Below, one piece after another: positions 1-64,000 of a stretch of DNA of 64,000 nt; positions within the stretch are counted from its first letter, which is position 1; each line of letters starts with the position of its first letter. The notes under the pieces were generated by a model. It was not told the DNA's origin. It saw nothing but the letters and a program-made list of their open reading frames with translations, and did no database searches. The stretch is taken from assembly GCF_009914755.1 (NCBI RefSeq), contig NC_060931.1; one strand, 5' to 3'. Source of the stretch: the human T2T-CHM13v2.0 reference genome, Homo sapiens. The translations under genes and the position numbers were made by a program.

Positions 1-477
1 CCTACCTAGGCACTGCCCATAGGGGGCACTGTGACATATCACTGGGCTCCACACCCAAGGTATGTGATTCTTCTGCCTGTTCCCTGCCCACATAAGGCAT
101 TATAACATGTTATTTAGTCCAAAACCCAGGTAATGTAACTCTCCTGCTTAGACCCTGACTACAGGGGGCACTGTGACATATCTCTATGCACATCTCGCAG
201 GTGATATGACACTCTCGTTTTGCCTGATCACTGCTCATGTGGGGGATTGTAAAATACCACTGGGCCAAGCACCAAAGTGACATTGCTCTTTTCTCTTTGG
301 CTTGGCCTTGCCCTCAGAAGGCATTGTGACATATTGCTGGACCCAGCACCAACGTGATGTGAGTCTCTTTCCTGAACTCTGTCCACAGGGGACATTGTGA
401 CATATCTCTGGGCCTGTCAACTACTTGATGTAACTCTCTACTCTTACCTGGGCATTGCCTGTAGAAGAGATTGTGAC

Positions 478-2180
478 AATTCCCTCCTGAAAGCAGAACA
501 CGGGCAGCCGAGTTACATAACCTGGACGCATGGCCTAGTGATAGTTCCCAATCTTCCTTGTGGGCAGGGTGCAGGTAGGAAAGTCATATCTTCTAAGTGA
601 TAGATGCAGATAAGTATCAAAAGGTCCCCACATAGGCAGGATCCATGCACAAGCCTCCCATCTCCCAGTGGTGGGGCCCAGCAATTTGTTACGATACCCA
701 AAATATGTGAGGCCCAGGCAAAAGGAGAGAGTCACATCACCTAGGTGCTGTGTTCAGTGATATGTCACAATCCTTCTATTTGGCAGGGCTCTGGTGGAAT
801 AAGAGAGTCACATCACCTAGGTAATAAAGAAAAAGATATTTTAAAGTACCCTGTGGGCAAAACCCAGGCAGGAGAGTCACATCATGTAGGTATTGGACTC
901 AGCCATATGTCATAACACACAATGAATACAGGACCCAGGCAAAGGAGGAGTCATATTATTTAGGTGCTGAGCCCACAGGTATATATCAGAATCTCACTTT
1001 TTGGCAAAGCTCAGATGTGAAAAGAGCATCATATCCAATAGTTGAGGGGCCTAGAGATATGTCAAAATGCCCTGGGTGGGCAGGGACCATGTGGAGGATT
1101 AAGGTAAAAGAGGAAAGTTACATCAAAAGTTTATAGACTAAAAAATACGTTGCAGTGCTCTCTGTGGGCAGGGACCAGGCAGAAGAATTACATCACTTGT
1201 GTGCTGAGGTCAGCAATAAGTCACTTTTTTTTTTTTCTGAGGGGGTTTGTCCAGAAGGAGAGGACCCAGAGACAGAGATATGTCAGAATCTTTCAAAAGC
1301 AAAGTGCAAGTAAGAATAGAGAGTCACATCAAATAGTTGATAAGTTTGAGATATGTCACAATGTGTCTCCAGGCAAAAGAGCCACATGATTTTTGTGCTA
1401 GGCCCAGCAATAGGGCTGAATGCCTTTCCAGGTCAGGGCCAAAGCGAAACGGTAACATCCTGTTAGTGTTGGGTCCAGTGGTATGTCACAATTTTCCCTG
1501 AAGACAGAACCTAAAAACAATAGAAGAGCCACAATCCCCTCTGTTAGCATGAATCAGGAAGGGGAAGAGATTTATGTAACCTGGTTGATGGGTACACACA
1601 TATATCACAATGTCCTCTGTAAGAAGTTCCCAGGCAGGGAAGTTTCATTACCTAAGTGTCAGGAATCAGGAAGGAGAAGAGATTTATGTAACCTGGTTGA
1701 TAGGTACACAAATATGTCACAATGTTTCCCGTAAGCAGTGCCCAGGCAGGAGAGTTACATTACCTAAGTGTTAGACTCAGCAGTATGTCCCATTGGCCCA
1801 TGTGGGCAAGGCACAGGCAGAAGAGCCACAAATCCTTGACACAGGATGCAGCAATATATCATAATGCTCCCTGTATACAACACCAAGGCAGAAGAAAAGA
1901 CTCACATAACTTGGGTGCAAGACCCAGCAGTATGTCATAATTCTTCATGTGGGCAATGACAAGGCTTGAGAGTAGAGTCACACCACCAAGGTGCAGGGTC
2001 GAGCAATATGTCACAATTTTATCTGTGAGTTCACTCCAGGCAGCAAAGTCGAACCACTTAGGTGCTGGGTAAAGGTGTATGTCACAATCACACTTGCAGG
2101 AAGGTCCAGGAATAAGATCACAATCCCACACATGTTCTAGTTCTAGGTGGGAGTGTCAACATATCTTGTATGTTGGGTCA
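478..2180 (-). repeat. Inverted block of the beta-satellite array
   Basis: Monomers here read ATATGTCACAAT / GAGTCACATCACCTAGG, the opposite orientation to 1-477 and to positions beyond 2200. Confidence 0.85.
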
Positions 2181-3455
2181 ATCTCTCCCAAGAGGATTGA
2201 CCGTACACCCATATCACACCCTGCTGACAGTAAAGATTGTTATCATTTCCCGTGAACACAGCCCACTGTTGAGATTCTGAAACTCACACCTGGAGGCAGT
2301 CAAAAGTTGGAAAATTGACTCTCATATGTGGATCAGGTCCACAAGTGTTCTGGTGACTCTCAGGCTAAGATTCAGCAAACCTGTGAGGCTGGGACTCTAC
2401 TAAGGTGAGATAGTCTGCAGGAAAGATTGAGGCTCCCATGCACTGATCCAGTCCACTGCTGAGATGGTGACTCATGTACTTAAACCCAACATACAAGAGA
2501 TGCTGACTTTCATACCTAGAACCCGGACATGTGTGGGCTTGTTAATACCATCCCTGCACCTTCCTACAGGTGTGATAGTTAAATAAGTCTCTGCCCAGCT
2601 CTTAAGTGATTTGACTCTCTTGCCTGGGCCCGGCCCACAGTTCAAAATGTGCCATGTTGCTGGACCTGGCCCCTAGGTAATGTGATCTAGTCTCCTGTCT
2701 CAGCACTGCCCACAGTGGGCATTGTGACATATCACCGGGCCTTGCACCCAGGTGATGTGAGTCTTCTCTTCTGCTTTGGCACTGCCCAAAGTAGACATTG
2801 TTACATATCACCAGGCCTTGCACTCAGGTAATGTAACTGTCTTGTCATGGCCCTGCCTGCAGGAGGCTCCATGATGTCACTGTCTTCTTCTACCTGGTCT
2901 TTGCTCACAGCGGGTATTGTGACATATTGCTATGCCCAGAATCCAGCTGATGTGACTCTCCTCTTTTTTCTAGGTTCTGCCCACAAGGGAAATGGTGACA
3001 TATCACTGTGCCCAGCACCAAGGTGACGTTACTCTTTTGCCTTGGCCCTGCCCTCAGAAGACATTGTGACAAATAGCTGAGCCCAGAACCAAGGTGAACC
3101 TGCCTGAAACCTCCCCACAGGGTCATTGTGACCTATCTCTGGGCCAACCAACTATTTAATGTGTCTCTCCTCTCTTGCCTGGGACTTGCCCATAGGAAAG
3201 ATTGTGACATATCTCTGGGCATAGGACCTAGGTGATATGACTTGCTGTGCTTGTCTGGGCAATTTCCACAGAAGAGAGAATGACTTATTCCTGGGCTCAG
3301 CATACAGGTGATGTGATTCTTCTGCCTGATCACTGCCCACAGGAGTTATTGTGACATGTCTCTGGGCCAATTACCTAGATAATGAGACTCTTCTCTTCTT
3401 TCTGGGACCTGTCCATGGCAGGGATTGTGACATATGGCTTGGCCCAACACCTACC

Positions 3456-3657
3456 TTTTTTTTTTCTCCTTTTTTTTGAGATGGAATTTTGTTCTTGTTT
3501 TCCAGCACGTAGTGCAATGGTGTCATCTTGGCTCACCGCAACCTCCGCCTCCAGGGTTCAAGCGATTCTCCTGCCTCAGCCTCCCAAGTAGCTGGGATTA
3601 CAGGCACCCACCACCACACCCAGCTAATTTTGTATTTTTAGTATGGATGGGGTTTCT
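3456..3657 (-). mobile_element. Alu, partial (right arm plus part of left arm)
   Basis: Poly-T followed by GAGATGGA...GCCTCAGCCTCCCAAGTAGCTGGGATTACAGG; breaks off after GGGGTTTC. Confidence 0.9.
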
Positions 3658-4653
3658 TTGCCCCCCTTATTTAGGCGATGTGAATTTTTTTCTTGGGGCC
3701 TACCCTCAAAGGGTATTGTGACAAATTGCCAAACTCAGTACCTAGTTTATGTGACTCTTTTCTATTGCTTGAGCTATGCCCTGAAAGGGACTGTGATGTA
3801 CCACTGGGCCTAGCACCTAGGTGACATGACTTGCATCTTCTGCCTGGGTACTCTATATATTGTGTATTGTGACATATGGCTTGGTCCATTGAGACTCTTC
3901 TGCATGGGCTCTGGCCACAGGGGTATTATGAAACATTTTTTTATTCATCACCTAGGTGATGTGACTCTCCTCTTCTTCCTGGGCCTCACATATCAGTGGA
4001 CCAAGCACCTCTGTGATTTGACTCTCTTTTTTTCTCAAAATCCACATACTTTGGATATTGTGACATATTGCTGGGTCCAAAACTTTCAGAAAGGGAAGTT
4101 CCTGCCTGGGCACTGCCTTGTGATAAATATCTGCATTGTCACACATAGGGCCTTGTGATATATATCTGCGTCTGTCACCAAGGAGATGTAACTCCCCTCT
4201 TCAGCCTGCATTCTGTCCACATGGAAGATTGTGACATATTCCTCTCCCAGCCCCCGGTTGATGTGACTCTCCTGCTCAATCCTTACCAACAAATGAGATT
4301 GTGACATATATCTTGGCCTAACTTCTATGTGTGATGATGACTCTCATTCCTCAAATTAGCTAGTAAAAATAAATACTCTCTCTTATAGCTAGGCTGAGGG
4401 AAACAGGTAAGATGCTGGGTCTCCTCTTTGTACAAAGATCATAAAGAATTACCACTTTCTCCCACATTGTATAAAGCCCTTGGGTGATGCAGAGAGCGTA
4501 AATTCAGGGGAGATTTTTCTTTTCATAGACACACCCAGCCAACTATTAGCACTGTCACCTTGACACATGAAGAGAGCCCAATGGTGACATCCTCAATCCA
4601 ACTTATGGATGCAGTCCACGGTTAGATTTGTGATTGCATATGTGAACATCTGA

Positions 4654-5008
<355 letters not shown>

Positions 5009-5944
5009 TAAACCGAGCTTATAGGCAGGTGAAGACCCTCCTATCTAAAACCAGTCATTTTAAGAGATATTCAGTCTCATATCTGTGCCTACAACCACAG
5101 GTAAGATAGTGGTTATAAGCCCAAATACAGTTATAAACCTAGAGCATTGTGACATATCTCTGGATCCAAGTACAAAGGTTTCAGAGCAGATTGCAACTCT
5201 CATGCATACTGTGTGATGTCCTTAGTAAAACAGAGAGGGTCCCTACAGTATCCAGCACACAAGTAAAATTGTGACACTTGTATGCACACATGGCCAACAA
5301 TAAAGACTGTCATTCAACCACATAAACACAGCCAATGTTGGGGTCCTGAATCTCACAACCAGAGGCAGTCAAAAGTTGGAAAATTGACTCCCATACATGG
5401 ATCTGGTCCACAGGTGGGTTTGTGACTCTCAGGCCAAGATTCAGCAAACCTGTGAGGCTGTGACTCTATGAAGAATATACAGTGGACTTGAGGGACTGTG
5501 GCTCCCAAGCATGGATCCAGTCACCTGTTGAAATTGTGACTCATGTACTTGGACCTTACATACAGGAGGTATCGACTCTAATACCTAGGACCGGGACATG
5601 TACATAATTGTTCATTTTATCCCTGGACCTTTATGCAGGTGTGATTGTAAAATATTTCTTTGCCCAATACCTGAGTGATTTGACTTTCCTAGCTGGGCAC
5701 AACAGGTGGAATTGCGACATATTGCTTAACTCAGAACCTACGTGATGTGTCATTATTCTCCTGCCTTGGTATTGCCCACAGGGGCATTTTGCTATATCTC
5801 TGGGCTTTGCACCAAGGTTATGTGGGCCTCCCCTCCTGCTTTGGCACTGCTCACAGGGGTATTGTGACATGTTGCTGGGTTCTGCATCTTGGTACTAGAT
5901 GGCTTCTGCCTGTGCCCTGTCCCCAGGAATAATTGTAAAATATT

Positions 5945-6248
<304 letters not shown>

Positions 6249-7738
6249 CTACGTTCAACACCCAAATGATGTAACTTTCCTGCCTCAGTCCTGCTTAATG
6301 GGGGCATCATGTTATATACCTCTGCACCTGTCACTCAGGCAACATGACTCTCTTCCCCTGCCTGGTCCTTACAGAGGAGATTGTGACCTACTGCTGGGCC
6401 CAGCACCTAGCTGATGTGACTCTTCTCTTTTTCCTAGGTTCTACCAACAGGGAAGATTGTGACATATCACTGGGCCTAACACCAAGGTGTAGTTACACTT
6501 TTGCCTTGGCCCAGAACTCTGAAGTTCACTGTGACGTACTGCTGGGCCCAGCACCAAGGTGATGTGAGTCTCCTGCCTGGAGCCTGCACACAGGGGCTAT
6601 TGTGACATATCTCTGGGCCCATTTACTATTTGTTGTTACTCTCTTCTCTTACCTTGGCTTTGCCTGTAGGAGAGGCAAATCCCAGCACTTTGGGAGACCA
6701 AGGCGGGACATAACTCTGGGCCCAGCACCTAGGTGATGTGACTCCCTTTTCTGCCTGGATGGTGCTCACAGAAGAGAAAGTGACTTATTTCTGGGCCCAG
6801 CAGAGAGGTGATGTGATTCTTCTGCCTGGTCCCTGCCCACAAAACTCATTGTGACTTAACTCTGGGCCCATCACCTAAATGACGTGACTCTCCTCTTCTT
6901 CCTGTGTCCTGTACATGGTAAGTATTGTGACATTTCACCAGGCCTTGCACTTACTAATGATGTGATTTTTCTCTCATGCCTTGGGCCTGCCCACTGAGAT
7001 AACTGACATAGCTAAACTCAGCCTTTATGTTATGTAATTTTCCTCTTTTTCTGAGTTCTACGAACAGGGAACATTGTAACATATCTCTGGGTCCATCACC
7101 TGGATAATGTGACTCTTCTTGGGACCTATTCACAGTGAAAATTGTGACACATCTCTTGGGTAAGCAACTACATGATATGACATTTCTGTTATGCCTGGGC
7201 TCTGCCAACTGGGGTGATTGTGACATATAGCTGGGCCCAGCCCCTAGGTTATGTGACTCTCCCTTTGTTTCTGAGCCCTCCCCAAAGGGGAAATTGTGAC
7301 ATATATCTGGGCCTGTCACTCAGGTAATGTGACTCTCCTGCATGAGCCCTCTCCTCAAAGGGTATTGTGACATGTTGCTGAACCCAGAACCTGTGTGAAT
7401 TGACTCTCTTCTACTGATTGGGCTCTGACCAAGAAAGAATTGTGACGTATCATTAGGCACACCACGAAGGTAATATGACTCTTCTATTGTTTGGGCTTTG
7501 TCCAATGAGGGATTTTGACATATTACTGGGCTCAGATCCAGGTGATGTGACTCTCTTTTACTGCCTGAACCTTGCATACATTGCATATTGTGATATAGGA
7601 CTGAGGCCAACACCTAGGTTTTGTGACTTTTCTGCATGGGGCCTACACACAGGGGCATTCTGTCATATATTTTTGTTCATCACCTAGAAGATGTGACTCT
7701 TCTCTTTTACCTGGGCATGGCCAAAAGGGGATTGTGAC

Positions 7739-8113
7739 TTTATTAGTCCATTCTCATACTGCTATAAAGAACTGCCCAAAACTAGGTAATTTATAAAGGA
7801 AAGAGGTTGAATTGACTCACATTTCAGCATGACTGGAGAGGCCTCAGGAAATTTACAATTATGGTGGAAGGCAAAGGAAAAGCAAGGCACCTTCTTTACA
7901 AGTTGGCAGGAAGGAGAAATTCTGAGCAAAGAAGGAAGAGCCCCTTATAAAACCATCAGATCTTGTGAGAACTCACTATCATGAGAACAGCATGGAAAAA
8001 AACCACCCCCTCATTTAATTACCTCCACCTGGTCCCTCCCTTGACGTGTGGGAATTATAAAGATTACACTTCAAGATGAGACTTGGATGGAGACACAGAA
8101 CCAAACAATATCT
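7739..8113 (-). mobile_element. MaLR solo LTR (MSTA/THE1D-like)
   Basis: TATTAGTCCATTCTCATACTGCTATAAAGAACTGCCC...GGAGACACAGAACCAAACAATATC, ~375 bp, inserted into a satellite monomer with an approximate 5-bp TSD (GTGAC/TTGAC). Confidence 0.85.
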
Positions 8114-8486
8114 TTGACATATTGGTGGACCAAAATCCTAGATGATGTAACTCCCCTCTTTTTGCTTTGCCCGACATATTTTTGGTACTATGACATATTG
8201 CTAGACCCAGAACCTAGGGAATGTGAGTCTCCTGCTTGAGCCCTGCCTGCAGGGAGCCTTGTGAAATCCATCCATACCCTAAAAATTGCATCCGTCACCT
8301 AAAAATTGTGACTCTTCATTTCTGCCTGCATTTTGCCAACAAGAAAAATTCTGACACATTTCTGCATGCAGCAACCAATAGACGTATCTCTCCTGCCTGG
8401 GCCTTTCCTACAGGGAGCACTGTGACATATTGCTGGTCCCAGCACCCAGATGAAATGATTCTGCTTCTTCTGCGTTGCTTTCTTTA

Positions 8487-12049
<3,563 letters not shown>

Positions 12050-13875
12050 CATTTCTTTCAACAAGAGATTTTAAAGTATTCTCTGCCACACGTACAAATG
12101 ATGTGACTCTCCTGTCTGGTCCCTGCTTTCAGGAAAGGTTGTGAAATATTCACGGCCTAGCACCTAGGTGATGTGGCTGTCCTGCTCACTTCTTACTGAG
12201 AGGAGGGATTGTGACATATATCTTGTTTCAGCCCACAGGTGCAATAATGACTATTATACCTTGAACGAACCAACAGGAGAAATACCTTCTATTATATTTA
12301 GGCTTAGGGAAATGAGTACGATCATGGGTCTCCTCTTTGTAGAAAGGTCATAATAAGTTACCACTCTCCTATATCATATAGAACATTTGGGTACTACAGT
12401 GTTCTTGCAGATCCCAGAACACAAGTGAGATTGTGTTATTATATGTGCATTTCACCAGCCATTAGAATTTTTACCCTCAGACATAAACATAGCCTACTGC
12501 TGAGGTCCTGAAACTCACACATGAACACAGTCCACAGTTTGAATTGTAACTGTCGTATCTGGAAAACAAGCCACAATTGGAATGGTTACTCATTTCCTGT
12601 TGACTGTGTCCAGATAGGAGAGTTCTCACCTGCCTATAAGTTGGGTTTAGGCTTATAAGCAGGTGAGGACTCTCCTTTCTGGACACAGTCAATAGGAAAG
12701 ATGTTGACTCTCATACTTGGGCTTAGGGCCACAGGTACAGTCATGGGTCCTTTCCAGCACGAAGGAATCAGAGCAAAAGTGGACTCTCATGCATGTTGTA
12801 TAAAGCCCTCAGGTGGTACAGAAAGTATTCTAATAGGGCCCAGCACACAAGTGAGATTTTGACACTCATATGCACACTTAGGTGACTGTAAAGATTGTCT
12901 TTCTCCCACATGAACACAGCCCACTGTTGAGGTCCTAAATCTCACACCCTGAGGTGGTTGAAAGTTGGAAAATTGACTCTTATACTTGGATCTGTTCCAC
13001 AGATGGGTTTATGACACTCAGATTAAGATTCAGCACACCTGTGAGGCTGCGTCTCCACTAAAAAGACACAGTGCACAGGACAAAATGGGGCTCTCAAGCA
13101 TGGATTCTGTCAGCCATTGAAATTGTAACTCGTGCACTTAGAACCACCATACAGGAGATGTTAACTCTTATACATAGAACTGTGACACGTGTGAAATTGT
13201 TAATCTCATCCCTGGACCTTCCTGCAGGTGTTATTGCTACATAGGCCCCAGTGCAACACCTGAGTGATTTGACTCTACTGCCTTGACCCGGCCCACGTAT
13301 GAGATTGTGACATGTAACTGGACACAGAACCTAGGTCATGTGACTCTATTTTCCTTCCGTAGCACTGCCCACAGAGGGCATTTTGACTTCATTGAGACTT
13401 GCACCTGGGTGATGCGTCTCCTCTCACGCCTTGATACTGCACTGTAACATATCACTTGGTCCTATGCCTATTTGATTTAACTTTCTTGCCTAAGCCCTGC
13501 CTATACAAAAATTGTGACATATCATGGGCCTATCACCCAACTGATGTGACTATCTGGTCCTGGCTCACACGGGAAAATGTAACATATGGCTTGGTCCAGT
13601 ACCTAGCTGATGTGACTCTTCTCTTCTGAGGTTTTGCTTGCTGGGGAGATTGTGACATCATGCTGGGCCCAACATGATCATAATGTTACTCTTTTTCCTA
13701 AGCATTGCCCTCAGAAGGCATTGTAACATATTAGTGTTACCAGCACCAAGGTGACGTGTGTCTCATATTTGAACCCTGCCCACATGGGGGCATTGTGGCA
13801 TATCTCCGGGACCATCAACTATTTAATTTGACTCTCCCTGCTTACCATGTCTTTGCTCATAAGAAATGTGGTGTT

Positions 13876-14284
<409 letters not shown>

Positions 14285-15813
14285 CTAGGTGAAGTGACCT
14301 AGCACAAAGGTGATGTGATACTCTTGCCTGGTTCCTGTCAATAGAGCTAATGATGATATATCACTGGGCCCATAGCCTAGATTATGTGAGTCTCCTTTTC
14401 TTCTTTGAACCTGTCCACAGTGGAAATTATAAAATATCACCAGGCCTTGCATTCAATTTTTCTGACTCTCCTGCTTGTGCCATGCTTACATGGGGCATTG
14501 TGACATATTTCTGAATCCAACACCAAAGTGATGTTACTCTCTTGTCAGAGCCCTGCCTACAGGGCATATTGTGACATATCTCTGCATCCATCACCCAGGT
14601 GATTTGACTTTTTTCTCCTACCTGGTCCCTAATCACAGAGGGGACTGTGACAAATTACTTGGCTCAGCACCTACATCATGTGACTGTCCACTCATGCCTC
14701 AACCATGCTCACTAGGGTGATTGTGAAATATAACTTGGTCTATCCCATAGGCTTTATGACTTTCTTTTTCTTCTTCCTTAGCCTTAATGCAGGATGCATT
14801 GTGATATACCTCTGGGCCTCTCACCTAGGTGATGTGACTCTCCTGCCTGGGCCCTCCCCTTAGGGTATATTGTGACATATTGCTGGGCCCAGCACCTAGG
14901 TGATGATGTGACTCTCTTCTACTGCTTGGGTTCTGTCCAAGAGATTGTGATGTATCACTGGGCCAAGAGGCTAGGTGATATGACTCTCCTCTCCTGCCTG
15001 GGCCCTGCATACATTTTACATTGTGACATATGGCTGGGATCAAAACATAGGTGATGCAACTCTTTTGCCTGTGCTTTGCCCGCAAGGGTATTATGACATG
15101 TTATTTTGTTCATCACCTAGGTGATGTGACTCTTTCCTTCTGCCTGGGCCCTGACAAAAAAGGGGATTGGAGCGTGTCACTTGACCCAACACCTAGGGGT
15201 GATGTGACTGTCTTATTTGCCTGCACCTTGCATATATCGGGTATTGAGTCCTATGGCTGAGCCCTACATGAATGGGATTTAAGACTCCTGCCTTGGCCCT
15301 GCCAACAGGGGGCATTGTAAAGTATCCCTGCATCTGTCACTGAGATGTGACTCTCCTGTTCTGCCTGCATCCTGCCTATAAGGAAGATTGTGACATATTG
15401 CTGGGTCCACGATTGAGACAATGTGTCTTTCCTGCCTGGGTATTGCCTACAGGGAGCATTGTGACATATCACTGGGCCCAGCATGCAGGTATTGTGACTC
15501 TGCTTTCTTTGCCCTGATTTCCAGAAGGAATTGTGACATTTCCCTGGCCTGGTACCCAGATGATGTGACTCTCCTGGTGCCAGTCCTCAGGGAATATTGT
15601 AACACGTCTTTTTCCCAGCACCCAGGTAAACTTACTCTCCTGCTTACTCTCTACCCACAGCTGGAATTCTGATATATATCTTGTCCAAGCTCAGAGGTAT
15701 GATGATGACTTTTATTCCTTGAGCCTGCCAATATGAGCAATGCTGTCTCTTGTACTGAGGCTTAGTGTAACGGGTAAGACCCTGGGTCTCCTCTTTATAT
15801 AAAAGTTATGGGC

Positions 15814-16418
<605 letters not shown>

Positions 16419-16715
16419 TTACCACTCTCACATGTTACATAATGCCCTTCAGCGATACAGAGCGTGTCATCACAGGGCCAAGCACAAAGGTGAGATTGTC
16501 TTTTTTGCATGCACACCCAGCTGAATGTTAGGATTGTCACCCTCACACATGAAAAGAACAAATTGGTTAAGTCTTGAATCTCACACATAGATGCAGTATG
16601 CAGCTGAATTTTTGACTCTCACATGTCAACATCCAGCCACAGTTGAAATGGCAACTTATTTTTAAATCCAGGTCATAGGTAAGTGTGAACTCTTTTATCA
16701 GAAGCTAGCTAATTA

Positions 16716-17049
16716 GGCTGGGCATGGTGGCTCACACCTGTAATCCCAGCACTTTGAGAGGCCGAGGTGGGCAGATCACCAGAGGTCAGGAGTTTGAGAC
16801 CAGCCAGGCTAATGTGGCAAAAACCCATCTCTACTAAAAACACAAAAATTAGCTGGGCATAGTGGCTTGTGCCTGTAATCATAGCTACTCAGGAGGCTGA
16901 GGCTGGAGAGTTGATTGAACCCAGGAGACGGAGGTTGCAGTGAGCTGAGATGTACTCCAGCCTGGGTGATAGAGTAAGACTCTATCCCCACCACCCCCCA
17001 ACCCAGAAAAAAAAAGAAAGAAACAAACAAAGAAACAAAGAAAAAGAAA
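16716..17049 (+). mobile_element. AluSx-like
   Basis: Full Alu with a C-rich/GAAA-patterned tail; TSD-like GAA(G/A)CTAGC(T/C)AATT. Confidence 0.92.
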
Positions 17050-17274
17050 CTAGCCAATTGGAAAGGTATTTACTCTTATACACGGGCTCAGAGCCACAGG
17101 TATGATCATGGGGCCTGCACAAATTACAACTCTCATGCATTCTGTATAAAGCTCTTGGGTGATAAAGGGAGTGTTCTCACAGAGCTCAGCACAGAGTTGA
17201 GATTGTGACACTCCTGTGCAGCTACACTGTAGTAAAAACTGGCATCCTTCCACATGAACACAACCCATTTTTGA

Positions 17275-17658
<384 letters not shown>

Positions 17659-17780
17659 TGAGTCGGTGACCCTCAGACCAAGATTCAGCACGTGTGAGGC
17701 TGTGACTCTACTAAGGAGGTCACAGGAGGAATTGAGACTCTCATGCAGAGATTAAGTTTACCATTAAGATTCTTACTCAT

Positions 17781-18193
<413 letters not shown>

Positions 18194-21100
18194 TCATCCC
18201 TGGACTTTCCTACAGGTGTGGTTCTGACACATGCCTGTGCCGAGTATCTGACTGATTTGACTTCCCTTCCTAGGGCACGCCCACAGATGGAATTTTAATA
18301 TTTCTCTGGGCCCAAAACTCAGGTGATGTGATCTATACTCCTGCCTTGGAGCTGCCCACAGAGAGGACATTTGTGACATATTGCTTGGCCTCTGAGCCCA
18401 GGTTATGTGACTCTTCTGCCTGTGCCCTGCCCACATTGACCATTTTGACATATTGCAGTGTCCAAGACCCGGGTGATGTGACTCCTCTGCCTGGGCCCTT
18501 TTTACAGGGAGCGTTGTGACATATCTCAGCACTCATCACTCAGGTGTTCTGACTCCCTTTTCCTGCCTGGTTTCTGCTCACAAGGGGCTTTTCACCTATT
18601 GCTGAACCCTGCACTTAGCTATTGTGACTTTTTTCTTTTTCTTAGGTTCTGCCCACAAGGGAGATTTTGACTTATTGCTGTCCTCAAAATGAAGGTGATG
18701 TGACACTTTTGCCTTGGACCCACCCTTGAAGACATTGTGACATATTTCTTAGCTCAGCATCAAAACGATGTGTCTTCTTAGTAGACTCTGCCAACATGGG
18801 GCATTGTGACATATCTCTGGGCCCATCAGCTATTGATGTAACTCTCTTCTCTTACATGGACTTTGCTCACAGAAGAGACTATGAAATATCTCTGGGCCCA
18901 GCAAATAGGTGATGTGACTCTTCTCTACTGCTTGGGCTCTGCTCATGAGAAAATTGTGATGGATTGCTGAACCCAGCACCTAGGTAATGTAACTCTCTTC
19001 TCTTGCCTGGGCCCGGCATAAATTGTGTATTGTGACATGGGGCTCGATCACAAACCTAGGTAATGCTACTCTCTTGCATTGGCTCTGCCCACCAGGGTAT
19101 TATGACACAACTTTTCATTCATCGCCTAGGCGATGTGACCCCCCGCTTCTGCTTGAATCTTGCCAAAAGAGGAAATGATAACATATCACTATACTCAGCA
19201 CCTAGGTGCCATGACTTGCCTTTTTCCCCAGGCAATGCATATATTGGGAATTATGACATATCACTGGACCCAACATGTAGGGAATAAAAGACTCCTGCCT
19301 GTGTTCTGCTGACCTAGAACCTTGTGAAATATCTCTGCATCTATCACCCAGAGAATCTGACTCTCCTTTTCTGCATGTACCCTGTCCACAAGAAAGATTG
19401 TGACATGTCACTAGACCCAATAACCAGGTGGTGTGTCTCTCCTGCCTTGATCTTTCTCACAGGGAACTTTGTGAAATATCACTGGGCCCAGCACCCAGGT
19501 GATGTGACACTGCTGGCCTGTGTCCTGCTTTCAGGAGGGGATTGCAAAATATCCCTGGCCAAAAACCCAGATGTTTTCTGGGTTTTGTCCCTGTCCTCAG
19601 GGGAGATAGTGACATAGGCCTAGCCCAGCACCCAAGTAATGCGACACTCTTATTTTGCTCACTTCCTACAGGTGGGATTGTGACATATATCTGGGGCCAG
19701 GTCACAAGTACAATGATGACTCTCAAATCAGCCAATAGGAGAGACACTGTTACTCATAGCTAGCTTAGAAAAATGGGTAAGATCCTCGGTCTTCTCTTTG
19801 TATGAAGGTTATTCAAGACTACTGCTCTCTTGCATATCACATAAAGCCCTTGGGTGGTAGAGTGTGACATTCCAGAGCCCAGCACACAGGTGAGATTGTG
19901 TTTCTCATATGCACACACCACCAACCATAAGGATTGTCACCCTCAAACATGGACAGATCCCACTAGTGAGGTCCTGAATCTTACACGGAGACATAGTTCA
20001 CAATTGGAATTGTGATTGTCATTTGTTAACATCTGGCCAAGGTTTGAATGGTGACTCACTTCTAAACTTACCACATGGGCAGGTGATGACTGTATTATTT
20101 TCACACAGCCAATTGAAAAGATGCTGACTCTCATACCTGGGCCTAGGATCACAGCTACAATCATTGGTCTGTACCAGCATGAAGGTATCAGAGCATATTG
20201 TGACTCACGTGTATATTATATAAAGCCCTCGAGTGGTATAGAGAGTGTCCTAACAAGGCCCAGCACACAGGTGAGATTGTGACACTGGTATGCACACTAA
20301 GTTGACAGTAAAACTTGTCATCTTTCACATGAACACAGCCCACTATTGAGGTTCTAAATTTCAGACCCTTAAGCAGTTAAAAGTTTTAAAATTTCTTCTC
20401 ATACCTGGATCTGATCTCCAGGTGAGTTGGTACTGTCAGAAACAAATTCAGCACACCCGTGAGGCTGTGGCTCCACTAAAGCAACACAAATCTGCAGAAG
20501 GGATTGAGGCTGTCATGCGCAGATACAGTTTACCAATGAGATTGTAACTCGTGTAGTTAGACAAAAAGCGCAGAAAGTGTTAATGCTCACGCCTACAACC
20601 AGGACATGTGTGGAATTGTTAGTCTCATCCCTGGACTTTCCTGCAGGTGTGATTGTGAAATATACCTCTGCTCAGCACCTGAGTGAATGACTCTTCTGCC
20701 TAGGCCCAGCCTGGAGACGGAATAGTGACATATGGCTGGACCCACCATCTACTTAATGTGACACTATTCTCCTGCATTTGATGCTGCTCACAGGAGGCAT
20801 TTTGAAACATTGCTGGGCTTTGCACACAGGGGATTTGAGTCTCCTCTCCTGCCTTGGTGCTGGTCACAGAAGAATGTTGTGACATATAACTTGGCCCTTC
20901 ACCCAAGTTATGTGACTCTTCTGCCATGCCCTGGCCACCTTGGCCATTGTAACATACTGCTGGGTCCATTACCAGTGTTATGTTGCTGCTGGGCTCTTCC
21001 TACAGGGGGCATTGTGATGTATCGCTGCACCCATTACCCAGGTGTTGTGACTATGCCTTCTTCCTGCTAACAGAGGTGATTGTGATCTTTCACTGGGCCC

Positions 21101-21196
21101 AGTACTTAGTTGATGTGACTCTTTTTGTCTTCCTAGGTCCTGCCAAGAGAGGAGATTGTGTCATATTGCTGGGCCCAACAAAAAGCTGACATTACT

Positions 21197-21509
21197 GGCT
21201 GGGCGCGGTGACCCATGCCTGTAATCCCAGCATTTTGGGAGGCTGAGGAGGGTGGATCATGAGGTCAGGAGTTCCAGACCAGCCTGGCCAAGATGGTGAA
21301 ACCCTGTCTCTACTAAAAATACAAAATTGAAAATTACAAAAATAAAAAATTAGCCAGGCGCAGTGGCAGGTGCCTGTAATCTCAGCTACTTGGGAGGCTG
21401 AGGCAGGAGAATTGCTTGAACCTGGGAGGTGGTGCTTGCGTAAGCTGAGATTGCACCACTGCACTTTAGCCTGGGCAACAGAGCAAGACTCCGTCTCAAA
21501 AAAAAAAAA
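21197..21509 (+). mobile_element. AluS
   Basis: Full Alu with an expanded middle A-rich linker; TSD-like AGCTGA..TTACT. Confidence 0.93.
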
Positions 21510-23361
21510 GAGCTGAAGTTACTCTTTTGCTCAGCCCTGCCCTCAAAAGGCATTGTGACATATTGCTGAACCTAGCACCAAGGTGATGTGAGTCTCCCTG
21601 TAAACCCTGCCCACAGGTGGCATTGCGGCATGTCTTCTAGCCCATCAACTATTTGATGTCATTCTCCTCTCTTACCTTGGCTTTGCTCATAAAAGAGATT
21701 GTGACATATTTTTAGGCTGAGAACCTAGGTGATGTGACTCTCTTCTCTTACCTGGGCCATGCCTACAAAATAAAGTGGCTTATCACCAGTACACAGGTGA
21801 CGTGATTCTTCTGCCTGGTCCCTGCCCACAGAGGTAATTTTGACTTATCTTTGGGCCCATCTTATAGATGATTTGACTTTCTTCTTACTGGGATCTATCT
21901 ATGGTTAGAATTGTGACATATCATTTGGACCAGCACCTGTGTTATGTAACTTTTTTTCCCTGAGCTCTACTAACAAAGGTCATTGTGACATATCTCTGGG
22001 CCCCTCACCTAGGTGATGTGAATCTCCTGCTTCATTCTTTCCCTCAGAAAGTATCGTGACATATTTCTTGACCCAGTATCTAGGTGATGTAATTCCCTTC
22101 TACTGCTTGGGCTCTGCCCAAGTAGGGATTGTGATGTATGCCTGGGCCCAGAACCTAGGTGACATGACTCTCCTCTCCTTCCTGGGTCCAGTATACTTTG
22201 TGTATTTTGACATATGGCTGGGACCAACATCTAAGTGATGTGACTCTTGCCTTGGCCCTGTCCACGGGTGTATTATGACATATCTCTTTATTCATTACCT
22301 AGGTGATGTCACTTTCTTCTGCTGCCTGGGCCATGTCAAAAGGGAGGATTGGGACATATTACTTGACCCAGGAGCTAAGTGATATAACTCTCCTATTTGC
22401 CTGGGCTTTGCATATGTTAGGTATTGTGACAAATCACTGGGCCCTACATTTATAGAATTGGAGGCTTCTGCCTTGGCCCTTTCCACAGAGGGACTGTTTA
22501 CATCTCCCTGCATCCATCACCTAGAAGATGTGACTTTTGTTCTTCCTGCATCCTGCCCACAAAGAAGATTGTGACATATTGCTGGGTCCACCATTAAGGT
22601 AATCTGCCTCTCCTGAGAGGGTGTTGCTCATACTGAGCATCGTAAGATATTACTGGGCCCAGAACCCATGTGATGTGACTATGCATTCTGTGCCTTGCTT
22701 TCAGGAGGGGATTGTCAAATAAGATCCCTCCCTGAGCACCCAGGTAATGTGACTCTCCTGCTAATGTGACTCTCCTGCCTGGTCCCTGTCCTCAGGGAAG
22801 ATTGTAACATATCACTTGCCCAGCACCCAGGTGATGTGACTCTCATGCTTGCTCTCTACTGGATTATGACATATATCTTGGTCCAGCTCACAGGAGAGCT
22901 GACGATCCTCTTCCTACAAGCCAGCCAATGTAAGAGATACTGTCATAGCTAGGCTTAGTGAATTAGGTAAGAGCCTGGGTCTCCTCTTTGTATGACAGCT
23001 ATGGAGAAAGCATTGTGACATATTGCTGGGCCCAGAACAAAGGTGATTTGAGTCTCTTACCTAGACCCTGATTACAGGGACATTGTGACATATCTCTGGG
23101 TCCATCAACTATTTGATGTGACTCTCCTCTGTTCCCTGGCCTTTGCCTATAGAAGACATTGTGACATATCTCTGGGCCCTGCACCAGGTGATTTGGCTTG
23201 CCTTTTCTACCTGGGCCATACCCACAGATAAAGGGTGACTTATCACAGAGCCCAGCACACAGGTGATGTGGTTCTTCTGTCTGGTCCCTGCCCACAAGGG
23301 TTATTGATACATATCAATACATATACATATGTGTGGCCTCAACATGTAGATGATGTGACTA

Positions 23362-23676
<315 letters not shown>

Positions 23677-23952
23677 TAATTTATATTTTATGTAGATCAT
23701 TTTATCTCTTCTATAATGATAATGGAATGCACAGCTTTTTAATAATAGAAGCTTTAAGAACTCAGGAATGAACAACTGGCTGTTGGCTGTCTAGGTTCTT
23801 CATGGGTCCACACTGAACATTAAATTTATGTCCTCTTAAGTACGAAGTTTGTGTCTCCAAATTAGGTGCATAGGACAAATAAATGAGGGGTTCTTATAGG
23901 TGATTTGACTTGGACCGCAGAGTTTATTCAAATGGCATACTAAAAAATTTTA

Positions 23953-26712
23953 GCGCAGCTTCAGCAGACTTAAACATCCCTGCCTGACGGCTTTGAAGGG
24001 TGCAGCGGACCTCCCAGCTCAGCGTTTGAGCTCTGCTAAGGGTCAGACTGCCTCCTTATGTGGGTCCCTGACCCCCATGTATCCTGACTGGGAGACACCT
24101 CCCAGTAGGGGCTGACAGACACCTCATACAGGAGAGCTCTGGCTGGCATCTGGCAGTTGCCCCTCTGGGTGCTTCCAGAGGAAAGAACAGGCAGCAATCT
24201 TTGCTGTTCTGTAGCCTCCTCTAGTGATACACAGGCAAACAGGGTCTGGAGTGGACCCTCCAGCAAACTCCAGCAGACCTGCAGCAGAGGGGCCTGACTG
24301 TTAGAAGGAAAACTAACAAACAGAAAGGACTAGCACGTCCACACAGAGACCCCATCCGAAGGTCACCAACATCAAAGACCAAAGGTAGATAAATCCACAA
24401 AGATGGGGAGAAACTAGCGTAAAAAGACTGAAAATTCCAAAAACCGTAACGCCTCTTCTCCTCCAAAGGATCACAACTCCTCGTCAGCAAGGGAACAAAA
24501 CTGGACAGAGAATGAGTTTGATGAATTGACAGAAGTAGGCTTCAAAAAGTGGGTAATAACAAACTCCTTTGAGCTAAAGGAGCATGTTCTAACCCAATGG
24601 AAGGAAGCTAAGAACCTTGAAAAAAGGTTAGCCAATTTGCTAACTAGAATAACCAGTTTAGAGAACATAAATGACCTGATGGAGCTGAAAAACACAGCAC
24701 AAGAACTTCATGAAGCTTACGCAAGTATCAATAGCCGAATCAATCAATCAGAAGAAAGGATATCAGAGATTGAAGATCAACTTACTGAAATAGAGCAAGT
24801 AGACAAGATTAGAGAAAAAAGAATAAAAAAAGGAATGAACAAAGCCTCTAAGAAATATGGGACTATGTGAAAACACCAAATCTACATTTGACTGGTGTAC
24901 CTGAAAGCAACGGGAAGAATGGAACCAAGTCGGAAAACAGTTTTCAGGAGATTATCCAGAACTTCCTCAACCTAGCAAAATAGGCCAATATTCAAATTCA
25001 GGAAATACGGAAAACACCACAAAGATACTCCTCGAGAAGAGCAACCCGAAGACGCATAATCGTTAGATTCACCAAGGTTGAAATGAAGGAAAAAATGTTA
25101 AGGGCAGCCAGAGAGAAAGGTCGGGTTACACACACAGGGAAGCCCATCAGACTAACAGTGGATCTCTCTGCAGAAACCCTACAAGCCAAAAGAGAATGGG
25201 GGTCAATATTCAACATTCTTAAAGAAAAGAATTTTCAACCCAGAATTTCATATCCAGCCAAACTAAGCTTCATAAGTGAAAGAGAAAGAAAATCCTTTAC
25301 AGACAAACAAAGGCTAAGAGATTTTGTCACCACCAGGCCTGCCTTACAAGAGCTCCTGAAGGAAGCACTAAATATGGAAAGGAACAACAGGCACCAGCCA
25401 CTGCAAAAACATACCAAATTGTAAAGACCATCGACACTATGAAGAAACTGCATCAACTAATGGGCAAAATAACCAGCTAGCATCATAATGACAGAATCAA
25501 ATTCACATATAACAATATTAACCTTAAATGTGAATGGGCTAAATGCGCCAATTAAAAGACACAGACTGGCAAATTGGATAAAGAGTCAAGACCCATCAGT
25601 GTGCTGTATTCAGGAGGCCCATCTCACGTGCAAAGACACACGTAGGCTCAAAATAAAGGGATGGAGGAATATTTACCAAGCAAATGGAAAGCAAAAAAAA
25701 GCAGGAGTTGCAATCCTAATCTCTGATAAAACAGACTTGAAACCACCAAAGATCAAAAGAGACAAAGAAGGCCATTACGTAATGGTAAAGGGATCGATGC
25801 ATCAAGAAGAGCTAACTATCCCAAATATAAATGCACCCAATACAGGAGCACCCAGATTCATAAAGCAAGTTCTTAGAGACCTACAAAGAGATTTAGACTC
25901 CCACACAATAATAGTGGGAGACTTTAACACCCCGCTGTCAATATTAGACAGGTCAACGAGACAGAAAATTAACAAGGATATTCAGGCCTTGAACTCAGCT
26001 CTGGACCAAGTGGACCTAAAAGACATCTACAGAACTCTCCACCCTAAATCAACAGAATATACATTCTTCTCAGCACCTCATTGCACTTATTCTAAAATTG
26101 ACCACATTATTGGAAGTAAAGCACTCCTCAGCAAATACAAAAGAATGGAAATCACAACAAACAGTCTCTCAGACCACAGTGCAATCAAATTAGAACTCAG
26201 GATTAAGAAACTCACTCAAAAGCGCTCAACTACATGGAAACTGAACAACCTGCTCCTAAATGACTACTGGGTAAATAACGAAATGAAGGCAGAAATAAAG
26301 ATGTTCTTTGAAACCAATGAGAACAAAGACACGATGTACCAGAATCTCTGGAACACATTTAAAGCAGTGTGTAGAGGGAAATTTATAGCACTAAATGCCC
26401 ACAAGAGAAAGCAGGAAAGATGTAAAATCAACACCCTAACCTCAAAATTAAAAGTACTAGAGAAGCAAGAGCAAACAAATTCAAAAGCTAGCAGAAGACA
26501 AGAAATAATTAAGATCAGAGCAGAACTGAAGGAAATAGAGACACAAAAAACCCTTCAAAAAATCAATGAATCCAGGAACTGGTGTTTTTGAAAAGATCAA
26601 CAAAATCGATAGGCTGCTAGCCAGACTAATGAAGAAGAAAAGAGAGAAGAATCAAATAGTTGAAATAAAAAATGATAAAGGGGATATCACGACTGATCCC
26701 ACAGAAATGCAA
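23953..26712 (+). mobile_element. Internal LINE-1 fragment (L1PA7-like): partial 5'UTR, disrupted ORF1 and 5' part of ORF2
   Basis: L1 5'UTR-like sequence. ORF1 ATG at 24403 has an early TAG and frameshifts; ORF1 ends at 25424. ORF2 begins at 25488. No 3'UTR or poly-A. Confidence 0.95.
25488..26591 (+). pseudogene. L1 ORF2 N-terminal APE-like endonuclease domain remnant (367 aa open)
   Basis: [19 protein letters not shown]...CCIQE...GDFNTPLS...SKIDH...LSDH; frameshifts near 26585 and the element is truncated at ~26712. Confidence 0.9.
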
Positions 26713-27126
26713 GGTGCTGGAACTACAGGCATGAGCCACCGTGCCTGGCCAAATTCTCACAATCTTTACCTAATTCAAACAATATAATTCTAACGTTATC
26801 AGAAATCTGTGCTCAACTCATCTGGGCCTTTTCCATCTTTTCATGAACCTCCTTGAATACACAGTACTCTAGGATTTTTCATGCTTTTAAAGTTTTTAGA
26901 AACTACATCAGAATTAAGCCATTAACTGTGGAAATGACTTTCATGGTTATAAAGAAACAAATTAAAAGAAATTGATTATATCTGTTGCCTACAATAATTT
27001 ATCATAATAACCATAATTATGAATAAGAGCGTATACTCAGATACATTAGAGTTTTAGAAATTTCATACAATTTTGACATAAATATTAATAACATATTTAT
27101 TAAAATATAAGTCGAAGGAGGTCAAA

Positions 27127-27720
27127 TATATATATATAGTTTTAAGACAGAATCTCGCTCTGTCACCCAGGCTAGAGAGTAATGTCACAATCTCAGCTCA
27201 CTGGAACCTCTGCCTCCTGGATTCAAGCGATTCTCCTGCCTCAGCCTCCTGAGTTGCTGGGATTACAGGCACCCACCACCACGTCTGGCTTAATTTTTGT
27301 ATTTTTAGTAGAGACAGGGTTTTGCCATGTTGGCAAGGCTGGTCTTGAATTCCTGACCTCAGGTGATCCATCTGCCTCAGCCTCCCAAAGTCCTGGGATT
27401 ACAGGCATAAGCTACCACGCCTGGCAAACATTATTTTTATTTTGATAATGCTTCCATGTAAGTTAACTTTTTTTTTTTTTCAGTCGAAGTTTTGCTCTTG
27501 TTGCCCAGGTGGGAGTGCAATGGAGCGATCTTGGCTCACTCCAACCTCTGCCTCCCAGGTTCAAGCCATTCTCCATTCTCCAGCCTCAGCCTCCTGAGTA
27601 GCTCAGATTACAGGCGCTCACCACCATGCCCAGTTAATTTTTGTATTTTTAGTAGAGACAGGGTTTCATCATGTTGGCCAGGATGGTCTCCATCTCTTGA
27701 CCTGGTGATCTGCCCGCCTC
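27127..27720 (-). mobile_element. Two antisense AluS elements (27127-27425; 27468-27720, the second 5'-truncated)
   Basis: Alu consensus motifs in both. Confidence 0.9.
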
Positions 27721-28609
27721 CCCCTGCCTGTTTATCACTCTTTTGCATGCTGCATTGACACTCTATAGCATCCAAAAGTTTGGGGTGTAAAAAAAAGACA
27801 CTTTTAAAGCAAAATTTGATGTTGGGAAGCCTGTCAAATATGTCATAGGGTTAAAACACTTCACTAAAATAGGACCACAGATCACCATAAAATAATAGTC
27901 ATTTATTTATCCAAAGTGATAATTAAAAGATTTTAAAAACAAAATCATTTACTGTTTGATACAGGAGATTCAGTTTTCCAGTCAAAAAACCTGAGAAAGA
28001 CTGCATGAGAAAAATTCTCTTTTTTACTTTCTTTATTTTAAAATTTATTCAAAAGGTGGACAAAAATATTGTACTATGTCATATTGATATGTAAAATTTT
28101 TGTTCAAAAGAAAATCAACTTTTACTTTTGTATTACTGTATTATTAATACTAAAGCTAACTTTAATAAAACCTTATAAATAAATCCATCAAATGTGTCAT
28201 TTTTGGCTACTGTAGATTTTCATAAATATTTTATAGTCTATTATAATAAATTTTTCAACTTTTTATATTATATTTTTGGTTTTTTCTTTTTTCAATTTGA
28301 AACAATCATTAAGTAATTTCAAACTAGATAAAATGTTTCTAACTTTCTTCCTTAAAAGCATATTTTACTTTTGTTTATACATTCTCTATGCAGAATTGTT
28401 TTTCATACATCTAGTAGTTTTAATTATATACATATTAATTACATTAATTCTTAACAACCTTAGGTTATTTTATTCCTGCTGTCCTCTGCTCTTTTTATGG
28501 CCACGGTCTGTTCCACCTCAGAACTGAAGAGAGATGTTGGTAGGGAAAGGCTCTTCCCTCACCTCTGGCAGAAAAGGAATGTTCAGGCCCTTCAAACCCC
28601 TGTTGTCAA

Positions 28610-29215
<606 letters not shown>

Positions 29216-29499
29216 GGATTGCCTCCTTTTTAAACTCTCAATCGGCCTGCTCAAAGGACCAGAATTCAGAAAGGGCATAAAATCTGGAATTTTAAAATAA
29301 TTGTTATATTATTTTCATGTGTGAATAGCCACATAATATATTATTTATAAATGCATATGACTTTATATACAGGTTAAATGCAAATGCCTTCTGGGGTGGA
29401 CCTGGCTCAACTCAGGGAGGAGCCCTGCCTGAAACGGCTGCAGCTTAGGTTTCACTTTATCTTCTTCCAGCCCAGCATCTGAGCACAGCTTCTGTCACT

Positions 29500-30140
29500 C
29501 AGGGCCTGAGGGAGCAGGGCAGCAAACGTTATCCAATCAGGACTGCTGGGCTGGGAACCGTCCAATCAGGCACGCAGCTGGAGCGGACAGGACGGCTTCC
29601 GGGATTTGGCGGGGCCTTTGTCTCTGGCTGCAGCCGGACCTCCTGCTCTCCTCCTCACTGCTCAGTGTCCTCTGCTCCTAGAGGCCCAGCCTCTGTGTCC
29701 CTGTGACCTGCAGATATTGGGAGATCCACAGCTAAGACGCCGGGACTCCCTGGAAACCTAGAAATGGTGAGAGTGCTGGGTCCGACATCCCGAGAGAGGG
29801 GGAGGGGCTGGTTGGAACCGATCGAAAGTGGCTGTGGCTGGACTCGGGCCTCCAAAGTCCGCGGCCCCAAGTTCTCCTTGGCGCAGCTCGGCCCTCAGTC
29901 CCCCGCGGCCCCGAGTTCTCCTTGGCGCAGCTCGGTCCTCAGTCCCCTTCAGCCGTAAGATGGCGGCTGGGCTGACAGCCGGGACCCTGGGCGTCCTGTC
30001 TCCTCCCTGCTCAGTGACTGTGCCCTGGCCTGGAGCCCTCTCCGGGCGGCTTTGCACCCGCAGCGCGGCATCTCTCCCCGATTGTGCAGGGATGCCGGGA
30101 GGGTCATCAGGGGAGAATCCTGACTCGGGATGCGGGGTTC
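29500..30140 (+). promoter_or_regulatory. CpG-rich promoter/first-exon region of the KRAB-ZNF gene
   Basis: Two CCAAT boxes (~29533 and ~29562), an ETS-like CTTCCGG (~29596), a GC box GGCGGGGC (~29608), and a YY1 motif AAGATGGCGGC at 29957-29967 in intron 1. Architecture is typical of ZNF91-family promoters. Confidence 0.8.
29764..29766 (+). CDS. ZNF107: KRAB-ZNF coding exon 1 (start codon only; 5'UTR from about 29600)
   Basis: ...GGAAACCTAGAAATG|GTGAGAG: ATG immediately followed by a GT donor, the standard ZNF91-family first exon; joins in frame to the KRAB-A exon. Confidence 0.85.
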
Positions 30141-31636
30141 ATGAATGGGAAAAGCTTTAGTCTGTGGGGTTCCTAGTCCATCTTTTTTCTCTTAAAAATC
30201 TATGGAAGTCACCACAAAAATGTTAAAGAATTTAATCAAAGAGTAATTGAAGAATTATAGAGCACCCAGCTGTGGTTTGTAGTTTATTTTCCATGGGAGG
30301 GGCTTGAAGAAAAGACTTTTAGAAGGTGCATGATAAAGGAAAGCAAACTCAATAATTGGTTAGGTAGAGTTACGTAGTTTCTTAGTTTTAGATGAAGGTG
30401 GAAATTTTCTGGTCACGTAATCAGAGCTTAATTGGCAGTTCATGGTTGATTAAGTCTAAATTTTGTTTTCCCCAATGTAGTAATTTACAAAAAAAAAGCA
30501 TTTGAGTTAGATTTTTTAAAAAGTAAAAACCCTGGGACTAGAGCCACCTCAGTCTAATTGCCTGCCATTTAGTTATTTTCACACTCCACAGGGGACAGAT
30601 TTTCCCCTGCAACTTTCACGTGTCTCAAGCAGGGTCTCAAGACTACTCCCTATTCCCCATTCTTTTAGCCTAACTGACTTTCAGTAAAATGCTAAATTTC
30701 CAGTTTCCTTTGACATTCCCAAATCCCAGCTTCCCCTCCCTAATTCACATTATCAACTATTTGTCCTTTAGTGTACATTTTAGATACTGTATTTTAATTA
30801 ATCATTGTTGACAAATTATTGGGTGGCACTTTAAACAAATTGTTTGCTGTTTGAAAATATTTCCAATGAGAAGAAAACAAAAAATAATCCCCTGACACTG
30901 TATTGTAAAAAAAAGTCTGTGCCTATTTTCCTTTTATCTTCCCTAGGCGCAGAGATCTTATCAGAATGTTTTTGGGTCAAGGTTTCCCTTTGGAAACTTT
31001 ACAGGGTGATGTGTCCTCAGCCACCTTTCGGTTTTCTCCTGGTCCTGGGTTTCAGTACTGTCTGGGGATAAATCAAGATATCAACTGTGGCTGTGTATGC
31101 TAGAATCTCTAGTAAATTTCAGCTCCTGGCCTGGAATGGAACTCTGGGTATCTGGGAATGGGAGACAGAGGACAATCTGAGGTTGGAGTGTAGCCTCTCA
31201 AGGGAGCAGGTGGATGCCCTGGGGCTGAGAGGAATCTCCTGGTATACCCTTCCTTTGGAAAGCTAACCCTTTGAGGCATTAAGATTGTGTTCACTCAACC
31301 CGACTTCCATTTCTCAGAGGTACATTGCTGGTCAGCCAATCAGATGCTGGTATTGAGAGGAAAACTCAGAAATAATTTCTGCCCCCTGGATTCTCTAAGA
31401 TTTGTGAAAGAAAAAATAGTATTCCAGAAGACAAAAAAAAAAAAAAAATCAAACTTGACCCCAGTGAGATGGTACAAGAACTTGCAAAATGAAATGCACT
31501 TGGAGTAGTCACTGAGGCATAGGGCAGTGTCTACAGAGAGGGTGGTCATTGAGCACTTAAATGAGCAGGATGGGGTAGGAGAATCTAGTGTTTGGGTGGC
31601 CTGACTTGACACATGAGTCAGACACATCTGTTTTCT

Positions 31637-31960
31637 TTTTTTTTATTATTATTATACTTTAAGTTTTAGGGTACATGTGCATAACGTGCAGGTTTGTTAC
31701 ATATGTACACATGTGCCCTGTTGGTGTGCTGCACCCAGTAACTCGTCATTTAGCATTAGGTATATCTCCTAATGCTATCCCTCCCCCCTCCCCCCACCCC
31801 ACAGCAGGCCCCAGTGTGTGATGTTCCCCTTCCTGTGTCCATGTGTTCTCATTGTTCAATTCCCACCTATAAGTGAGAACATGCGATGTTTGGTTTTTTG
31901 TCCTTGCTGAGAACGATGGTTTCCAGCTTTATCCATGTCCCTGCAAAGGCCATGAACTCA
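31637..31960 (-). mobile_element. Short 5'-truncated L1PA 3' end
   Basis: L1 3'UTR with T-tail, flanked by a 19-bp TSD TCAGACACATCTGTTTTCT (31618-31636 and 31961-31979). Confidence 0.95.
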
Positions 31961-32387
31961 TCAGACACATCTGTTTTCTAATCAGCCCCGCCACTCCCTG
32001 GGTTTGTCACCTTGAAAAGATTTGTTCACTTATTTTGATTTCAGTTTTATAACTGTAACTTGCATTTTATTAGTATGATTTAAAAGTTAAGAAAATATTT
32101 ACAGAGCATAAAAGAGGTGAGTTTCAGAGAAAAATAATATCTAATCATATATTCCATTTATTAAGAATTCTCATTTACCTTTTTCTTTCCCAGACTTAGT
32201 TTAGGAATTTACTCAGGTGCGTTTTTTATGGCTGGGTGATGTCCAACGGTATTCCAAGGCTTAGTTTTTAGAGTGCTAGCAGGGAAACAAAAAGGAAAAA
32301 AACCTCTCTTCCATTTTGACTGTAGAAAATGAATACATTTTTACAAGAAAATGTGGTAGATAATTGATGAGTTACATAGATTTATGA

Positions 32388-32781
<394 letters not shown>

Positions 32782-32870
32782 GTTAATGCTAAATTTTATG
32801 AGATGAAAGTTGGTACCTCCTAGAAGTATGACTTCTTGATTACTAATCCCATATGACTAATTGATTACTA

Positions 32871-33332
<462 letters not shown>

Positions 33333-34269
33333 TCAAAACCCAAGTGAATAACCTTGACATGGAAATTAAAGCTTATGCCCAGTGATTCCAAGCTAAGGCT
33401 AATATTGAGCCTGCAAAGGGAAGGGAGGTTATTAAAGGCCCAGTTAGTTCTTTCTTGGAAGCCTCCCCTGCTCACCCCAGCCATGGAAGAAGCCTTTATT
33501 CTGAGAGAAGCTACAGAGCCCTGGACGTCGGGGGACCCACAGGCAGATGCAGTTAACGTTAAGATGGAAGGGGAATGAGAGAGTCTTACTAAAGATGAAG
33601 TTGTTATCGTTTTGAGGCAGTATTTTACTTTTTGTAAAAACAGAATAAGGTTTCTGTAAAAAAAATTCTGAATTTTAAAGGAGTATTGCAACAGAAGGAA
33701 ATACCAACTAAAAGATCTTTAAGAATTGCAAAGTTTAGGCAGACAAAGACTTTTTTTTTTAGGGAGGAGCAAAGAAGGTTAGAAAGAAGGTCACAGGGGA
33801 ATGGCAAATGGAGGGTGAAAAAAATCAAATACTAGATTAGAACACTTTTATCCTGAAGTCATCAAGTCTTTAGGAGGGACAAAAAATGGGGTTGTATGTT
33901 GGCTCAGACTGAGGGTACCTCAAAGTTCAGGAGCCTGTGGAAAGGAGATAAACTTAAGTGAAGTTTGATTAAGAAGAACTTTCTTTTGACCACTGAAGAA
34001 AAATTCAGCTAATTTTTTAATATGAAAAAGAAAATATGCAGAGTGAGTGTTTGGTTATTAAACAGTTAAGAAAAAGAGTACCATCTAAGTCATAATGGGA
34101 AGGGTGTTTCTTTTCATAAACTGTTCCTGGAGAACACAAAGGATGGGGACTTTTATTAATCGCAGCTATTTACCAGGATTATCTATGTGCTTCATCTTTC
34201 CCCATCTCTTTTCTTTGTCCTATACATTTTTTCCATTTGAATTTTCCTGGGTTGTATCTTGTATAGTAA

Positions 34270-34560
34270 ACTGGTCGACATAACCACAGTGTTTTGCAGA
34301 GTTCTGTGAGTAGCTTTATCAAATTATTGAACTTGAGGGAGTTATGGGAATTCTAAATTTTCAAACAGTAGTTTAGAAGCACTGATAGGCCCGTATGGTT
34401 TTTGACTGGCATCTGCAGTGAGGACAGTGTTGTGGGACTGAGCCCTGAATCAGGGTCTGCTGACTCTGGGGTCAGAATTCAAATGTTAAACAATGTGTTA
34501 GTTTTGGAGAATTGCTTGGTGTTAAGCAAACTTTACAGATTTGGTGCCAAAAGAAAGATA
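34270..34560 (+). mobile_element. MER21-like LTR fragment
   Basis: GAGTTCTGTGAGTAGC...GGCATCTGCAGTGAGGACAGTGTTGTGGGACTGAGCCC...GGAGAATTGCTTGGTGT resembles the 3' part of MER21C. Confidence 0.6.
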
Positions 34561-35216
34561 TCACAGAGGCCTGGCCTGGAGTGGAACTCTGGGTGTCTGG
34601 GAATGCGACGCTCTACCCTCCTGTACACAGACTGTCACACTGCCCATTGTCCTGTGATTCCAGGTCTCCTTCCATGGTGAGAGAGGACTGAAAACTTAGA
34701 GGAAAGGAGGTCTGATTATAGACCCCCTTTTCTCGCAGCTGCCATCCCAGAATTTCCACCCACTCACAAACATACCCATTATACATTGATGTGTCCACAC
34801 CCCTCCCAGGACTAGGCACCGCCCTTAGGAATTTCACTACAGCATTTTTTTATTCTAGTGTTTTTTGCCAAAAACCCACCAAAGTGTCTACAAGTCTCCT
34901 GACATATTCCTATTCCCAGACACTGAATCTGCAGCAGCAGCCTGCTCTCTCCACCAACCAAGGATTCTGGACCACCTGTTCATAATCTCATCTGCCTGCA
35001 TGGACGCAAATAAATCAGAGGACAGCCCCATCTGGGCCACTATCTGTAGCACAGACCATTCCTCCCACCTACATGGCATTCTCCCCCACCCATGGATTTT
35101 TTTCCTTTTAACTTTTATTTCTGTTTTGGAGTACACATGCAGTTTGTTATATAGGTAAAATTGTGTCAGGGTGGTTTCGTGTGCAGATTATTTTATCGCT
35201 GAGATACTAAGCATAG

Positions 35217-35556
<340 letters not shown>

Positions 35557-35804
35557 GGCGACCCTTTTTGTTCTTTCACCTTCCACCCTCAGCTAGGCCT
35601 CTGTTGTTCCCCTCTTTGTGTCCATGTGTTCTTATTATTTAGCTCTTATACATGAGAAAATATATTTGGTTTTCTATTCTGCATTAGTTTTCTATGGCTA
35701 ATGGTCTCCAGCTTTATCCATGTTGCTGCAAAGGACGTGCTCTTGTTCTTTTTTATGGCCACATGGTATTCCATGATGTTTATGTATCATATTTTGTTTG
35801 TATT

Positions 35805-36128
35805 AAATATTTTGTTTTATTTTATTTTTATTATAATTATTTTTGGAGACAGGGTCTCATCTTGTCACACAGGCTGAAGTGCAGTGGTGTGATCTTGGCT
35901 CACTGCAGCCTCAACCTCCCTGGCTCAAGCAATCCTCCTACCTAAGCCCTCCAAGTAGCTGGAACTACAGATGTGTATCATTATGCCCGGCTAATTTTTC
36001 TTTTTGTATTTTTTGTAAAGACGTGGTTCTTCCACATTGCTCAGTCTGGTTTTGAACTTTTGAGTTCCGCAAATCTGCATGCCTCAGCTTACGAAAGTGC
36101 TGTGGTTACAGGTGTGAGCCACCGTGCC
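35805..36128 (-). mobile_element. AluJ
   Basis: J-type features (CAGGGTCTC, GCAGCCTCAACCTCC, AATCCTCC). Confidence 0.85.
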
Positions 36129-36496
36129 CTACCATACCATATTTTCTTTATCCAGTCTACCGTCGATAGGTATTTGGTTGATTCCGTATCTTTGCTATGT
36201 GAATAGTGCTGCAGTGAACATGCATGTGCATGTGTCTCTGTGATAGAATAATTTATATTTCTTTGGGTATAAACCCAATTATGAGGTGTCTGGGTCAAAT
36301 GGTAATTCTGTTTCTAGTTCTGTGAGGAATCACCACACTGCTTTTCACAATGGTTGAACTAATTTACACTCCCACAGGCAGTGTACAAGCATTCCCTTTT
36401 CCCTTCAACCTTGCCAGCATCTGTTATTAACAACAGCCATTCTGACTGGTATGAGATGGTATCTCATTGTAGTTTTTCTCTGCATTTTTCTAATGA

Positions 36497-36810
<314 letters not shown>

Positions 36811-39329
36811 CAGAGCATTTTTAAAATTTACTTTTTAGCCACATGTATGTCTTCTTTTGAAAAGCATCTGTTCATGTTTTTTGCCTACTTTTTAATAAGG
36901 TTGTTTGTGTTTTTCTTACAAATTTGTTTGTTTCTTATGGATGCTGGATATTAGACCTTTGTGAGAAGCATAGTTTGCAAATATTTTATTTTATTCTGTA
37001 GTTTGTCTGTTGATAGTTTCCATTGCTGTGAAATAGCTAGTTTAATTACATCCTATTTGTCAGTTTTAGCTTTTGTTGCATTTGCTTTTGGCATCTTCGT
37101 CATGAAATCTCTGTCAGTTTCTATGTTAGAATGGTATTTCCTAGGTTAGTCTTCCAGGGTATTTTATAATTTTAAGTTTTACATTTAAATCTGTAACTCA
37201 TGTTGAGTGATTTTTATATATGGTGTAAGAAAGGTATCCACTTTCAATGTTCTACATAGTGTTAGCTAGTTATTCTAGCATCATTTATTAAATACGGAAT
37301 TCTTCCCGCATTCCTCATGTCAGCTTTGTGAGAAGACCAAATGGCTGTAGGTGTGTGGCATTATTTCTGGGCTCTATTGTGTTGCACTGGTCTATTGGTC
37401 TGTTTTTTGTTGTTGTTGTTGTTGTTTTATTTTTATTTATTTATTTTTTACCACTACCATGCTTCTTTGGTTACTGTAGCCCTGAAGTATAGTTTGAATT
37501 CAGGTAATGCAGTGCCTCCAGCTTTGTTCTTTTTGCTTGGAATTGCCTTGGCTATTTGAGCTCTTTGTTGTTCCATATGAATTTTAAAATAGGTGTTTTT
37601 TTTTTTAAGTTCTGCTAAGAATGTTTTTGGGAGTTTGATGGGAATAATATTAGATCTGTACATTTCTTTGGGCAGTATGGCCATTTTAATAATTTTGATC
37701 TTTTCTATCCAAGAGCATAAAACGATTTTCCATTTATTTGTGTCATATCTAACTTCTTTAAGCAGTGTTTTGTAATTGTTGTTGTAGAGATCTTTCACTT
37801 TCCTGGTTAGCTGTATTCCTAAATATTCTTTTTGTAGCAATTGTGAATGAGATTGTGTTTTTGATTTGGTTTTCATCTTGGATGTTGTTGATGTAGAGGG
37901 ATGCTACTGATTTTTGTGCATTTATTTTGTATTCTGAAATTTTGCTTCAGTTATTTTTCAGTTTAAAGAGCTTTTCTGTGAGGACTATAGGCTTTTCTAG
38001 ATATGTTGTCTGCAAACAGGGATAGTTTGACTTGTTTGCTTACTATTTGGATGCCTTTTATTTTTGTCGCTTGCCTGATTGCTCTAGTGAGGACCACCAA
38101 TTCTATGTTGAATAGGAGTGGTGAGAGAAAGCATCCTAGTCTTGTGCCAGTTTTCATGGAGAAATGCTTCTAGCTTTGTCCATTCCATATGTTGGTTGTG
38201 GGTTCCTCATAGATAACTCATTATTTTGAAGTATGTAGCTTCAGTGCCTACTTTGTTGAGGGCCTTTAATTATTTTAATGCGAAGGATGTTGAATTTTAT
38301 TGAAAGCTTCTTCTGCATCTATTGCGATAATCTTGTGGTTTTTGTCTGTATTTCTGTTTATGTGATGAATCACATTTATTGATTTGTGTATGTTGAACCA
38401 ACCTTATATGCCAGGGATAAAGTCTACTTGATCATAGTGGATTAGCTTTTATGATGTGCTGCTGGATTCAATTTGCCAGTATTTTGCTGATGATTTTTGC
38501 ATAAATGGTCATCAAAGATATTGACCTGAAGTTTTCTTTTTTTGTTATATCTCTGTCAGGTTTTGGTATCATATGATACTGTTCTTATATAATGAGTTGG
38601 GAAGAGTGCCTTCTCAATTTTTTGGAATAGTTTTAGAAGAAATGGTACCGGCTCTTCTTTGTACATCTGGTAAAATTCAGCTGTAAATCTCTCTGGTCCT
38701 GAGCCTTTTTTGGTTGCTTGGCTATTTATTAGTAATTTAGTTTTGGAGCTTGTTATTGGTCTATTCAGGGATTCAATTTCTTTTTCTGCTCAGTCTTGGG
38801 AGGATGTATTTGTTCAGGAATTTATCCATTTCTTTTAGATTTTCTAGTTTGTGTGCATAGAGGTGTTCATAGCAGACTTCAACAGTTGTTTGTGTTTTTG
38901 TGGGGTCAGTGGTAATGCTTCTTTTGTCATTTCTAATTGTGTTTATTTGGATCTTGTCTTTGTCATGAATCTAACTAGTGGTTTATTTAACTTATTAATT
39001 TTTTCAAAGATTTAACTCCTAGGTTTCTTGATCTTTTGTATAGTTTTTCATGTCTAAATTTCCTTTGGTACAGATGTGATTTTGGTTATTTCTTGCCTTC
39101 TGCTAGTTTAGAAGTTGGTTTCCTCTTGCTGCTCTCATGCTTTTATTTATAATGTTAGTTTGTTAAATTGAGATCTTTTTAACTTTTTAATGTGAACATT
39201 TGGTGCTATAAATTTCCCTCTTAACACTGTGTCAGCTGTGTTGCAGTACTTTGTTCTCATTTGTTCCAAAGAATTTCTTGATTTCTCCCTTAATTTTGTT
39301 ATTTACCAAAAAGTCATTCAGGTGCAGGT

Positions 39330-39621
39330 GTTTGTTTTGTGAGACAGAGTCTCACTCTGTCACCCAGTCTGGAGTGCAGTGGCACAATCTCGGCTCACTG
39401 CAACCTCTGCCTCCCGGGCTCAAGTGATTCTGTGCCTCAGCCTCCTGAGTAGCTGGGATTACAGGCATGCACCACCACGCCCGGCTAATTTTTGTATATT
39501 TAATAGAGGCAGGGTTTCACCATGTTGGTCAGGCTGGTCTCAAACTCCTGACCTCAAGTGATCTGCCTGCCTCTTCCTCCCAAAGTGCTGGGACTACAGG
39601 CATGAGCCACCATGCCCAGCC
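39330..39621 (-). mobile_element. AluS
   Basis: Antisense Alu inside the old L1. Confidence 0.92.
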
Positions 39622-40018
39622 CAGGTTTTTTAATTTGTATGTAATTGTATGGTTTCAAGTGGTTTTCTTTGTATTCAATTATATTTTTATCAGGCTGTGA
39701 TCTAAGTTTGTGGTTGGTATAATTTTGGGATGTTTGAATTTGCTGAGAATTGTTTTATTTCTGATTGTGGTCAGTTTTACAGTATGTGCCATATGGTGAT
39801 GAGAAAAATGTATATTATGTAGTTTGTAGATGAAGAGTTTTGTAGCTGTCTATTAGGACTATTTGGTCAAGTGTTACATTTAGGTCCTGATATCTTTGTT
39901 AATTTTTTGCCTCAGTGATTTATTAGTGTCTGTGGGGTGTTGTAGTCTCCCACTATTACTGTGTCAGAATCTAAGTCTCTTTATAAATCTCTAAGAAATT
40001 GCTTTATTCATGTGCACC

Positions 40019-41343
<1,325 letters not shown>

Positions 41344-42520
41344 GGATGTCCAGGAGTTCAAAAACATGTCCAGAGACCTGTCTGTTGTAGGAGAAAATAA
41401 AAATTAGAAATAAGAGGCTTTATTCTCCTATGTGAAAAATAAGGGAGGATATTTTGCTAATCTCTTTTTTCTTAAAGGATTTAAATTATACATAGATTTT
41501 TGTCTTTGTTGTTTTGAACGATACATAAATTATATTAACAGCTAAATAAATTTTTGGTCATTGTTCTTGATTTGGGATTGTCTTTATCTGAGACCTCAGG
41601 TTTATTGCTTTGTTTTTGCTTTGGCAAATTTTTTAAAATTTTTTAATCTTTTAAAGTAGACACAGATTTGTTTAAATCAAAACTCATTTTAAGAGCACAC
41701 AAAAGTTGAGCACAAAGATAGTATTAAATTTAGCAGTACTGAATAATGAGGACTAAAAAATGCTGAGTAAATTCCTTTGACAGAAAATGGATTATCCAAC
41801 GTAATTATCTAATATTTGCAGGCTAAAATACTTCCATTGCAAAAGCGAGGTTCAGTGTATGAACCGAACAGTGGAGTATGTAGTTGTTCTTTGGTTTCTA
41901 TTTATTACTTCAGAACAATTAGCATAGTTAGGTGTAGCATTTGTAGACAAACTGCATTCATATCAATTGAACAGTATTTTCTACACTAGTATAAATGTAA
42001 GGCCACAATATTTACTTTGAATGAATCCCTTAGTCATTTTAGTATTGTTATTCATACTTTCAAAACATAAAGTGTTTTAATTGAATTATGGTTACAGACA
42101 ATATTTTAAAATCCTACATACATTATGACTAGTACACTAAAATTATTTATACTTAGGTATTTTATCCAATGTGAAAGAAAATTTACTACCAAATTATTAT
42201 AGTAGATATTAGTATGATATGCTTACTAGTTTATTCAATAGAGATAATATTAGGGAAGCATGATTTTAGTGTCTTTTATTTCACTAAATTGGAATGCTGC
42301 TATTACAAGACAAATAAGGGTGATGTGGCCACTCAAAAACCATAATAGCTCTTCACTTAGCCATGATGCAAGCTCAAATATATTCCACTATATTAACAAA
42401 GTCATATTCCAATTGTTCATCAAAATGTTTTGGTGGAAATTGTCAGGCATATTCCAGTATAGATCTCCCATTCAATGGCTAGAAGATAAGAGAGCAGCAG
42501 AGATGAAAGAGGAACCTTAC

Positions 42521-42663
42521 TTTGTGTTATGGTGTAGTCTGGATTGAAGAGACAACCCAAGCAGGCTTTGTGTGAGCAGTGAGGCTATTTATTCACTTGG
42601 GTGCGAGCTCACACAAAGCCTGCTTGGGTTTTCTCTTCAATCCAGACTGTGCCATAACACACA
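42521..42663. repeat. Inverted repeat replacing the 5' LTR: antisense R/U5 (42521-42606) followed by sense U5 (42607-42663)
   Basis: Arms 42521-42577 and 42607-42663 are reverse complements with 5 mismatches in 57 nt. The loop is the reverse complement of the 3' LTR segment CACCCAAGTGAATAAA. Confidence 0.92.
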
Positions 42664-42665
42664 TT

Positions 42666-42683
42666 TGATGCTGAAATCCGGGA
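42666..42683 (+). other. Primer-binding site complementary to tRNA-Phe
   Basis: TGATGCTGAAATCCGGGA versus the Phe PBS TGGTGCCGAAACCCGGGA (15/18), 2 nt after the U5 terminal CA. Confidence 0.8.
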
Positions 42684-43075
42684 TAGGGGAACTCCTTTGG
42701 GAGTCGTGTCCCTTAACCCCTTCCCCCGACTTCTTGAAGAGACCCACCCGCGACCTCGGTACCTCGGACCAGCTCTGTAAAAGCCCCGCCTCTGCCTTCG
42801 GATAGGTAAGAGACCTCCATCCTTTCTCAAACTTTCCTTTTCTTAGAGAGGAGAGGACACTCACTGTCTGTGTTTCCTAAATCTAACATTGGTCATGGAT
42901 TATCTCTGGGAAGACAGGCTTCCCTAGGTGACTGGTCAACCACAGGGACATGTGCCTTGGCCACTCATCCACTGCACAACCCAGATGGGGACACCTGCTG
43001 AAGGTCCTTGTGGTTGCTCTCCTCCTCGTTTCTCTCTCCCTGTCTCTCTGTTTCTTCAGTCCTCCGCTGTTCATT

Positions 43076-44625
43076 ATGGGCACCCTTCCACCCTCCATTC
43101 CTCCTCCTTGTCCTTTGGACTGTGTCCTTAGGAATCTAAAACCGCTCCGTCTTTCACCTGATTTGGAACCTAAACATCTCATTTTCTTCTGTAATATGGC
43201 CTGGCCCCAATATAAATTAGACAGTGGCTCTCAGTGGCCAGAAAATGGCACTTTCAATTTCTCTATTTTGTGGGACTTAGACAACTTTTGTCACAAAATG
43301 GGCAAATGGTTTGAGGTTCCATACATCCAGGCATGTTTTACACTTCGGTCCCTCCCCAGCCCTTGTTCCCAATGCAATTTGTCTCAAATTCTCCTTCTGT
43401 CCCGCCCATCTGCTCCCCTACCACCCTCTGGCGACAGCGAGTCCTTCTTGTCCACAGACCCTTCCGATATTTCTCCTCCCTGCCCGTCCGACTCCGGTCC
43501 CAACCCTTCTCCAGACCCCAGTCCCCCTTCTACCCATACCATGCCTCCCTATATCCCTTCTGTCCCTACTCTGCCCCATACCCGAACTGGCTGACAATTT
43601 GGTCCCACTTCTAATCCCCCGCCTCCCACCCCACTATTTCCCCTTTGAGAGGTGGCTGGAGCTGAAGGGATAGTCCGAGTTCATGTTTCTTTCTCCCTGT
43701 CTGACCTGTCTCAGGTCAGCCAGTGTTTAGGTTCTTTTCCATAAGACTCCACTAAATATATCCAGGAATTTCAATATTTAACTCAGTCTTATAACCTCAC
43801 CTGGAGTGACTTAAATGTCATCCTCACTTCTACACTCACTCCTGAAGAATGGGAGGGTGTTTGGGCCCTAGCTCAGTCCTATGCAGGTGACCACTGGTGC
43901 CTTGAGCCAGGTCTCCAGGGAGGTCCCCCGTGAGGACCCCCAGTGGAACTATCAAACAGGATCTCCTGGTATGGCCGGGCGAGATTATATGATCACTTGC
44001 TTAGTAGAGGGACTCCAAAAAGCTGCGTATAAGGCTGTCAATTATGATAAGTTAAAAGAAATCACTCAGGGCAAGGACAAAAATCCAGCCCAGTTTGTGG
44101 CCCATCTGGCCATAAATCCAGCTTTAGACCCTGAAGGGCCAGGGGCCAGAAGGCCGACTCATGCATTTTATTACCCAGTCAGCTCCCGACATTAGAAAAA
44201 AACTTCAAAAATTAGAGTCTGGCCCTCAAACCCCACAACAGGATTTAATTAACCTTGCCTTTAAGGTGTTCAGTAACAGGGAAGAGGCTACCTGGTGGCA
44301 GCGTGTTTCTGAATTACAGATGCTTGCCTCCGCCGTAAGACGAACCCCAGCCACACCAATGGCCTGTAGGGATTTCAAGGCGTCCAGACCGCAGCGCCCA
44401 GCAGCCCCTCCAGGGCCATGCTTCAAGTGCCATAAAAATAGTCACTGGGCCAAGGAATGCCTGCAGCCTGGGGTTCCTCCTAAGCCATGCCCTGTTTGTG
44501 CAGGCCCTCACTGGAAGTCAGACTGTCCAACTCAAGCTGCCATCCCTAGAGCTCCTGGAGCTTAACCCCACAGCCCCCTGGCTGACTCCTTCTCTGATCT
44601 CCTCGGCTTGGCGGCTGAGGAATGA
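43076..44625 (+). pseudogene. ERV gag remnant
   Basis: Matrix (AWPQYKLD..WPENGTF), major-homology-like region (ITQGKDKNPAQF) and two NC knuckles ([27 protein letters not shown]); ends LGLAAEE-TGA at 44623-44625; multiple stops and frameshifts. Confidence 0.9.
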
Positions 44626-47600
44626 CACTGCCCGAACACCTCGGAGGCCCCATGGACCATCATGGACCTCGGGTAACTCTTAAGGTGGAGGGTAAGTCCA
44701 TCCCCTTTTTGATCGATATGGGGGCCACTCACTCCACCCTGCCCTCCTTTCAGGGACCTGTCTCCCTAGCCTCCATGACTGTTGTGGGAATTGACGGCAA
44801 AGCCTCCAGACCTCTCCAGACTCCACTTGTGTGTCAACTAGATCAGCACTCCTTTTTGCACTCCTTTTAGTCATCCCCACTTGTCCAGTCCCTCTCCTCG
44901 GCTGAGGCATCCTAACAAAACTGTCTGCCTCCCTCACTATTCCTAGGCTACAGCCACACCTCCTTGCCACCCTTCTCCCCAACCCTTCACCATCCCCACA
45001 AGCTCCTCTAACGTCTCCCTTCCTCAACCCCAGGGTCTGGGATATCATCTCTCCCTCCCTTGCTACAGATCACTCCCCCCTTATCATCCCTTTAAGGCCA
45101 AACCATCCTTACCCTGCCCAATGCCAGTATCCTATCCCTATGCCACCCCTAAAAGGCCTAAAGCCTTTTTACCCACTTTTTACAACATGGCCTCTTAGTA
45201 CCCATTAACTCTCCCATCCTTCCCTTTCAAAAACCAGACAAGTCCTACATATTAGTTCAAGACCTTCGTCTCATCAATCAGATTGTACTTTTCATCCATT
45301 CTATAGTGCCAAACCCATATACTCTCTTGTCCAGAATACCTCCCACCACTACCTATTATTCCGTTCTCAGCCTAAAAGATGCCTTCTACACCATTCCCCT
45401 ACATCCCTCCTCTCAACCTCTTTTTGCCTTCACCTGGACTGACGCTGACACCCATGAGTCCCAACAACTAACCTGGACCATTCTTCCCAGGGCTTCCGGA
45501 ATAGCCCTCATTATTTTAGCCAAGCCCTTGCCTGCGACCTACTCTCTTTTCAGCCTTCCTTTTCCTACCTCATCCAGTATGTCGATGATCTTCTCTGCAG
45601 TCTCTCCTAGGAATCCTCCCAACAGAATATCCTCCTACTCCTTCAGCATTTAGACTCTAAAGGGTACCGAATGTCCCCTTCTAAAGCTCAAATTTCTTCC
45701 CCTTCTGTTATTTATCTCAGCATAATTCTCCATCAGCACACCCGCACTCCCCCCGCTGACCGTATTCACCTAATCTCCTAGACCCCAGTCCCTTCAAAAA
45801 CAGCAGCTTCTCTCCTTCCTAGGCATCATTGGGTACTTCCACCTCTAGGTACCTGGTTTTGCCCTCTTAACAAAACCCCTTTATAAGCTTACAAAAGGCA
45901 ACCTAGCTGACCCCATAGACCCCAAACCTTCCCTCATTCATCCTTTCACTCCCTGAAAAAAGCTCTTGAGACAGCCTCCTCACTGGCGTTCCTCGACTCC
46001 ACCCAGCCCTTCTCTCTACATGGCAGAGGTAAAGGGATGTGCAGTTGGGGTCCTAACACAAGGGCCAGGCCCACGACCAGTGGCCTACTTATCTAAACTT
46101 GACCTCACAGTCCTAGGCTGGCTGCCCTGTTTACATGCTGCAGCGGCCACTGCCCTAATACTCCTAGAATCCCTCAAAATCACTGGTTACACCCCAGTTA
46201 CCCTCTATAGCGCTCACAACCTCCAGAGTCTCATTTCTTCCTCTCACCTCACACAACTACTCTCCTCCCATCTCCTCCAGCTTTATTCACTCTTTATTTT
46301 AAACCCCATGCTAACCATTGCTCTTGGACCCAGTTTCAACCCAGCCTTTCACTTAGCACCCAACACATGTCCTGAGCCACATGACTGCATCTCCTTAATA
46401 CACATGGCATCCTCCCCCTCTCCTCACATTTCTGTTTTTCCAGTCCCAAACCCAGATCACACTTGGTTTATTGATGGTAGTTCTTCAAGACCCAACCAAT
46501 TTTCGCCAGCCAAGGCAGGTTATGCTATTTGTTGTGTCCCACACATCTGTTATCGAGGCTGCTGCACTTCCACCCTCCACCACCTCTCAGCAAGCTGAAC
46601 TAATTGCTTTAACTCACGCTGTCTCTCTCTAAGGGAATGCACGTCAATATTTATACTGATTCCAGGTATGCTTTCCACATCCTTCATCACAGTGCTGCCA
46701 TCTGGGTGGAAAGAGGTTTTCTAACCACACAAGGGTCTTCCATTATCAATGCCTTTCTCATAAAGGCCCTCCTTAAGGCTGCTCTTCTGCCAGCCAAGGC
46801 TGGAGTTGTCCACTGCAGAGGATGCCAAAAACCAACAGACCCTATCACTAAAGGAAATGCCCATGCCAGTAAAACAGCAAAAGAGGTGGCAAACACCTCA
46901 GTGTCTGCAGACGTTCCAGTCTCTGCTCCAAAAGACCAGTATATTTCTTTCTCATCTATTATCCCTACCTACTACTCTTCTTCTGAAAACCTGCTCTGCT
47001 AGTCCTTTCCAACTCACAAGGCAAGTGGTTCTTAGATCATAGAAAGTTCCTTCTTCCTGCCTCACAAGCGCAATCTATTCTCTTATCCCTCCATGACCGC
47101 TTCCATGTAGGATACAAGCCTTTGGCTCGCCTCCTAGAGCCCCTTATTTCTTTCTCATCATGGAAGTCCGTCCTTAAACAATCACTTCTCAATGTTCTGT
47201 CTGCCACTCCAAGGTTTTCTTAGGCCCCCTCCTTCCCCAGCACATCAGGCCTGAGGGTTTACTACTACACAAGATTGGCAAATTGACTTCACTCATATGC
47301 CTCGTGTCAAAAAATATAAGTACCTCCTAGTTTGGGTTGATACCTTCACCAGATGGGTCGAGGCCTTCCCTACTGGATCTGAAAAGGCTGCAGCAGTTTT
47401 TACCTCTCTTCTAACAGATATTATTACCTGTTTCGGCCTCCCTACTTCCATCCAATCTGACAGTGGTCCAGCCTTCATTAGCCAAATCACCCAGGCAGTT
47501 TCCCAGGCCCTTGGCATCCAGTGGAATCTCCACACCCCATACCATCCTCATTCCTCAGGAAAGGTTGAAAGAGCCAACGGCCTCTTAAAAACTCACCCTC

Positions 47601-48081
47601 CAACTCCGAAAGGACTGGACTGTTCTCCTACCACTTGTGCTTCTCAGGATCTGAGCCACCGCCCATGAACCTACCAGGTATAGCCCATTCGAACTCTTAT
47701 ATGGTAGTACTTTTCTACTGGGGCCCAACCTCATCCCAGACACCAGTCCTCCAACAGGCTAGGAATGAAATCTGTCAGGCTGCTAACCTTCTTTTACCCA
47801 CCTCAGATACCCAGCCATATGAGGACACTCTGGCCAGACAGCCCATCCTGATAAAGAGCTTAACCCCCTGATCTCTACAACCTCAGTGGACAGGACCCTT
47901 CCTGGTCGTTTATGGTACCCCAATGGCTGTCTGCTTACAAGATCCTCCTCAGTGGATTCACCCTTCCAGAGTAAAGCTGTGTCCATCTGACACTCAGCCT
48001 GACCCTTCTTCCTCCTCTTGGAAGTCGCAAGTACTCTCCCCGACCTCGTTAAAACTCACCGAAATCCCTGAAGAAACTTAA
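44626..48081 (+). pseudogene. ERV pro-pol remnant (protease, RT, RNase H, integrase)
   Basis: FLIDMGATHS (DTG mutated to DMG), LKDAFYTIPL, QYVDD at ~45575, WFIDGSS, VNIYTDSRY, WVDTFTRWVEAFP, QSDSGPAF; many frameshifts. Confidence 0.92.
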
Positions 48082-49940
48082 ATGTCCTGCTCCTGTCCGC
48101 CCTGCTTCTTCACCCTCTTCCTCCACTCTATTTGCCAAGACATCTCCTGGTTTCATCCCCAAACTCCCACCTTAGATTCTCTCTTAAACTGGATAGATGA
48201 TCTCATCTTTTAGGGCACTCTGTATAACTTCTTCCCAGATGAGACGCCTCTGTTTACCTTCCTACTCACTCTTTATCTATCCCTCCTGCTCCTTTGGCTA
48301 CCTGGCATGGCCGCACTCCCACTTCCAGTAATGCCTAATTACCTCTACAAAACTCTCAACCCACTCTCTGTTAAACCAGTCCAACCCTTCTTTGGCAAAG
48401 GACGCTGGCTTTGCATTTCTCTATCAGCTACCACTTACGTTGCCACTCTCATTCCCACAAAAAACTGGGTAGTTACTAGCTTAACCTACCACCCTCGTAA
48501 TGAAGGAAAAAGCCCCTTCTAACTCCTACATATGCAGTCATTGGCCAACTTCTCCATCAATGAAATGACCGAAAATACCCTGACAGGTCGTGCAGTTCAA
48601 CTTTTACGCTCCTACATGTCCAGCCTCACCCATTACACAAGTAATGAAAAGCCCATACACGGCCCTGTGACTACAAACGCTGTCTTAACTTTCCAAGCCC
48701 CTTTATGCATCCAACACAACCTGTCATCAGGCCTACCTCTAGGTCACCTACTGTTCCATCAGTGCAACTACGCCTTGCAGCTTCAAGCCCCAACTGACTG
48801 TATTAACTTCCAGGTCTCCCAAACAGCTACATTCAAACAGCCTGTCCGCTTCTCAAAGCCCCCAGAAGTCATCAGCACCTCTCTGCTTAACAAACAATCC
48901 GGGTTTTGTAATGGCAGACATACGCACTGCATGACCATTCACCCCTGGACCTCCTGCAGCAGCACTCCCACCACTGACGAATGCCTCCTTATCCCCTCTT
49001 TCGATTACCCTTCTGAGTGGCTCCTAGTAGATACAAAATGATTTTTCCTCCAATGGGAAAATAAAACACAGGGAGCCACTCAGCTTATCCCAAACATCCC
49101 TTTTCAGCCGCTCACTGGGGCCGCCTTGGCAAGTACCCTAGGGGTGTGGGAAAATGAAAACAAATTCACACACCTTTTTAACATACACAGCCAGTTCTGC
49201 CTACCCAGCCAAGGCATATTCTTCTTGTGTGGAACTTCAACCTATGTCTGCCTCACCACTAACTGGACAAGCACCTGTACCCTAATCTTCCTAAGCCCCA
49301 AAATTGACATTGCCCCTGGAAACCAAACCTTACCAGTCCCTGTCAGAGCCCAAGTCCATCAGCATAGGGCTGTGCAGATAATACCCTTGCTTATAGGACT
49401 AGGAGTTACCAATGCCACAGGAACTGGAATAGCAGGTTTGTCCCCTTCCCTGTCCTACTATCATACACTCTCAAAGGATCTCTCAGACAGCCTACAAGAC
49501 ATAGCAAAATCCACCCTTACTCTCCAATCCCAAATAGACTCCTTAGCAGCAGTAACTCTGCAGAACCACCGTGGCTTAGACCTCCTAACTGTCGAAAAAG
49601 GTGGGCTATGCACCTTTTTAGGGGAAGATTGTTTTTCCACCAACCAGTCTGGACTAGTACGAGATGCTGCCTCGCAGTTAAATGAAAAGGCTTCTAAAAT
49701 CAGACAATGTCTTTCAGACTTTTAACACCAATCTTTGGAGCTGGGCGTTGTGGCTTCTCCCTATAGCTGGGCCCCTCATTTCCATCATTCTCCTTCTCCT
49801 ATTTGGACCCTGCCTCTTCCGTCTAGCCTCTCAGTTCCTACAAAATCTCATTCAAGCTATTACCAATCAATCTATGCGACAAATGCTACTCCTAACTGCC
49901 CCTCAATGTCACCCCCACCCCAAGATCTCTCTCCCAATTA
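48082..49940 (+). pseudogene. ERV env remnant (SU and TM)
   Basis: Fusion peptide AVQIIPLLIGLG, immunosuppressive domain LQNHRGLDLLTVEKGGLC, membrane anchor LISIILLLLFGPCLF; interrupted by stops and frameshifts. Confidence 0.9.
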
Positions 49941-50031
49941 GGAGTCCATGCCGCCCCAAGTCCCGCTCGAAGAATCCCTGAGAAACATCACCCCGTCCAC
50001 TTCTTTTCTTATTAAAACAAAAAGACAGGAA

Positions 50032-50405
50032 TGTCATATCCCACAAATATGGCTGCATTATTGCCAGCAGGCCATTATTGACGGTGGGCCATTAAGAACT
50101 CTGTGACCGGCACATATGCCTCCAGACTTCCTGGAACCAGAAAACCTGCAACAACCAAAAACCACAAAAGAAGAACAACGGGTTTCTGTTCCAACTGGGG
50201 TTGATCAACTTCTTGAGTCAACAAGTCCCAAAACCATGTTGTAATTTTCCACCCGCCACTTTGCCCTGTAAAGACTGCTCTCCCTCACACCTCCGGGCTG
50301 ACTCCCTTTTCCGATTCAGCCCACTAACACCCAAGTGAATAAACGGCCTTGTTGCTCACACAAAGTCTGCTTGGGTCTTCAATCCAGACCACGCTGTAAC
50401 ACACA
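50032..50405 (+). mobile_element. 3' LTR of the provirus
   Basis: Preceded by the PPT AAAAGACAGGAA; TG start at 50032; AATAAA at 50338-50343; ends ...TAACACACA like the 5' U5, followed by the TSD CTTAC. Confidence 0.9.
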
Positions 50406-51692
50406 CTTACAAAATTCTGCTGAGAATATGCCCCCCGTTATTCATAATGCTCATGTTTTTCATACTGAGGGTAGCTGTGCACTTTGGGTTTTTACAGAGA
50501 AATGTGTTTTAGGGGAAGTTTTTCTGGCTGACTTGTTCAATCATATCTAATCTGAGTTTTTTTCTTAAGATGCTTTTCTTTTTTTTTCCCTCTCAATATA
50601 ATCATTTTCAGAGTGAGCTGTTTTTCTCTTGAATGCATTGGGTGTCTGTTTTGGAAGCCCTATTACTATCCCATGGTGTCTGTTAATGAGGTGGGCTGTC
50701 ATAGTGAGAACTCTTGGAGCTATCTCTATATGGACTCATGCTGGAAATCCAGCAGAGTGATTTCCATGTCACCATTACAAATAAAAAACTGAGGCTTAAA
50801 CACTGCACCCATTCCCATTATTGTGAAGGTGCAATTCTACCCAGGAGGCCTGCAGGCTCTCCTCCTGCAACTCAGGCTTCATTCTCTGATGTGGCATTGA
50901 AGTGCTGCTGTGGCAGTTGGGGTTATATATAGGGTGCCAGGTGTGAGCTGTGTGCTGGGGGCTCTGCCTCAGTGGCAGATGGTAGGAGTCAAGAGAGGAC
51001 ACAAGCTACCAGGAGACGGCAAGCAGGAGGTACCTGGCTTTAAGTTGCAAAATTACCTTTTGTCATGAAGATGTGAAAAGTGTATTTTGTCATTGATTAT
51101 AACCAATTAGCATATATGGATGACCTCCCAAATTACCAGGTGAATTTATGATGAACTATGTATGACATGTGCTGTAAATTTTTCTACTTGTGGACTAATT
51201 ATTGTGACCGTCTTTCTGTCTTTGCAATCTCTTAAGCAGATTGACTGTGATGCATGTCACATTCTGGTTGAATTGTGTAATAAAACAGCTTTCTTTCTGT
51301 TCTATCATTGTGGAGTTACTCTGGAGCTGGAGAAAATTTTTCTTTTATTTATATTTTCCAAACACTGTCTAGAATTACCACACATGATATAAACATATAA
51401 GGTGCCAACCAAGCTTTAATCCAGAGGAGGCTTTTCCTTTCAGGCTTCCAGTCAACTCACAATTGTGCTGCAAAATGCATGCTGTCCCCTAAATATGCAG
51501 GCAGAATTGTGTCTCTGTCTATTTGGTGTTATAGTCCTCTACAGTCACCTCTAGAGAGCTAGGCCAGATTTCTACATACTTCACAGGGCAGCAGTTAACC
51601 ATTTTACCTCTTTCAATGACTCTTGTATCTTTAGACCAGAAACTGCTTCAGAGATCATGGGACCCAGAAACCCAGAGTAACGTGTGCCTTAA

Positions 51693-52030
<338 letters not shown>

Positions 52031-52144
52031 CCCTTCTTCCTCTTCTTAAAATACCCACAAATGTGTGGATGACACCTACTGCTACTGCACCCATCCAGGA
52101 ACTAAATTTGCAGCTCCAAATTCTGAATCAGGGTCTTAAGATTT

Positions 52145-52602
52145 GGGAAAAAATAAAACCTTTTATCTGAGAAATGCAAATTCTTTTAGTTATAAGGTTC
52201 AGAGACATTAAAATAATACCACAATTATGTATTTCTCTGTTCTTTGAGCTAAGAATTTATCTCTTGAAACTGCTTGCTATTGCCACAAGTAGGTATAAAT
52301 TAAACTAATAATGACACACTGGATCCTGTAACCCACACCCTATAGCTTAACAATGTTTATCCAATCAATAATCAATCTTATTTTTTTGTAAACAAATGAG
52401 AGTTTCTGACAAACAACTTTGTATCAGCCCACCCTCTTTCCCTCTCTTTTTGCCTTTACAAATCCACTTGCAGCTGCGCTAATCCAAGTGTAGATTCCTG
52501 GCAACATGAATCTTTGATCCCAGGTTACAATTCCCAATCTTGGCTCAAATAAACTCTCTACTTATATTCATGTAGCTTCAGCTTTTTCCTTTCAAGTAGA
52601 CA
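52145..52602 (+). mobile_element. Old ERV1-type LTR fragment (MER93/MER39-like)
   Basis: LTR-like composition with AATAAACTCTCTACTTATATT and a ...TAGACA end; family assignment uncertain. Confidence 0.45.
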
Positions 52603-53873
52603 TATTATTTAGAATGTGCTAGAGCAGCCTCTATGAGGCGATCTCTCCTTTGGTTGTGCTCCACTTGCTGTAACACCCAAAAATGCAGAGGCAGGCTGCT
52701 CCCACCTAGAATCTGTACATAAGGTCTGGCCTCTCCCTGGAATTTACAAGACAGGGCCAGACTCTGGTTTGAGAAAGTACAGAAAACCAACAGGAGACAT
52801 TTTCTGCATTGTGAGATGTCGACATAGACATCTTAAAGCTTCCCTTTGAGAGTGTTGCTCTTAGAACTTTTCAGATCTTGTTCAGTGACCTGCTACAGTT
52901 ATGTGAGAGGATCCAGGTGTAAATAGAATCTGATGACAGATTCTGTAAGCGTAAACAAGCATCTTAGGGGTGAGAGATGAAGGCCACAAAGTATCGAGAG
53001 TCATGATCACAATTATACCTACCTGTAAAATGTAATACTGGACTAGAGTATTTTTTCTTTCCTTTTGCCCAAGAGCTAGCTAATTAGGACCCGTAATCTG
53101 GAGCTCCACTGTGGCAGTTCCACTTTCTATTTAGAATCAGCCTGAGTCTCTCCTGCCTGCCTTATCCTTGGGCCATCAGCCCAGGGTCACTGGGAACTCT
53201 CTCACAATCACCTAGGCATCTTTGAGATATTTGAGGATGTCCAGAGCAGAATTGTGTCAGGTTGACAAGAGTGGTTAATTCTGCCTCTGTCTCAGTGTAA
53301 GAGAAATGAGACATCCTGTGTTTGCTCCTCCCCTCATACAAGAGATGTCTTTGGTTGGTATCCAGTTGAGAGTTTCCCAGTTTCCTGATAGTTGGATGAA
53401 AAACAAGGAGGAGGTCTGGAGACTCAAGCAGATAAACCAATTGCTACCATTTCATATGGCCCTTAGAAAAATAGATAAAGCAGTCATGGTCCCTACCATC
53501 TAGGAACTGTTAGTCTAGACTAGCAACTGAATACGTGGTTGAATTAAGCATCATATGGTTGGCAAAGTGAATAGATGTGTGGGAAAACGTGTGGGCTTTA
53601 TTTGGGCCACTTTCTTTATATCGTTGTGACTTCTGAGGTCATCATTTGAATGAATGTTTATGACCACAAGAGTTTTAAATATTTTTATTTCTTTTACTTT
53701 GCTAAGAATACATATTTATCTTATAATAAAATTACCCTAGAAAACCCCAGGAGATTTGTTTAAATGGCTAATTAGTATATTTACACAGTTGATGGGTTGA
53801 GCAGAGTAATATATAGGGTTTACTCCCAGCTGCAGTTCTGTTCAGATTCACCCTTTTTGGAGGCTTTATTTAG

Positions 53874-54000
53874 GTCTGGCCCCACCCTGGAGTCTTGCCT
53901 CACAGAACTGATTAGAAGAGATCAGAGTTTTGGCTGGTGCCTTTCTGGAGTGGTTGCTAACAATTCCCGAATTCCACAAGGAGATAAATGGGAAAAAAAG
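53874..54000 (+). other. Candidate alternative non-coding cassette exon (127 nt)
   Basis: Acceptor CTTTATTTAG| at 53873 and donor AAG|GTATGC at 54000/54001; splice signals only. Confidence 0.5.
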
Positions 54001-54199
54001 GTATGCATTTTAGGGTCCTAATTTTTAAAATTTTTTATTAAAACCAGTATTTGCAGAGACATTCCATTTAGCAATGTGTTTTCTATTCCTGCAGATCCAG
54101 TAGTTTCCCACAAGTCACAAAAAAATAAACACAGTGAAAATTTATCTAAACCACATTAAACTGTCCTTTTCTGTATCCCTCTCATCTGACTATATTTAG

Positions 54200-54645
<446 letters not shown>

Positions 54646-54665
54646 TATCCTATACATTTTTTTAA

Positions 54666-54887
<222 letters not shown>

Positions 54888-55305
54888 TAAAGTTTTATTT
54901 CTCTATTTCTGTAGACTGTTTTCTGGTAATTTATGCTTTGCATAAATGAGTTTCAGATCTCTGTTTTCAAGAAAATCCTTGAGATTTCTTTGTGTAGAAA
55001 ATAATTCCTTCAAGATACTTCATCTTGACCTGAACTTTTCACATTAGTGAGCTAATCTGTATTTTTCACTCTAGATTAGTGATAATTCCAGAAATTTAGT
55101 GGCATGAAATATTGTTGCCCACGCCTTAAAATCTAATTTCCAACACCAATTTTTGATTCAATAGTACCAGATAGTAAAATTTAAAACCTACACATTTAAA
55201 ATATTTTCTGAATATTTAGAAATATATGTTATAAATTAGTATTTATTCTATTACATCCTCTTTACTGAGCACCTTACTGGATTAGTAATTGGAGAATATG
55301 ATTAA

Positions 55306-55440
<135 letters not shown>

Positions 55441-55849
55441 TGAGAGTGAAAGTGAATACAACAGATGACAAAGATGAAAGGTCAAAGGTCAAAGAAAAAG
55501 CCAGTCCTTAAAATATGATTTGGGAAGCTGTGTTCCAAAGGAAATAGTTTCTGGAAAGCCTGAGTTTTTTTTTCTTTTGCTGTCACATAGGGCATCTTCT
55601 GTCTTATGCTTTTAAATTCTCTAAGGATTCTACTTTCCCTTCAGTGATCTTTCTTCAAGTTCACAGTGACAGCCAAAGTTCTTTTCATGGCATATAAGAG
55701 AGTGCACAATCTGACTCTTTTTTATTGTTTTGGGGGACACACATACATCTGCATAATTTTGAAAACCTCTATGTTAAACTTTTTTAAGTTATTTTTTGCA
55801 TCATATCTGAAATGTGTGAGTAGTGGTTTCTGTTCCATTGGGTTTTCTT

Positions 55850-56900
<1,051 letters not shown>

Positions 56901-57112
56901 AAAGAGCAAAAACCTCTTTAAGTTTTTATAAACTAATTTTAGGAGGTAAAGATCTTTTGTTGAGCCCCCAGGTGATGGGATGCCCTCTGGGTTTGTAGTG
57001 GAGAGGGGTTGTAGCTTAGTCACAAGGATGTTGGGTCTGCACTAGGGTCCACCTTTATTGGCTTGTTACTAGAAGCTTGGGTAGTTTTAATTCCCATTTT
57101 AGTTTTGGATAG

Positions 57113-57592
<480 letters not shown>

Positions 57593-59419
57593 TGACCATG
57601 AACTGTGGATCAGGGAGCTGGAACTGAGTCATTGAACTGTTTCAGGGACCACAGTAGAGGCCAAGGTCTGCAGGCCTGCCTGCATGGCTACAAATGAGTG
57701 TTCTCCTCCAGGCCTCTGGAAAGACAGGACCTCTCGCAGACTGTGGCTGGGAGAAGTTTGAGGTGATGACAGAGTTCAGAATTGGTGGGACCAAGTTGGG
57801 AGGGCCATTTCCTGGTCTGTAGCCAAGTACAGGGGTCTTGTAGTTTGCCTCCTGAATAAGGACCCGCCTTCTGAAAAGGAACACTTCTCAATCTTTGGCT
57901 CTAGCAGAGTTTCACAACTCCCTTCCTGGAACTCGGAGCTCTCTTAAAGGCACTTATTTTTTATTTATTTTCTTTTTTCTTTTTTTTTGTTTTTTTTGTT
58001 TTTTGTTTTTAAAGGCACTTATTTTTTAGATGGGTTCTTGCTTTATAACTGAGGCTGGTCTTTAAATCCTGGTCTGAAGCAGTTCTTCAACCTGAATATA
58101 CCATTTAGCTGTCATCGCAGGTGTGATACATGATGCCTGGCTCTCTCATAAATACATTTTTTTTGGTCAGGGATGGCTGATAAATGTTTTTGCTGTTGGG
58201 ATATAAGAAAGTAGGGCACCTTTTATTTTTCCATCTTACTGATGTCACTCTGTATACATTTTTGTTTTTTATTTTCTACTTCAAATTTGTCTATAACTTC
58301 AGATTCAGACATTTAGGGCAATGTACTAGAATTTACAAGTTATGCCTAAAATAAATTAGATAATTAGTAGGCATTCTATATTTACTAAAATAGTTACTTA
58401 CAAATTTGAGCTAGCTGTCGTTATAAACAAATTATAGGATTTTCACCCACTTTCTTCAGCCTATATCTAAATAATAATATAACTTATTCTCAAATACTTT
58501 TATATATTAGAGACTCTAACCATATTCTGTGCACACACACACACATACTTACACATATAAATATATATTACATACCCAAATAAATATATATATACATACA
58601 CATATATTTTCTCTTTAGCAATGTAAGGGTATTCTTTGCTTCTAAAGTAAGGTTACAGAAGTTTTATTTTGTGTGAGAATAGCATATATTTTAAATATCA
58701 GAATTATCTCCACTTCCTTTTAAATACTCATTTATTAAAATTTTCTCATTAGCATCTTCTATTTATGATTATACTGCATTTTCTCTGAACTTTTACTGCC
58801 ACACAACACATGCCAGTGATTCAAAATACCTGTCTTCCATGAGTACACACTTAAATATTGCAGTTATCTAGACAAATTCTTTCTTAATGGTACATCAATA
58901 TTGCAAAAAAGATTTCATGAATAAACATTTTTCTTATTGTTTTGTAGTTCCATATTAGTGTGGTTTTTCAGTGTAGGTTTCTTAACATCAGATTATTGTG
59001 TTTTGTTTTATTTATGTAATTTTAGATAATTTGCAATTCTGTTTGTACACTTTTAAGTCAATGTGGGGTTTAAAAAATAAATTAGCCATATGTCTATTAC
59101 AATCAGATTATATATGTGCGTGTTTTATATATAAATATGACCCAAATTTTGGTTATGGCTTATCTTGTTTATATTCTTTCTTAGCTGATTTTAAATGGTG
59201 GTTTTAGCTTGTCTAAGTAGTCATGGAAATCATCTTTTCACTGTGTGTTTAACGATGAATTTATATTTCCTTTGTGTGAGAGAAACAGTTTTGTGATTTG
59301 AGGCAATTTTTGAAAAGATTTATAATTCTATATTTTTTTCAGTTTTTCTTTAAAATATTGTTGTAAAAACTCATTACATAAAATATACAGTTTTAAATCT
59401 ATTGAAGTGTACATTTCAA

Positions 59420-59997
<578 letters not shown>

Positions 59998-60279
59998 TAT
60001 ACTGTTCATTTCAGGCATGTTAAGTATATTCACATTGTTATTTAACAGACTTCTAGAAATTTTACATCTTGTGAAACTAAAATTCAATACCCGTTAAGTA
60101 ACAACTGCCCATTTTACCCCTTTTCCAGCTCTTGACAAACACCCTTCCACTTTTGGTTTTTATGAGTGTGACTACTTAAGTTATCTCATGTAAGTGGAAT
60201 CATGTAGTATCCATCAGTTTTTTACTAGCTTATTTTAGTGACATAATATTCTCAAAGTTTATCTTAAAATGTGACAAGA

Positions 60280-60958
60280 TTTATTTATTTATTTATTTTT
60301 TATTTTTTATTATACTTTGTTTTAGGGTACATGTGCACAACATGCAGGTTTGTTACATATGTGTACATGTGCCATGTTGGTGTGCTGCACCCAGTAACTC
60401 GTCATTTACATTTGGTATATCTCCTAATGCTATCCCTCCCCCCTGCCCCCACCCCACAACAGTCCCCGGTGTGTGATGTTCCCCTTCCTGTGTCCAAGTG
60501 TTCTCATTGTTCAGTTCCCACCTATGAGTGAGAACATGCAGTGTTTGGTTTTTTGTCCTTGCGATAGTTTGCTGAGAATGATGGTTTCCAGCTTCATCCA
60601 TGTCCCTACAAAGGACATGAACTCATCCTTTTTTATGGCTGCATAGTATTCCATGGTGTATATGTGCCACATTTTCTTAGTCCAGTCTATCATTGTTGGA
60701 CATTTGGGTTGGTTCCAAGTCTTTGCTATTGTGAATAGTGCCACAATAAACATACATGTGCATGTGTCTTTATAGCAGCATGATTTATAATCCTTTGGGT
60801 ATATACCCAGTAATGGGATGGCTGGGTCAAATGGTATTTCTAGTTCTAGATCCCTGAGGAATCGCCACACCGACTTCCACAATGGTTGAACTAGTTCACA
60901 GTCCCACCAACAGTGTAAAAGCGTTCTTATTTCTCCACATCCTCTCCAGCACCTGTTG
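60280..60958 (-). mobile_element. 5'-truncated L1PA (PA4/PA5-like) 3' end inside older L1M sequence
   Basis: L1 3'UTR plus ORF2 C-terminus (60511-60882, [25 protein letters not shown]...MFSLIGGN). Confidence 0.95.
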
Positions 60959-61168
60959 TATGTATATGTTAAATTTTTTGATGTGTTTATAAGTAAAGGA
61001 ACACCTGGGTTCCTTCAGCCTTTTGGCTTTTGTGAATACTGGTACAATAAACATAGATGTTCAAATATGTCTTTCAGGTCCTGTTTTGCATATTTTGGAT
61101 ATAGATTAAGAAATAGGATTTATTATTTGATACAGTATTTTATTTTTAATTATTTTAGAAACATAGCA

Positions 61169-61455
61169 TTTTTTTTTTTTTTTTGAGACGGAGTCTCGCT
61201 TTGTCACCCAGGCTGGAGTGCAGTGGCTCAACCTCGGCTCACTGCAAGCTCCGCCTCCCGGGTTCACGCCATTCTCCTGCCTCAGCCTCTCCGAGTAGCT
61301 GGGACTACGTGCGCCCGCCACCACGCCCGGCTAATTTTTTGTATTTTTTAGTAGAGACGGGGTTTCACCGTGGTCTCGAACTCCTGACCTCGTGATCCGC
61401 CCACCTCGGCCTCCCAAAGTGCTGGGATTACAAGCGTGAGCCACCGCGCCCGGCC
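61169..61455 (-). mobile_element. AluY, Yd-lineage-like
   Basis: 12-nt deletion in the left arm (TTTCACCG^TGGTCTCG) and an extra base in GCCTCTCCGAG; CpG-rich. Confidence 0.8.
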
Positions 61456-61895
61456 GGTAAAACATAACATTTTAAAACAATGGCTGCATTCTTGTTTTTC
61501 ACCAGAAGTCAATATGGGTTTCATTTTTATTGCATCATCAACAGATTTGGTGTCTTTAAAAAATTGATAATGGCCATTCTAATTGGTGTGAGGTGATTTT
61601 GTTTTTCATTGTGATTTTTATGCATTTCTCTACAAATGATAATTTACTGTGTTCTTTCAGTTGCGTTTTCTAATTTGTGTATCTTTTATGATGAAAATTT
61701 AATTCAATTATTTGTCCATTTCTAAATGAAGTAATTCAACTTTATTGTTCAGTTTTAAGAGTTGTTTGTATATTTGTAATATTAACTTCTATCACATGTG
61801 ATTTGCAAATATTTTCACTCATTTCCTAAGAGGTGTTGTCACTCTATTGAATGTTGTCTGTGATGTGCATTAATTTTAAATATAGTATAGTTGAA

Positions 61896-62299
<404 letters not shown>

Positions 62300-62895
62300 T
62301 AAGTATTTTTTTAAAATATTTTTTGTATTTTCAAAGAGAATGGTTCAAAGAAATGATCCAACTTTATTTCATCAGTGTTGATATCCAGTTCTCAACATTA
62401 TTTTTTGAAAAGATTATCTTTTCCCTCTTTTGTACTCGTGGCAACTTTGTAGAAGATCATTTGATTATATACAGATGGGTTCATTTCTGGTCTCTTCTGT
62501 TCTTTCATCTGTTTATCTGTCTGTGTCAGTACCACATTGTTTTTGTTATTATAGCTTTTAATTGTTTTGAAATCAGGAAGTATAATGCCTCTTTGTTTTT
62601 TTCCATGGGTGTTATAGTTTATAATAAAAATTTAAAATTTTAAATAATATTTCTGTAAAAAATTGTGCTATTAAGATTTTTATAAAAATTATATTGAATT
62701 TGTTCACCACTGTATGTTATATTGACATCTTTTAAAAATTAAATTTTTTTACCCTTGAGCAAGAATATGTTGAACAGTGTGTTTTATTTTAATATATTTT
62801 TGAGTTTTCCAGCTTTACTTTTGCTTTTAATTAGTAGGTTTATTCAGTTTTGTCAGAAAACATGGAATGTATGATTTTGGTCTTCTTAAATTTAT

Positions 62896-63165
62896 TTGTT
62901 GTTGTCATTGTTTTGAGACAGGATCTTACTCTCACCCAGGCTAAAGTGCAGTGGTATGATGGCATGACTGGCCCACTGCAGCCTCAGCTTGCTGGGCTCA
63001 AGTGATTCTTCCACCTCAGTTTCCTGAGTAGCTAGGACTACAGACATACTATGGGACCACCATGTCTGGATAATATTTTTATTATTTGTAGGAACAGGGC
63101 CTCACTAAGTTGTCCATGCTGGTCTCAAACTTCTGGCCCCAGTAATCTTCCCACGTTGGTCTCAT
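62896..63165 (-). mobile_element. Degraded AluJ
   Basis: Diverged Alu motifs. Confidence 0.75.
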
Positions 63166-63262
63166 GAGCTCCTGCAGTTCACTGGTATTTTTAAATTTCA
63201 TAAGACTTGGTTTGATTCCTAACAGAATACGCCAGGTGCAAATAAGAATATTGTACATTCTC

Positions 63263-63557
63263 GGCCGGGCGTGGTGGCTCACGCCTGTAATCCCAGCACT
63301 TTGGGAGGCCGAGGCGGGCGGACCACTAGGTCAGGAGATCGAGATCATCCTGGCTAACATGGTGAAATCCCGTCTCTACTAAAAATACAAAAATTAGCCG
63401 GGCTTGGTAGTGGGCGCCTGTAGTCCCAGCTACTCGGGAGGCTGAGGCAAGAGAATGGTGTGAACTCAGGAGGCGGAGCTTGCAGTGAGCCGAGATCATG
63501 CCACCGCGGCTGGGCGACAGAGTGAGACTCCATCTCAAAAAAAAAAAAAAAAAAAAA
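63263..63557 (+). mobile_element. AluY-like
   Basis: 19-bp TSD AAGAATATTGTACATTCTC on both sides. Confidence 0.95.
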
Positions 63558-63623
63558 GAATATTGTACATTCTCTTGCTTTTGACTGAAAAGTTTTATAC
63601 ATGTCTGTTAAGCTTAGTTGGTC

Positions 63624-63990
63624 TGTAATATGGTTTGCATGTCCATGTTCTGCAAACCTCATGCTGCAATGTACTCCTCAATGTTGGATGTAAAACCTGG
63701 TGGCAGGTATTTGGGCCATGGGGCCAACTTCCTCGTGAATAGCTTGGCGTCATCCTCTTGGTAATCAAAAAGTTTATACTCTGTTAATTCAAATGAGAGC
63801 TGATTCATTAAAATAAACTAGCTCCTTCACCTCATACTTCCTCTGTCTATTACCATGTGATATGTGTATGTTCAGTTATTCTTTGCCTTCCACCATGATC
63901 GTAAGCTTCCTGAGATCCTCACCAGAAGCAGATGCTGGCATGCACTTCTTGTACAGGTGCAGTCTGTCAAACCAAGCCAAATAAACCTTT
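63624..63990 (+). mobile_element. MaLR LTR (MSTB-like)
   Basis: ATATGGTTTG...CTTTGCCTTCCACCATGATCGTAAGCTTCCTGAG...CACCAGAAGCAGATGCTGGC...AATAAACC. Confidence 0.8.
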
Positions 63991-64000
63991 TTTTTTTTTT

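What the first reader, a model, noticed from the sequence alone, without database searches (positions are those of the whole stretch)
42521..42811. Hairpin-embedded splice acceptor plus viral donor: a possible ERV-derived switch that removes the KRAB domain from the host protein
Seen: in sense pre-mRNA the two arms pair at 55 of 57 positions. Three of the five DNA mismatches (GGTGTAGT versus ACTGTGCC) become G-U wobbles on this strand only. The right arm contains TTTTCTCTTCAATCCAG| (acceptor-like, ending 42645), and a strong donor GATAG|GTAAGA follows at 42805/42806. Splicing exon 1 to this 160-nt segment gives ATG-ACT-GTG-CCA-TAA, a 4-codon ORF. The next in-frame Met of the gene is residue 70 (MVAKPP, 55417), downstream of KRAB-A. 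Inference: inclusion would yield a zinc-finger protein lacking the TRIM28-recruiting domain, and folding or editing of the stem could gate inclusion. An ERV relic would then control the repressor status of a KRAB-ZNF.
Basis: partly seen in the sequence, partly recalled or inferred. Interest (0 to 1): 0.75.

Follow-up and report, generated by a model that had tools for sequence, protein, structure and literature searches.

The report
Retrovirus snap-back hairpin: annotated microRNA and exon
The hairpin and the 160-base segment are real but already annotated (microRNA MIR6839 and an alternative ZNF107 exon); what looks new is that the hairpin seems to be the fossil of a reverse-transcription accident at the front end of an old retrovirus copy.

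Summary
The arms pair at 55 of 57 positions on the + strand. The AG acceptor is at 42645/6 and the GT donor at 42805/6. Joining exon 1 to the segment gives ATG+ACT GTG CCA TAA, and Met70 is at 55417. None of this is new as an object. The hairpin is MIR6839, whose 3p end is the acceptor AG, and 42646-42805 is a RefSeq ZNF107 exon.

The "ERV relic" is a broken gammaretrovirus-like (HERV-H/F-type) provirus at 42521-50405, flanked by a 5-bp duplication (CTTAC). It has no 5' LTR. Its left end is an inverted copy of R-U5, followed by the last 57 nt of U5, the primer-binding site, the leader and the family's conserved splice donor.

Three other human loci carry the same architecture, turning exactly at the first 24 nt of R. 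I read this as self-primed minus-strand strong-stop DNA that was integrated.

The KRAB-switch idea is only partly supported. Inclusion does close the KRAB reading frame, and Met70 would give a 783-aa finger-only protein. But six upstream AUGs precede Met70, the stop codon invites NMD, and the stem shows no more conservation than neutral copies. Gating by folding or editing remains untested.

The parts
42516..42520 (+). Left copy of the 5-bp target-site duplication (CTTAC)
   Evidence: Paralogous empty sites L002, L006 and L009 run straight from ...AACCTTA into the sequence that follows 50405 in the window.
42521..50405 (+). Degenerate gammaretrovirus-like (HERV-H/F-type) provirus lacking a normal 5' LTR, in sense orientation in a ZNF107 intron
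   Evidence: The insertion is absent from paralogous units. Of 14 stop-to-stop frames scanned, 8 hit Pfam retroviral families; those above cut-off are Gag_p30, RNase_H, rve and TLV_coat. PMC8147956 lists a RetroTector 'HERVH' provirus, intronic/exonic in ZNF107.
42521..42606 (+). Inverted copy of the end of R plus U5 (left arm and loop), starting at the exact U5 terminus
   Evidence: Its reverse complement aligns with the 3' LTR end, 66 matches and 10 mismatches, including the AATAAA region. It aligns with the left arms of three other snap-back loci.
42521..42577 (+). Left arm of the stem (holds the annotated miR-6839-5p, 42538-42559)
   Evidence: PMC10379226 places miR-6839-5p in a 63-bp LTR7C fragment.
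42578..42606 (+). Loop: the inner part of the inverted copy, whose partner is missing from the direct arm
   Evidence: A 60-column gap in the window row of alignment A3, relative to the symmetric palindromes.
42607..42663 (+). Right arm: the last 57 nt of the LTR in direct orientation (end of R plus U5); holds miR-6839-3p (42624-42645), the polypyrimidine tract, the AG and the first 18 nt of the exon
42533..42645 (+). MIR6839 precursor as annotated; its 3' end is the last base of the intron
   Evidence: Hub annotation. The exon starts at 42646 behind CCAG. hsa-mir-6839 is counted among mirtron samples in PMC12204755.
42629..42645 (+). Polypyrimidine tract and AG acceptor, inside the stem
   Evidence: pairing probability about 1.
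42646..42805 (+). 160-nt alternative ZNF107 exon: U5 tail, primer-binding site and leader up to the viral splice donor
   Evidence: Hub RefSeq table; canonical AG| and |GT; alignment with family members.
42646..42657 (+). ACT GTG CCA TAA: closes the ZNF107 reading frame after the ATG of exon 1
42666..42683 (+). Decayed primer-binding site, 2 nt after the LTR end
   Evidence: It aligns with the primer-binding sites of the chr5, chr2 and chr1 relatives. Its assignment to the tRNA-Phe type is recalled, not tested.
42668..42805 (+). Second upstream ORF (45 codons plus stop); the ATG lies inside the primer-binding site and the TAG is the last three bases of the exon
42806..42811 (+). GTAAGA: intron side of the donor, homologous to the family's leader splice donor
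   Evidence: GGTAAG is kept at the same alignment column in 3 of 4 rows of A2; the chr2 copy has GTTAAG.
50032..50405 (+). 3' LTR (the only complete LTR)
   Evidence: A purine-rich tract is followed by TGTCAT..., and the LTR ends ...ACACACA next to the duplication. Only its R/U5 part is shared with many genomic LTRs.
50406..50410 (+). Right copy of the target-site duplication (CTTAC)
29764..29766 (+). ZNF107 start codon, the last 3 nt of exon 1
   Evidence: Hub table.
54723..54849 (+). KRAB-A exon
   Evidence: Pfam KRAB 84.6 bits.
55417..55419 (+). Met70 AUG, context GAGATGG

Best explanation
The stem-loop at 42521-42663 is the annotated microRNA gene MIR6839, and 42646-42805 is an annotated alternative exon of ZNF107. 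Both are made from the abnormal front end of one retroviral insertion (42521-50405).

That provirus never had a normal 5' LTR. Its left end is an inverted copy of R-U5 joined to a direct U5 tail, then the primer-binding site, leader, gag, pol, env and a normal 3' LTR. The whole element lies inside a 5-bp target duplication. I infer that the minus-strand strong-stop DNA primed on itself through a small hairpin at the very start of R. It was copied back through U5 and the primer-binding site, took the place of the plus-strand strong-stop DNA, and gave a linear DNA with a U5 end on both sides, which integrase inserted. In the ZNF107 copy a later loss of about 60 nt at the centre left a 57-bp stem with a 29-nt loop (alternatively, the turn itself was off-centre).

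In ZNF107 pre-mRNA the U5 tail offers a polypyrimidine tract and AG, and the viral leader offers its splice donor, so a 160-nt exon can be included. When that acceptor is used, the excised intron ends in the hairpin. After debranching and trimming of the 5' tail it is a Dicer substrate (a 5'-tailed mirtron).

The mRNA then stops after four codons. It becomes a transcript with a long, AUG-rich leader that is probably unstable and can at best make a little of the 783-aa KRAB-less protein from Met70. The stem hides the acceptor, so inclusion is probably infrequent.

Shown here: the anatomy, the duplication, the family relations, the reading-frame consequences and the predicted pairing. Inferred: the reverse-transcription route, mirtron processing, low inclusion and decay.
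For: Identity:
- The hub table gives MIR6839 at 42533-42645, with its 3p at 42624-42645, and the exon at 42646-42805. Both splice sites are canonical.
- After removal of the exon, the stem that remains is 42539-42577 with 42607-42645. The annotated 5p starts at 42538, exactly at the new stem base (pairing rule).
- PMC12204755 counts hsa-mir-6839 as a mirtron sample. PMC10379226 maps miR-6839-5p to a 63-bp LTR7C piece.

Provirus:
- Empty paralogous sites and the CTTAC duplication.
- gag, pol and env Pfam hits in 8 of 14 frames.
- PMC8147956 lists it as HERVH in ZNF107.

Snap-back end:
- The reverse complement of the left segment aligns with the 3' LTR end from the AATAAA region to the last base.
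- Whole-genome pattern scans find the same inverted-then-direct R-U5 at 4 loci (this one plus chr1, chr2 and chr3), with 0 hits for the reversed control pattern.
- The three others have 93-95-nt arms (chr1 in two pieces), 6-8 nt apart. In each, the primer-binding site follows the direct arm.
- Target duplications match 5 of 5 (chr1, GTGAT) and 4 of 5 (chr2).
- The palindrome centre is the first 24 nt of R. Two of two L1-type processed HERV-H retrocopies, with poly(A) and their own duplications, start at that same nucleotide.
- The window copy aligns to the three with one 60-column gap.

Consequences:
- MTVP-stop; 852-aa versus 783-aa proteins; six upstream AUGs; acceptor pairing probability about 1.
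- Self-priming of minus-strand strong-stop DNA through the R hairpin is described for HIV-1 (passage in PMC4668388).
Against: - No expression, small-RNA or junction data could be seen here.
- The mirtron label rests on annotation coordinates and one machine-learning data set.
- The intron in front of the hairpin is about 10-13 kb, very long for a mirtron tail.
- A stem of -101.7 kcal/mol should strongly hinder use of the acceptor, yet the exon and the 3p end say it is used.
- The annotated 5p/3p pair has no clean 2-nt overhangs.
- In the chr1 locus the 24-nt centre is in plus sense, which the simple self-priming scheme does not predict.
- The chr3 locus shows no direct 3' LTR within 10 kb, so no duplication could be checked there.
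- The window copy lacks the diagnostic centre, so an off-centre template switch or a later genomic rearrangement cannot be excluded for it.
- The genome scans score only the best candidates, so counts are lower bounds.
Confidence: 0.75

Rival explanations
1. One reading: the stem is a regulated gate. When it is unfolded or edited, the ERV exon is included, the KRAB reading frame is closed, and ribosomes start at Met70. ZNF107 then switches from a TRIM28-recruiting repressor to a finger-only protein.
For: The exon is annotated and closes the frame after 4 codons. Met70 is the only other Met in the first 75 residues and has a good context, GAGATGG. The Met70 product is 783 aa and lacks the Pfam KRAB exon. 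The acceptor is fully sequestered in the predicted ensemble. From recall only: 783 aa is the length first published for this protein.
Against: Six AUGs, including a 45-codon uORF and one overlapping the Met70 AUG, stand in front. The early stop lies upstream of at least two exon junctions, which favours NMD. Arm divergence is not lower than divergence from the 3' LTR copy. The G-U pattern fits CpG decay and has a 1 in 8 chance. No data on regulated inclusion were available, and no paper in the library links miR-6839 with ZNF107 splicing.
Confidence: 0.1
2. MIR6839 is a Drosha-cut, splice-site-overlapping pri-miRNA rather than a mirtron. Microprocessor cleavage of the 57-bp stem competes with, or destroys, transcripts that would use the acceptor.
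For: In unspliced RNA the stem runs 18 bp past the 3p end into the exon, so a basal stem exists for Microprocessor. In PMC12204755 a classifier placed hsa-mir-6839 in the region dense in canonical miRNAs.
Against: The 3p end coincides with the intron's last base, and the 5p start with the base of the stem left after exon removal. A cut about 11 bp above the basal junction (textbook rule, recalled) would fall near 42650-42652, not at 42645.
Confidence: 0.12
3. The inverted repeat arose after a normal integration, by a genomic rearrangement (fold-back repair or replication template switch) that replaced most of the 5' LTR.
For: The window copy lacks the R-hairpin centre and is asymmetric: 86 nt inverted versus 57 nt direct.
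Against: The inverted copy begins at the exact U5 terminus directly beside the target duplication. Three independent loci on other chromosomes share the architecture, two of them with checked duplications.
Confidence: 0.1

Closest known systems
5'-tailed mirtrons (Ladewig et al. 2012, PMC3431481: abstract and passages seen)
   Same: The hairpin lies at the 3' end of an intron, and the 3p arm ends on the acceptor AG. A single-stranded 5' tail has to be removed before Dicer can act.
   Different: The stem continues 18 bp into the downstream exon. The post-splicing stem is about 39 bp with a 29-nt loop. The tail is 10-13 kb, and the intron is alternatively used. Dependence on splicing and independence from Drosha were not tested here.
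Splice-site-overlapping pri-miRNAs (recalled from the literature; no paper read here)
   Same: The hairpin spans a splice site, so folding or cleavage and splicing exclude each other on one molecule.
   Different: In those cases Drosha defines the ends. Here the annotated ends fit splicing.
MicroRNA hairpins born from transposon inverted repeats (for example the MITE-derived mir-548 family, recalled), and the list of HERV-derived miRNAs in PMC10379226 (passages seen)
   Same: A ready-made long inverted repeat of mobile-element origin becomes a Dicer substrate. miR-6839-5p is already on the HERV list.
   Different: The repeat here is not part of the element's normal structure, nor two neighbouring insertions. 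It appears to be a one-off product of faulty reverse transcription.
TAR-dependent self-priming of HIV-1 minus-strand strong-stop DNA (Guo et al. 1997, seen only as a reference; described in a passage of PMC4668388)
   Same: A hairpin at the 5' end of R lets the 3' end of strong-stop DNA fold back and be extended on itself.
   Different: It is described there as an abortive product. Here the product seems to have been completed, integrated with a target duplication and fixed in the germ line, at four or more HERV-H/F-type loci.
Exonised ERV leaders and 'poison' or uORF-bearing 5' exons; KRAB-less isoforms of KRAB zinc-finger genes (general knowledge, recalled)
   Same: The viral splice donor is used by a host gene, and the alternative 5' exon closes the main reading frame.
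   Different: The acceptor of this exon lies inside a 57-bp stem that is also a microRNA precursor.

Membership tests
5'-tailed mirtron | The 3' end of the hairpin and 3p species is the intron's terminal AG | tested here: met
   The annotated 3p is 42624-42645 and the annotated exon starts at 42646 behind CCAG (hub table).
5'-tailed mirtron | The hairpin is preceded by an intronic tail, and the 5p start is not set by splicing | tested here: met
   Upstream donors lie at 29766 or 32649, giving a tail of 10-13 kb. The 5p starts at 42538, at the base of the stem left after exon removal.
5'-tailed mirtron | Production needs splicing, debranching and Dicer, but not Drosha or DGCR8 | not testable with these tools
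   No small-RNA data were available.
Rfam microRNA families | Score at or above the family's gathering threshold | tested here: not met
   The best of 3 matches is plant MIR6457, 64.9 bits against a gathering score of 140. It is a generic long-hairpin match.
Gammaretrovirus-like ERV (HERV-H/F group) provirus | gag, pol and env remnants in order on one strand | tested here: met
   Gag_MA, Gag_p30, zf-CCHC_5, RVT_1, RNase_H, rve and TLV_coat appear in that order. 8 of 14 frames hit; Gag_p30, RNase_H, rve and TLV_coat are above the Pfam cut-off.
Gammaretrovirus-like ERV (HERV-H/F group) provirus | Two LTRs in direct orientation | tested here: not met
   Only the 3' LTR is complete. The 5' end holds 57 nt of direct LTR behind an inverted R-U5 copy.
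Gammaretrovirus-like ERV (HERV-H/F group) provirus | Short target-site duplication and a primer-binding site 2 nt after U5 | tested here: met
   CTTAC on both sides. The primer-binding site aligns with relatives. The tRNA type was not tested.
Integrated self-primed minus-strand strong-stop DNA ('snap-back' 5' end) | The inverted copy starts at the exact U5 terminus next to the duplication, and the direct copy runs on into the primer-binding site | tested here: met
   The same holds at the chr1 and chr2 loci.
Integrated self-primed minus-strand strong-stop DNA ('snap-back' 5' end) | The turn lies at the 5' end of R, that is at the 3' end of full-length strong-stop DNA | tested here: inconclusive
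   Met at the chr1, chr2 and chr3 loci; the R start was defined by 2 of 2 processed retrocopies. In the window copy this part is missing, seen as a 60-column gap.
Integrated self-primed minus-strand strong-stop DNA ('snap-back' 5' end) | The centre is in minus sense on the proviral plus strand | tested here: inconclusive
   It is in minus sense at chr2 and chr3 and in plus sense at chr1.
KRAB zinc-finger gene | A KRAB-A box and a C2H2 finger array in one reading frame | tested here: met
   KRAB scores 84.6 bits. The spliced ORF is 852 aa with 16 strict C2H2 motif matches.
NMD-prone 'poison' exon | A stop codon more than about 50 nt upstream of a later exon junction | tested here: met
   The TAA at 42655-42657 lies 148 nt before the 42805 junction, with further junctions downstream. 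Actual decay is not testable here.

The most novel reading that the evidence does not exclude
A reverse-transcription accident (self-primed strong-stop DNA rescued into a provirus with U5 ends on both sides) handed a young KRAB zinc-finger gene three things in a single step: a Dicer-substrate hairpin, an exon, and a structure-masked acceptor. The cell now uses that stem (through helicases, ADAR editing of the AG, or Microprocessor) to choose between the KRAB-ZNF107 repressor and miR-6839 plus a KRAB-less ZNF107.
Probability: 0.08. Interest if true: 0.75.

Novelty: new variant of a known kind. Interest (0 to 1): 0.42.

Why it matters
As a locus this is ordinary. The microRNA, the exon and the provirus are all in public annotation or print, so the finding does not open a new system.

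Two points have some value.

First, the hairpin's origin. Four human HERV-H/F-type insertions carry an inverted R-U5 in place of a 5' LTR, turning at the first nucleotides of R and bounded by target duplications where checked. They look like germ-line fossils of a side reaction (strong-stop DNA self-priming) that is otherwise known as an abortive product in HIV-1 work. That would show such products can be completed and integrated. It also offers a one-step route from retrovirus to microRNA hairpin.

Second, the locus is a compact natural test case for how a splice acceptor buried in a 57-bp stem gets used at all, and for whether a KRAB zinc-finger gene's repressor status can be set by an ERV-derived exon.

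Tried and rejected
- Rfam scan of 41500-44500: only sub-threshold matches, not informative.
- Earlier findings of this scan were not open.
- Supplements of Ladewig et al. were closed, so the original read evidence and class label for hsa-mir-6839 were not seen.
- Paper searches for 'mirtron'+'ZNF107' found 0 papers. 'ZFD25' found 5 papers, none of whose listed titles or abstracts is about the gene's structure (listing only). 'ZNF107'+'KRAB'+'isoform' found 4 papers; I opened one, which only cites the protein accession, and the other three were seen as listing only. 'mir-6839'+'splice' found 6 papers, none on ZNF107 splicing judging by the listing.
- So the statement that the 783-aa KRAB-less protein is the originally published form rests on recall only.
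- Searches for the snap-back idea: 'self-priming'+'strong-stop'+'endogenous retrovirus' found 1 review that only cites Guo 1997. 'HERV-H'+'strong-stop' found 1 review (listing only). A 4-of-5-term search found 7 papers, all on HIV-1 or LTR structure judging by their listings.
The BNIP3P11 label is the hub's.
- A second, stricter pattern found only the chr2 locus. A looser one added 5 loci that are ordinary LTRs or unrelated sequence.
- Two chr8 hits of the centre pattern were not palindromes. They turned out to be processed retrocopies.
- I considered selection for + strand pairing (the G-U wobbles) and rejected it as unsupported.
- I considered an inversion of a whole 5' LTR and rejected it, because that would not duplicate the U5 tail.
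- No primate genomes were on hand, so the insertion could not be dated by orthology.
Full report
**1. The observation**

- The repeat finder reports one inverted repeat in 42300-43000. Its arms are 42523-42577 and 42607-42661, 55 nt, 93% complementary, 29 nt apart.
On the - strand there are 52 pairs and 5 mismatches.
- The + strand RNA folds to -101.7 kcal/mol, z -13.75, with 0 of 200 shuffles as good. The - strand folds to -95.1 kcal/mol, z -14.29.
- In a 600-nt context the stem pairs keep probabilities near 1. The polypyrimidine tract and AG are paired at 16 of 17 positions.
- The acceptor (CCAG|ACTGTG, 42645/6) and the donor (GGATAG|GTAAGA, 42805/6) are present.
- The start codon is the last three bases of exon 1, and joining it to 42646 gives M-T-V-P-stop.
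- Met70 at 55417 is the only other Met in the first 75 residues.

**2. What is already annotated**

The hub's RefSeq table lists MIR6839 at 42533-42645, with mature arms 42538-42559 and 42624-42645. It also lists an exon 42646-42805 among the ZNF107 transcripts.

The 3p arm therefore ends on the last base of the intron. After the exon is removed, the remaining stem is 42539-42577 with 42607-42645, and the annotated 5p begins at 42538, at the foot of that stem. This geometry is that of a 5'-tailed mirtron.

Literature seen:
- Ladewig et al. 2012 describe the 5'-tailed mirtron class (PMC3431481, abstract and passages).
- PMC12204755 counts hsa-mir-6839 among its mirtron samples. It notes that a classifier placed it among canonical miRNAs (passage).
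- PMC10379226 maps miR-6839-5p to a 63-bp LTR7C fragment (passages and table).
- PMC8147956 lists a RetroTector provirus labelled 'HERVH, intronic/exonic, ZNF107 +'. By the offset taken from the miRNA coordinates, this corresponds to about 43464-50030 of the window. That mapping is an inference and assumes the two assemblies are collinear here.

**3. The provirus**

The 120 nt left of the hairpin match at least 35 other places in the same genome, mostly in the chr19 zinc-finger clusters. All of these matches stop at window 42519-42521.

Three such paralogous units (L002, L006, L009) continue without a break into the sequence that follows 50405 in the window. The junctions show CTTAC on both sides. 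So 42521-50405 is one insertion with a 5-bp target duplication.

Of 14 stop-to-stop frames scanned, 8 hit retroviral Pfam families in the order gag (MA, p30, zinc knuckle), RT, RNase H, integrase, env. The frames are broken by many stops. A 374-bp 3' LTR ends the element. Only its R/U5 part is shared with many other genomic LTRs.

**4. The front end is abnormal**

There is no U3 and almost no R upstream of the primer-binding site.
- The last 57 nt of the LTR (42607-42663) are present in direct orientation.
- They are preceded by the reverse complement of the last 86 or so nt of the LTR (42521-42606), beginning with the exact U5 terminus next to the duplication.
- Alignment with relatives on chr5, chr2 and chr19 shows that their U5 is preceded by normal R sequence.
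- The same alignment puts the window's donor at the family's conserved leader donor. GGTAAG is kept in 3 of 4 rows, and one relative has GTTAAG.

The exon is U5 tail + primer-binding site + leader.

**5. A small class of such ends**

A whole-genome pattern (inverted U5 core, a gap, direct U5 core, up to 2 mismatches) finds 4 loci, with 0 for the reversed control. The 4 are this one plus sites on chr1, chr2 and chr3. A looser pattern finds the same 4, plus 5 loci that are ordinary LTRs or unrelated sequence.

The three other loci share these features:
- They are near-symmetric palindromes with 93-95-nt arms, 6-8 nt apart (chr1 in two pieces).
- Each is followed by a primer-binding site and, at chr1 and chr3, by leader (the chr1 stretch read also shows the splice donor); at chr2 the sequence right after the primer-binding site no longer matches the leader.
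- The chr1 element has a 5 of 5 target duplication (GTGAT). The chr2 element has 4 of 5.
- The chr3 element shows no direct 3' LTR within 10 kb and could not be checked.

The turning point is the same in all three: a small inverted repeat of 8+8 nt with an 8-nt loop.

Two chr8 hits of a centre pattern were not palindromes. They are HERV-H copies that start at exactly this small repeat, end in poly(A) after the LTR's AATAAA, and carry their own long target duplications. In other words they are processed retrocopies of the viral RNA. Two of two thus place the first nucleotide of R at the start of the small repeat.

The palindromes therefore turn at the 3' end of full-length minus-strand strong-stop DNA.

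**6. Inferred route**

The strong-stop DNA folds back on the terminal R hairpin and is extended on itself through U5 and the tRNA's 18 nt. That product has a primer-binding-site copy at its 3' end and can stand in for plus-strand strong-stop DNA. The finished linear DNA has a U5 end on both sides and is inserted by integrase.

Self-priming of this kind is described for HIV-1 as an abortive reaction (passage in PMC4668388; Guo et al. 1997 seen only as a reference).

Two results do not fit cleanly:
- The chr1 centre is in plus sense, whereas the scheme predicts minus sense, as seen at chr2 and chr3.
- The window copy lacks the centre altogether. Against the three others it shows one 60-column gap, which removes the small repeat and the R part of the direct arm, including its AATAAA.

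A later central deletion, or an off-centre switch, would explain the second point; I cannot tell which. I found no paper describing such ends in ERVs, within the limits of the library.

**7. Consequences for ZNF107**

With the obvious acceptor of the last exon (outside the window), the selected transcript encodes 852 aa. A start at Met70 gives 783 aa. The exon 54723-54848 is a Pfam KRAB box (84.6 bits), and the next exon has no Pfam hit.

However, in exon 1 + ERV exon + KRAB exons, six AUGs come before the Met70 AUG. They open ORFs of 4, 45, 3, 10, 3 and 3 codons. The 45-codon ORF starts inside the primer-binding site and ends on the last three bases of the exon. The last one overlaps the Met70 AUG. 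The early stop also lies upstream of several exon junctions. A weakly translated, decay-prone mRNA is therefore the more economical expectation.

That 783 aa is the length first reported for this protein is my recollection only; the searches did not retrieve the paper.

**8. Is the stem under selection?**

All differences among the three copies of the U5 tail are transitions, apart from one transversion between the arms.
- The arms differ at 4 of 55 positions.
- The right arm differs from the 3' LTR at 6 of 52.
- The left segment differs from the 3' LTR at 10 of 76.

These rates are not distinguishable (Fisher p 0.44 and 0.52).

Two of the three G-U positions fall in a dinucleotide that reads CG in the 3' LTR copy, TG in the right arm and CA in the complement of the left arm. 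That is the usual CpG-decay pattern. Three transitions all giving G-U on the + strand has a prior chance of 1 in 8.

So nothing here argues that the stem has been kept for a gating role. Nothing excludes it either.

**9. Verdict**

The ERV origin and the viral donor are confirmed and refined. The switch hypothesis stays a minority reading. The added result is the snap-back origin and its three sister loci.

No expression data, primate genomes or paper supplements were available, and these would decide the open points.

Noticed in passing
L039/L046 (G000:C1:53315037-53317416 approx.), L038/L047 (G000:C2:157793976-157798589 approx.), L036/L048 (G000:C3, terminus near 90149651, provirus on - strand): Three further HERV-H/F-type elements whose 5' LTR is replaced by a near-symmetric inverted R-U5 palindrome with 93-95-nt arms. 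Target duplications are GTGAT (5 of 5) at chr1 and GTAAA/GTAAT (4 of 5) at chr2. Each would fold into a hairpin of about 95 bp if transcribed. I did not check whether any is annotated as a small-RNA gene.
   Followed up: partly
L046 / L039 1540-1565 (chr1 locus): The 24-nt centre of this palindrome is in plus sense, opposite to the chr2 and chr3 loci and to what simple self-priming predicts. A flip by recombination between the arms is one possibility; it remains unexplained.
   Followed up: no
L048 (reverse complement) 1588-1720: About 1.5 kb inside the chr3 snap-back element lies another LTR in the opposite orientation, and no direct 3' LTR is seen within 10 kb. The element may be rearranged or nested.
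   Followed up: no
L058 (G000:C8:116942190-116946650 approx.) and L059 (G000:C8:93073414-93077820 approx.): Two HERV-H copies start at the first nucleotide of R and end in poly(A) a few bases after GCTCA(CA), flanked by long duplications (for example AAGAATCGAATGG). These are L1-type processed retrocopies of HERV-H RNA. They give R as about 66-69 nt.
   Followed up: partly
window 42092-42519 and 50406-51029: The provirus splits an older unit of about 3 kb (the hub calls it BNIP3P11, - strand). This unit has at least 35 copies at 76-86% identity, mostly in the chr19 zinc-finger clusters, and one 46 kb upstream on chr7. It evidently spread with the zinc-finger gene duplications. A Pfam check of BNIP3 likeness failed on stop codons.
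   Followed up: partly
window 44504, 47418, 47559, 47807 (acceptors); 44691, 47677, 54000 (donors): Other annotated ZNF107 exons lie inside or span the provirus and use canonical AG and GT sites. The acceptors at 47418-47807 sit between integrase and env, where a retroviral env acceptor is expected. The exon 42812-44691 does not start behind an AG and looks like a transcript start or a truncated cDNA.
   Followed up: no
window 42668-42670: The AUG of the 45-codon upstream ORF lies inside the decayed primer-binding site, at a position where the chr5, chr2 and chr19 relatives read TGGTGC instead of TGATGC.
   Followed up: no
window 42521-42663: The best Rfam match is a plant family (MIR6457), at 64.9 bits against a gathering score of 140. 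It is an example of a long perfect hairpin drawing a spurious family match.
   Followed up: yes
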